This document shows, in pieces, positions 1-64,000 of a stretch of DNA of 64,000 bases. Positions within the stretch are counted from its first letter, which is position 1; each line of letters begins with the position of its first letter. The DNA is from Macrostomum hystrix (Eukaryota; Animalia; Platyhelminthes). The notes under the pieces are model-generated. The model was not told the origin of the DNA, did no database searches, and saw only the letters and a program-made list of their open reading frames with translations. A program made the position numbers and the translations under genes. The stretch is from positions 4,960,001 through 5,024,000 of the forward strand of contig CATNEN010000005.1 in assembly GCA_950097015.1 (NCBI GenBank). The letters are read 5' to 3'.

Positions 1-540
1 TTAGATACAGTTCTCTGGATTTTAGATACAGTTCTCTGGATTTTAGATACAGTTCTCTGGATTTTAGATACAGTTCTCTGGATTATAGATACAGTTCTCT
101 GGATTTTAGATACAGTTCTCTGGATTTTAGACACAGTTCTCTGGATTTTAGATACAGTTCTCTGGATTTTAGATACAGTTCTCTGGATTTTAGATACAGT
201 TCTCTGGATTTTAGATACAGTTCTCTGGATTTTAGATACAGTTCTCTGGATTTTAGATACAGTTCTCTGGATTATAGATACAGTTCTCTGGATTTTAGAT
301 ACAGTTCTCTGGATTATAGATACAGTTCTCTGGATTATAGATACAGTTCTCTGGATTTTAGATACAGTTCTCTGGATTTTAGACACAGTTCTCTGGATGT
401 TAGACACAGTTCTCTGGATTTTAGACACAGTTCTCTGGATGTTAGACACAGTTCTCTGGATTTTAGATACAGTTCTCCGGATGTTAGACACAGTTCTCTG
501 GATTTTAGATACAGTTCTCCGGATGTTAGACACAGTTCCC
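1..540. repeat. 21-bp minisatellite (TTAGATACAGTTCTCTGGATT), intronic in OCA2, runs off the window edge
   Basis: Period 21 read directly (unit starts at 1, 22, ...). ORFs 335-568 and 397-681 are repeat artefacts. Confidence 0.97.
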
Positions 541-566
541 TTGGTGTTAGGCACCGGAAATGTTTC

Positions 567-1006
567 AACTCACCCCCACTGCAGGTTGGATAGCGGTGAT
601 GGGTGCCATAAACTCACCCCCACTGCAGGTTGGATAGCGGTGATGGGTGCCATAAACTCACCCCCACTGCAGGTTGGATAGCGGTGATGGGTGCCATAAA
701 CTCACCCCCACTGCAGGTTGGATAGCGGTGATGGGTGCAATAAACTCACCCCCACTGCAGGTTGGATAGCGGTGATGGGTGCCATAAACTCACCCCCACT
801 GCAGGTTGGATAGCGGTGATGGGTGCAATAAACTCACCCCCACTGCAGGTTGGATAGCGGTGATGGGTGCAATAAACTCACCCCCACTGCAGGTTGGATA
901 GCGGTGATGGGTGCAATAAACTCACCCCCACTGCAGGTTGGATAGCGGTGATGGGTGCCATAAACTCACCCCCACTGCAGGTTGGATAGCGGTGATGGGT
1001 GCCATA
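567..1006 (+). repeat. 44-bp tandem repeat, 10 copies, each = 18 nt of intron 3' end + 26 nt of OCA2 exon start
   Basis: Unit AACTCACCCCCACTGCAG|GTTGGATAGCGGTGATGGGTGC(C/A)ATA starts at 567, 611, ... 963. The last copy continues into the coding exon. Confidence 0.95.
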
Positions 1007-2568
1007 GCTCTGCTAGTGCTGACAGACTTTGCCGATTTGGACACCCTGCTGCACCGCATCGAGTGGAGCACTCTGGTGTTCTTTGCCGCATTGTTCGCCA
1101 TGATGGAAGCGCTGGGCCAGCTGGGTCTGACTGGCTGGATTGGAGATCAGGTTCGCCAAGTCATTCTGGCACTGCCCGAGTCTGCTAGGCTTCCAGTGGC
1201 GCTCATTGTGATCCTGTGGACCAGTGCTGTGGCTTCTGCGTTCATTGATAACATTCCATTCACCGCGGCTATGGTACCTGTGGTGCTGCAGCTTGGCGAC
1301 CTGCTGCCACTGCTGCCTCTGGTTTGGGCCCTGGCTTTCGGCGTGTGCTTCGGCGGCAACGGCACACTGATTGGAGCTTCGGCGAATGTTGTTGCGGCCG
1401 GGGTGGCCGAACAGAACGGATACCCGTTTAGCTTTGTGCACTTCTTGCGGTGAGACTCTGCTCTCTGTTCTGCTCTCAAACTAATTGGTTGTTTAAATTT
1501 GTAAGTTTTTCACTGTGGTGACGCGTTTGAAGATGTTGGTTTTGTCTCTGCAGTGACGCGTTTGAAGATGTTGGTTTTGTCTCTGCAGTGACGCGTTTGA
1601 AGATGTTGGTTTTGTCTCTGCAGTGACGCGTTTGAAGATGTTGGTTTTGTCTCTGTAGTGCCGCGTTTGAAGATGTTGGTTTCGTCTCTGTAGTGACGCG
1701 TTTGAAGATGTTGGTTTTGTCTCTGCAGTGACGCGTTTGAAGATGTTTGTTTCATCTCTGTAGTGCCACGTTTGAAGATGTTGGTTTCGTCTCTGTAGTG
1801 CCACGTTTGAAGATGTTGGTTTCGTCTCTGCAGTGACGCGTTTGAAGATGTTGGTTTCGTCTCTGCAGTGACGCGTTTGAAGATGTTGGTTTCGTCTCTG
1901 TAGTGCCGCGTTTGAAGATGTTGGTTTCGTCTCTGTAGTGACGCGTTTGAAGATGTTGGTTTTGTCTCTGCAGTGACGCGTTTGAAGATGTTTGTTTCAT
2001 CTCTGTAGTGCCACGTTTGAAGATGTTGGTTTCGTCTCTGCAGTGACGCGTTTGAAGATGTTGGTTTCGTCTCTGCAGTGACGCAGTTAAGGTTTCTCGT
2101 TTCGTCTCTTTAGTGACGTGTTTGAAGTTCTTGGGTGCTTTAGAAGGCCCCAAAGAGAAGGCTAGGGACTTGTCGCGCAATTTAGAACAGTGAGAGCCAA
2201 CCTCCAAGGCACAGTGAGACTGTACACTGCCTGGCGATGAGAAAGTGTGGGCAGATGTACGCACCTGTGTGAGTGGGTGTCTGAGTACAGTATCTGTGTG
2301 CGTGGTGTGCTCAGGAGTCAAAGAAATGGGCAGAATTTCCTCTCGCTGTCTTAGGGTCTAGTGTCACCAAATGGATATGCCAGTGTCCACAGACCCCTGG
2401 GAGTTAATTTACAGTCATTGTTTTAAGACAATGAGCTAGGAGTAAAAAAGACACTAAAGAAGCTCACTAAATTACAGATTCGGTTGTCCTGTGCTTCTCG
2501 TCACGGTGACTGTGGCCACTGTCTACCTGCTACTGTGCCACGCAGTTATAGGATGGAACTATTCCTAG
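981..2568 (+). CDS. OCA2: P protein / OCA2 (ArsB-NhaD/SLC13-like transporter), last two coding exons: 981-1449 and 2478-2568
   Basis: GWIAVMGAIALLVL..HRIEWSTLVFFAALF..IDNIPFT..GGNGTLIGASANVV..FLR matches the OCA2 C-terminal region. Donor GTGAGA at 1450 (phase 2). Acceptor TTACAG at 2477 gives R-FGCPVLLVTVTVATVYLLLCHAVIGWNYS*, like human LGFPMM..HVVVGWN*. The 5' exons lie outside the window. Confidence 0.93.
1518..2085. repeat. 35-bp minisatellite (GTGACGCGTTTGAAGATGTTGGTTTTGTCTCTGCA) in the last OCA2 intron
   Basis: Unit starts at 1518, 1553, ... The minus-strand ORFs here are repeat artefacts. Confidence 0.95.
2140..2390 (+). mobile_element. SINE family A body (5'-truncated, diverged)
   Basis: Shares GCCAACCTCCAAGGCA..GTACACTG..GATGAGAAAGT..GGCAGATGTAC..GCTCAGGAGTCA..GCAGAATT..GGGTCTAGTGTCACCAAATG with the copies at 7.0, 10.7, 56.2 and 57.1 kb. 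Confidence 0.8.
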
Positions 2569-3116
2569 GAAAATACTGATTCAATGAAGGAAGGACAGAT
2601 AAATACTAACCTGATTGTTTTTACGTCATAATTTACGAGATTAGATTTGACCACTTATTTAAACTTGCTTTTGTCATAGTATTGAAAAATTCACTTTGAA
2701 ACAGCCTCAAAACCTTAATTATAATATTTTAGCTAGAACTACAATTAATAAACTAAATTAGTTGATAACTCAGAATCGCAGCAGGAATCGTAGCTGGAGT
2801 CGAAGCAGGAATCTTAGCAGGATGCTGTAATTTTAGGATCGTCTCCACACAATTTCTTCTATTTCATTTGCGCTCGTAACTGAAATATCAAATGGTTGAG
2901 TGATCTTTGAATATGTAAATATATAATAAATACATGCGTCAAGTACTGCTTGAAGTACAATGCACTGACAGGGCAGTGCTTAACTGTTTTCGATCACAAA
3001 ATATAATAGTCTTAAGCAGACTATCTTTGTCATATCGAGTCAGGCAGACTTTATATCCCTAATTTAAATAGGAAATCATCATCTCACTCATTTCCGAAAT
3101 CTCCTCTTTCATCTCC

Positions 3117-5695
3117 TTCATAGTCGCATCTACTCTCTTCATCTCAGTCATAGTCGCATCTACTCTCTTCATCTCAGTCATAGTCGCATCTACTCTCTTC
3201 ATCTCAGTCATAGTCGCATCTACTCTCTTCATCTCAGTCAGAGTCACATCTATTCTCTTCATCTCAGTCATAGTCGCATCTATTCTCTTCATCTCAGTCA
3301 TAGTCGCATCTATTCTCTTCATCTCAGTCATAGTCGCATCTATTCTCTTCATCTCAGTCATAGTCGCATCTACTCTCTTCATCTCAGTCATAGTCGCATC
3401 TACTCTCTTCATCTCAGTCAGAGTCACATCTACTCTCTTCATCTCAGTCATAGTCGCATCTATTCTCTTCATCTCAGTCATAGTCGCATCTACTCTCTTC
3501 ATCTCAGTCATAGTCGCATCTACTCTCTTCATCTCAGTCATAGTCGCATCTATTCTCTTCATCTCAGTCATAGTCGCATCTATTCTCTTCATCTCAGTCA
3601 TAGTCGCATCTATTCTCTTCATCTCAGTCATAGTCGCATCTATTCTCTTCATCTCAGTCATAGTCGCATCTATTCTTTTCATCTCAGTCATAGTCGCATC
3701 TACTCTCTTCATCTCAGTCATAGTCGCATCTACTCTCTTCATCTCAGTCATAGTCGCATCTACTGTCTTCATCTCAGTCATAGTCACATCTACTCCCTTC
3801 ATCTCAGTCATAGTCGCATCTATTCTTTTCATCTCAGTCATAGTCGCATCTACTCTCTTCATCTCAGTCATAGTCGCATCTACTCTCTTCATCTCAGTCA
3901 TAGTCGCATCTACTGTCTTCATCTCAGTCATAGTCACATCTACTCCCTTCATCTCAGTCATAGTCGCATCTATTCTTTTCATCTCAGTCATAGTCGCATC
4001 TATTCTCTTCATCTCAGTCATAGTCGCATCTAATCTCTTCATCTCAGTCATAGTCGCATCTATTCTTTTCATCTCAGTCATAGTCGCATCTATTCTCTTC
4101 ATCTCAGTCATAGTCGCATCTATTCTTTTCATCTCAGTCATAGTCGCATCTACTGTCTTCATCTCAGTCATAGTCACATCTACTCCCTTCATCTCAGTCA
4201 TAGTCGCATCTATTCTTTTCATCTCAGTCATAGTCGCATCTACTCTCTTCATCTCAGTCATAGTCGCATCTACTCTCTTCATCTCAGTCATAGTCGCATC
4301 TGCTCTCTTCATCTCAGTCATAGTCGCATCTATTCTCTTCATCTCAGTCATAGTCGCATCTAATCTCTTCATCTCAGTCATAGTCGCATCTACTGTCTTC
4401 ATCTCAGTCATAGTCACATCTACTCCCTTCATCTCAGTCATAGTCGCATCTATTCTTTTCATCTCAGTCATAGTCGCATCTACTCTCTTCATCTCAGTCA
4501 TAGTCGCATCTATTCTCTTCATCTCAGTCATAGTCGCATCTACTCTCTTCATCTCAGTCATAGTCGCATCTACTCTCTTCATCTCAGTCATAGTCGCATC
4601 TACTCTCTTCATCTCAGTCATAGTCGCATCTACTCTCTTCATCTCAGTCATAGTCGCATCTATTCTCTTCATCTCAGTCATAGTCGCATCTAATCTCTTC
4701 ATCTCAGTCATAGTCGCATCTACTGTCTTCATCTCAGTCATAGTCACATCTACTCCCTTCATCTCAGTCATAGTCGCATCTATTCTTTTCATCTCAGTCA
4801 TAGTCGCATCTACTCTCTTCATCTCAGTCATAGTCGCATCTATTCTCTTCATCTCAGTCATAGTCGCATCTACTCTCTTCATCTCAGTCATAGTCGCATC
4901 TACTCTCTTCATCTCAGTCATAGTCGCATCTACTCTCTTCATCTCAGTCATAGTCGCATCTACTCTCTTCATCTCAGTCATAGTCGCATCTACTCTCTTC
5001 ATCTCAGTCATAGTCGCATCTACTCTCTTCATCTCAGTCATAGTCGCATCTACTCTCTTCATCTCAGTCATAGTCGCATCTACTGTCTTCATCTCAGTCA
5101 TAGTCACATCTACTCCCTTCATCTCAGTCATAGTCGCATCTATTCTTTTCATCTCAGTCATAGTCGCATCTATTCTCTTCATCTCAGTCATAGTCGCATC
5201 TAATCTCTTCATCTCAGTCATAGTCGCATCTATTCTTTTCATCTCAGTCATAGTCGCATCTATTCTCTTCATCTCAGTCATAGTCGCATCTATTCTTTTC
5301 ATCTCAGTCATAGTCGCATCTACTGTCTTCATCTCAGTCATAGTCACATCTACTCCCTTCATCTCAGTCATAGTCGCATCTATTCTTTTCATCTCAGTCA
5401 TAGTCGCATCTACTCTCTTCATCTCAGTCATAGTCGCATCTACTCTCTTCATCTCAGTCATAGTCGCATCTGCTCTCTTCATCTCAGTCATAGTCGCATC
5501 TACTCTCTTCATCTCAGTCATAGTCGCATCTACTCTCTTCATCTCAGTCATAGTCGCATCTATTCTCTTCATCTCAGTCATAGTCACATCTATTCTCTTT
5601 ATCTCAGTCATAGTCGCATCTACTCTCTTCATCTCAGTCATAGTCGCATCTATTCTCTTTATCTCAGTCATAGTCACATCTACTCTCTTCATCTC
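3117..5695. repeat. 30-bp minisatellite (TAGTCGCATCTACTCTCTTCATCTCAGTCA), about 86 copies
   Basis: Successive 60-nt lines repeat in register. This repeat produces the 898-aa repetitive ORF 3059-5755. Confidence 0.97.
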
Positions 5696-6289
5696 CATCG
5701 ATTCCATCGTAACTGAACAGCAATGAGCTCGCAGAAGCACTATTTTCTGCAGCAAAGAACACGTCAGTGATTCTGCTATGCCTCAAATAATGGGACATTG
5801 TGATTGGGATAGAAATGTGACACGCAATCCCAGCGGCTAGCTAGAGATTTGTCTCTCGCTATGTCAAATCTAATTCCCATTCTCTCACAAGCCTACAGCA
5901 GTGTCCTATTGCGCTTAGAAATTACCTACGATCGGAGCAGATGCTCAGATTGTGGGCATCAATTTGCTTAATCAAGCAGCATTGAAGCTTTTGAGTATGA
6001 GATGAGGCTGACAACTTTGACTTGATGGTTTGGAAGGCTTCGGGGCTACTTAGTCTGTGTGTTTCTAAGTCGGAAATAAATTCAATGTATGGTTTCAATA
6101 GGAAGCTAAGGGTATTAGTACCACCTCTTCATTTGAGAAAGTGTATCCAGATTAGACAACCATTCGTTAAAAAATGCGAAAAGATAATTGGCTAGGCGTA
6201 CCTTAAATCCTTTTTCTCGATTGCACCGTAAGGTGACAATTAAGGTTAAGGAAACATTTTGATCAACTCTACAACTAAGGAGAAAGAAA

Positions 6290-6582
6290 TGAAGGAAGGA
6301 AGGAAGGAAGGAAGGAAGGAAGGAAGGAAGGAAGGAAGGAAGGAAGGAAGGAAGGAAGGAAGGAAGGAAGGAAGGAAGGAAGGAAGGAAGGAAGGAAGGA
6401 AGGAAGGAAGGAAGGAAGGAAGGAAGGAAGGAAGGAAGGAAGGAAGGAAGGAAGGAAGGGAGGGAGGAAGGAAGAAAGGAAGGAAGGGAGGAAGAAAGGA
6501 AGGAAGGAAGGAAGGGAGGGAGGAAGGAAGAAAGGAAGGAAGGACGGAAGGAAGGAAGGAAGGGAGGGAGGAAGGAAGAAAG
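6290..6582. repeat. (GGAA)n microsatellite
   Basis: Read directly. Confidence 0.98.
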
Positions 6583-7029
6583 GTACTGTTTTAAAAGGTT
6601 CTAATCACTACTTAAAACTCAGTCGAAAGTCACGCTCAACCCTGCTCAAGTGAGTATTGCCACATGAACTATTGAGGCAGATAGTGTTGTTCGTTAATCA
6701 GTATGTTTTGTATTCGGTCACACGTCACATACTGCTAAAATAAGCCAGTATAAAAAATTAAGAAGTGCTTTGGGTTTAAAATAAATCACTGCAGGCCAAG
6801 AAATTTCCGGAATAAAATTCTGAAACTGTTCGCAAAAATCTAAATTACTTTTTCAGCAGCAGTTCCATTAAGGGGCATAAAATCTTTAATTAGAAGAGGA
6901 TTACGGCTGAGGCTGGGGACTAACTACTTTAGGCCAACCTAATCACTTAAATTGTAAATTGTTAATATGAGAAGTATAGAAGGAAAATAGCATTACTAAG
7001 CAATTATTTAAAAAAGTAAACAAGGTACG

Positions 7030-7290
7030 TGAGCTCGATTCCGCGGCGAGGCCAAATTCATTTGCGACCCAGCCGCAGAGAGAAGGCTTGGGGGCTTGTC
7101 GTGCAATTTATACTCTTGAGGGCCAACCTCCAAGGCATAGTGTGAGTGTACACTGACTGACGATGAGAAAGTCAGGGCAGATGTACACACCTGTGTGCTT
7201 TTGTGCTCAGGAGTCAGCGAAATCGGCAGAATTGCCTCCTCGCTGGCTGCGGGTCCAGTGTCCCCAAATGATAGGCCATTGCCCGTAGTA
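7030..7290 (+). mobile_element. SINE family A (end of tRNA-like head + body)
   Basis: Degenerate B-box CTCGATTCCGCGGCGAGGCC followed by the family A body. Confidence 0.8.
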
Positions 7291-7344
7291 ATTTTTGTTA
7301 ACAGATTAATAATAATAATTTAATAATTACTGATTACACCTGTC

Positions 7345-7575
7345 CCAATTGGGCCAGATGTGCCGTACAGTTGCTCAGTCCATGGACTGGGGGGACGTCA
7401 AACCCACCCTCAATTACCCCAGCTAATGTTGGAACCCATTAAACAGCTGGGTGAAATGAAGCAATGCAGAGTTAAGCTTCTTGCTTACAGGACACCAATT
7501 TTTCCAGTGGAGTCGGGAATCGAACCCCCGACCTTCAAGTCGTAAGTCTGACGCCCTAACCACTAGGCTACAACC
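7345..7575 (-). mobile_element. SINE family B (tRNA head, CORE/Meta-like middle, CAGTCCATGGACTG tail)
   Basis: Reverse complement reads TTGTAGCCTAGTGGTT (A box)..GGTTCGATTCCC (B box)..TTCACCCAGCTGTTTAATGGG..CCCCAGTCCATGGACTG. Confidence 0.85.
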
Positions 7576-8354
7576 TTTTTTGTAGGTTATTTAAACAGTT
7601 AACCAGTTAGACAGATTAAAACCATGTCTAACAGCTGAGACACCAGTATACAAAATGCAGTCCCTAGCTAACAAATAAACAAACTGTCCAACAGAAACCG
7701 AACTGTGCCAGCAATGCAGTTAATCTGTAATCAGCGCAACTTCAAGCGTAGAACTAACTTTAAAACCGAAGCCCATTCTCAAAGAAATGTTCTCTGAGCG
7801 ACCTTTTTTTCTCTCCATAAGCCAGCACCGCTAATAGAATTTTCTGAGCGATCAGGCGCGACACTATAAATTTTGTAAAGCCAAATTACATATGCTCCAG
7901 TAAGATGAAAGGCAGGAAGTAGTGAAATGGAAAGACAGCTGCATAGGACCCAGCTTGAGACTGGGTGCCTCGAGATGCAGTCCCGGATGCATAATGAAAT
8001 GACACTGAAGTCCCCAGTCTTTCAGCTGAGGTTGACACAAATTGCCTCCCCCCCCTCTCTCCACTCTTCTCAGGCTTCGGGCTAGAAATTGAAGGAGAAA
8101 AAAACCTGAATTATTCACAAAGCCGCGAGGGCGAGAACAGAGTGGAAACAATATGTTACTCGCATTAATCTCAGTCATCAACATATGAGACTAGATCCCG
8201 GTATGAATATAACAGCGGAGATTCTCATTATCGTGACCTTATTCGACGAATCCATTTACTTTCCAATACTCGCAGACAGTTAAGAATCAGCATGTTTCTT
8301 TTCAATTCATTATCGACATTTTCTATATTATCTAAACAAACAGGACGTATTGCA

Positions 8355-8822
8355 ACTGTTAGACTGGGGTGGGACCTGTTAGACAGGGGTGTCAGCTGTT
8401 AGACTAGGGTGTCAGCTGTTAGACTGGGGTGTCAGCTGTTAGACTGGGGTGTCAGCTGTTAGACTGGGGTGTCACCTGTTAGACTGGGGTGTCACCTGTT
8501 AGACTGGTATGTCAGCTGTTAGACTGGGGTGTCAGCTGTTAGACTGGTGTGTCAGCTGTTAGACTAGGGTGTCAGCTGTTAGACTGGGGTGTCAGCTGTT
8601 AGACTGGGGTGTCAGCTGTTAGACTGGGGTGTCAGCTGTTAGACAGGGGTGTCAGCTGTTAGACTGGGGTGTCAGCTGTTAGACTGGGGTGTCAGCTGTT
8701 AGACTGGGGTGTCAGCTGTTAGACAGGGGTGTCAGCTGTTAGACTGGGGTGTCAGCTGTTAGACTGGGGTGTCAGCTGTTAGACTGGGGTGTCAGTTGTT
8801 AGACTGGGGTGTCAGCTGTTAG
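8355..8822. repeat. 20-bp minisatellite (CTGTTAGACTGGGGTGTCAG)
   Basis: Read directly. Confidence 0.97.
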
Positions 8823-9224
8823 TATCCTGAAAACTGTATTGCCACCTGATAGACGGCAATGCTGTCTGTTGCATTCGGTTAATGGCTGTTTAATTATGGT
8901 GCGACCTGTTGTAGCACAATATCCATCATTAGGCATCAATCACCTAATTAGTATCTTTATCTACAGCTGAAACAGTATTTGTCCTCATTCGAAAAGTAGA
9001 TCTAAGGTCTGATTGCAACGCGGGTATAATTGCGGTCTGTTATTCGGGATTCAGGGGAAGCCGCACTTATCATTTATTAAGATCGCTCTCTATGAAAAGA
9101 AAAACTGCCCGTCCTATGATTGTGTCTTCTGACTATTAATTTTATAAAACAACTCATTTTTCGTCAGTGTTGTCGGATTCAACGTGCAGGAATGTCGTTC
9201 CCGCACTCTTTCGCGTGCCGGAAT

Positions 9225-10470
9225 GCAACTGTCTATGGTAAAAACGCCATTGAAATCAAGCAGAAAATCAGTGCAGGAATGATGCGCAATTCTTGCACTG
9301 TAAAGGAAACGGAACATTAATTATAGTATATATAGTTCATTTAAATTCTCATCACGCACACCTCCGTAGCCAGTAGCTTCTCAAATTGTTCTTCAGTGCC
9401 AATAACCTCCAGTCACAGTGCCAATACTTCTTCATTCTCTCGCTCGAATTTGCTTTCTGTAGACAAAACGGCTACAGCATCCGTCGAAACTCCACTCACG
9501 GTGACGTAGTTCAAATCAATTAATGGAGCGCAAAAATTTGTGTCTATGGTGCTAGCCATGTCGAATTCAAATTGGGTTAGATGACTGAGGTGGATCATTG
9601 GTGATTTACATGGAGGGAAAGCTCTAAATAGACAAGTTAATTTCACGACAGTGCAGGAATACATATGTCTATGGCTCAACCCTTTTGAAATCTGATGAAA
9701 TAAAGCTTTCGACGACACTCGGGCTCGTGAGTCTAGCTCGTATCTTTGGTTTAAATGTCTATGGTCTCGTATTAGTAGGGGCTCCGCCCCCACACCACCC
9801 GCAAGGGGACTGCGTCCCCTTGACCCCTGCTTCCTACCACTCTTACATGATGGCTGGCGAACTTGAACGATAGTTGCCTAAGTTGAATGGCGCGTCGACT
9901 GCGCTTACCATAGACTGGCTAACTTGAATGAAGCTTGGCTAAGCTGATTGGCAAAACGTTGAATTTGACGGGAAAAGGGTGTACTGTGTGCAAGAATGTA
10001 TAATTCTTGAACGCTTACGAGTGCGTCAATGATATAGTAATAAACGGCTATGAGTGCTGCAATGTTTTTAACCGAGGGCGCTTAAAAACATTGCAGCACT
10101 CATAGCCGTTTATTACTGGCATTGTATACTTTTGGACCACAGACAGTTGGGGCGTGCAACAATCAGTCTCACGGAGCGGATATAGCCAGCGGTCTCGCGG
10201 GGCGTGCAGCAATCGATTATTTTGTCGATTGGTGCACGCCCGAAATGTCTATGGTCCAAAAGTAGACCGCCTGACTTAGGGCAGCAAGAGAACTCAGTTT
10301 GGGGAAGGCTGTAAGACAGCGAGACGAGCTGGCGGGGTTCGGGACATAGACAGTAAAGGCGTGCAACAATCAGGCTTCATTGGTGGCTGGGAAAAAAACC
10401 CCTCCAAAAGTGTACAATGAATCCAACAACACTGCAATTTCCACACTCTGACTCGTGTGTCTATGGCAAA
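9225..10470. mobile_element. Cluster of short non-autonomous elements bounded by CCATAGAC/GTCTATGG, probably related to the Crypton-like element
   Basis: Six exact GTCTATGG and one CCATAGAC. Inverted repeats at 10130-10164 / 10228-10262. Perfect palindrome at 10036-10117. A 70-nt module is shared with 29645-29715. Confidence 0.55.
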
Positions 10471-10714
10471 AAGCACTGTCCGAGTGCGGAAATATACCAG
10501 TCTAAACTATAAAAGAACGCAGTCATGTTAATAAAAGAGTCGCAGAAATTCTATCTATAATTCGGCTATCGACTAGCAAGAAAAAACTATAACTAAAATG
10601 AATTTGTGTTTCATTTTATTTAGACATTAAACCACTAAATTGACGGTGAATTTTTGTTCCTAAATTTGCGTGTATACATGTAATAATGATAGAATTTGTA
10701 CGGTCTGTGGGTGA

Positions 10715-10885
10715 CACGCGAAATCACAGCAAGCGATTAGACAATTCTGCCTATCCACACGGATACAAACGTCATAGGGGTTGGTCCTCGTGGGTGGAAA
10801 TCGCACGACAAGTCCCCAAAAAGCCTTCTCTCCAAGGGTCTACGTCCCAAATGAATGCGGCGTCGCCGCGGAATCGAGCTCAGGG
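10715..10885 (-). mobile_element. SINE family A, internally deleted copy
   Basis: Reverse complement GAGCTCGATTCCGCGGCG..GAGAGAAGGCT..GACTTGTCGTGCGATTT..GGACCAACC..GGCAGAATTGTC matches 7030-7240 with the middle missing. Confidence 0.7.
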
Positions 10886-10938
10886 ACTCCCACAGTTGCT
10901 GATGAAATCTAGTCATCGAATTTCATAGCGGATCAAAT

Positions 10939-12348
10939 TCAGACTTGATTAGCGGTTCCAGCATCTTCGCTGTCGTCAGTCGGAGAATTTACGCGGCTAA
11001 TTAGCGCCGAGGTGACAACTAGACTGGCGAAGGCTGGCTCTTCAACACGCTGCTGCTGCTGCTGCTGCTGGTGGGCATTGTGCAGCAGCGCCTGCTGCTC
11101 ACCGTTACGGGCTTGGACAGCTTCATGCTCGGAGCGCAGGCTGTTGGGCTGGGCGCCGCACATGCTAGCTTGCTCGAGCGTCACCCGGGTCGCTTGTCCG
11201 CGTAGTCCGCAGCGCAGCACGCGGTCACGGAAGCTGCGCGACGATACAAAATAGGCCAGAAAGTTGGTGGCATTGTTGGCAAACATCAGGGTCTTCAGCA
11301 CGTCCAGAGTGACCCGGGTGGATTCTGAGTGAGTCAGCCAGCCGACAACGCTTAAGAGCTGACCCACGGAGGCCGGGAGGGTTGTGCAAATGTGGATGAC
11401 AGTCAGGACGGCTAGCAGACGCATGACGCTTTCGGGTTTCCTACCGCGCTGAGTGGCCGCATTTGACTGCTGATTGGACAAGGTTTCAGCAGTTGCGCCT
11501 GCCGTTTCAGCCGAAGACGGACTCTGGGGCTGCGACTGAAGCTCCAGCTGGCGACAGGCCATTCTCTGCCTGCGCATGGCGGCGTAGATGTACACATTGC
11601 ACACCAGAAGCACGGTGTACGGCACCACCAGGAAGGTGATGACGTCAAGCTTGACAAACCAGCGACCGAAAGCTCGATCGTAGACGCACTTGGTTGGCAA
11701 CAGTCGGTAGGACTCGTAGGGCACCCGGCCCAGCTGGGAGGCGTTGACTGTCGCCGGCCTGTGGAAGGCGGCAGTGTCGGGCAATGTCAGCAGCTGCACG
11801 CACTCGGTGGTGTAACGAAAGAACGCAATTGGCGCATTCTTAGCCACAATAGCGGCTGAAACCAGACCAAACAAGAGAGCAAATTTTCTGGCGGTGACCA
11901 GGCGACCAGCCCGGTGCGGAAAGGCCACCAGGATGAAGCGCTCGACGCCGATGCCGCACAGGGCATAGACGGCCAGGTCGCTAACTGTGGCCACCACAGC
12001 TTGGTGCAGGTGGCACACAGCCGGATGCTGGTCCCGAATGTCCAGCCCGATTGTCTCAGTCAGCCAGTAGCGAACCACAGCCAGGAGCAGAACTGCGCAG
12101 TCGACAAGGGCCAGGAACACCATGAGGAAACGGGTGGTGCCGCGGTGAGACCGCTCCGTTGCCTGAACGTAGGCAGTCACGGAATTGCCAGCAACCCCGC
12201 CAACGATGATCACGGCACCAAGAACGCGAAGCGACCATTCGGCTAAGCGAGCGGCTAGGCTGCCAATGCCGATCGACACCGTGCCGGGGTCGCACACTGG
12301 GAGGAGGACGCTGGAGGCGCTGCTGTTGTCGTTGTCCAAGTAGGTCAT
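10939..12348 (-). CDS. Intronless rhodopsin-like (class A) GPCR, probable peptide receptor
   Basis: 469 aa with seven hydrophobic segments. GVAGN in TM1, LALVD in TM2, ERF at the DRY position, P in TM5 and TM6, NNATNFLAY in TM7, followed by SRSFR (helix 8). Confidence 0.9.
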   Translation of the reverse strand: MTYLDNDNSSASSVLLPVCDPGTVSIGIGSLAARLAEWSLRVLGAVIIVGGVAGNSVTAYVQATERSHRGTTRFLMVFLALVDCAVLLLAVVRYWLTETIGLDIRDQHPAVCHLHQAVVATVSDLAVYALCGIGVERFILVAFPHRAGRLVTARKFALLFGLVSAAIVAKNAPIAFFRYTTECVQLLTLPDTAAFHRPATVNASQLGRVPYESYRLLPTKCVYDRAFGRWFVKLDVITFLVVPYTVLLVCNVYIYAAMRRQRMACRQLELQSQPQSPSSAETAGATAETLSNQQSNAATQRGRKPESVMRLLAVLTVIHICTTLPASVGQLLSVVGWLTHSESTRVTLDVLKTLMFANNATNFLAYFVSSRSFRDRVLRCGLRGQATRVTLEQASMCGAQPNSLRSEHEAVQARNGEQQALLHNAHQQQQQQQRVEEPAFASLVVTSALISRVNSPTDDSEDAGTANQV

Positions 12349-12621
12349 CCTGACAAACTTTGATAAACTGGGCTATTTTTTTAAGTAAATTCTTGAATAA
12401 AAAAGGCAAGGACGCTGACAAGGATTGAGTCGAATATTTTCTTGCTTTTTTCTGACCTTGTTTGAATTAGAGCAAGACTGGACTAAACTGGTTGGTCCAG
12501 TTCGGTCCAAACCAATCAGTTGACGTGATCAAATGCTAACTATTTCCATCATTTAAATTAGACCTAGCTGTTTGAAAGCCTTCGTGTTTACTCGAAAAAT
12601 TTAAATCAGCAGAAAGTCACT

Positions 12622-13117
12622 CGCATTCTGTGATGTGAAGAAGCCAGTAGGATTCTGTGATGTGAAGAAGCCAGTAGGATTCTGCGATGTGAAGAAGCCA
12701 GTAGGATTCTGTGATGTGAAGAAGCCAGTAGGATTCTGTGATGTGAAGAAGCCAGTAGGATTCTGTGATGTGAAGAAGCCAGTAGGATTCTGTGATGTGA
12801 AGAAGCCAGTAGGATTCTGTGATGTGAAGAAGCCAGTAGGATTCTGTGATGTGAAGAAGCCAGTAGGATTCTGTGATGTGAAGAAGCCAGTAGGATTCTG
12901 TGATGTGAAGAAGCCAGTAGGATTCTGTGATGTGAAGAAGCCAGTAGGATTCTGCGATGTGAAGAAGCCAGTAGGATTCTGTGATGTGAAGAAGCCAGTA
13001 GGATTCTGTGATGTGAAGAAGCCAGTAGGATTCTGTGATGTGAAGAAGCCAGTAGGATTCTGTGATGTGAAGAAGCCAGTAGGATTCTGTGATGTGAAGA
13101 AGCCAGTAGAATTCTGT
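12622..13117. repeat. 27-bp minisatellite (GATTCTGTGATGTGAAGAAGCCAGTAG)
   Basis: Read directly. The ORFs in three frames are artefacts. Confidence 0.97.
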
Positions 13118-13529
13118 GATCCGCATTCGTTCAACTTCGGTGCAAAACACGAAGGGGAAACCTCATTTAGAATGTTTCTTTTCGTAAGCAGGCAAACTGC
13201 GGAAATTTTGCTAGCAAGTTTGATATAATGCGACTCAATCTAGCACCGGATCTGTTAGGGAAGCCCTCGAAACTTCATCCAGGGTCGGGAATCGTGTTGT
13301 TCTTAATTTTTGCCTTCTATCGGACGGTAAAATATAAAGCACGAATCAGGCTAGCGACTATCGTGGACTGCGTTCGTGACTTAACAGAGCGGGTAGGGGA
13401 TAAACTATGCACGAGAGTCTCGAATCCTGTGCATCTGTATTCTGGATTACAAACTAGGGTTTAAGTAAGGAGTGCTGATCAAAACATCAGAATTTTTATC
13501 GGCTTGAGTATCTGCAGATGGGATTCATT

Positions 13530-16500
13530 TCATATATCTGAAGTTAGGGTTTGTGTATCTGAAGTTAGGGTTTGTGTATCTGAAGTTAGGGTTTGTGTAT
13601 CTGAAGTTTGGATTTGCTTATCTGCAGTTTGGATTTGCGTATCTGAAGCTTGGATTTGGGTATCTGAAGTTTGGATATGCGTATCTGAAGCTTGGATATG
13701 CGTATCTGAAGCTTGGATTTGGGTATTTGAAGTTTGGATTTGGGTATTTGAAGTTTGGATTTGGGTATTTGAAGTTTGGATTTAGGTATCTGAAGTTGGG
13801 ATTTGCTTATCTGCAGTTTGGATTTGGGTATTTGAAGTTTGGATTTGGGTATCTGAAGTTTGGATTTGGGTATTTGAAGTTTGGATTTGGGTATTTGAAG
13901 TTTGGATTTGCTTATCTGAAGTTTGGATTTGCTTATCTGAAGTTTGGATTTGGGTATTTGAAGTTTGGATTTGGGTATCTGAAGTTGGGATTTGCTTATC
14001 TGCAGTTTGGATTTGCGTATCTGAAGCTTGGATTTGGGTATCTGAAGTTTGGATTTGGGTATCTGAAGTTTGGATTTGGGTATTTGAAGTTTGGATTTGC
14101 TTATCTGAAGTTTGGATTTGGGTATTTGAAGTTTGGATTTGGGGATTTGAAGTTTGGATTTGGGTATCTGAAGTTTGGATTTGGTTATCTGAAGTTGGGA
14201 TTTGGGTATCTGAAGTTTGGATTTGGTTATCTGCAGTTTGGATTTGCGTATCTGAAGCTTGGATTTGGGTATCTGAAGTTTGGATTTGGGTATCTGAAGT
14301 TTGGATTTGGGTATCTGAAGTTTGGATTTGGGTATCTGAAGTTTGGATTTGGGTATCTGAAGTTTGGATTTGGGTATTTGAAGTTTGGATTCGCTTATCT
14401 GAAGTTTGGATTTGGGTATTTGAAGTTTGGATTTGCTTATCTGAAGTTTGGATTTGCTTATCTGAAGTTTGGATTTGCTTATCTGAAGTTTGGATTTGGG
14501 TATCTGAAGTTTGGATTTGCTTATTTGAAGTTTGGATTTGCTTATTTGAAGTTTGGAGTTGGGTATTTGAAGTTTGGATTTGCTTATCTGAAGTTTGGAT
14601 TTGGGTATTTGAAGTTTGGATTTGCTTATCTGAAGTTTGGATTTGCTTATCTGAAGTTTGGATTTGGGTATTTGAAGTTTGGATTTGGGTATCTGAAGTT
14701 TGGATTTGGGTATTTGAAGTTTGGATTTGGGTATTTGAAGTTTGGATTTGCTTATCTGAAGTTTGGATTTGCTTATCTGAAGTTTGGATTTGGGTATTTG
14801 AAGTTTGGATTTGCTTATCTGAAGTTTGGATTTGCTTATCTGAAGTTTGGATTTGCTTATCTGAAGGTTGGATTTGGGTATTTGAACTTTGGATTTGGGT
14901 ATTTGAAGTTTGGATTTGCTTATCTGAAGTTTGGATTTGCTTATCTGAAGTTTGGATTTGGGTATTTGAAGTTTGGATTTGGGTATTTGAAGTTTGGATT
15001 TGCTTATCTGAAGTTTGGATTTGGGTATTTGAAGTTTGGATTTGGGTATTTGAAGTTTGGATTTGGGTATCTGAAGTTTGGATTTGGGTATCTGAAGTTG
15101 GGATTTGGGTATCTGAAGTTTGGATTTGGGTATCTGAAGTTTGGATTTGGGTATCTGAAGTTGGGATTTGGGTATCTGAAGTTTGGATTTGCTTATCTGA
15201 AGTTTGGATTTGCTTATCTGAAGTTTGGATTTGGGTATCTGAAGTTTGGATTTGGGTATCTGAAGTTTGGATTTGGGTATCTGAAGTTTGGATTTGGGTA
15301 TTTGAAGTTTGGATTTGCTTATCTGAAGTTTGGATTTGCTTATCTGAAGTTTGGATTTGCTTATCTGAAGGTTGGATTTGGGTATTTGAAGTTTGGATTT
15401 GCTTATCTGAAGTTTGGATTTGCTTATCTGAAGTTTGGATTTGGGTATTTGAAGTTTGGATTTGCTTATCTGAAGTTTGGATTTGCTTATCTGAAGTTTG
15501 GATTTGCTTATCTGAAGTTTGGATTTGGGTATTTGAAGTTTGGATTTGGGTATTTGAAGTTTGGATTTGCTTATCTGAAGTTTGGATTTGGGTATTTGAC
15601 GTTTGGATTTGCTTATCTGAAGTTTGGATTTGGGTATTTGAAGTTTGGATTTGGGTATCTGAAGTTTGGATTTGGGTATCTGAAGTTGGGATTTGGGTAT
15701 CTGAAGTTTGGATTTGGGTATCTGAAGTTTGGATTTGGGTATCTATAGTTGGGATTTGGGTATCTGAAGTTTGGATTTGGGTATCTGAAGTTTGGATTTG
15801 GGTATCTGAAGTTTGGATTTGGGTATCTGAAGTTTGGATTTGGGTATCTGAAGTTGGGATTTGGGTATCTGAAGTTTGGATTTGGGTATCTGAAGTTTGG
15901 ATTTGGGTATCTGAAGTTTGGATTTGCTTATCTGAAGTTTGGATTTGCTTATCTGAAGTTTGGATTTGGGTATCTGAAGTTTGGATTTGGGTATCTGAAG
16001 TTTGGATTTGGGTATCTGAAGTTTGGATTTGGGTATCTGAAGTTGGTATTTGGGTATCTGAAGTTGGGATTTGCTTATCTGAAGTTTGGATTTGCTTATC
16101 TGAAGTTTGGATTTGCTTATCTGAAGTTTGGATTTGGGTATTTGAAGTTTGGATTTGGGTATCTGAAGTTTGGATTTGCTTATCTGAAGTTTGGATTTGG
16201 GTATTTGAAGTTTGGATTTGCTTATCTGAAGTTTGGATTTGCTTATCTGAAGTTTGGATTTGCTTATCTGAAGTTTGGATTTGGGTATCTGAAGTTTGGA
16301 TTTGGGTATTTGAAGTTTGGATTTGCTTATCTGAAGTTTGGATTTGCTTATCTGAAGTTTGGATTTGCTTATCTGAAGTTTGGATTTGGGTATTTGAAGT
16401 TTGGATTTGCTTATCTGAAGTTTGGATTTGCTTATCTGAAGTTTGGATTTGCTTATCTGAAGGTTGGATTTGGGTATTTGAAGTTTGGATTTGCTTATCT

Positions 16501-17030
16501 GAAGTTTGGATTTGGGTATTTGAAGTTTGGATTTGGGTATTTGAAGTTTGGATTTGCTTATCTGAAGTTTGGATTTGGGTATTTGACGTTTGGATTTGCT
16601 TATCTGAAGTTTGGATTTGGGTATTTGAAGTTTGGATTTGGGTATTTGAAGTTTGGATTTGGGTATCTGAAGTTTGGATTTGGGTATCTGAAGTTTGGAT
16701 TTGCTTATCTATAGTTGGGATTTGGGTATCTGAAGTTTGGATTTGGGTATCTGAAGTTTGGATTTGGGTATCTGAAGTTTGGATTTGCTTATCTGAAGTT
16801 TGGATTTGCTTATCTGAAGTTTGGATTTGGGTATCTGAAGTTTGGATTTGGGTATCTGAAGTTTGGATTTGGGTATCTGAAGTTTGGATTTGGGTATCTG
16901 AAGTTGGGATTTGGGTATCTGAAGTTGGGATTTGGGTATCTGAAGTTTGGATTTGGGTATCTGAAGTTTGGATTTGGGTATCTGAAGTTTGGATTTGGGT
17001 ATCTGAAGTTTGGATTTGAGTATCTGATGT
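13530..17030. repeat. 18-bp minisatellite (TGAAGTTTGGATTTG[GG/CT]TAT[C/T]), about 3.5 kb
   Basis: Read directly. The 731-, 1103- and 321-aa ORFs are artefacts. Confidence 0.97.
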
Positions 17031-17739
17031 AGTAGTATTGCGAGGCGCATTCAAAGGCTGTGTACAGCACCCAGGTGTCCATGGACATTGCACCCAGGTA
17101 AATTTTTAAGCTGACAAATCTAAATGCTTGCTAAAGGGACAGAATGTTTTAGAAATTGATCTTCGGACCTCTCGGTTATGGGCTAGAGTCTTGCCTTTAA
17201 GGTTTTTGTTATTAATAAAAAATTGAACAAGATTGAACAAGCGCAAGCGGTTAGTTAGTGGAATAATTGAATAGGCTATCTGTTCAAAAAGTTGGTGACT
17301 TCATTGCTTAATAATGCCAAAAATGAAACTATTATTTTCTAAATATTCCATTAGAATGTCGTGTATTTGCATGCACAATGAATATATTTCATTCACAGTT
17401 TACTTTTACCAACTGAAAGCTTAAACGTAGTCTCTCGCCTCTCTCTAATTATAACAAAAATAGAAAATTAAAACACGATGAAACTCGATAGCCAGCTCCA
17501 GAAAATGAAAAATCAGAGTCGCCTAAGTGATATTGTTCGATGACAGCAAGCATTTTTCGACTTGACAAAATCTTGCTTTTAACTTTCTTTTCGTCAGCGA
17601 CAAAAAAGCAACAAAGCATAAAAGTAAATCTGCCCCCGAAACCAATAAGAACACGTGGGAACACGGGTAGAAAAATGTAGGAAAATATAAATAAGAGGGA
17701 GAGATGGAAGATACCCCGAGAACAGGTGTAAAATAGGGG

Positions 17740-18065
17740 AAGATAGGGGAAGAACATGTGTAAGATAGGGGAGAACAGGTATAAGATAGGGGAAGATAGG
17801 GGAGAACAGGTGTAAGATAGGGAAGATAGGGGAGAACAGGTGTAAGATAGGGAAGATAGGGGAGAACAGGTTTAAGATAGGGAGACATGGGTGAGAACAG
17901 GTGTAAGATAGGGGAAGATAGGGGAAGAACATGTGTAAGATAGGGGAAGATAGGGGAGAACAGGTATAAGATAGGGGAAGATAGGGGAGAACAGGTGTAA
18001 GATAGGGAAGATAGGGGAGAACAGGTGTAAGACAGTGAAGATAGGGGAGAACAGGTGTAAGATAG
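17740..18065. repeat. 30-31-bp purine-rich tandem repeat (CAGGTGTAAGATAGGGGAAGATAGGGGAGAA)
   Basis: Read directly. Confidence 0.9.
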
Positions 18066-18849
18066 GATAAAAAAGGAATGGGATTTGGGCCTGCTAAGAC
18101 TTCCTAGGGTGTTAGTGAAATCAAAAGAAAAAAGTCGGAGACAAATGTGTGAAAAGTGGGCAAGAACTGGGTGTAGCCAATCTTGAACACAAATTCACAA
18201 AGAATCTCGAATAGTACCAATATAAAATAGGACTACATGAAAAATAGGTTTCACAAAATCAGACAGATTGACAACAGCATGGGCGTGCCAGAAGAGATCA
18301 CACTAGTTAGGCTTAAAGATAAGTTCTTGATGAAATTATTACTTATTACTATGAGTACTAATATTAAAAAGAAATTACAAAGATTAACATAAAAATTAAG
18401 AACTGAATTTGAAGGCTCACAGAAGCTAAATAAATGACATCGAAACCACGAGTAGAAAGCCATATAAAACCTTCAGTAGTAGCTACTACTAATAGAGTCG
18501 TTTAGTCAGTAGCCACGTGCGAAAATTAAGTAACAAAAATATTAACTGCAAGCAAAAAACACTGAAGCTTAAAATTATATTTCCAAAAAACTCTCAGTAC
18601 TAAATGGATAATGGAATAAATGAGACAAATATTGACTGGATAATTATAAACAAATCAGTCCTTGAATTAGTGTCTTTGTACACGAGAGGCAGAATAGCAG
18701 ACAAAAAATTATATTAAGCATTGAAATGAAATCTTAACCTACAAACGACAAGTCGCGAAAAAAAGACAGAAAAAACACAATAAAAAGAAAATTATTGAAT
18801 ACACCTTTGTCATTGAGTAGTGTATGAGTATTGAGTTGGCCTTTAAGGG

Positions 18850-19880
18850 ATTAGGATTGGCTGTGGAGGGATTAGGATTGGCTGTTTAAGGATTGGGGAT
18901 TGGCTCTCATGGGATTGGGAACTGACTGTTGTGGGATTGGGAACTGACTGTTGTGGGATTGGGAACTGATTGTTGTGGGATTGGGAACTGACTGTTGTGG
19001 GATTAGGAACTGACTGTTGTGGGATTGGGAACTGATTGTTGTGGGATTGGGAACTGATTGTTGTGGGATTGGGAACTGACTGTTGTGGGATTGGGAACTG
19101 ATTGTTGTGGGATTGGGAACTGACTGTTGTGGGATTGGGAACTGATTGTTGTGGGATTGGGAACTGACTGTTGTGGGATTGGGAACTGATTGTTGTGGGA
19201 TTGGGAACTGACTGTTGTGGGATTGGGAACTGATTGTTGTGGGATTGGGAACTGACTGTTGTGAGATTGGGAACTGACTGTTGTGAGATTGGGAACTGAC
19301 TGTTGTGAGATTGGGAACTGACTGTTGTGGGATTGGGAACTGACTGTTGTGGGATTGGGAACTGACTTTTACGGGGTTGGGAACTGACTGTTGTGGGATT
19401 GGGAACTGACTGTTGTGGGATTGGGAACTGACTGTTGTGGGATTGGGAACTGACTGTTGTGGGATTGGGAACTGATTGTTGTGGGATTGGGAACTGACTG
19501 TTGTGGGATTGGGAAATGATTGTTGTGGGATTGGGAACTGACTGTTGTGGGATTGGGAACTGATTGTTGTGGGATTGGGAACTGACTGTTGTGGGATTGG
19601 GAACTGATTGTTGTGGGATTGGGAACTGACTGTTGTGGGATTGGGAACTGATTGTTGTGGGATTGGGAACTGACTGTTGTGGGATTGGGAACTGATTGTT
19701 GTGGGATTGGGAACTGACTGTTGTGGGATTGGGAACTGACTTTTACGGGGTTGGGAATTGGCAGTTATGGGATTGGGAACTGACTGTTGTGGGATTGGGA
19801 ACTGACTGTTGTGGGATTGGGAACTGACTTTTACGGGATTGGGAATTGGCTTTTATGGAATTGGGAATTGGCTGTTATGG
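18850..19880. repeat. 22-bp minisatellite (GGGATTGGGAACTGACTGTTGT), directly downstream of the CEPT1 stop
   Basis: Read directly (period 22, e.g. 19021 and 19043). Confidence 0.95.
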
Positions 19881-19980
19881 GATTGGGATTTGGATCTTTG
19901 TTTTTGGGACTAGATAGAATGTTCAGGTAGTGAGGAGTTGTTACCAGTTCAGTTTTTAATCGCCTAGAAAAGCATCGAAC

Positions 19981-22464
19981 TCACTGTGATCTCCGAGGTC
20001 TCAGGTTTCGGTCGCTACTGCTACTACTATTATTATTTGTGTTAGCTGAGGACTTCAATCCAATAGTTAGCACTCGAATGCCCAGATAGGCAGCAATTTG
20101 ATTGCACAGCCTCACGGAGTACTGGACAACGTCAAGCAGGCCAATGATGGAGGCTAAACCGAGTGCAACACCGTCTGATAGCGGCTCGTTAAAGTACTGA
20201 TTTAGGACTAGGATTGCTAGCCCAGACAGGCCGGAGTCCCACAGGGCCAGCTCGGTGCGAGTCATGTGCGCCACTATTAACCGTTCGCAGATTTTCACAC
20301 CGGCCGCGCCGAACGCTACGATGAATAGGCAGGGCTGGTCTAGGAATAGGCGAGGCGACTTGCTGCCTACAACAGCCGCTACTATTAGTAGCATTAGCCA
20401 CACTAAGCCTGGAAATATGATGCTAGTGTTGGCCACAGTGGAGCCATTCTTGCCGGCACCGCCGCGGCTGATGCAGTACAACAAGCGGAAGTACATTGGA
20501 CTGGAGGTGATTAAAAACCCTGACACCTGCGTGCGTGCGTGAGTTGGTAGGTGCGCAGGTAAGAAAATTGTTATGAGAATTCGCTTATAAGATATTAGGC
20601 TGTTCTAGGATTGGGATTTACCTGTTCTAGAATTGTATTTCTTACTGTTCTAGGATTGGGATTTTGGCTGTTCTAGGATTGGGATTTTGGCTGTTCTAGG
20701 ATTGTATTTCTTACTGTTCTCGGATTGGGATTTTGGCTGTTCTAGGATTGTATTTTTACTGTTCTCGGATTGGGATTTTGGCTGTTCTAGGATTGTATTT
20801 CTTACTGTTCTCGGATTGGGATTTTGGCTGTTCTAGGATTGGGATTTTGGCTGTTCTAGGATTGGGATTTTGGCTGTTCTAGGATTGGGATTTTGGCTGT
20901 TCTAGGATTGGGATTTTGGCTGTTCTAGGATTGTATTTCTTACTGTTCTAGGATTGGGATTTTGGCTGTTCTAGGATTGGGATTTTGGCTGTTCTAGGAT
21001 TGGGATTTTGGCTGTTCTAGGATTGTATTTCTTACTGTTCTAGGATTGGGATTTTGGCTGTTCTAGGATTGGGATTTTGGCTGTTCTAGGATTGTATTTT
21101 TACTGTTCTAGGATTGTATGTTTACTGTTCTAGGATTGTATGTTTACTGTTCTAGGATTGTATGTTTACTGTTCTAGGATTGGGATTTTGGCTGTTCTAG
21201 GATTGTATTTTTACAGTTTTAAGATTGTATTTTTACTGTTCTAGGATTAGGATTTTGGCTGTTCTAGGATTATATCTTTAGTGTTCTAGGGCTATATTTT
21301 TTGCTTTTCTAGGATTGTGTTTTTGCCTGTTTTAGGATGAGGATTTTGGCTGTTCTAGGATTGGGTTTTTGCCTGTTTTAGGATGAGGATTTTGGCTGTT
21401 CTAGGATTGTGTTTTTGCCTGTTTTAGGATGAGGATTTTGGCTGTTCTAGGATTGGGATTTGGCTGTTCTAGGATTGGGTTTTGGCTGTTCTAGGATTGG
21501 GTTTTGGCTGTTCTAGAATTGGGATTCAGTTTGGCCAATGTGGGATAGGGATTGGCTGTTTTAAGATTGGGATTTAGGTTTTGGGGTTGGATGGACTGCT
21601 TAGGTATTGGGATTAGTCAACTTTTTGTGTCTAGGATTTATTACAATTAATTAATCTGGGAGTGATAAGTTTTCCTTGGAATAAAAATGACTAAAACGAA
21701 TAGCAGGCTCACCTGAAAGTGTCTCAATTGGAAACCGCCAGGCAGCAACTGATAGCTCCACAATCCGTTCACGCCGAAAAGAGCGGACGCGAGAAACATA
21801 GCAATGCAGCATAGCTGAGCCTCTGTAACATCGATCTTGCCGAACATCACCTTGCCATTGATGTAGGCAATCCAATGAGCGACAAAGAATAGGGTCATAG
21901 TGCTGGCACACTGTACAAGCATCAGTTTCGGCGAGTGACCCAAGCCGATAGCAACGCACACGCTTAGAATCACTAGCAGGGTATTAGCAGCATCGCAGCC
22001 GTGATCGAATAGTTCGCCTAGGGGCGAAGAAGTGCCAGTTCGCCTGGCCTGTTTGCCGTCCAGTGCGTCCAGAGTTTGATAAATAAATAGGGCTACAGCG
22101 GCGTAGATCAACAGCCAAGGCGGCAGGTCCTGGCAAGAGTACAGGCCGTTTTTTTAAAACTCAACTTAGCCTCTCTTATCATTATAATCTTCTTCTACGG
22201 GAAATAATTTCTCACCTGTTTAGCATCGGGACTGTACAGCAGCAACATGACAGCACTGCTAGCATTCATAATTAACCCAGTCAGGGTCAGAGCATTGGGG
22301 GCAGCGTTTAACGGCACCCAGTTAATGAGGGCGCACCAGAATCTCTGCATTACCGGTTCTACTAGCGAAGTGCCAGTAACCGAGTACTCGTGCTGCAGCA
22401 GGTGACTCAGATGGCGCTCGTCCAAAGGACCCGGCACAAAACGGCCGCGAGACCGGCTGGCCAT
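19981..22464 (-). CDS. CEPT1: Choline/ethanolamine phosphotransferase; exons 22464-22216, 22129-21713, 20526-19981 (403 aa)
   Basis: CDP-alcohol phosphotransferase motif DALDGKQARRTGTSSPLGELFDHGCD, plus GGAGKNGSTVA and AHMT..D. All junctions are GT-AG in phase 0. Confidence 0.93.
20600..21530. repeat. 23-bp minisatellite (GTTCTAGGATTGGGATTTTGGCT) in CEPT1 intron 2
   Basis: Read directly. Confidence 0.95.
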
Positions 22465-22559
22465 GACTAACGGCTCAAAGCTGAAGCATTGGCAGGGTTA
22501 GGGAAGTGCCTGATTTATTCCTGAGGCTAATTAATAATAAATAATTGATCACACCTTCC

Positions 22560-23180
22560 CCTTAACTGTTCAGTCAGTGGACTGCAACCAGAAACCGAAA
22601 CCATTTTACAATCGGGTAAACTGAAACAACTCAGAGTTAAATGTCTTGCTAAAGGACCGATTGTTACAGTTCAGTCTGGAATTGAACCCCCGACCTTAAA
22701 GTCGTGAGTTCACAAATTGGTACCGTAGAGTCGGAAATCGAACCTCCGACCTTAAAATCATGAGTTCACTAATTGTTACAGTGGAGTTGGAAATCGAACC
22801 CCTGACCTTAAAGCCGTGAGTTCAAATTGTTACAGTAAATTATGGAATCGAACCGCCGACCTATAAGTCATGAGTTCACAAATTGTTACAGTGGCGTCGA
22901 GAATCGAACCTCCGACCTTAAAGACATGAGTTCACAAGTTGTTACAGTGGAGTATGGAATCGAACCGCCGACCTATAATATAAGTCATGAGTTCACAAAT
23001 TGGAGTCGGGAATCGAACCTCCGACCTTAAAGACATGAGTTCACTAATTGTCACAGTGGGGAGTATAGAATCGAACTCCCGACCGTAAAGTCATGAGTTC
23101 ACAAATTGGTACCTTAGATTCGGAAATCGAACCCCGGACCTTAAAGTCGTGAGTCAGACGCTCTAAACACTAGACTACAA
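22560..23180 (-). mobile_element. SINE family B copy with its B-box segment tandemly amplified about 9 times
   Basis: About 55-bp units, each containing GAA(A)TCGAAC..CCGACC (reverse B box). The SINE head end (TAGACTACAA) is at about 23180. Confidence 0.8.
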
Positions 23181-23269
23181 TCCCCTGTAGTTGCACCTGA
23201 GGCTACACAGCTGAGTAAGAAAATTTATACCCGGGACTACATCAATCAGTTGTAGCATTAACTACTGGT

Positions 23270-23480
23270 TAAAGCTTCGTTTACCTAACCGATAGGTCGG
23301 AAGTTCAGATCTCAGCCCAAAAGAAACAGAATGCGTCTTTGAGCAAGAAATTTAAACACACATTGCTCTTGTTTACTTAGCTGTAAAATAACGTCAGATT
23401 TTTAGCTAGAGTAGAAGACGTTTGGGTTAGTGAGACATTCCCTTAGTCTATGGACTGAACAGCAGTACACAGGCATAAGT
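23270..23480 (+). mobile_element. Degenerate SINE family B copy
   Basis: GGTCGGAAGTTCAGATC..GAGCAAGAAATTTAA..CATTGCTC..TAGCTGTAAAA..AGTCTATGGACTGAACAGCAGTAC. Confidence 0.55.
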
Positions 23481-23699
23481 GTAAGGTGTCTTTTCTGTCT
23501 ATGTTTAATCATTCTATAGGAATAAATATATAATAAAGACAGACTGTGGTTAAAATAGTAAAAATGTGCAACCATAAAATGTAAGCACGTATGTGGTTTA
23601 TAAGAAGTAAATTACAACAAAGTAAAATGCGAAATTCACACAATGAACCTAGATTATAATAATACCAATTATAAGTTTAGTTATCAATTGCACATCCGT

Positions 23700-24182
23700 T
23701 TAAATAGGCCAAGCGTTCTCCTTTCCATCATCGACAACTGGATATTCGTCAGCATTAGGCAGACTGGCATCGGCAATGGACCAACTATCGGCATTGTTGC
23801 TAAGCTCATCGTCTGCTTTAGCCAGATTGATAAATTCTAATGCACTGGCGGCGCGATAGACACTGGCTGAGGCTTCGTTAGCCAACTGGTGCTGCCTGAG
23901 AGCACACAATCTGCTGGCAACTAATGTGCGATTCTTCAAAAAAGCCAGACGATTATCCAATCTAGTAGGGTCGGTGCTGTTTCTAAGCGAACAAGTCGTC
24001 GGTGGCGTCGATGACATCAGAGAGCCGAAGCGTTTCTCTAGCAACGGTTGAGCACCATCGCTAGTTGCTTTCAGCCAGCTAGCTGCTTCATTGCTATAGT
24101 TTGTCTGCGCTTCAATTAGCAATGCATTGTAGCGTGCATCGTCTTCGCAGATTAACTCTACTAGTCCGCTTTTAGTTGTCAT
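23700..24182 (-). CDS. Orphan ORF, 160 aa from ATG 24182 (or the terminal exon of a larger gene, acceptor at 24216-24215)
   Basis: Open frame with coding-like composition inside AT-rich DNA. TTTTTCAG acceptor 32 nt upstream of the ATG. No family recognised. Confidence 0.6.
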   Translation of the reverse strand: MTTKSGLVELICEDDARYNALLIEAQTNYSNEAASWLKATSDGAQPLLEKRFGSLMSSTPPTTCSLRNSTDPTRLDNRLAFLKNRTLVASRLCALRQHQLANEASASVYRAASALEFINLAKADDELSNNADSWSIADASLPNADEYPVVDDGKENAWPI

Positions 24183-24335
24183 AGCAACCAAAACGTGAGG
24201 GTTACAAATTACAGCTGAAAAATATAAAATACGCTCGTAAGTTAAAAACTACTTTAGTAATAACTAAATTCTGTCTGACAAGTTCAACTACAGCAGATAA
24301 TTGAAATTAGAATTGCTAACATACTCTGAAGAAAG

Positions 24336-24545
24336 TTGGAGCCTAGTGGTTAGAGCATTGCACTTGCGACTTAAAAGTAGGTGGTCCGATTCCCGACTCT
24401 ACTCTGTATTAACCTTGGATTGCTTCAGTTCACCCAGCTATTAAATGGGTACTAGAATGAGCTGGGGTTTTTGAAAGAGGGTGTGTGGCATCTCCCCCCA
24501 GTCCATGGACTGAACAACAGTACGCAGCCTTCAGAGCGCTGCGGC
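24336..24545 (+). mobile_element. SINE family B
   Basis: GCCTAGTGGTTAGAGC..GGTCCGATTCCCGACT..TTGCTTCAGTTCACCCAGCTATTAAATGGGTAC..CCCCAGTCCATGGACTGAAC. Confidence 0.85.
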
Positions 24546-26686
24546 TGTACTATAAGTTCCACCTGATGGCAAGTGCAATTAGTTATTCCTGAGCTATTAA
24601 ACCATGAAAGTGCCATTATAAACAGCGAATCCAGAAGTCCAAGAAGTTCAAAAATATTTTAGAACTTTCTTGGACCACAAAGTAAAAGATAGCGAATCCG
24701 TTGAGCCAGCTTAGCGGTTTGGTCTAAGCTACAGATAAGAACAAGCCAAGATACAAATTGCATTTGTCTATCTAGAAAAACTGCAGCAACTAACTCACCA
24801 TTCTGCTTGATCGCTTAAATTCTGCAATTTTGACTAGCCTGATAACGTTTCTAATATTTCTCCTTTCTCATTAGAAGTTGATTTTAATTTGCTCAATCAT
24901 TTTAGACGTTTAAAATCTGCTTTTAGGGTGCGCGTTCTTCTTGCACGTAAATAGTGCACAATGAACCATTCGAAAACAACAGATAATTAAAGGGTTCAGT
25001 CCTTTTGGTCAGGAAGAAAAAACTATGCTTTAGTACTTTATAGGATCACGCAAGCAAAAAGGACAGAACTGTTCTGAATCACAGGAAAAAATCGATTTCA
25101 AAAAAACGTAAATTTACATTTACAATTGGGTAAATGGCGGGAGTAACTATACACGATTTGCAAACAAAAATGCCTCGCCATCTAATTAGGATTTTTTATT
25201 TTCTCATTTCTACCCCCAGCACTGGTTTAAGTGATATTTTTGTCTAATGTATCCATTGCCCTTTAAACTTAGCGCCCATAGTGCCATGACATGCACACAG
25301 CTTATGCCAAACTATTGGCTCTTACTAGTTCTATGACAAGGCATTTACATGAAGCATTAAAAAGTATTAAAAAGGTTGAAGGCAAACCAAATTGGTAATC
25401 TAGACAGCTCTTGCATGCCCTAGTCATCTAGCATCTGCATGATTCAATGATCTAATATATATAAAAAATGTTGTATCACAGCTTGCAGCATTTATTGCTT
25501 GATAGCAACTTCTAGCTACACTAGCTTGCTTTGACCCCTAGTACTTTCAGATATATTCACATATTGATCATACTATCTTTTCTTATAGCCTTAATTCCAA
25601 GATTTTAGAAAAATGCAACTAGAACCAAAACAAATTTCAAACAACTAACTTACAAACAACAATATAATTATATATAGCTTTCTAACTAAAGCTATTAGAC
25701 ATTTTTGTTGAAACCTTTGAGGTAAAGATATACTAATAATAATAATGTAGCACCATGCGCTGAACACAGAAGAGACAAAAGGGGGGCAGGTGTCAAATTT
25801 TGCACCTCAAATTGAGCACAATTTGCTTGAATTTTGCACCTTAAAAACACTTCATGCTGGCTGCCTGAAAACTTATATTAACCTAGAAATACATAATATA
25901 TATAATATAAAAAACCAGCATTTAATGGTTTTTAATTGAATCAGATAATAATAAAATAAAACTGATAACTACATGCTGCCACAGAATAAGTGTTTTTCAT
26001 TGGTAATGTGATTTAAGGCAAAAAAGTTAACCCAGAACTAAAAGAAATTATAAATTAAGATGAAACTTGAAAAAATGCTTTCTATTGCCTTTGCAAAATT
26101 ATTTTTATCTATCCAGTATTCAAACATATAAACTTTATTTTGCACATATAAATGATTGTTTGTCAATTATTTATTGCTACAAAGATGTGTTTACGAGAAG
26201 AGAATTTGCACTTTGAGTTGAATTAGAGTGCACTGTAATTAGCATGTTTTATTTATATATAACCAAGTTTAACAAGGGTAGGTAGGTTTAGTACTGTGTT
26301 TAGCTGTAAGTGGTTAGGCAAGGCCCTTTAACCTGCCCCCCTTAGGCAATTTTTCTCTTTAGATCTAGTTAAATACAATATCTCAGATAATTGGATTCAA
26401 AGAACAATTCAATCAATATTTATTTATTTATTGAATAAATTTATTGAATTCAGTTGAAATTATTATATAAAATAGTTTTTATACACTTTGTCTAAATAAT
26501 TACCATTTTATTTATTGAAAGTTTGATGAGCTATTAAAGTGCTATACAAGAAGCCTGTTACATTATATATGTTTTTTCTACTATAGAAAAAATATGACTA
26601 CTATATCATATCAATACTAAATTCATAGCAAAAACAAATAATAATAGCAAGTTTGGCAGGACACAACAATTGTCTAAAAATAGCTA

Positions 26687-27329
26687 GGGTAATGTATCAT
26701 CAACCGAACAGTGTATCTTCAAAACCGAACAAGAATTTCGACTCTTTCCTTGGTCTCATGCAAGACAGAAACAAGCTATTGTGTTTCACAGAACAACTAA
26801 TTTGAAAGTTGAAGAAATTATCTACATGCTGAGGCATAATGTGCAATGAAGCATTAAGAGGAAAGAAAGATATAGATGTTTCAGTAGAATTTTTTATTGC
26901 AAAAGCATACTTTTTAACAACATTTTTTCAGTATGTACTTTAGACAAAGATTGTATGTGGTTGCTTGCCAATTAAATGACCATAAATGTAGTTATTTATA
27001 GAACATGAAAAATGCTTTCAAATGACATAATTCATGATAGTTTACTCCTTAAAATAAGAATAAACCACTCACTCAAATTATAAAACCAAACATCAAATTC
27101 TCTGTTTGGTTTGAAGATACATGAAAATCATTGTTCGGTTTTAGATAAAAAGCAGGAATAACTTTTATTCTATTTGACAAAATAGCAAAAGCAGATACTT
27201 TTTAGAAAGATGTAACTGTTTTCTATAACTTGGCTTTTGATTTATCATCATATCTTAAATAGAAAATCTGTAGCTTAAGTTTGAAGTTAAAAAAATACAC
27301 ATTCTTGTTTGGTTGATGATACATTACCC
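26687..27329 (+). mobile_element. MITE (643 bp), TIR GGGTAATGTATCATCAACC(G/A)AACA, flanked by TA
   Basis: About 24-bp terminal inverted repeats with TA on both sides. No ORF. Confidence 0.88.
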
Positions 27330-27905
27330 TAAGAGAACAAAATATGGCCTACTAATTTAGCTACTAGTGAAAAAAATGCAAAAAAGGTTAACAATATTAA
27401 AGATAAGCCTAGGCCCTAGTTACAGAAAAGTTAGGCCTAGTGGTTTCATTGCAATGGGCACTTTATGGACAATTCTGAGCCCATACATGCGCAACACCCG
27501 GCCAACCCGGCCAGGTGAAATGAGGGCCAAGCAATGAAAGTCGCAAAAACCAATCAACCAAGTGCAAAAAAATAAAAGGGGGACCAAGGGACAAAAAAGG
27601 AAGGTGTGAAGAAACGGAAAAAGGGGAGAGAAAAAGAGAGCAAATGAGAGCAAACTAAGTCGTAAATAGAGCAATGAAACAAACTAAGTCGCAAATGAGA
27701 GCAAACTAAGTCGTAAATAGAGCAAAAACTAAGTCACCCGGCTGGCTAGGCCTAAGATTTGGGAGCTTGTCACTGCTTGTGCATGTATGTCTGTCTGAGC
27801 CTGTTAAAGAATGACTTGTTTTTAACTTGTTTCTGATGGTTCTAGTAACTGTAAAATTCAATTTGGGAGCCTGAAAAGTTACAATTTATAAGTTAATGTA
27901 AAGTA

Positions 27906-28547
27906 GGGTAATGTATCATCAACCAAACAAGAATGTGTATTTTATTAACTTCAAACCTAAGCTACAGATTTTCTATTTAAGATATGATGATAAATCAAAA
28001 GCCAAGTTATAGAAAACAGTTACATCTTTCTAAAAAGTATCTGCTTTTGCTATTTTGTCAAATAGAAAAAAGTTATTCCTGCTTTTTATCTAAAACCGAA
28101 CAATGATTTTCATGTATCTTCAAACCAAACAGAGAATTTGATGTTTGGTTTTATAATTTGAGTGAGTGGTTTAATCTTATTTTAAGGAGTGAACTATCAT
28201 GAATTATGTCATTTGAAAGCATTTTTCATGTTCTATAAATAACTACATTTATGGTCATTTAATTGGCAAGCAACCACATACAATCTTTGTCTAAAGTACA
28301 TACTGAAAAAATGTTGTTAAAAAGTATGCTTTTGCAATAAAAAATTCTACTGAAACATCTATATCTTTCTTTCCTCTTAATGCTTCATTGCACATTATGC
28401 CTCAGCATGTAGATAATTTCTTCAACTTTCAAATTAGTTGTTCTGTGAAACACAATAGCTTGTTTCTGTCTTGCATGAGACCAAGGAAGGAGTCGAAATT
28501 CTTGTTCGGTTTTGAAGATACACTGTTCGGTTGATGATACATTACCC
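27906..28547 (-). mobile_element. Second copy of the same MITE, inverted
   Basis: Near-identical reverse complement of 26687-27329, with TA flanks. Confidence 0.88.
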
Positions 28548-29217
28548 TATACAAGACACATTTTACCTTATGGCTTATAATAACTAATTACAACCTACTG
28601 ACATACAGCTATGGAAAACTATGAAATGTGACAGCAGCTAGGCCCCCTACCATACTTACATATTCGTAGCTACATGAGTAGCTACTATCTACAGTAAGCA
28701 TATGATACATATCAATTGCTGCCATAGGTAGGCCTACCCATCTGTAGGCCGTCGTAGGATCCCATCCTATAGCTATACTTATAGCTTTTTCATTGGGCAC
28801 AGGTCACAGGCCGCACGCACAACTTTTATCAAACTTAGAGAACCAACAAAAATGTTGGGCTTAATTTAAAAGGTCTAAGAAATAAACAGAAACGACTTAG
28901 TCAGTGCCTATATCTCGAAAAATAAGTGGATATGTAATTATTTGTAATTAAATGCTCTGGGCAATCTTGTTTTTCGCCTGTTCCACCTTTTCGAACAGAA
29001 ATAAAGTTGAAAGTTAAAGTTGAATTGTTTGTGTATGCGTACAAACAAATACATATTGCTAATGCTCTATATTTAAAGAATTCAGCAGTAGTTTAGTGCA
29101 CGTAAAAAGATTAGCTATAAAAATAGCTTTTTTAATTTTAATTATTTGTTTTTATGCGTCTATTAGGACAGGTACTAGCTCTCGCGAAAACTTATTTAAT
29201 GGTAGATTAAGTCTATG

Positions 29218-29393
29218 CAGGGGCGTATGCTGGGGGATACGGGAATATACCCCCCATTTCCCAAAATTTGGGTCGAATATTTTTGGTGGGAGTTACAGCA
29301 CAGCTAGGATTACATTTTGTCTAATTTTAGTCCGGTATGTTTATATTTCTGCTCGTATTATCCCCCCAAACTAAATTCCAGCATACGCCACTG
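29218..29393. mobile_element. hAT-like MITE (TIR CAG(G/T)GGCGTATGCTGG)
   Basis: CAGGGGCGTATGCTGG ... CCAGCATACGCCACTG. Degenerate 8-bp flanks AGTCTATG / AGTGTTTG. Confidence 0.7.
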
Positions 29394-29394
29394 A

Positions 29395-31392
29395 GTGTTT
29401 GGTTTCAGACTTGGATAATATTTAATTCTGAAACCTAAGACATAAGCGCATTATCATATAGACTAGCCTTTTCGGTTGATCATTATTAACGCCATTAAGC
29501 CTATGGTTTAATTCTGAAACCATAGACATAAGTGCATTATCATATAGACTAGCGTTTTCGGTTGATCATTATGTAACGCGATTAAGCCACGCCATTAAGT
29601 AACGCTGCAGTGTCTTCGTGCCATAGATATTGGCTCGGCAGTGTGCAGGGTCAAGGGAGCACAGCTCCCTTGCAGGGTGTGGGGGCAGAGCCCCGACTAA
29701 TCGGACCATAAGACAATTTTTAGAATACAGTTCTCTAAAAGAAAAGCTCGACCATGAAGTCTGTTAGGAAGTTAAGAACTAGAAGCAAGAAGCGAGATAA
29801 ATCGAATTAAAAAAGCCTCTTATCAACTGGAAAAATCTACCGGTCGACAGTTTATAGATCAGATGGCGTCTCGTCTACTGAACTAGATTTTCTGAGTGAA
29901 CTGAGCGCCGTGAACCACAGTTCCGATGAAATTCTTGGAGATTTTATCGACTACCTGTCTAAAATCGAGACGGCTGATGAGGCCGCTGCGGTTTCTAGTG
30001 TCGAGCTTCCAGAACTATCTGATTTACCCAGTGCGATGGATGTTGTCGAACTGGAATCACTGCCGAGCACTACACGAGAACACATGGCATGTTTCTGTAT
30101 GGCAAAATGTTCGTGGAGTTTTTGAAGAAGCATGGTGCTGTGGATGTGAGCGTGATCAGTGACAGTCGCTTGGCCGAATTTCTAAGGTTCTTTTACTTCT
30201 GTCTAAAATCTGACGGCAGTTGCTATTCGCCAGCTACGTTGGTCTGCATTCGTGCTGGAGTGCAGAGGTACTTGACTCTCGTGCTGAAGCGTCGAACAAA
30301 TATTTCCAGTGACGAGTTCGCCACTGCCAACCGGATGCTGCGAGTAAAGGTGCGGCATTTTCATGCTGATTGAGGCACTGTCAATCAGCACGAGCCAATA
30401 GAAGGTGATTTACAGAAAACGCGTGCTTATTTTGACCGTTCTACAGCTGAACGGTTGCAAGATGAAGTACTATTGAAGGACATACGCTGCTGTATGTCCT
30501 GGGCGAGAGAGGTCAAGAAGCAAGTCTAAAGCAAGTTGGCACGCTCCAAGAAGAAGTCGACGCTGATGGGAATCCATATCTTGCGTTGCACCGCCGTTAA
30601 AGACAAAAAACCAGAGTAGCGATCCAACAAAATGCAAGGGAAATCAGAGCAAACAGTCGGATCTACGGCGGTCAGCGGGAGTTGATCCTGCATTATCAGA
30701 GTTTGTTACCGCAGAATTCGTCCTCGTTCTTTCCGCGCCCTCTGACTAACAATTCGGGAGGACAAATTCGCTTCTCTGCTACGCAAGTGCGCGGTGTCAA
30801 TTGGTTGGCTGCATTCATGAAGCACGTGAGTAGTGTGTGCAACCTCTCCAAGCAGTACACGAATCACTGCATACGCGTCACGCGTATTGCGGATCTTTTC
30901 GACAAAGGAATGCCTATGGGTGAGATAATGGCGGTAACGGGACAACGGTCGGAGTCCACTGTTCGACGTTATCTCGCACGCAAGCGTGACAAAACCCTCA
31001 GGAAGGTTGCTACCGCTGTTAGTGACAATTTGGCCCCACAAACCGAGGCGACTACGAGTGCAACCACTAGTGCAACAGTCATGCAGCAAGCTCAAGTTGA
31101 CATGCGAAGTGTGCAACAGCCGATGTTTGCCAACTGCCTCTTCGATGGGTGCACGTTCAACTTCTAACAAAGAATATATAGCTCGTACTTATAAGTCTTA
31201 ACTGTCGAAAATTAAATACTTTGGTATTCGTTTGCTTTGCTATATCCTCGATCTGTTTCCTGTTAAAGTTCTTGTTGCTCATATTAATAAAAACAGTGAA
31301 TTTCTCGCTCATAATCTATGGCAATTTATCGTGACTTAACAGCTTCATTAAAAATGCATTAAAAACGATAGTCTATATGATAATTAGCGTTA
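29395..31392 (+). mobile_element. Crypton-like tyrosine-recombinase DNA transposon (defective)
   Basis: A YR pseudogene flanked by the inverted subterminal motif ATTATCATATAGACTA(G/T)CGTTTT (left copies near 29450 and 29538, right inverted copy near 31360-31384) and by CCATAGAC sites. Confidence 0.7.
29863..31167 (+). pseudogene. DUF3504/Crypton-type tyrosine recombinase with several frameshifts and stops
   Basis: Fragments in different frames: LAEFLRFFYFCLKSDGSCYSPATL..IRAGVQRYL, LGERGQE (catalytic R box), KTKNQ, YTNHCIRVT (HxxR), IMAVTGQRSESTVRRY (catalytic Y; conserved His replaced by Gln). Confidence 0.8.
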
Positions 31393-32216
31393 GCATGAAT
31401 ATACTCGTCATACTCGTCAGAAAAGACTGGCTTTCTTGTAGAGGTAAAATTGGTGATTGCCTGAATTTGCTTCTTGGCTTTCTGCGGATCGTGTCGGACT
31501 ACATTAAAGAATATTTGGACGATTGAGGTACATCAATGTTTCATGAAGCATTTGACTGGTAGGCTAAAAGCGGAAACGAGTATAAATAAGTGTTATAATA
31601 TAGAACAATAATTAATAATTATAGGTAGTTTACAGGCGGAATTGCAAGCCTTTTAAGCAACGCAATTAAGTTCTAAAACATTAGCTTAAACAAAAATATC
31701 AGGTTAAGTAAAGATTCGAATATCGACAACGATTTAAGTTTAATACCATCATTAAATTTGCCATACTGCAATCAAATTTATAATTGCGACAACATTGGAA
31801 TGAAAAATAGATTTAGTACGAAGTAATTTAGAACGAAGCTTACAATTTACATTGAGCGTACAATAACATACATTACAACAAAAATGCAAATAGAAAGTAA
31901 ACCAGACACCAAAGCCTGTAATATCTTAGAAAACAAGCTGTAAAAATCGAAACTGGATAATGGACAGCAAAAGAGAAGAAATCAAACGGCACACTTATTA
32001 TCCTACTTGTAAGTAGAGAATTGCAGAAAAATGCTATACTGATGGTGCCCGCCACCGCTGTATAAGGTGAATAAAAGCGATTACTGGCTGGCACTGGATG
32101 TTTTATAGCATCGTTGTTCGTATGCATGGCCTTAAGAGAGCTTATTTAGTACATATTATTCGGTTAAGCTACTTATGAGTAGTAAACTTAAACCGTAACA
32201 TGGAAACAATTGGCAT

Positions 32217-32913
32217 TTAGCTTCTTAAAGCACTGGCACTCCTGGCAGCCAGTTGAGTCAGATCGTGACTCAGTGCCACCCGCCTGACTGTGTCCTCCAG
32301 CGGCGCGCCAACTGAACGCGCCCGCATTTGGCGCAGAAATCGACGCTGCTCATTGCAATGCAGCAGCTGACTGCGCAGTTCGGCAAGCCGATGCCGCAGG
32401 TCAGCGGCTTCAACTTCCAGTCGGGCAACTGAGCGCAGCAATGCATCGGCTTGATCGTCAGTGCGCGGACGAACACCTTCAAAGCCGGGCAGTTCGACAG
32501 TTAAAGGCACTGCTAGGATGTCGCAGATTAGCTGCTCGTCTAATCGCCAGATGGCTTCGTCGACATTGGCCTGAAGGCGGCGCTGAAATCTGGCAGCCAG
32601 ACGGGGCTGAAGGCTGGCCGATACTTTGGCGCCTTCGCGAAGCAGAGCGTCTCGAAGACGCAGGGTTAGACGCTGCGGCGCCACGCCTAGAAATGCGACC
32701 GCATCGGCTTGCGCCACTTCCAGTATTGGCGGACCAGGCTCTGTTGTCTGAGGCTGCTGTGGCTGCCGTTCAGCTGCATCGACCCGGCTGCTGCTTGTTG
32801 ACAGTCCAACGGTGCTGTTATTGGAAGTGGATGCCTAAAATTGAAGCACAATCAGCTGATCAAATCAAATCTAAATGGTCCACAATATAATAATATCCCA
32901 GAAACTACACCAT
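32217..32913 (-). CDS. MIS12: MIS12-like kinetochore protein; main exon 32834-32217, start either ATG 32913-32911 via a 76-nt intron or supplied by a spliced leader
   Basis: AFLGVAPQRLTLRL and DILAVPLTVELP resemble Mis12 QFFGFTPQTCMLRI and LILRIPSNILLP, followed by a coiled coil. In-frame TTTTAG acceptor at 32836-32835. Confidence 0.68.
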
Positions 32914-33365
32914 ATTTTAGGATTCTTCGACCCTTTAACAAGACCTAGTATTTGTTAAAAAGTTCTCTCTAACGCTAGACAAAAGACTATTCACTAAAGA
33001 GATGACAGAGGAGCTGAAACTAAAGAGTTAAGACATGTCAGGCTTCTATGCTTGCCGGGTAAACTGGAAAGTATAAAAATAGGGTAAGGATTCATGCAGG
33101 AACGCTTGCTAAAACGAGCTCTAAAATTGAAAAATAATCTACACTCAGCTCCTTCAGAGCGTGCAACAAAGCAGAATAACTTTTGTAATAAAAACCCCTA
33201 AAGCAGCTATATCTAATGCCTAATAAAAAATATACAAAAACGAGACGACAGAATATGCTATGGACTACCTGGGAAATAACTAATATGTATTTATAAATTA
33301 TAAAAACTTAATTTGATAGTAGCTTCATAACTGAGCAAATTTAAACGAGCAATAGTAAACACAAG

Positions 33366-33743
33366 TTAATATCTAGCGGGATCATTGTCCACTATGACGC
33401 TTAGACTAGGATAAGACTTGGCTATGATAGCTTTAGCCTCGGAGTGATTAGCCCGACCGAAGCCTTGCGAATAGCCGTAGACGCAGATCGACGAACCGTC
33501 GCTGTTCCATTCAATGCGACCGCCACCAGGGCACTCCGCTGCCAGGCCCTGTATTAGCCAGTCCATTGAATAATGATCGTAAATATCGGCGTGATAGTCG
33601 AAACGCGGATGGCCACGCACAACGCTGATCTTTTCGCCAGTCTCTGGGTCTTTAATCCGGATTATAATATATTTAAACCTGCCGGATGTGTGTATGACAG
33701 CTGGAGCGATCGATAATAGCTTGCTAGACTGTGTGCCCGACAT
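33366..33743 (-). CDS. PHPT1: 14-kDa phosphohistidine phosphatase (Janus/Ocnus family), intronless
   Basis: GRFKYIII, VRG, YHADIYD, ECPGGGRI and VYGYSQGFGRANH motifs. Confidence 0.93.
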   Translation of the reverse strand: MSGTQSSKLLSIAPAVIHTSGRFKYIIIRIKDPETGEKISVVRGHPRFDYHADIYDHYSMDWLIQGLAAECPGGGRIEWNSDGSSICVYGYSQGFGRANHSEAKAIIAKSYPSLSVIVDNDPARY

Positions 33744-34926
33744 ACTGCGAACTCGGACTGCAAGATAATATGGTTTGTCAGGACATTATTCTCGAATGAA
33801 TCTTGAATGAATCTAAATGAACATTTTAAGGTTTCTATATATAAGCTATGTAATACCCAACTAATTATAACCAACTCATTAATGATTGTCTATGAGATCA
33901 AGTTATACTCTGCTACACAAAGCTAATTCCGAGAATATCTTATGCATTCATAGAAATAGCTCCGCATCCTTACAATACGCTGTTATGCCCTCACCCAGAC
34001 ATAGTGACTATTTGAAAAGACTAACGACAGCAATTAACATGCAATTAAAATCATCAACATGAACTTCTAAAAAAATAAGCGGTTATTCTATTGGAGGGAG
34101 AAAGCAAGGCTACACAATAGACAAAGAAGAATCTGAGCCAACCAATAGAAATTGTTCTAGGGAGGGTTATCAGCTCAGTGATTGGTTGGTCAGTTGTCAC
34201 AGAAATAGAAATCTGTGTTAGCTAATAAAATCAGGACAAGACAACAGTTTCAAACCTATAAATAGGGGACCCCTTGGGAGCAGAAAAGGAGCCTTAAGAG
34301 CAAAATCACTCGTTTTAAGATTGAGTTAAGCTAATCTGTGCTATGGAAGTCAATTAGGTTGACTATAGCGAGTTTGATATCCTCCTAGAAGCAATCACCT
34401 AGTTGACCAACTGCCTGTGAGTTTGGGCAAAAAGAGGCCGATGGAATCCATCGCAACAGAGGCAGAATTGCCTGTTAAAGAACATCAGCTCAAGGCTCTA
34501 CTGTGCTGAGCCAAGCCTGGTTGGCAGCTGTGGTGAAGTACAACCTGTGGCGGAGACCAGTCGCTCAGTTCATTGAGTCAGTTCTGTCTCGCTCAGTGTC
34601 AAGACTGCCCATTCTGGCACAACCAGTAGCCCATTAGAATATATCTTGAAGGGGCAATATTGCAAGGTTGGCTTGGCATCCCCCAAATACAAAGACATCA
34701 ATTGTTATTGCTGTGCCAGAAGCAACAACAAACAGTGGTTACCAACAGATCGCCCTAAAACTGCCACTGCAGCTGGTGCAGTAAAAGCCACACACCACAG
34801 ATGTAGCAGTCAGTTGGACACATTGGACTTAAGAGATGGACAGAGCCAATGTTTCAGCACCTAGGTCATCAGCAGCCACCACAGTATCTGCAGTTGGGGT
34901 CATTGACACAACCTCGCCACAGCAAC

Positions 34927-35786
34927 TGTTGTAGGGCTAATTTAATTCTACTGCTGTCACCAAAGTTGTCCTAGGCCTCTGTCTATATTCAATATTTATT
35001 CTAACAATGCCACCAAAGTTGTTACTGGGCCTTTTTATACTTTTGTCAATCTTATTAAAGTCTTTAATTATTCGCTTTATGTATTTCTTATCTCAATTCA
35101 AATTAGTAGCGTTTAGATATTCAAATATGGTAGCGTTATGTATTCAATCTGGTAGCGTTATACTTTCAGTATGGCCGGTATCTTTCCTCTATATTTCCTT
35201 CTGCTTATAACTTTACTGTGTTATTTCTATAAGTACTTTGTATCAATCTTTATCCGTCTTTATCAGTCTTTATCCGTCTTTATCAGTCTTTATCCGTCTT
35301 TATCAGTCTTTATCCGTCTTTATCAGCCTTTATCCGTCTTTATCAGTCTTTCAATTATTATTCAGTTAACCATCAATTTTAGTCTTCAGCTCAGTCTTCA
35401 ATTTCAATCTTCAGTCCGTCTTCTGGGCTTTCCAGTGGATCTAGAGTTACAGCTTTTCTTCACTCTATTTACTTCTCTTTCGCAATGTCTCTTTTTCTTC
35501 AAATAACTTTAACACTAACACTTCAAATTCAAGTTTTCTTTATTCTGAACGTATGTGTATACAACACGTTAACACGTTGTCTGTCTCCCTGTTTTCTCTC
35601 GTGTATTTATAGTAAATTCTCTTATCATTCCGCGACTTCATTCAAACAATAATTATTCGGTGCATTTAAACAAAAGGTGCTTTTAAAACAAATTAGTGCA
35701 TTTAAACAAAAGTTGAATTTCAAACAAAATACTAGATTTTCGCGGGAAAACGTTTCTAAGAAATATACAGTCGGTGCCCTATCTCA
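34927..35786 (-). repeat. 3' LTR (860 bp)
   Basis: Matches 42976-43815. It has one extra 20-bp TTTATCAGTCTTTATCCGTC unit and a few substitutions. PPT-like AGTAGGGAGG just inside, at about 35792-35801. Confidence 0.95.
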
Positions 35787-36070
35787 ACTGACCTCCCTAC
35801 TAGTCAGAATTGAACGCACGTACTGTAAGTGAAAATATGACTATTCAAAAATAAAACATAGTAAGTGAGAATATAGCACATAAAAGAAAAGTGGCAAAAG
35901 CTATAAGTGAAAATATGACAAAACTATAGTTGAACATAGGCACATAAGAGTATAGCACAGAAAATATGATGCAATTTGTACAAAATATGATGCTAAAATT
36001 GGGGTGCTAAAATTACAACGTAAACCTTCACCAAAAGAATTTAAGTCCTTAACTGTCCTTTACTCATCAG

Positions 36071-36946
36071 TCAAAAAGCGCAGGGTGCCGGCAATGCTCG
36101 ATAGTAGGGCCAGCGGATTTGTTGAAATAGCCATCTGAACTCCATGTTAGTCACCTTCCTGTGTAGAACTGCCTCGCCGGTTGCTGCACTCCGGTGCACA
36201 TTATGGGCGACAGCCTGCAGCGCGGTGACAGCTTGTTGATGCGGCAGACCTTTCAGCGCTGTCGTACTTTTCCAAATTTGAGTACGCTGCGGGTACGACT
36301 GTTCGTAAGTATGGAATGCCACCCTTTCCATGTACGCTGTCAAGTCGTGCACCATTTTCTCCCTCTCTTCATCTTCTGGCGTTGGTAGATTCTGCAGTGC
36401 AGGCGGTGTAGGTTGCGACATGGTGCGCGGCGGCGGTGTGGCAGGAGTCGGCTGCGACATGGCATGCGTCGGCTGTGTGGCAGGAATCGGCTGCGACGTG
36501 GCATGCGTCGGCTGTGTGGCAGGAATCGGCTGCGACGGCGGTGACGGCTTCGGCGGCACTCTCGGCTGCGGCGGCGGTGACGGCTTCGGTGGCAGTATTA
36601 GCTGTGTCTCTCTCCGAGCCCGGGATTCTAGTGGTGCTGGCCTTAGTTGCTTTGCTGGCCCAGCCGAATGCCGATGAGGAACAGCTTCCGCCGAACGCGC
36701 TGGACCGCCAGTACTCAGGCGAACAACTGATTTTAGCTGCCGACCGGCGCTTGACGCCGGGACCAGTCTCGCTTGTTTTACCTCTACTGGAGATGGCGTG
36801 CGTGCCCTTTTCGTTGTCATGTTGGTCGCTATTGGCAGCTTTGGTCGGGTGCTGACTCGTTCAGGTGCGGCTGGCTCCATGTTTTCCTGGGCTGGATTAC
36901 CCTCGTTCAACAATTCTTCTAGAAACGTGTCTAGATCGCAATCCAT
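36071..36946 (-). CDS. Extra ORF3 of the Gypsy element, 291 aa, Pro-rich, not env-like
   Basis: Intact ATG-to-stop ORF between pol and the 3' LTR, on the same strand as gag-pol. Confidence 0.7.
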   Translation of the reverse strand: MDCDLDTFLEELLNEGNPAQENMEPAAPERVSTRPKLPIATNMTTKRARTPSPVEVKQARLVPASSAGRQLKSVVRLSTGGPARSAEAVPHRHSAGPAKQLRPAPLESRARRETQLILPPKPSPPPQPRVPPKPSPPSQPIPATQPTHATSQPIPATQPTHAMSQPTPATPPPRTMSQPTPPALQNLPTPEDEEREKMVHDLTAYMERVAFHTYEQSYPQRTQIWKSTTALKGLPHQQAVTALQAVAHNVHRSAATGEAVLHRKVTNMEFRWLFQQIRWPYYRALPAPCAF

Positions 36947-37368
36947 TTTGTTTGTCTTATTAATGCAATTTACGTGCGCAAGTCTCGCTCTCTTAGCTCG
37001 CCTTGAAGAATTTTCTCCAGCGGGCCCAGGGGGTCTGAGGATATAGAATTAAAACTGGACCGCATCATTGTGTTCGGGCTCCCCAGGGATCTGAGGGCCA
37101 CTTTTGACACCTTTACTCAGCCGAGTCATAGATCACACTTATTTAATTTCACTTTCTGACTTTATCATTTACACTTACATTTTCATGTTTAGATTCTTTT
37201 TCAAGATCTCAATCTCCCGAATACATTGGTGTTTTTACTTTTTCAATATCATTTTCAGATCACAATTTATTTACTTTTTTTAATTTTTCTTACTTGAAAT
37301 CTTAATCAATTAACATTGGCTTTAATGCAAATCTGTGTTAACTTGGCTCCCATTGTTCTCTATTGTTC

Positions 37369-40300
37369 TCAATTTAGGTGTCGCCTATACCTCTCGCGGG
37401 GCACAAATCCGTGTGTGACTGGCTGGGTATGACGCAATCTTCCCCTGCCTGGGGTAGGCTCTGCTGTGTCCGTTGGCTGCACGCGCTCGCCTCGTGATCT
37501 CAGATTATATTCGTGTGTTTCTTCTGCCTGTACATTTCTTTCTTCTTCACGTTCAATCTCTGACTCATTCATGTTCATTTCCTCAGTCTTGTCCATTTCG
37601 CTGTCTGTTCCTTCTTGTTCTGACTCATTCGATTCTTCTTGCCTTTCGCTTTCATTGTCAGGGAAGGCTTCCTGTTCTGCATACATTTCATCTTCAGATT
37701 CTTCATTTGGCATATTAGCTCTCCATCTTATTCTGTCTTCTTCTTCGGATTCGTCTTCTTCTTCATTAATGACAATTACATTCTGTTTATTTTTATTTGA
37801 GGTGGCCTGACCTCCCTTAACTTTTGACCGTGTGGTGTGACTAGTTTTGTGACCTCCCTTTCTTGTTTGTTCTGCGGATTGCAATGTGATCTGTGTGTTT
37901 GGCACTGGTGTAATGTTATTTCTATGCACAATTAATTTCTCTCCTACTCTTTCTCCTTCTATTTCTTTCTGAACACGATAAACTGTGTCGGATAACTGAG
38001 CAAGTACTCGGTACGCGGCTCGCTTTTTCCTGTGAAACTTATGGCTCTCATCCTGATGTAGCTGAGGATTATTTAACAGTACTATTCCTCCAATAATAAT
38101 TTCTTTTGGCTTCTTGGCTACTTCAGCCTTTTCTTTTCTTTGTTCATTAATCTTCTCTAGCTTCTGTTTGACAATCTTATTAGCTTTCGCCAATCTTTCA
38201 GCATGGTCTTTTACATAACTAGGATAGTTAGCGAATTCGTGCGGTCTTTTGACTATGTTGTCTATGGGCAAAGTTGCTTCACGCCCAAATAATAGATAGT
38301 GAGGCGAATATCCGGTGGTTTGATTAATACTCGTTCGCACTGCTACAAGCGCGGCTGGAATCATGAGATCCCAGTCAGAGTGATCTTTGTTAATCAGACA
38401 TGTAACTATCGACTTGACTTGTCCGTTAAATCGTTCAACTAAGCCGTTACTTTGAGCATGGTAGGGTGTAGTGCACGTGTGCTTTATCCCGTACAGCTCA
38501 CAGAATGCTTGAAATTGTCGGCTAGTAAATGACTTTCCATTATCAGTATGGATCCATTTGCATTGTCCGTATTCTGCGAATACTCTTTCTTGCAATATCT
38601 TAATCACAGTATCTGATTTCTGGTTCCTGGTCGGAAAAGCGAATGGGAATCTAGTTGTACTATCGACTATTGTCAGTACATACTTGTGCCCTCTTTTGCT
38701 GTCCTTGGACACAGGTCCAATGAAATCTATATGGAGGCGCTCAAACGGCTCACAAATCGGATAATTCTGCACAGGTGCTGGGATACGCTGTCCCGCTTTA
38801 CTCTCTAAACACGTTATACACTCTGAAACGTACTTCTCAATTGCAGTGACTAGTCCGGGTCTCCAAAACCGTTCACGCACTCTCTGCGTGGTTTTATCAC
38901 GGCCTAGGTGACCTGCCAATGGGCTGTCATGCAGTTCTCTAAACACAGCTTTTTCAATGCTCTTTGGCAACACAATTTTTCTGATTCCTTCTTCTTGAAT
39001 CGTCAATAACTCATCTTCGAACTTCATCTGTTCGTAGTACTTTAACATCTTCTTCAATTCTTCTGACAATTTGTCTTCTGTCGGTTTTTCTACTGCATTC
39101 TTCTTCCAATTTATCAGTGTTCTCACTGAGGAGTCTTCTTGCTGGGCTTGCACCAACTGCTCCTTCTTGAGTGGAACCTCGAGATAATCAGTAAGAAGTT
39201 TCCGACATCTCTCTTCTTCAACTTCTTCATCTTCAACGTAATCTCTCGCATCTTCGAATACATCATCATCATCTTCATCGTCTTCGTCATCTTCCTGTAC
39301 TTTCTGCTCTTTGAGAATCTCCAGATCAGTCTGACAGCTTTGATGCTTCAGTGAGCTTTTGCTAGTCAACTGTTTTGCTGGCATCTCCTTCTCAATTACA
39401 CGATCATCGCGGACATCGGTACCGGTTTCCTCGATTTCTTCAGGTGGCTGAATCAGTCCTACCTGGCTGTCTGGTAAGCTCACCTTCGGTTCACTTCCTT
39501 TCAATTCTAATTCAGAGTCCATTTTTCGGTCAATTTGTGTTGGCTTTGTAATTTCGGTCTCAGCAGGTCGTCGGGATAAACTGTCAGCGTTGCTGTGCTT
39601 GCTGCCCGAACGATGCTCGATGTCATACTGGAACTCGCTTAGCCGCTCGATCCAACGACCAAGAATTCCTTGCGCTTCAGTCTGGCGTAGAAGCCATAGG
39701 ATCGCCTTGTGATCAGTGCGGGCTAAGAATCGCTTGCCAATGAGATAAAATCGAAAGTGCTTCATCCCATCAACCAATGCTAACAACTCTTTTCTGGTGA
39801 TCGGATATCTCTTTTCAGAATCTTTCATAGCTCGGCTAAAGTACGCAATCGGCCTTTCCGTGCCGTCGGACTGTATTTGTCCAAGACAGGCGCCAATTCG
39901 ATTGTCGCTAGCATCGACATCTAGGACCATTCGTACTTTTTCATTCTCAGAAAACTCTGGATAGGCAAGTACTTCAGTGGACATTAGCTTTTGCTTTAAC
40001 AGTTCAAATGACTCAGTATGTACTTTAGTCCATTTTTCTTTGAAATTCTGCACTCCCTTCTTAGTTAATTGAAATAACGGGTGTGCGGCATCAGCATAAT
40101 TCTTAACAAATCGGCAATAGTAATTGCATAATCCAAGGAAGCTTCTTAGTTCTTTAACATCTTTAGGCACTGGCCAAGTTCTAATAGCTTCAATCTTTGC
40201 CGGGTCTGTTCTTATTCCATCGACTCCGACTACATGTCCTAAGTACTTTAATTCTTGCTGAAACAAGTTGCACTTTTTTGGTCTTAGCTTCAATCTAGCT

Positions 40301-41925
40301 GTTATCAATCTTTGAAATACTTCTTTCAGATGACTGAGATGTTCTTCAAAAGTCTTAGAATAAGTCACTATGTCATCAATGTAAGACATGGCAAACTTGT
40401 GCTGAATGCCAGTTAAAACTAAGTTCATAAGTCTTTGAAAAGTACCGGGCGCATTAGACAGTCCTTGCGCCATGACTTGATATTCAAATTGGCCTCTCGT
40501 TAACGTAGAAAATGCTGTCATGTACTTGTGTTCCTCCTTTATGGGAACTTGCCAATAACCCGAATTAAGGTCAAGGCTGCTAAAGTACTGGCTTCCGGTT
40601 AGATGTGAGAATGTCTCCTGGATGTTCGGTAGAGGATATGGATAGTAATCCACTCTTGAGTTTAAAACTCGAAAATCACTGACAATTCTGATGGTTCCAT
40701 CCTTCTTAGGTACAATGACCAATGGTGTTGAGTAGGTACTATAGCTTGGTCTTATCAAGTTCTTAGCGAGCATGTCGTCTAATTGATCATCCACTTGTTT
40801 TTGCAAATGCGGCGGAATCCGTCTGGTAGGAATTCGAACCGGTGTGGTGTCTCTCAATGAGATTTCGTGGGTCACCAAGTGGGTCAGACCCATTTCTTGA
40901 CTGGTCTGAGAGAATGCTTCTCTGTGTTCCTTTACCAGCTCGATAACTTGGTCTTTCTGTTTGTCAGTCAGATTTTCTCCTAGATTGATCTCAGTGATCC
41001 AATCTTCTTGGCTTAATTGCTCGCATTTCGCAGTCTTGACATGTCCATTGGGTTTGACTTTTTCTGTTTGTTCTTGCTCGGCATAGTAAGTTAAGTCTTT
41101 AGCTTGCAATGGCTTGGCAAATCCGATAATCGTAGATCTCGATAGCGGTATGTCGTCACTCTGCTTATTAATAACTTCAATGACTCCTGTTCCATTACTC
41201 ATGGTTACTAGAGTCGGTATTACATCCAAAGTACCTTTCTTGGTATTGATCTGTCCTCTGATTGGTTCAATAGTCATTGGCGTGCCATAATTGGCTTCAG
41301 CATTTTTCGGCAGTTTAACAGAAATTCTAAGTGCACTATTAGCTGGCACAATTACTTTTTCAGAGCAATATACTCGACAAACACGAACTGGCAATTTAGT
41401 AAATTGAATTGGAATGCACATATTACTTCTTAGTACAAGCATGCCTGTGGCAAAGTTAATATTATTGCAATAATCTTGGAAAAATTCCATCCCTAGGATA
41501 TCGTCACAGTCGTGATGGCACAAGAGAAATTCGGTCTCGATTTCAACTTCTCCAAATTTTACTTTAACAGTTACTTCTCCTGCAATCTTTACAGTTGCTC
41601 CATCAAACGTGGTCACTCTTCGATTGCTTGGCTCAATTTCATTGTCTTTAACCATCTTCTTCCAGGAGTTCTTTCCTAGGAAGTTATGTCCTGCACCAGT
41701 GTCTAGCAAAAATGTTACTTTCTGATTCCGAATCTCGCCTTTCACAACTGCTTCACGACCTTTCTTCTCTGCACTAGATTCAGTTTGTACTTTCTCAGAG
41801 TTTACATTATCATTTACATTAGGTTTCTGCTTATTACTTGCCAGTTTAATTGAGGCCTGAGTTTCGCTGGCTGTACTTTTAGAGGGGCGTGGCCTCGCAT
41901 TTCGTCCCTCACGAATCAGTTTCCC
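37369..41925 (-). CDS. pol: Gypsy pol (protease-RT-RNase H-integrase), expressed by -1 frameshift from gag
   Basis: LLDTGA protease, YIDD RT, DVDAS RNase H, HDSPLAGH..C..C zinc finger and DDE integrase core. The frame is open from the GGGAAAC slippery site (41925-41919) onward. Confidence 0.96.
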   Translation of the reverse strand, partial: GKLIREGRNARPRPSKSTASETQASIKLASNKQKPNVNDNVNSEKVQTESSAEKKGREAVVKGEIRNQKVTFLLDTGAGHNFLGKNSWKKMVKDNEIEPSNRRVTTFDGATVKIAGEVTVKVKFGEVEIETEFLLCHHDCDDILGMEFFQDYCNNINFATGMLVLRSNMCIPIQFTKLPVRVCRVYCSEKVIVPANSALRISVKLPKNAEANYGTPMTIEPIRGQINTKKGTLDVIPTLVTMSNGTGVIEVINKQSDDIPLSRSTIIGFAKPLQAKDLTYYAEQEQTEKVKPNGHVKTAKCEQLSQEDWITEINLGENLTDKQKDQVIELVKEHREAFSQTSQEMGLTHLVTHEISLRDTTPVRIPTRRIPPHLQKQVDDQLDDMLAKNLIRPSYSTYSTPLVIVPKKDGTIRIVSDFRVLNSRVDYYPYPLPNIQETFSHLTGSQYFSSLDLNSGYWQVPIKEEHKYMTAFSTLTRGQFEYQVMAQGLSNAPGTFQRLMNLVLTGIQHKFAMSYIDDIVTYSKTFEEHLSHLKEVFQRLITARLKLRPKKCNLFQQELKYLGHVVGVDGIRTDPAKIEAIRTWPVPKDVKELRSFLGLCNYYCRFVKNYADAAHPLFQLTKKGVQNFKEKWTKVHTESFELLKQKLMSTEVLAYPEFSENEKVRMVLDVDASDNRIGACLGQIQSDGTERPIAYFSRAMKDSEKRYPITRKELLALVDGMKHFRFYLIGKRFLARTDHKAILWLLRQTEAQGILGRWIERLSEFQYDIEHRSGSKHSNADSLSRRPAETEITKPTQIDRKMDSELELKGSEPKVSLPDSQVGLIQPPEEIEETGTDVRDDRVIEKEMPAKQLTSKSSLKHQSCQTDLEILKEQKVQEDDEDDEDDDDVFEDARDYVEDEEVEEERCRKLLTDYLEVPLKKEQLVQAQQEDSSVRTLINWKKNAVEKPTEDKLSEELKKMLKYYEQMKFEDELLTIQEEGIRKIVLPKSIEKAVFRELHDSPLAGHLGRDKTTQRVRERFWRPGLVTAIEKYVSECITCLESKAGQRIPAPVQNYPICEPFERLHIDFIGPVSKDSKRGHKYVLTIVDSTTRFPFAFPTRNQKSDTVIKILQERVFAEYGQCKWIHTDNGKSFTSRQFQAFCELYGIKHTCTTPYHAQSNGLVERFNGQVKSIVTCLINKDHSDWDLMIPAALVAVRTSINQTTGYSPHYLLFGREATLPIDNIVKRPHEFANYPSYVKDHAERLAKANKIVKQKLEKINEQRKEKAEVAKKPKEIIIGGIVLLNNPQLHQDESHKFHRKKRAAYRVLAQLSDTVYRVQKEIEGERVGEKLIVHRNNITPVPNTQITLQSAEQTRKGGHKTSHTTRSKVKGGQATSNKNKQNVIVINEEEDESEEEDRIRWRANMPNEESEDEMYAEQEAFPDNESERQEESNESEQEGTDSEMDKTEEMNMNESEIEREEERNVQAEETHEYNLRSRGERVQPTDTAEPTPGRGRLRHTQPVTHGFVPRERYRRHLN

Positions 41926-42935
41926 TGATTCTGCGCCTGCGGCTGGTTCTGCCGAGGAGCTCTGCAGTGTTTCGCGATGTGTCCTGTCTTACGGCAATTG
42001 TAGCAAGTTAGTGGTGGTCTCGCCTGCTGCTGCTGGGACTGCCACTGCGTCTGCTGATGCTGCTGTTGGTATTGCTGCCGTGACGGCCGCTGATAATGCT
42101 GCTGCTGATATTGCGGCTGCTGATATGGCTGACGCTGCTGGTACTGCTGGTGTTGCTGAACACTTGGCCGGTATGATTTTGCAGCTTGAGCATAGGTTTG
42201 TTGTTGCTGTTTGTTGGCCATCAGTTCTTGTAGTGTCTTCTTCTGCAATTCGAGCTGAGCTTGCTGCTGTCTGATGACTTCCTCCAGTCGATCTTGCTCG
42301 CTTCGTCTTCGCTCGAGTTCTTCCTCGCCTTTGGCCATTCTCATGCCGATGTTCCGATGAGTCATATTCCATGCAGCTTCCATCCGTCTTAACATTCGTC
42401 TGGCCTCCTGTAGGTTAGCAGGCTGAGCAAAGATCAATTTCTCTCGCGTTTCAGCGGATATTCTTACTCCTTTAATAAACTGTTCCACGATCTCTTCTTC
42501 CTTCTGTTCCATATTCATATTTGGAAAAGCTCTAGCAGCTAATTCAATCAGACAATCAGAGAAGGTTTCGACTGACTCATTCTTACTCTGCATTCGTCCT
42601 CTGAATTCTTCACGGAATTCGGCGGAGCTGCCGATTCTTCCGAATCGTTCAATTAATCTGTCTTTAAATTCTTCATATTCCAAATCATCTGGAAGATTCA
42701 ATCTTTGCACTGCGGCAAAAGCTGTGGTTAGGTCTAAATTGGCCAACAATTCTTGCTTTCTATTGTCTTCCTCAATACCTTCTGCTTCACAGCGTTGATC
42801 AAAGGCGGTAAGCCAAATTCTGATATCTTGTCCAGGTGTGAACTTTTGAATTTTTACATGACGCATAGGTCCAATCTCGAGTCGATTTCTCAACTCTTCT
42901 GCCAACATAGCGATTGCATCTTGTGCTTGGTTCAT
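41916..42935 (-). CDS. gag: Gypsy gag with CCHC zinc knuckle
   Basis: CYNCRKTGHIAKHC. ATG 40 nt after the 5' LTR. Confidence 0.95.
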   Translation of the reverse strand: MNQAQDAIAMLAEELRNRLEIGPMRHVKIQKFTPGQDIRIWLTAFDQRCEAEGIEEDNRKQELLANLDLTTAFAAVQRLNLPDDLEYEEFKDRLIERFGRIGSSAEFREEFRGRMQSKNESVETFSDCLIELAARAFPNMNMEQKEEEIVEQFIKGVRISAETREKLIFAQPANLQEARRMLRRMEAAWNMTHRNIGMRMAKGEEELERRRSEQDRLEEVIRQQQAQLELQKKTLQELMANKQQQQTYAQAAKSYRPSVQQHQQYQQRQPYQQPQYQQQHYQRPSRQQYQQQHQQTQWQSQQQQARPPLTCYNCRKTGHIAKHCRAPRQNQPQAQNQGN

Positions 42936-42958
42936 TTTGCGCTGTTTCTAGATCCTTT

Positions 42959-42971
42959 ACCGCTGCCACCA
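42959..42971 (-). promoter_or_regulatory. Primer-binding site TGGTGGCAGCGGT (tRNA-Leu 3' end complement)
   Basis: Starts 4 nt after the LTR end. Complementary to ..ACCGCTGCCACCA. Confidence 0.8.
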
Positions 42972-42975
42972 AAGT

Positions 42976-43815
42976 TGTTGTAGGGCTAATTTAATTCTAC
43001 TGCTGTCACCAAAGTTGTCCTAGGCCTCTGTCTATATTCAATATTTATTCTAACAATGCCACCAAAGTTGTTACTGGGCCTTTTTATACTTTTGTCAATC
43101 TTATTAAAGTCTTTAATTATTCGCTTTATGTATTTCTTATCTCAATTCAAATTAGTAGCGTTTAGATATTCAAATATGGTAGCGTTATGTATTCAATCTG
43201 GTAGCGTTATACTTTCAGTATGGCCGGTATCTTTCCTCTATATTTCCTTCTGCTTATAACTTTACTGTGTTATTTCTATAAGTACTTTGTATCAATCTTT
43301 ATCCGTCTTTATCAGTCTTTATCCGTCTTTATCAGTCTTTATCCGTCTTTATCAGTCTTTATCCGTCTTTATCAGTCTTTCAATTATTATTCAGTTAACC
43401 ATCAATTTTAGTCTTCAGCTCAGTCTTCAATTTCAATCTTCAGTCCGTCTTCTGGGCTTTCCAGTGGATCTAGAGTTACAGCTTTTCTTCACTCTATTTA
43501 CTTCTCTTTCGCAATGTCTCTTTTTCTTCAAATAACTTTAACACTAACACTTCAAATTCAAGTTTTCTTTATTCTGAACGTATGTGTATACAACACGTTA
43601 ACACATTGTCTGTCTCCCTGTTTTCTCTCGTGTATTTATAGTAAATTCTCTTATCATTCCGCGACTTCATTCAAACAATAATTATTCGGTGCATTTAAAC
43701 AAAAGGTGCTTTTAAAACAAATTAGTGCATTTAAACAAAAGTTGAATTTCAAACAAAATACTAGATTTTCGCGGGAAAACGTTTCTAAGAAATATACAGT
43801 CGGTGCCCTATCTCA
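42976..43815 (-). repeat. 5' LTR (840 bp), with TATAAA near 43635-43640 and AATAAA near 43050
   Basis: On the minus strand it starts TGAGATAGGGC and ends GCCCTACAACA. Confidence 0.95.
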
Positions 43816-45865
43816 CAACCCTGCTTAATTATGTCCCCGGCTGATCAGTGGTGTGAGAACTAAAGTGTCAAATTAAAGCTACTGGTAAAGGGTCTTGTGC
43901 CCTCTCTATACCCTGGCCTGGCCTCTGGCTTGGTGCAACTGACAAGGTGCTACCACCATTGCTCACTGGCCAGCTCATGCTCTAGCATGCCAACGTTAGG
44001 TTCTCTAGTTAATATGTCTGGGTTGACATTGGCATTGACTGGAACCAGAGGGAGAATAACATGCTATGCATTGTACTGACAACAACCAGCCCTTAAATGT
44101 TTAGGATGATTCCAGGCCTATCCTTCTTATGCCTGCCTGGTGTGCTGGCCTCTGGAGGCTAGGGCTACTAGAAGAAGAAAGCATCTGTAGCAGCAATAAT
44201 GTCCACAGCAACCTCAGCAGCAGCCACTGCCAGCTCTACCACAGACCAACCCTCCAGCCCAGAGGCAATTTGCTGGCCATCATTAGAACTCTGCCAGAAG
44301 CAAAGGGCATCATAGGTGGTTGGTGCAGCTGCTTAAGAAGTACCTGTTGACCATTGCATATACCAGACTATACAGGCCATATATGCAGTTTTGATATTTT
44401 ATGTCATACTTAACTATGAACTCTACTCTATTCTAGAAGTCATATTTTTGGGTTTTATGTAAATTTATAACTGGCTAATTTTGCTAATATTTTTCTGAAA
44501 CTAGAATGCCATTTTTTACAGCAGTTTTTCAGGAGTCTAGTACATTGCTTATTTTTTTCAAGCTTACTTATCCACTAGACTAGCTTGTCTAGACTCTGAG
44601 TTCTAATGCAAATTCATAGAATTTCTTAGTATCACCATCATTTATCAATAATTAGGAGACAAACTGACTCACACAATATCAATTTTTATTATATAATAAT
44701 TTTTATAATCATTGACAATGATCTAAATAAATATCTAAATAGGAAAACTGCCGCAACTTTGCAAAACTAGAAGTAGGCCTAACAGGACTCACAAGAATAC
44801 ACAAGTTAATATCAAGATTAAATTTCTACAATCAATAATTTTTTAAGAATCAAATACTTTTTTTCTTTGCAATGCCAACTTAAACAGTAAAATAAAAATA
44901 GGCCTTATTAAATCTTAAATAAACCTTAGGAGGAGCTTATTGAATCAAATGGTATTAGACTTAGAATAAACTCTATTGATGCCACTATAGGCCTATCTCT
45001 AAGAGAAATGCTTGTCCTAAACAAATTAAGCAATATAAATTTAATTTTCTCTTTTCTTCATCTTTAAAAATTCAAACAAATTTACCCAAAAGTATAATAA
45101 TAGTAATACTAATAGGCCTTCACAAAAAAGCAAACAACTAACCAACTAGGCCTAACCATTTTAATTAGGCCTACATTAAAATCTTGTTTTTTTCTGACAT
45201 GAATTTTTCATGTGAATGCATTTTGAATATATATTTTGTATTTGCACCTAGACTTCAGGCTAAAGATGCTAGCTTGCATCTGCATTCTGGACAAAAAGAA
45301 CTACTGGCCCTAGGGCCTATGTAGTCCAAATGATTATTATTTATATGCGCGTTGGAAATTGGAATATTTCAGCATATTCCAACTTTAACTTAAGCTTAAA
45401 CTAAGAAAATATTGCTGTTTATTTGAAATAAGTACACTTATTTAAAAAGTTAACAATAGAACCCAGGCCTACTTAATTATCCTGCAAATCAGCAACGGAG
45501 CCTTGAATTTTTTAACTCTGTTGCACGTGATAGATGTAGATTGCACGTATGCTTAACAACGCAAAATATTTACATCCGGAAAGCAAACATATTAACACAT
45601 AGAAACTTTTTAACATTTTTTCTTGTAAAATTTTACTTTCGAAAGTTCTATATTGTATTCATGTGTTATTATATATCAGCAATATCACACTTTAATAAAT
45701 GGCTTTTTAAGTCTGCCTTTGTCAACAAAAAATATTTAAGTACTCACATTATTCACAGTTTTCGAACCGCTTGCAAATAATCGAGAATCAAACGAGAGTT
45801 AAAAAAAAACAATAAAATTTCATAGTGTTCAATGATTTCCTTTGATTCCTTCGTCGAGCCTGAAA

Positions 45866-46947
45866 ATTCCGCGTAAAAAGAAAAGACGCAGAAATCAAAG
45901 GGTTTGTCTGCACCCTTTTGTAAGTACAATGACACACATCGCTCTATTTTGGACTTTGAAACAATATTATAACAAACTTTACAAACCTCCAGCTTACAGA
46001 AACAGGAAAACTTACATTTCTTTTATATAAACCTGCTATTCAAATGTACAATATAACAGAAATAATAAACATGTATAACACATGATTCAAACTTTTCCTA
46101 GGTTGTTTAAAGAAAGAAAATATAATAAAAGAAAATAACTACACTACTAAAAAAATTGAACTAAAAAACTACAAAATGTACAGTTTAATTTACCATTAAC
46201 TAAACATTGAAAATAAAGCCTTTGTTAGTGCACAGTTGAGGGTGGTATACACTTAGAAACATTTAGAAAATATGTCAGCAATCCATGATTACATGAAAAA
46301 CTATCATCAATATGGCCTCCATAAAAGGGCATGCCTTAGAATGAATGCCAAAATTAGAACAATTAGTGCTTTCTCTTCAGAAAATATTTTGTTGGATTAC
46401 AAAGTTAGAATTCCAGCTTAGTCCAAACTTTTGCCTTTAATTGTTATTTAGACTGTTGATTACATAAGAAGCTTAATAAATTTATTGTCACTGTCACTGT
46501 CATGATTTTAGTATATTTAGCATTTAGGATATTGAAATTTCGAAAATTAAAAAAAGAAGCTTTTTATTATGTTTTTGACACTCCAACGTATTATTGAGTT
46601 AAGATATGTAGAGATCTATAAATCTCAAATTATGTAGGCAAAATAAAATCCTTATTATTGTTCACTACCCAAAATACAGAAGTATTTTTTTAATTAATGT
46701 CTGTTTTTTACCTGGAGGTGCTCCATAATAAATAAAGAAAAAAACTTTTGTGGTAAATTCCACAGAACATCCTGTTTCATTCAGTATTTTGCAAAATGTT
46801 TCATCGCTCAATCCATAAGCAAATTCAAACTTTCTGCAGGCGCACAAAGACCCAGAGCCACCCGATCCTGGTCCAAGGCAGCCGCTGAGTGATCACAACA
46901 GAGAGCCGCCCTGGGACCCGGACCCGACAGCTTTGAGGCGCATTTGA
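45866..46947 (+). CDS. AUU-initiated upstream conserved coding region (uCC) uORF, exons 45866-45919 and 46840-46947, 53 aa
   Basis: aaaATTCCG start. IPRKKKRRRNQRVCLHPF | GTAAGT ... TTCTGCAG | AHKDPEPPDPGPRQPLSDHNREPPWDPDPTALRRI*. Phase-0 join. No ATG between the AUU and the main start. Confidence 0.82.
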
Positions 46948-47006
46948 ACGCCTCTTCAAGCCCGGAGATAGGAGAAGAGAAGACTAAGGAGGCGAGGGGT
47001 GAGGCG

Positions 47007-48322
47007 ATGACGTCATTGGCTGGGCCAAGCGGGCGGGTGTTTACCAGCCAGACGGAGGCCTGCGCCTGGCACGTGAACAATCTGCCACCAGATTGTCAGT
47101 CAGCTTCGCTATTAGATTTGGCCGCTCTGTGGCGCAGCAGAGCCAGCTTATTGAATCAACTCGGCCGGGGCGCCCAGCTTGTCACCCGCATCGATGCCCA
47201 CGCATCGGCTGGCCTGACCGGAGCCCTGGCTCAGCTGGGCTGCGGTGTCAGGGTGCGAGCTAGAGACGACCTTATGGTGAGCGGCCATACTGAAACTGGA
47301 ACGATACTATATCCGAATTCATATAAAATGCGACTCATCCATGTTGTCTTATTTTTTTTCAGGGCGCAATCTCGTCTGGTCTGGACGGCTCGAGCCTGCT
47401 TTTAGACAATCCCTGCAACAAGACCAGATCGCTGATCAACTTAGCTAAGCGTCAAGGCGTTGCTATGACGACATTCGACAATGCTTCGGAAGCGGCCAAG
47501 CTGGCCGAACTCTGGCCAACTGTATCTGCTCTGCTGCTAGTTAGGGCTGACGATTCGGACGCTCTGCTAGGCGACGCTGCTCTTGGCGCCGATTCGAATT
47601 CCCTAGCTGAGATTCTGATGTTTGCCAAGCGGGTTGGCCTAGATGTAGCCGGAGTGGCTGTTGCCGACTGCTCCAAGACTACCGTACTGGAAGTGGCTCG
47701 GCTGGCTATGAGCATTGGTAGGCAGTTCGGTCATCGAATGTCGCTTCTAGATATTGGTTGCCTTGGCAACGATGTCAACAATATTGAATCAATCGCCAAC
47801 GAAGTGCATCGCTGCTTCGACGATCTGGGGCTGGAGAGCGACAAGCTGCGACTGATGTGCGACCCGACTGAAACCCTGCTGGCTCGTTCTATTGTTGTAG
47901 CAACCAGAGTGGTTGCTAAGGTAACATTGTCGCCCAGTAACGATGCGAACGAGAAAAACGGCTTGCTATGCACAGTTGGAGATTCAACATTCGGCGCTTT
48001 CGCTGGTTGGCGTCTTCGAGCCGATTGCAACGGTCTGTCCGACTCAACTCCTGAGCTCATGGCTCTTGTGCACGTGCGTAGTCTGCAGGACATCAGCGAT
48101 GCTGACGATGCTGAAGAGATGATCGCCGACAAGATCTGGTTGCAGGGCTTCACAGAAACGCCTGACGATCAGCTGGGTTGCCTGAACGGCATCGATAATT
48201 GGCTCTCTTCGAATCTGCAGATTGGCGATTGGCTGCTGTGGTCCGGCGTTGGCGCCGACGATAGCCGAATGGGCCGACGAGCGAACGTCCTGCCTGAGCC
48301 GCAGTTCCGCTGCTTTTTGTGA
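47007..48322 (+). CDS. Ornithine decarboxylase homolog lacking catalytic residues (antizyme inhibitor-like); exons 47007-47276 and 47363-48322
   Basis: LLDL..L, DNPCNK, GVAMTTFDN, GLDVAGVAV, FGHRMSLLDIG and VVATRVVAK match the ODC/AZIN fold. GTGAGC donor and TTTTCAG acceptor, phase 0. Confidence 0.85.
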
Positions 48323-48356
48323 GTCCCAGAATTGCCTGCTGGGGGATTTCTTCAGT

Positions 48357-48830
48357 TCCCTGAAGTTTAGGAGGTTAGCATAGACCTATTGACCGCCTGT
48401 CCCTGAAGTTTAGGAGGTTAGTAGCTATTAGCCGCTTGTCACTGAAGTTTAGGAGGTTAGTAGCTATTAGCCGCTTGTCCCTGAAGTTAAGGAGGTTAGT
48501 AGCTATTAGCCGCTTGTCCCTGAAGTTTAGGAGGTTAGTAGCTATTAGCCGCTTGTCCCTGAAGTTAAGGAGGTTAGTAGCTATTAGCCGCTTGTCCCTG
48601 AAGTTTAGGAGGTTAGCATAGACCTATTGACCGCCTGTCCCTGAAGTTTAGGAGGTTAGTAGCTATTAGCCGCTTGTCCCTGAAGTTTAGGAGGTTAGTA
48701 GCTATTAGCCGCTTGTCCCTGAAGTTAAGGAGGTTAGTAGCTATTAGCCGCTTGTCCCTGAAGTTTAGGAGGTTAGTAGCTATTGACTGGCTGTCCCTGA
48801 AGTTTAGGAGGTTAGTAACTATAAGAGCAG
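48357..48830. repeat. 39-bp minisatellite (CCCTGAAGTTTAGGAGGTTAGTAGCTATTAGCCGCTTGT), directly after the ODC-like stop
   Basis: Read directly. Confidence 0.95.
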
Positions 48831-49475
48831 TTTTGAAACTAGTTTCCTGGCTTAAAACGCTAACTTAAGCTTTAGAAAAAATGCTGCCATCGCAAATGTG
48901 AAGTCCTTTGTAACCACAGAAAAAATGAAACTGCTGGATACAAAAATGCTTCATAGAATGTGTGCATGAGATGCGGCTTTCACTGTTTCTAGTTGTTTTT
49001 TTACCTAAAACATCTGTTAGACGGAAAATTTTGGCTACGCCAAGTAATAACAACAGCTAATCTTGTACCAGTCATCTGTAAATTGCAGTATTTAAGCTTG
49101 CTTCTGTATCGGAATTATTTTGTTGAATCAGATTAACCAACATCAAGGCACGCTTTTTAATTCTTTAAAACGTCTGTTAGCTAAGATTTAATGCAGCCAA
49201 AATATGGAATTTTCCATATAAAAATAATATGGTCCTCCGCTCTGTATTTAGATCATCTAATGAAAGTCACTGAACTGCTCTTAGCGAAATGAAAACTGAT
49301 AAGGAGCCGACACTGAGAAAGCGTTTTCAACATTTTCAGACCAGTCTTAGGGCCAGAGGTCGCAGTACCTTTTCTAGTCCATAGGCTAATCAGATTCACA
49401 TTCTGTCAGTTGATTGCGCAAGTTTTAGATTAGTTCAAAACCAAATGCACATTTTGCTTTCCGTGACAAATTGTG

Positions 49476-51760
49476 TCTTTGAGTATGGACTGAGGCATTG
49501 TGTCTCTGAGTATGGACTGAGGCATTGTGTCTCTGAGTATGGACTGAGGCATTGTGTCTCTGAGTATGGACTGAGGCATTGTGTCTCTTTGAGTATGGAC
49601 TGAGGCATTGTGTCTCTGAGTATGGACTGAGGCATTGTGTCTCTGAGTATGGACTGAGGCATTGTGTCTCTGAGTATGGACTGAGGCATTGTGTCTCTGA
49701 GTATGGACTGAGGCATTGTGTCTCTTTGAGTATGGACTGAGGCATTGTGTCTCTGAGTATGGACTGAGGCATTGTGTCTCTGAGTATGGACTGAGGCATT
49801 GTGTCTCTGAGTATGGACTGAGGCATTGTGTCTCTGAGTATGGACTGAGGCATTGTGTCTCTGAGTATGGACTGAGGCATTGTGTCTCTTTGAGTATGGA
49901 CTGAGGCATTGTGTCTCTTTGAGTATGGACTGAGGCATTGTGTCTCTTTGAGTATGGACTGAGGCATTGTGTCTCTTTGAGTATGTACTGAGGCATTGTG
50001 TCTCTGAGTATGGACTGAGGCATTGTGTCTCTTTGAGTATGGACTGAGGCATTGTGTCTCTTTGAGTATGGACTGAGGCATTGTGTCTCTTTGAGTATGG
50101 ACTGAGGCATTGTGTCTCTTTGAGTATGGACTGAGGCATTGTGTCTCTTTGAGTATGGACTGAGGCATTGTGTCTCTTTGAGTATGGACTGAGGCATTGT
50201 GTCTCTTTGAGTATGGACTGAGGCATTGTGTCTCTTTGAGTATGGACTGAGGCATTGTCTTTGAGTATGGACTGAGGCATTGTGTCTCTGAGTATGGACT
50301 GAGGCATTGTGTCTCTGAGTATGGACTGAGGCATTGTGTCTCTGAGTATGGACTGAGGCATTGTGTCTCTGAGTATGGACTGAGGCATTGTGTCTCTGAG
50401 TATGGACTGAGGCATTGTGTCTCTGAGTTATGGACTGAGGCATTGTGTCTCTTTGAGTATGGACTGAGGCATTGTGTCTCTGAGTATGGACTGAGGCATT
50501 GTGTCTCTGAGTATGGACTGAGGCATTGTGTCTCTGAGTATGGACTGAGGCATTGTGTCTCTTTGAGTATGGACTGAGGCATTGTGTCTCTTTGAGTATG
50601 GACTGAGGCATTGTGTCTCTTTGAGTATGGACTGAGGCATTGTGTCTCTTTGAGTATGGACTGAGGCATTGTGTCTCTGAGTATGGACTGAGGCATTGTG
50701 TCTCTGAGTATGGACTGAGGCATTGTGTCTCTTTGAGTATGGACTGAGGCATTGTGTCTCTTTGAGTATGGACTGAGGCATTGTGTCTCTTTGAGTATGG
50801 ACTGAGGCATTGTGTCTCTTTGAGTATGGACTGAGGCATTGTGTCTCTGAGTATGGACTGAGGCATTGTGTCTCTTTGAGTATGGACTGAGGCATTGTGT
50901 CTCTTTGAGTATGGACTGAGGCATTGTGTCTCTTTGAGTATGGACTGAGGCATTGTGTCTCTGAGTATGGACTGAGGCATTGTGTCTCTTTGAGTATGGA
51001 CTGAGGCATTGTGTCTCTTTGAGTATGGACTGAGGCATTGTGTCTCTGAGTATGGACTGAGGCATTGTGTCTCTGAGTATGGACTGAGGCATTGTGTCTC
51101 TTTGAGTATGGACTGAGGCATTGTGTCTCTGAGTATGGACTGAGGCATTGTGTCTCTTTGAGTATGGACTGAGGCATTGTGTCTCTTTGAGTATGGACTG
51201 AGGCATTGTGTCTCTTTGAGTATGGACTGAGGCATTGTGTCTCTTTGAGTATGGACTGAGGCATTGTGTCTCTTTGAGTATGGACTGAGGCATTGTGTCT
51301 CTGAGTATGGACTGAGGCATTGTGTCTCTTTGAGTATGGACTGAGGCATTGTGTCTCTTTGAGTATGGACTGAGGCATTGTGTCTCTTTGAGTATGGACT
51401 GAGGCATTGTGTCTCTGAGTATGGACTGAGGCATTGTGTCTCTTTGAGTATGGACTGAGGCATTGTGTCTCTTTGAGTATGGACTGAGGCATTGTGTCTC
51501 TGAGTATGGACTGAGGCATTGTGTCTCTGAGTATGGACTGAGGCATTGTGTCTCTTTGAGTATGGACTGAGGCATTGTGTCTCTGAGTATGGACTGAGGC
51601 ATTGTGTCTCTTTGAGTATGGACTGAGGCATTGTGTCTCTGAGTATGGACTGAGGCATTGCGTCTCTTTGAGTATGGACTGAGGCATTGTGTCTCTGAGT
51701 ATGGACTGAGGCATTGTGTCTCTTTGAGTATGGACTGAGGCATTGTGTCTCTTTGAGTAC
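49476..51760. repeat. 27/29-bp minisatellite (GAGTATGGACTGAGGCATTGTGTCTCT[TT])
   Basis: Read directly. The long minus-strand ORFs are artefacts. Confidence 0.97.
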
Positions 51761-52226
51761 GGCGCGAGTTTGAAGGTGCTGTTTCTATTGTTGAAATCTA
51801 CGCCAATGGAACAGTAGTTAGCTCTGTTGCGTAGCAAGAAATTTGATAAAAACAATTCGTTTCGAATCAGGCAAACTGGCCGCGAGATGCCGCAAAAGGC
51901 TTCGCCGTCGCTGCTACGCTGCGGTGCCGATCATCGCGCCGCTACGTGCCGCACTCGTCACTCGTCCAGCTGCTGCTACAGCGACAGTCTCGCCTCATCC
52001 GCCGCTGTCATCAGCTCTGCAGATTCCGTCAACAATGACGCTGTCAACAATCGTCAGCTGTCATCGTCCGATGCCAATGCGGCCGCTTCGGCTCGCGAGA
52101 TTTGCTGCTCCGTGCTTTTGTCTTAAAAGAAAATAGACTGAGTGCGTAGCAACTGTAGCTAACTGCGTTGTTTACGTTGGATACGGATATTAAAAAATTT
52201 TGATTCAGTGTTTAGTTGATCGAAAG

Positions 52227-52430
52227 CAGGGGTCGGCAAACTCCGGCCCGCGGGCCAGATGCGGCCCGTGTCTCATCTCCCGTCTCATCTCTCTCGTGTC
52301 TCATCTCTCTCGTGTCTCATCTCTCCCGTGTCTCATCTCTCCCCTTTCACATTTCTACAATCAATGCGGCCCGCTGTCGTCTTTTACGTTTTCTCTTTGG
52401 CCCGCTAGCTTATAAGTTTGCCGATCCCTG
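52227..52430. mobile_element. hAT (Charlie-like) MITE, 204 bp
   Basis: TIR CAGGGGTCGGCAAACT / AGTTTGCCGATCCCTG. 8-bp TSD ATCGAAAG / ATCTAAAG. Confidence 0.88.
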
Positions 52431-54470
52431 ATCTAAAGTGACTTAAAATACTATTCCAATACAAATTCACATTAATTGCACTAAAGAAAACAGACTTTAG
52501 GCCGTATCCAAGATAAACGCGACAGTAACTAGGCAGTTCTAGATAATTTCCATCACAAGAAACGTTGGCCCCTCAAGTTGAATTTTTTTCCTCCTTAGAC
52601 ACTAAAAAAGCGAAAACAAGCAAAGCCTCTTTAACTCTTCTTCTTTAATCTGGTTTGCGGAGCGAGCTCAATTGTCGCCTTTCTGTTGTTAGGGTCGGTT
52701 ACGAGACGGCTTCCCAGCTGTTTTTTTCCCAGGTATATTTTTTGCTTCCTTAATTTTTATTTTTGATCTCATATTTTGTGATCATTATTTTGCCTTGCAT
52801 GGTGACTGAGATTAAATAATTAATAGGGTCGAATGTGCATTAATTAATCTCTTTTTAAATCTCTGATTTGAGTTTTAGTGCATACTACTTACAAGTAGTG
52901 GAGTTTGCCTGGTAAGCTTACGAAGAAATGAGATTAACTTATTTAATTTTCAAAGCTTTTCAAATTTCAATATCTATTGATAGATTAATTTTCCGTTTTT
53001 TATGTTTTACCTTTGCTATTGGATTGCTGTCTTATGGAACATTTGAGCCTTATCGCTACTAGTGCTCACTGATTGCTGCTTCTACCATTGGCCCAAAAAA
53101 ATTTGCGTTCTAACTTTTAATTTTGCCTTAAACAGGCCTAAAACCATCGTAGCCCAAAACACTACTTATCCCGTAATTTTTATTCTGTGTTTTTTTCTTA
53201 TAAACTGGATGCTGGTTAGAAAGCCGCGAAATTAATCTACAGGGTCTCACAATGCTGCCAAAGTCGCAGTTCGCTATAAAATATGATTAATTAACAATAA
53301 ACAAAATAATACTGATAACCTTGCTTATTAATAAATTATTCAAATAGAAAAATGATCATTGTTCAGCTGTCTGTTATTTTCTGCATTACATTTTACACGT
53401 GGTGTGAAATCTGTGAAGGCGTACGTCATGATCAGCTATTGCTGTGTACAGTTGCTTAGTCCGTGGACAGGACAGGGCACCCAGCCAGCTTGCTGGTAGA
53501 TGCTGGTAGCTAGCTATCTTACAAATAGGTATAATCAGAGTTTTTACCCCTAGGATTCGATCTTTTTTTAGACTGCTAAAATTGATTTCCTAACTAAAGA
53601 ATATGAAAAAACAGCACAGATCTCCATGTAAAAGAGGAATATTATAAAAATATTACTCGAAAGGCGAGTAATAAACTATTTAAACATAAGGTCAGTGTTT
53701 ACACGTTAAGTGTTTAAAGAAACTAAATGAGTGCTTTTTTGTATTTTAGTCTGATTAAAAGTTTTGTTTATTATTATTTTTAACTTACAATCAAAACGGC
53801 ACGAAAAAATCAATGTCTAATCAATCGATTAGGTACGAAATGTTAGGTCAATGTGGAAATTCGGTTAAATTCTTATTGAAAAAAAAGCTTACAGCTAAAA
53901 AAAGACTAAGCTATTCCATTAAGAAAGTTATTTACTGGATAATTAATTCATTGGAAATGTTACGTAAGACAAATCGGCATGGACACTGGTAATAACAAAT
54001 TAATGTTGTTTTAAAATCAAGAACCCACAAAATTATCTAAATGGCTGGCACTTTATTATTGAATAAAAGCTCTTAATTTATGACATTTCTAGATGTGCTA
54101 TTCGGCAAAAAACAATTCGCAAAAGCGCCGATTTAAACAAAAATCAGCACTTTTAAACTTGCGCCAGAAAATGACATTTAACGGTAAGTTTTTGTGCCCG
54201 ATGGAATCATGAAATCAGAACACAGTCTTGCAGTGCCTAAATTGAATCTGCTAAAATAATAGTTTCGATCTACGCTACCGACTTAACAGCAGTCCAATAA
54301 GCGAAGAATTGAAAAAGATGGAAAAAGCAAATCGAATTCAAACTCGCGCCAAATTTTTCGTTAATTACCTTTTCTATGTTTTGCTATAAAAACTTCAAAA
54401 CACACATTTGGTTATAGTAAGAGTCAGACAATGTTAAACAAATGAATTAACTGACGAATTAATAAATGAA

Positions 54471-57400
54471 TTAGGCCTTAGCCAGATCCCTAGCAACCAT
54501 CTCGGAGGTGATTGGATGCATGAATTGTCGCCTAGCCAGAAAGTGCTCCTTGGCTCGCTGCTTGGCGGCCGACCAGCCGAATAGTTCCCTGTAGAGTGGG
54601 CGAACAAATTTCATTCGGCCAACGGTGGCTAAGAAGCCGAGGGATTCGTCCACAGACTGCGGATAGCGATGCTTGGCGCACAGGCGGAGCCAGCGGAACT
54701 TCACCTCGCTGCATTTCACATTCTCCAGGTTGTAGACGCTGGCCATGCGAGCGAGTTTGGCGTGGGGCAGAGCCTGCTCCGAGTGGAGCAGCTCGTCTAG
54801 CATTAGAATCTTCTGCTTTGTGTTCAGCTGGGCGAATGCGTCTGCCGAAGTAACGAGCGAATGAAAAAATAACGTAACATATAAAAATACATGAAAGTAA
54901 TGAGAACCAATCCACTTATAAAAATTAACGGAAGATATCATTTAATCACGAAAAGTAACTAACGAGACCACCTTATGGAATTTAACGGAAGAACTCGTTG
55001 CAGTTCGAAAAGTAACGAGTGTGACTATTCTGTGGAATTTAACGGAAGAACTCGTTGCATTACGAAAAGTAGCGATTGTGACTATTTTATGGAATTTAAC
55101 GGAAGAACTCGTTGCAGTATTAAAAGAAACAGAACAGATCAACAGTGTACAAAAGTAACGGAAGAGATCATCGGTTAATAAAAAGTAACGGAAGATGCCA
55201 ATAGCGAAGGAATGTAACGAATGACGCTATTTATATATGCTGATGAAAACGAAACTTATGGGTTAAGACCCATAGTAAATATAGTTACACATTAGTAGAG
55301 CATATCCAACAGCATTAAAGAGTTCTCACCGGCTGAAAATCCGCTCAAATCCTGTCGCTCACTGTCTAGCCAATCGTGAGCCAGCTGAACGGATGAATCG
55401 GCCAAAGTCCGATCTAAGCCGTCAGGAATAGCCACGGGCGGCATTCCCGGCTTGTGAAACCAGGCCTCCCAATTTACTTCGGCTTCTACCTTGGCCAGGC
55501 CTAGCGGAGATGCCTCGGCCAGGTGGCGCAACAGAAAACTCTTCCACTGCTCCGTGGTGAGAGCTCGACCAGCGAATTCGGCCACGTAGGCCCTCAGCCA
55601 AGCCAGCATGGCGTCCTTGCCAACCAGCGTCTCCAAGTAGTAGAGCAAGCTGGAGCCTTTCTCGTAGGGCACGGAGCTGAATGCGTCGTCGGGATCTACG
55701 CCATCGAGGCGAGGAACTAGACAGGTGAGGGAATCGTCCGGCTGCCTGATGGATAGAAATTGATGAGATCAGAATTTAATTACTAATAAATCTAGTTTCT
55801 TGGCAATCATTATGACTTGTGCGGCCGGCAGCCGCTGTGTACGGCAGTTCAGTCCATGGACTGGGGGGCCGCCACACCCACCCTCAATTACCCCAGCTAA
55901 TGCTGGTACCCAATTAATACCTGGGTGAACGGAGTTAAGTGGCTTGCTAAAGGAGTGGGGAATCGAACCTTCGACCTCTAAGTCGCTCTAACCAATAGGC
56001 TACAACAACCTAATTATGACTAAACTAGCCCTCATACACAAGAGTTTCTAGCGCAATGGACTTCAGTGGTGGAGGATTGAGTGTAAGAGTGATGGGTCTA
56101 CTCTAGGTTCCTGAGCTTGAATGTGCTGCAAGGTCACACCAGTTTGGGGCCAACAGGCTTGAGTTGAGACCCGTACAATTCACGCTCTTGAGGGCCAACC
56201 TCCAAGACACAGAGAAATGTACACTGCCTGACTATGAAAAAGTCAGGGCAGATGTACACACCTAAGCCGTGTTAGCGTGTGCCTGCTATGTGCGTGTGTG
56301 CTCAGGAGTCAATGGAATAAGCAGAATTGCCTCCTCGCTGGCTGCGGGTCTAGTGTCACCAAATGATGTGCCATTGCCGGCAGCATTCAGAGCTCACCTA
56401 GCAACCTCAACCGCGTCCCTCAAAGCATGCCAGCCCTCCAGCATAGCAAGATGCCTGGCTTGGCTGCCGTTGAGTTTTTCGCAGACCAAGCGCTCCACGT
56501 AGACTGTGTGACCCTCGTTGAGCCAGAAGTCCTCCCAGGTGGAGTTGGTTACCAGGTTGCCAGTCCAGCTGTGCGCAATCTCGTGGGCCACAACATCGGC
56601 TAGGGACCGGTCGCCGGCTAGCAGGGTTGGCGTGACAAACGTCAGGCAAGGATTCTCCATGCCGCCGTAGGGGAAGGACGGCGGCAGGACCAGGAGGTCG
56701 TAGCGGCCCCAGCGGTAGGGACCGCAGAGCGATTCGCCAGCCTATGGAGAGATGTTGGGATAATTTGAGTAGAAAAGCTTAAATCTGCTAAATCTAGAGC
56801 TAAAACTTTTTATTTTAGCCCACAAAGTGGTTGTAGTCTTCTGGTTAGAGAGCGTCGGACTCACGACTTGAAGGTCGGAGGTTCGAGTCTCGACTGCAAT
56901 CGAATAATTTGCACATGTACTTTACCAAGATACTTAACTCTGTATTGCTTCAGTTCACCCAGCTGTTAAATGGGTACCAGCCATTAGATGGGGTAATTGG
57001 GGGTGGGTGTGGCGTCCCCCCAGTCCATGGACTGAACAGCCGTACGCAGCCTGTCGGCTGCACATCTGGCCCGATTAGATAAAAAATGTAATAAAAAAAT
57101 TTAAAGTAAGGATTGAGCGAGGGCATTAGCACATCGTTTTGAAATTCCTTCCATTCCGCAAGCGCCTGAGCCCACACGCGCACTGGTGTTCATCTGTCCA
57201 GATTTTCTCATCGTCAGGCAGCGTAAACTCTCACTGTGCCTAGGGGGGGGTTGACGGCCTCGCTGCGGATTCGAACCAGGGACCAATGGCGCGAGACGCA
57301 GACACGGTTATCAGCTCCGCCACTCACCCCCACACCGAGAAGAAGCACATTAAAGAAGCAAAAATACCTGCAACATTGACTCAGTCTCTTGAAATTCCCA

Positions 57401-60400
57401 GTGACAATCGTCTATCATTTCTGGCTCGCTCCAGACAGCGCAGCGATCGCTCAGCGGCCTGCTGACCAGGTGGCCGCTAACCAAAGCAATCAGGTAACTC
57501 GGTATGGGCACCGACTGGCGGAATCGGTGCAGCCTGTACTGCTGCTGGCTAAAAAACGGAATAATACAAAGCATCATAATACATAACGAACAGTAGAATA
57601 TGCTCCATTTGTGTTGGAGAACAGTCAAAATCACTGGGCAGGAAGAAATTTGTGATTGATGGCAGTAGAAATCAGTGATTGATAACAGTAGAAATCAGTG
57701 ATTGATAACAGTAGAAATCAGTGATTGATAACAGTAGAAATCAGTGATTGATAACAGTAGAAATCAGTGATTGATAACAGTAGAAATCAGTGATTGAGAA
57801 CAGTAGAAATCAGTGATTGATAACAGTAGAAATCAGTGATTGATAACAGTAGAAATCAGTGATTGATAACAGTAGAAATCAGTGATTGATAACAGTAGAA
57901 ACCTGTGATTGATAACAGTAGAAATCAGTGATTGATAACAGTAGAAATCAGTGATTGATAACAGTAGAAATCAGTGATTGATAACAGTAGAAATCAGTGA
58001 TTGATAACAGTAGAAATCAGTGATTGAGAACAGTAGAAATCAGTGATTGATAACAGTAGAAATCAGTGATTGATAACAGTAGAAATCAGTGATTGATAAC
58101 AGTAGAAATCAGTGATTGATAACAGTAGAAATCAGTGATTGATAACAGTAGAAATCAGTGATTGATAACAGTAGAAATCAGTGATTGATAACAGTAGAAA
58201 CCTGTGATTGATAACAGTAGAAATCAGTGATTGATAACAGTAGAAATCAGTGATTGATAACAGTAGAAATCAGTGATTGATAACAGTAGAAATCAGTGAT
58301 TGATAACAGTAGAAATCAGTGATTGAGAACAGTAGAAATCAGTGATTGATAACAGTAGAAATCAGTGATTGATAACAGTAGAAATCAGTGATTGATAACA
58401 GTAGAAATCAGTGATTGAGAACAGTAGAAATCAGTGATTGATAGCAGTAGAAATCAGTGATTGATAACAGTAGAAATCAGTGATTGATAACAGTAGAAAT
58501 CATTGATTGATAGCAGTAGAAATCAGTGATTGATAACAGTAGAAATCAGTGATTGAGAACAGTAGAAATCAGTGATTGATAGCAGTAGAAATCAGTGATT
58601 GATAACAGTAGAAATCAGTGATTGATAACAGTAGAAATCAGTGATTGATAGCAGTATAAATCAGTGATTGATAGCAGTAGAAATCAGTGATTGATAGCAG
58701 TAGAAATCAGTGATTGATAACAGTAGAAATCAGTGATTGAGAACAGTAGAAATCAGTGATTGATAGCAGTAGAAATCAGTGATTGATAACAGTAGAAATC
58801 AGTGATTGATAACAGTAGAAATCAGTGATTGATAGCAGTAGAAATCAGTGATTGATAGCAGTAGAAATCAGTGATTGATAGCAGTAGAAAATGACTATTA
58901 GAAGAGACTCAACTTGCTCAAGAAGCACTGGGGAATTCGCTCACCTGTCCTGTTCCGATCCCATTAGGCAGGCGCTCATTAGTACTTCGAGTCTAGAATC
59001 GGCTCTAACAACAGCGGAATAGGTGGCTTTGACACCTGGCGAATCCTGGCAAGGCAGCAGGCTACGCGCGTGTATGGCCTGGCATTGGCTGAATAGATAG
59101 GGCAGGCTCCCACCGCTAGTCTGCTCAGGCTGCAGCCACTGCAGAGCACTGCACTGCGGACTCGTGCTGTAGTGCACTTGCACCCGAATAGCACTGTGAG
59201 AATTGATTGGTTCAGTGATGGGTCAATTAGGCAGCTCGCTGCATTTAAACAGCTGGTTTAAGTATTCTGCTCATTCAGTGTGTCATGCAGATTTAGTATT
59301 CTGCTCATTCAGTGTGTCATGCAGATTCAGCATTCTGCTCATTCAGTGTGTCATGTAGTTCCCTTATTCTGCTCATTCAAAATGTGTAGGGTCACACCCT
59401 ATGTGTATTTAACATTGTCCCAATGATAATTTTAGGAGAAGTGACACATTCTGCAGTGTACTTTTAGCTGTGACTGAAAAAAGGGGTAGAGAGACTCAAA
59501 GAGCAAAACTGATAAAATCTGAGTGTTTCAACCACCGCTGATAATGCATTGAGAGCAGTCAGTGACCTGAGAGAAGCAGCCATAGGTTCTTAAAAGTTAC
59601 ATTTCAGATAAGACATGGCCAAAGCCTAGCTAAAGTAAAATGAAATATTCACCCAAAAGTTTCTTCCAGAAGCAGTTACTACTTGATTAATTTACTTTTT
59701 ATTGGACTTACTAGACTTACTCCAATAATTACATAGATAGTCATAGTAATTGATAAAGATTTATACTGAAAATTTCCAAGAAGCATGCTTTATAATTAAC
59801 AAATTAAAATACATCCACTTTTTTAAACTCAATTTTCAGTTATTCAATCAGATTACATGGATCACATCACAACTCACTTGCCAGCAGTTGCAGCAGTAGG
59901 CAAGTGGATCTCAAGCTTTGATCCTTTGAAGTCAGTGGATGGATGCAACACAAACTTCAGGTCAGTGTCAGAATCTTCAGTGCCTGATAATAGCTTTACA
60001 GACTTGATGGACAAATCACGTGTATCCAAGTCCTAAAAATTGTAATCAGAAAATTAAAAAAGTTAAGTTATTTAATTTGGTAAATTATATACATATAAAT
60101 GCAGAGTAAGCCAACATTTGACTTAAAATGATGTCAATAAATTATTAATAATACATGTACATTTCCAAAAAGGTAGCACTGAACTACACAAAAGGATAAC
60201 AACATCAAGCCTCCTCTTGAACAACAGAACTAGGCCCTACCTGTACTGTAAGAGATGGATATGCTATGGCTCTAGCTCTACTCTTCCTACTAGCTACCAC
60301 TACTATTTTGGCTTACAACTTAAAAACAGTTTTGGCACAATAGCCAAAACTAGCTTGTAGCTATGTCTACAGATAAGTATAATTTTTGGATAGTTATCTT

Positions 60401-60738
60401 GAAACAAATCTGGATGCACTGCACCTGCAATTCTATTTTCTAAGCCTTACACAATGCTAGCTGATACTTTAACTATATTAACTAAAATATACACTTTTAA
60501 GTTTTATATTTCAAATTAAAACACTTGAATAAATACAAAAATGCTTAGCTAAAAAATAATAATCCAATAACACTGCAGACAAGAAATAACTCACAATGTT
60601 AGTCGCTTCACAAAGGCTTTCGAGATGAAGAATCACGTAACCAAAAATGATCTTTTTATTGAAGTCAATTGTCCAATCGATGTCTTTATTGGTGGTTTTC
60701 CAATACTTCAAATTAGATTGAGAAGAATGGTCACTCAT
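54471..60738 (-). CDS. LTA4H: Leukotriene A4 hydrolase / M1 aminopeptidase; exons 60738-60595, 60032-59878, 59193-58945, 57548-57368, 56741-56398, 55745-55330, 54841-54471
   Basis: [32 protein letters not shown] (HEXXH-18-E), VPYEKG and [10 protein letters not shown]. All six introns are GT-AG with consistent phases (0,2,2,0,2,1). Confidence 0.95.
54960..55200. repeat. Short degenerate tandem repeat (about 63 bp x3, core GGAATTTAACGGAAGAACTCGTTGCA) in LTA4H intron 6
   Basis: Read directly. Confidence 0.75.
55825..56006 (-). mobile_element. SINE family B in LTA4H intron 5
   Basis: AGTCCATGGACTGGGGG..CCCCAGCTAATG..GGGAATCGAACC..TAGGCTACAA. Confidence 0.8.
56170..56380 (+). mobile_element. SINE family A body in LTA4H intron 5
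   Basis: Near-identical to 7110-7285. Confidence 0.8.
56831..57075 (+). mobile_element. SINE family B in LTA4H intron 4
   Basis: TTGTAGTC..GGTTCGAGTC..CAAGATACTTAACTCTGTATTGCTTCAGTTCACCCAGCTGTTAAATGGGTACC..CAGTCCATGGACTG. Confidence 0.87.
57115..57333 (-). mobile_element. SINE family A with an intact tRNA-Arg-like head
   Basis: Reverse complement GTGGCGGAGCTGATAACCGTGTCTG..GGTTCGAATCCGCAGCGAGGCC, then the family A body. Confidence 0.78.
57663..58895. repeat. 23-bp minisatellite (CAGTAGAAATCAGTGATTGATAA) in LTA4H intron 3
   Basis: Read directly. Confidence 0.97.
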
Positions 60739-61553
60739 TTTCCGAGTAATTTACAACAGCAGAACAGAAACTAAAGGTTTAACAAAGAAAGGATTTAAAG
60801 TGCCGTATTGTTAATTGGCGATCAAATATATCACTTCGAAAAAATTAGTACCGCATGCCGTTTGGCAGTTCAAATCTGAGCGCAAATTAATAAAACGCGT
60901 CACGAAAACAGTGATCTTTACGTCATCAAGCGTCTTTTTTTTATTAAAAACAAAGAGCGGTTATTTACAAAATTACAACACATCAAGGCGGAAGGCCAAG
61001 TCTCTCGCGTTTAGGGGATTTTAAATGTCGTGCATATTAAGTGGATTTCGAACGGCCCGGCCAATTTGTGAAAGCGCGGAAAATGGGATGTTAGTAGACT
61101 GAAAGCTCGAAAAACAATTATTTATGTTACGTTTGTGCAAGAAGAAATAAACTGCAATCGTTCTACACTCGTGGTTCGAGTTAAAATGTCAAGGGCTGCA
61201 ACGTACTATTGTAAAGGACTACAAAAACATACGCTGAGCACGTCACATTGCGTGTTTTGTGTGCGGTAGCTCTTTTTCTAGCATTTACCTTCTTTTGCGA
61301 GTTAAAGCATGTCAAAAAAGTAAAATGAATAAGTCGTATAGGTTTTCTTTCCAAGCTCTTCAAAAAATATGTAACTTCACTTCAACATTTCTCTCCAAAA
61401 ATGCATCATTGGAGACTTATCGAGCTTCCTTTTTAAATGTCAAACTCAGGCGTCGGATGGTCGTCGCGCATATGGAAAAAAGTATATCCTCTCTGCGGTG
61501 ACGTCTAACGGACGTCTTGCTTATGGGAAATCGCTAATGTTAAAGAGACGTCG

Positions 61554-64000
61554 TGTGATGAGCGCGGACGAGAGCAAAGCTCCAACCAATCTATTTGGCT
61601 TCAGCCGATATATAAGTAGCTCACGCAGAGCCAGACGCGATTACATAATATAGTAGCATGAGAGAGAGAACGCTAGCATGTACACCTAGACGGGTGTACA
61701 AACTTGTGCACAGACGCTATACTCATGACATCTCCCTTCTAAAAGCAACAAAAATAGTGAATGCAGACAGTACATTAAATTTAATTTCGACGAATAGCAA
61801 GCTTGCGAGAAATTAAAACGAGAGATATAGGACAAAGCTTTAAAATTAACAAAAAAAATATTGTGACTGGATAATTAGGGAATTAAAAAAAATCTTTTTG
61901 CATCACGCAGAAATCAAAAGGAATAAAATCGATAATTATAGTTTTCATGCAAAAAAACTCAGAGCAAGGCAACTCAAAAAATCATTAGCATTTCAAATCA
62001 AATCAAAATCAAATCATGAAAAAAAAGTTTTAGCAAAAGCAACCGCAAAGAATATTAGCAAAAGCTCGAAAAAAGAGACTAAATCTAACATAAACGCACT
62101 GCAAATAATAGTCTTTAAACGGCCAAAAAACAGTCACTAAACAGTCCATCACAATCATACTCAGTCATCAGATCGGTAGCGGGCAGGCAACACGCCCTTT
62201 GTGGTCCTGGCCGACCGCCGCGGAAGCTCGCCAGCCTTAGCAGGTGCTCGATCTGCTGCCGTTGCTTCCGGACTGGTTGTGCCCTCTTGTCTCGCTGCGA
62301 CGACGTCCTCAGCCTCTGGAGTGGCTTGCTGCGGAACCAGGTGAAGGTCCCGACGGTTCCGAACGAGCTCACGGCCGTGTTGCGTCTGCACCCGGTAGGA
62401 GCGCAGAGCCGGATCAGCTTCCACGACGACTGCTGGCTCCCATTTGAAATCTTGACGGTAGCGGACAGCATCACCGACATGCAGTTCTGGTAGAGTTCGG
62501 CTATGCTCGTCGTAGTAACGCTGTTGAACCGCCTGCAGCGGAGCCTTGGAGAACTCGGTTGTCCTGTTCTGGACCAATGCTCTGCTGTCTGCTGGCAGCT
62601 TCGTCCGAATCAGCCGACCGAACATTAGCTCACTCGGACTAGTTTTGGTTCCACTGATCGGTGACGCCCGATATTCCATCAGCGCTACCTCCGGCTGGTC
62701 CGATTTCCGCAGAATGCTCTTTGCCACTTTGACTGCCTTCTCAGCCATTCCATTAGACTGCGCATGACCTGGAGACGATCGCGTGTGTCGGAAACCGAAC
62801 TCAGCAGCAAACTCTTGAAACTTGAATGAGCTAAACGGGGGTCCATTGTCGCTGACCAGCTCCTTGACGATTCCGAACCTGGCAAACATAGACTTTATTC
62901 TAGAAATTACCAGAGCAGCTCCTGACTGCTGGCCCAGTTTTGCCAACTCAATCCAATTGCTGTAGTAACATGTAACGACCAGCCACTTGTCACCCTTAAA
63001 GTCGAGCAAATCGCAGGCAACCTTTGTCCATGGTGAATCTGGAACCTGATGGCTCATCAGCGGCTCCCTTGGATTGGCAGGCTGAAATGCCTGGCACGTA
63101 GTGCAGCGACTCACGAACCGTTTGATATCGCCTGACATTCCAGGCCAGTACAGAATCTGACGCGCACGCGCTTCGGTCTTGCCCATTCCAGCATGGCCTT
63201 CGTGCAGAATCTCCAGGATCTTCTGACGCAGTGAGACAGGCACAATGACACGGTTCACCTTCAGCAGTACGCCTTCGTGATAGACCAGTTCTTCCTTGAA
63301 GCTCCAGTAAGAACGGATAGATGAACAAACACGGCGGTAATCTGTTGGCCAACCATCCTGAACGAACTGTGCCACAAGAGACAAATCGCGATCCTTGCTA
63401 GTCTCGTCACGAATTTCTTGCATCCGAACGGCAGATATCGGTAGACTCCTGCACAGCTGGTGGACCTCCACCTCGATTTCATCATCCAAAGCTGCCTCGG
63501 TCTCTGGCAAGTACGCTCTTGACAACGTGTCGGCAATCTGCATCTTGGATCCTGGTGACCACGAGACCTTCAGATTGTACCTTTTGAGCTGGTACAGCAT
63601 TCGAGCAATTCTCGGTGGGGCGTGAACCAAATCTCGTTTGAAAATTATCCCCAGCGGCTTGTGATCAGTCGTGACTCGAACCACTGGTAGGCCATAGACG
63701 TAGTCATGAAACTTTTTGCAAGCAATCACGACAGCCAGCGTCTCCTTCTCAATCTGGGCATAATTTTTCTGCGTCGAAGTCAAAGCTGCGGAACCATACG
63801 CGACAGGCTGTCCATTCTGTAGCAGCGCACAACCAACTCCAACAGATGAACTGTCAACTTGCAACTCGACATCTACTGTAGGATCAAACAGCCTTAATAC
63901 GGGTGCTTGCGTCAATACTTCTTTCAGCTTCTCAAAAGCTTTTTGCTGCCTTTCCTGCCAGTCGAACAGCACATCCTTCTTTAAAAGCGAGCGAAGTGGA
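61554..64000 (-). mobile_element. 3' part of a second Gypsy element, with a putative 177-bp 3' LTR at 61554-61730 and PPT AGAAGGGAGA at 61731-61740
   Basis: PPT immediately followed by TGTCATGAG. The proposed LTR ends CTCATCACA (imperfect inverted termini). The partner LTR is outside the window. Confidence 0.8.
62161..63999 (-). CDS. pol: Gypsy pol C-terminal part (RT connection, RNase H, integrase), truncated by the window edge
   Basis: QVDSSSVGVG and YAQIEKETLAVV RNase H motifs. H-x3-H..C..C zinc finger. VSDNGPPF and NGMAE integrase core. Confidence 0.94.
   Translation of the reverse strand, partial: PLRSLLKKDVLFDWQERQQKAFEKLKEVLTQAPVLRLFDPTVDVELQVDSSSVGVGCALLQNGQPVAYGSAALTSTQKNYAQIEKETLAVVIACKKFHDYVYGLPVVRVTTDHKPLGIIFKRDLVHAPPRIARMLYQLKRYNLKVSWSPGSKMQIADTLSRAYLPETEAALDDEIEVEVHQLCRSLPISAVRMQEIRDETSKDRDLSLVAQFVQDGWPTDYRRVCSSIRSYWSFKEELVYHEGVLLKVNRVIVPVSLRQKILEILHEGHAGMGKTEARARQILYWPGMSGDIKRFVSRCTTCQAFQPANPREPLMSHQVPDSPWTKVACDLLDFKGDKWLVVTCYYSNWIELAKLGQQSGAALVISRIKSMFARFGIVKELVSDNGPPFSSFKFQEFAAEFGFRHTRSSPGHAQSNGMAEKAVKVAKSILRKSDQPEVALMEYRASPISGTKTSPSELMFGRLIRTKLPADSRALVQNRTTEFSKAPLQAVQQRYYDEHSRTLPELHVGDAVRYRQDFKWEPAVVVEADPALRSYRVQTQHGRELVRNRRDLHLVPQQATPEAEDVVAARQEGTTSPEATAADRAPAKAGELPRRSARTTKGVLPARYRSDD

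Follow-up and report, generated by a model that had tools for sequence, protein, structure and literature searches.

The described systems closest to the locus presented here are the uCCs (upstream conserved coding regions) of ornithine decarboxylase (ODC) homolog mRNAs, reportedly the work of Ivanov, Loughran and Atkins in 2008 and of Ivanov et al. in 2018. Six animal phyla and three groups of fungi are known to have such elements (PMC2811004, PMC4458265). In vertebrates, the uCC of AZIN1 spans about 50 codons, none of them an AUG; it starts at an AUU in a Kozak context, and this start has been verified (PMC2811004, PMC4458265). Two adjacent prolines lie near the end of the uCC, the animal forms finish in Pro-Ser, and repression is lost when the AUU is changed to UUU or when the last ten codons are altered (PMC2811004, PMC4458265). 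The mechanism involves a polyamine- and eIF5A-dependent pause at PPWxxPS-stop, which queues scanning ribosomes back to the weak start codon (PMC9082881, PMC10855120). Motifs at which pausing depends on eIF5A include PPW, PPD, EPP, motifs that combine a first D with Pro, and (R/K)X(R/K) (PMC5499558). The plant AdoMetDC small uORF and the MLLLPS-stop uORF of yeast HOL1 belong to a second group, the Pro-Ser-stop uORFs (PMC2811004, PMC10855120). A third comparison is offered by antizyme, for which GCG_UGA and GCG_UAG are the sites of a + 1 frameshift in yeasts; the flatworm M. lignano also has an antizyme gene, and it uses UUU_UGA (PMC1874602).

Here we present a uCC-type candidate in a window of 64,000 nucleotides of Macrostomum hystrix DNA, which is the whole stretch that was analysed. 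The original prediction, made from the letters alone, held that the leader of an ODC/antizyme-inhibitor homolog hides an AUU-initiated, intron-split uORF that contains PPW and senses polyamines. Taking the evidence together, we consider it probable that a genuine uCC lies in the spliced 5′ leader of a macrostomid mRNA for a dead ODC homolog, where its function would be polyamine sensing. Orthologous leaders came from species B (contigs L001-4), species C (contigs L005 and L006) and the M. lignano genome (L008), so that the species set is the window plus three other macrostomids, four in total and all from one genus-level group. The first 22 letters of one species C contig (L005:1-22) are Illumina adapter letters (..GTGCTCTTCCGATCT) and were trimmed prior to analysis. 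Word-index, exhaustive profile and uCC-peptide searches returned no further species beyond three macrostomid clusters. Across the species compared, the frame, the splice junction and the motifs match far more than chance would allow. The coordinates of the features are collected in Table 1.

Table 1. Features of the ODC-like locus; positions are those of the window except in the last row.
Feature	Position	Strand	Basis or remark
Leader exon 1 of the ODC-like mRNA	45775..45919	+	Spliced contigs; 5′ end at or upstream of 45775
uORF1, 14 codons, AUG in weak context (tcaATGa), UAA stop	45832..45876	+	4/4 species
uCC part 1: putative AUU start, basic run, QRV..HPF	45866..45919	+	Conservation begins at AAAAUU, 4/4 species
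Predicted hairpin AAAGGGU-N8-ACCCUUU, exon 1 3′ end	45897..45918	+	RNAfold, RNAalifold
Leader intron, 920 nt, GTAAGT..CAG, phase 0 to the uCC	45920..46839	+	RNA contig joint
uCC part 2: A.KDP[EQ]PPD ... DHNxxPPWDPDPT and variable tail	46840..46947	+	Stop TGA 46945-47
Main-ORF frame, open upstream of annotated AUG	46893..47006	+	Starts 6 codons before CTG
PPW codons CCG CCC TGG	46906..46914	+	Codons identical in 4/4 species
Coding exon part 1, 90 codons, in leader exon 2	47007..47276	+	Donor GTGAGC 47277; joint in 4 runs
Coding exon 2, Orn_Arg_deC_N	47363..48318	+	Pfam PF02784, E 5e-9; contigs; donor GTGAGT 48319
Last coding exon, QTGRE ... REICCSVLLS	51871..52126	+	Contig ends; stop TAA 52124-26
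M. lignano leader (L008): exon 1, 3.3-kb intron, exon 2	6367-6453; exon 2 from 9783		Genomic DNA

That the gene downstream of the leader is an ODC homolog, as had been claimed, is confirmed by Pfam and by the family profile, which aligns to solved ODC and antizyme-inhibitor chains. Its three coding segments together encode 493 aa, and the last of them aligns to the C-terminus of P0001. The PLP lysine of ODC (Lys69, in the AVKCN of ODC) is lost, an Asp taking its place in all four species (RIDAH in the window), and the GGG loop is likewise absent from all four. Because it is an ODC homolog without the PLP lysine, the protein is antizyme-inhibitor-like; it is catalytically dead and probably binds antizyme. 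Its most conserved block, LLDNPC.K.RSLINLAKR..VAMTTFD, aligns to ODC residues ~110-137, which we take to hold the antizyme-binding element. In an exhaustive profile search of 1.84 billion representatives, the close matches formed three clusters, all macrostomid (M. lignano and two Logan transcriptomes), with the window protein about 51-53% identical to that of M. lignano; the next matches, at E 1e-44 and weaker, came from mites, insects, a frog, fungi and P0010. The last of these is a second, shorter inactive ODC-like paralog of 354 aa, which lies on contig L010 of the run that also gave species B and matches the family profile at E 1.8e-41, and no uCC was seen in its 133-nt partial leader. 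Among the N-termini of 154 retrieved ODC homologs, PPW occurs in the M. lignano models only.

Several other observations concern the surroundings of this gene. The C-terminal tail of the protein (window 51940-52126, +) carries RTRHSSSCC and a terminal REICCSV[LM]LS, both in three species, while species C keeps the terminal ICCSVLLS alone. No counterpart of this tail was found in the ODC chains of the PDB alignment, and it may be a lipidation or degradation signal. The last intron contains two tandem arrays, one with 12 copies of a 39-nt unit and one with 81 copies of a 29-nt unit (96% matches), at window 48357-48822 and 49472-51759, which yield long spurious ORFs on both strands. A leukotriene-A4-hydrolase/M1 aminopeptidase gene at window 54471-57634 (-), probably extending to about 59200 (-), converges on the ODC-like gene, and this LTA4H-like neighbour is syntenic, being present beside all three M. 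lignano copies.

The predicted removal of a 920-nt intron from the leader can be read directly in RNA contigs. In X1 (study P1) and in X5 and X6 (study P2), which together represent 3 runs of 2 studies, position 45919 is joined exactly to 46840, with GT..AG borders and 100% identity to the window. The same contigs also skip the 86-nt intron at 47277-47362 and continue from 48319, where their loose ends carry the letters of 51872 onward. The contigs begin at 45775 in X6, at 45786 in X5 and at 45835 in X1, and exon 1 ends at 45919 in each. Because the contigs join 45919 to 46840 without foreign letters at their 5′ ends, leader exon 1 is real and is cis-spliced at 45919|46840. Neither a leader-less form nor an SL-joined form at 46840, of the kind that would leave exon 1 out of the transcript, was found among the contigs of four runs, a survey from which rare isoforms could escape. 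Reading the window also bears out the rest of the layout that had been proposed: the ATT at 45866, the GTAAGT at 45920, the acceptor ttctgcag that ends at 46839 (exon 2 opening at 46840), the stop at 46945-47 and the main ATG at 47007 are all correct, the frame is open across the phase-0 joint and through PPW to the TGA, and the spliced leader contains no ATG between the AUU and the main ATG. The M. lignano intron, at 3.3 kb, interrupts the same codon boundary. In the other two M. lignano copies, the 5.8 kb upstream in L007 and the 9.8 kb upstream in L009 did not yield exon 1. A reverse-transcriptase fragment with a YADD motif (L007:5116-5625, -) lies inside the leader intron of one M. lignano copy.

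The uCC frame itself is closed upstream by an in-frame TGA at 45833 in the window and is without an in-frame AUG in all four species, none of which has an ATG between the AUU and the main start. Its lengths are 53, 55, 54 and 48 codons; the uCC class as described covers roughly 22-100 codons, with about 50 in animals. Exon 1 supplies eighteen codons, IPRKKKRRRNQRVCLHPF, up to 45919, and the ATT with which they open (45866-68) stands in the A-rich context gaaaATTc, with A at -3. Common to the four species is aaaATT, then I[PT]RKKKRRR[NS]QRV..[YH]P[FS], followed in exon 2 by A..DP[EQ]PPD, then a middle that varies and whose indels keep the frame, and DHN[RS][ED]PPWDPDP[TN]. The distance from the AUU to PPW stays within 38-41 codons. 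After PPWDPDP[TN] there are 2-6 further variable codons, and then the stops TGA, TAA, TGA and TAG; the longer tail that had been claimed after PPW is thus present, 7-11 codons long and in place of xxPS-stop.

Codon-level conservation in orthologous leaders, which had been proposed as a check, is found. Nei-Gojobori counting for the six pairs among the four species, at 40 codons free of gaps, gives a pN/pS of 0.22 for the uCC frame and of 0.13 for its PPW block; the other two frames reach 1.53 and 1.14. One Arg of the uCC is encoded as AGA, CGG and CGA among the species, and both Pro codons of PPW are invariant, whereas half of the other Pro codons vary. Because changes are mostly synonymous in the uCC frame and in that frame only, the uCC is, judged by its codons, under peptide-level selection. 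The 21 nt preceding the AUU are unconstrained in every frame, and since the TGA at 45833 also closes the frame, the AUU is the best candidate for the start of the uCC and the codon at which initiation would presumably take place. A UUG at -24 from the AUU, a possible but less likely start, is conserved too; its context is poor and the codons after it are unconstrained. With respect to the two extra stall candidates of the original prediction, PEPP is retained as P[EQ]PP, whereas DPGP is not conserved. The macrostomid [EQ]PPD, [ED]PPW, DPDP and basic run all fall into described classes of eIF5A-dependent pause (PMC5499558). Matched to the published class descriptions, the macrostomid frame is supported as a lineage variant of the uCC type, with a function that would follow by analogy.

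The PPW codons also bear on the question of where the ODC-like protein begins. Inside them, in the main-ORF frame, lies a CTG at 46911-13 (gccgccCTGg), and in 4/4 species the embedded CUG is flanked by a purine at -3 and by G at +4. In all four, the main frame is the uCC frame -1, despite spacers that are unalignable and differ in length, and no stop interrupts it between a point 6-13 codons ahead of the CUG and the conserved N-terminus. The other spacer frames have 1-6 stops each, with the exception of one stop-free frame in species C. Shuffled sequences put the joint probability that all four are open at 1e-3 to 3e-3; counting the shared frame offset as well lowers it to about 1e-4. Among L007, L008 and L009, the three copies from M. 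lignano, 2/860 positions vary, and the copies are therefore uninformative on the constraint acting on the spacer. In species C (L005:1-420, L006), no in-frame AUG occurs before Met97 of P0003, which is already past the conserved N-terminal block, and the first AUG that follows uORF1 lies in another frame. Because the frame is open to PPW and species C is AUG-less before residue 97, the comparison suggests that the main ORF of this lineage uses non-AUG initiation. Some or all of the synthesis of the ODC-like protein could accordingly begin at a non-AUG codon ahead of the annotated AUG, which would be an addition to the uCC and would not exclude it; the best candidate is the CUG in PPW (GCC CUG G), whose two contributing Pro codons are invariant. 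However, the extension peptides are not conserved in sequence, the main-frame pN/pS in the overlap is above 1, the PPW codons largely dictate the CUG, and the comparison covers four species, with species C represented by two contigs from one study. On balance, we hold a CUG start to be possible but unlikely. If it were true, stalling at PPW would place the ribosome physically over the main-ORF start.

The uCC and the open frame behind it have left traces in the annotation as well. For species C, the gene caller chose a GTG that overlaps the uCC stop (gGTGA). In M. lignano, gene models are distorted so as to absorb the uORF into the protein: the UniProt models A0A1I8GZH3, A0A1I8GEF0 and A0A1I8H2L5 begin exactly at leader exon 2, with the uCC fused to the protein (L007:5783-6003 and L008:9783-10003), and the NCBI models begin at the AUG. 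A real fusion of the uCC to the main ORF (P0002, P0006 and P0007) was considered and rejected, as a genomic TAG follows PPWDPDPTTG and the models bypass it, once by means of a 5-nt GTTAG ‘intron’; the fused models are an annotation artefact, made possible by the open -1 frame. A -1 shift that would take uCC ribosomes into the main frame was also dismissed, no slippery heptamer being visible by eye near PPW or in the four stop contexts. In the window, the uCC ends (46942-46948) on AUU_UGA_A, and an end of this type serves planarians and trematodes as the + 1 shift site of antizyme (PMC1874602). The likeness is probably a coincidence, because a + 1 shift there would miss the main frame and the other species end differently.

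The original prediction missed the link between the uCC frame and the main-ORF frame, and it also missed an overlapping uORF1 in exon 1. The AUG of uORF1 is the first AUG of the mRNA and lies 34 nt upstream of the AUU, which would therefore be reached by leaky-scanning ribosomes only. uORF1 overlaps the AUU by 11 nt, its UAA (45874-76) falling 8 nt past it, and the uCC frame is the uORF1 frame +1. The AUG at -34, the 14-codon length and the GCG_UAA_A end are all kept in 4/4 species; conservation is confined to the first four codons and the end, between which the sequence is unconstrained. The stop is kept even though a synonymous change of a uCC Arg codon would abolish it. Possible roles for uORF1 are the control of flux through leaky scanning, a bypass by reinitiation, or a register for the queue. 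These same features would fit an entry into the uCC from the uORF1 AUG through a + 1 frameshift at GCG_UAA_A, in parallel to polyamine-stimulated antizyme frameshifting, and the ~25 nt that follow the site are frozen at the nucleotide level, with the hairpin after them. The stop in question, however, is UAA-A, and a UAA followed by A is a strong terminator that is not shift-prone; no known stimulator is present, and Rfam finds nothing. The parallel with GCG_UGA and GCG_UAG, the antizyme + 1 sites in yeasts (PMC1874602), has also to be set against an AUU that is invariant in its A-rich context and matches the verified AZIN1 start type (PMC2811004), and we consider frameshift entry very improbable.

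Donation of an AUG by a trans-spliced leader, which would join at 46840 and open a shortened uORF to which exon 1 is irrelevant, is less credible still: the acceptor is phase 0, so a terminal SL AUG would be in frame, and the M. lignano gene models do start exactly at leader exon 2, but every contig that reaches 46840 runs on into exon 1, no foreign loose ends or alternative joints occur there in the contigs of four runs, the transcripts of species B and C have exon 1 joined at the same point as in the window, and exon 1 is conserved more strongly than the protein.

Exon 1 is nearly frozen at the nucleotide level, synonymous sites included. RNAalifold predicts a helix that pairs the uORF1 start region with +25..+32, together with two hairpins. 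The arms of the hairpin listed in Table 1 are invariant and its 8-nt loop is variable, with RNAfold energies of -7.4 to -10.1 kcal/mol in 4/4 species and shuffle means near -4. No compensatory change or covariation was found in it with RNAalifold across the four species, and for that reason the hairpin is unproven as a real structure; a search of the leader against Rfam gave no match. Because the synonymous sites of exon 1 are almost frozen, its nucleotides are conserved beyond the needs of the peptide, and constraints at the RNA level coexist with selection on the peptide. That the leader is kept only as an RNA element, a structure or a protein-binding site with an incidental open frame, would account for exon 1 and for the predicted helices but is scarcely tenable when the exon 2 changes are overwhelmingly synonymous in one frame only, the indels preserve the frame, the stop and PPW are kept in 4/4 species, and covariation and an Rfam match are both absent.

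We return, then, to a uCC that would work much as its counterparts do. By analogy with mammalian AZIN1, most scanning 40S subunits would pass the weak AUU and reach the main ORF. When polyamines are high, ribosomes that had started at the AUU would pause at the eIF5A-dependent PPW, and probably at [EQ]PPD and DPDP too. A paused ribosome would block scanning, and the resulting queue would hold a 40S over the AUU, so that initiation of the uCC would rise and synthesis of the ODC-like protein would fall. Negative feedback on polyamine levels would presumably be closed via antizyme. To this scheme the lineage appears to have added uORF1, the tail of 7-11 codons after PPW and a main frame open into PPW. 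Perhaps the sensor and the main start are interlocked, with the CUG within the PPW codons (-1 frame), control of flux by uORF1 and occlusion of the start all acting together, though we regard this as doubtful. Under such an arrangement, the CUG start would be obligatory in the AUG-less species and partial in the others, the flux would be set by the uORF1 AUG, whose distance of 34 nt to the AUU is exactly the length of one ribosome, and stalling on PPW would conceal the main start codon itself in addition to blocking scanning.

If the uCC is what it appears to be, a well-studied translational polyamine sensor is extended to a lineage of laboratory flatworms, and RNA evidence together with conservation at the codon level stands behind the extension. 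The PS-stop end would then be dispensable in nature, and PPW would not. For the ribosome-queuing model, the locus provides three relevant natural variations, namely an overlapping uORF at a fixed distance, an internal stall site and a main frame that reaches into the stall codons. M. lignano is experimentally tractable, so these variations are testable.

Compared with the known systems, the class claimed by the original prediction holds in most respects: the frame sits in an ODC-homolog leader, has about 50 codons and no in-frame AUG, keeps a conserved AUU near its 5′ end and PPW near its C-terminus, and is conserved at the peptide level, all as in AZIN1 and other animal uCCs, and as with AZIN1 its target is an AZIN-like and inactive ODC homolog. 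The PPWxxPS-stop end does not hold; unlike the animal uCC, the macrostomid frame lacks xxPS-stop and has an invariant DPDP and 3-6 variable codons instead. It further differs in being split by a phase-0 intron, in being preceded by an overlapping, position-conserved AUG uORF, in an N-terminal basic run as conserved as the C-terminus, and in a main-ORF frame whose open stretch reaches back into the PPW codons. Conserved non-AUG N-terminal extensions (PMC3105428) resemble the upstream part of the main ORF in having an open, frame-conserved stretch upstream of the AUG and a near-cognate codon in good context, but the candidate start in macrostomids overlaps another translated frame and the sequence of the extension is not conserved. 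The antizyme + 1 frameshift sensor shares a polyamine-pathway mRNA, a short first ORF and a + 1 frame through its stop, but the macrostomid stop is UAA-A and has no recognisable stimulator. Finally, the Pro-Ser-stop uORFs are, like the element described here, cis-acting nascent-peptide uORFs of polyamine genes with eIF5A-sensitive steps; they start at an AUG and act at termination on the PS-stop, whereas the macrostomid element is internal (PPWDPDP) and the context of its stop varies.
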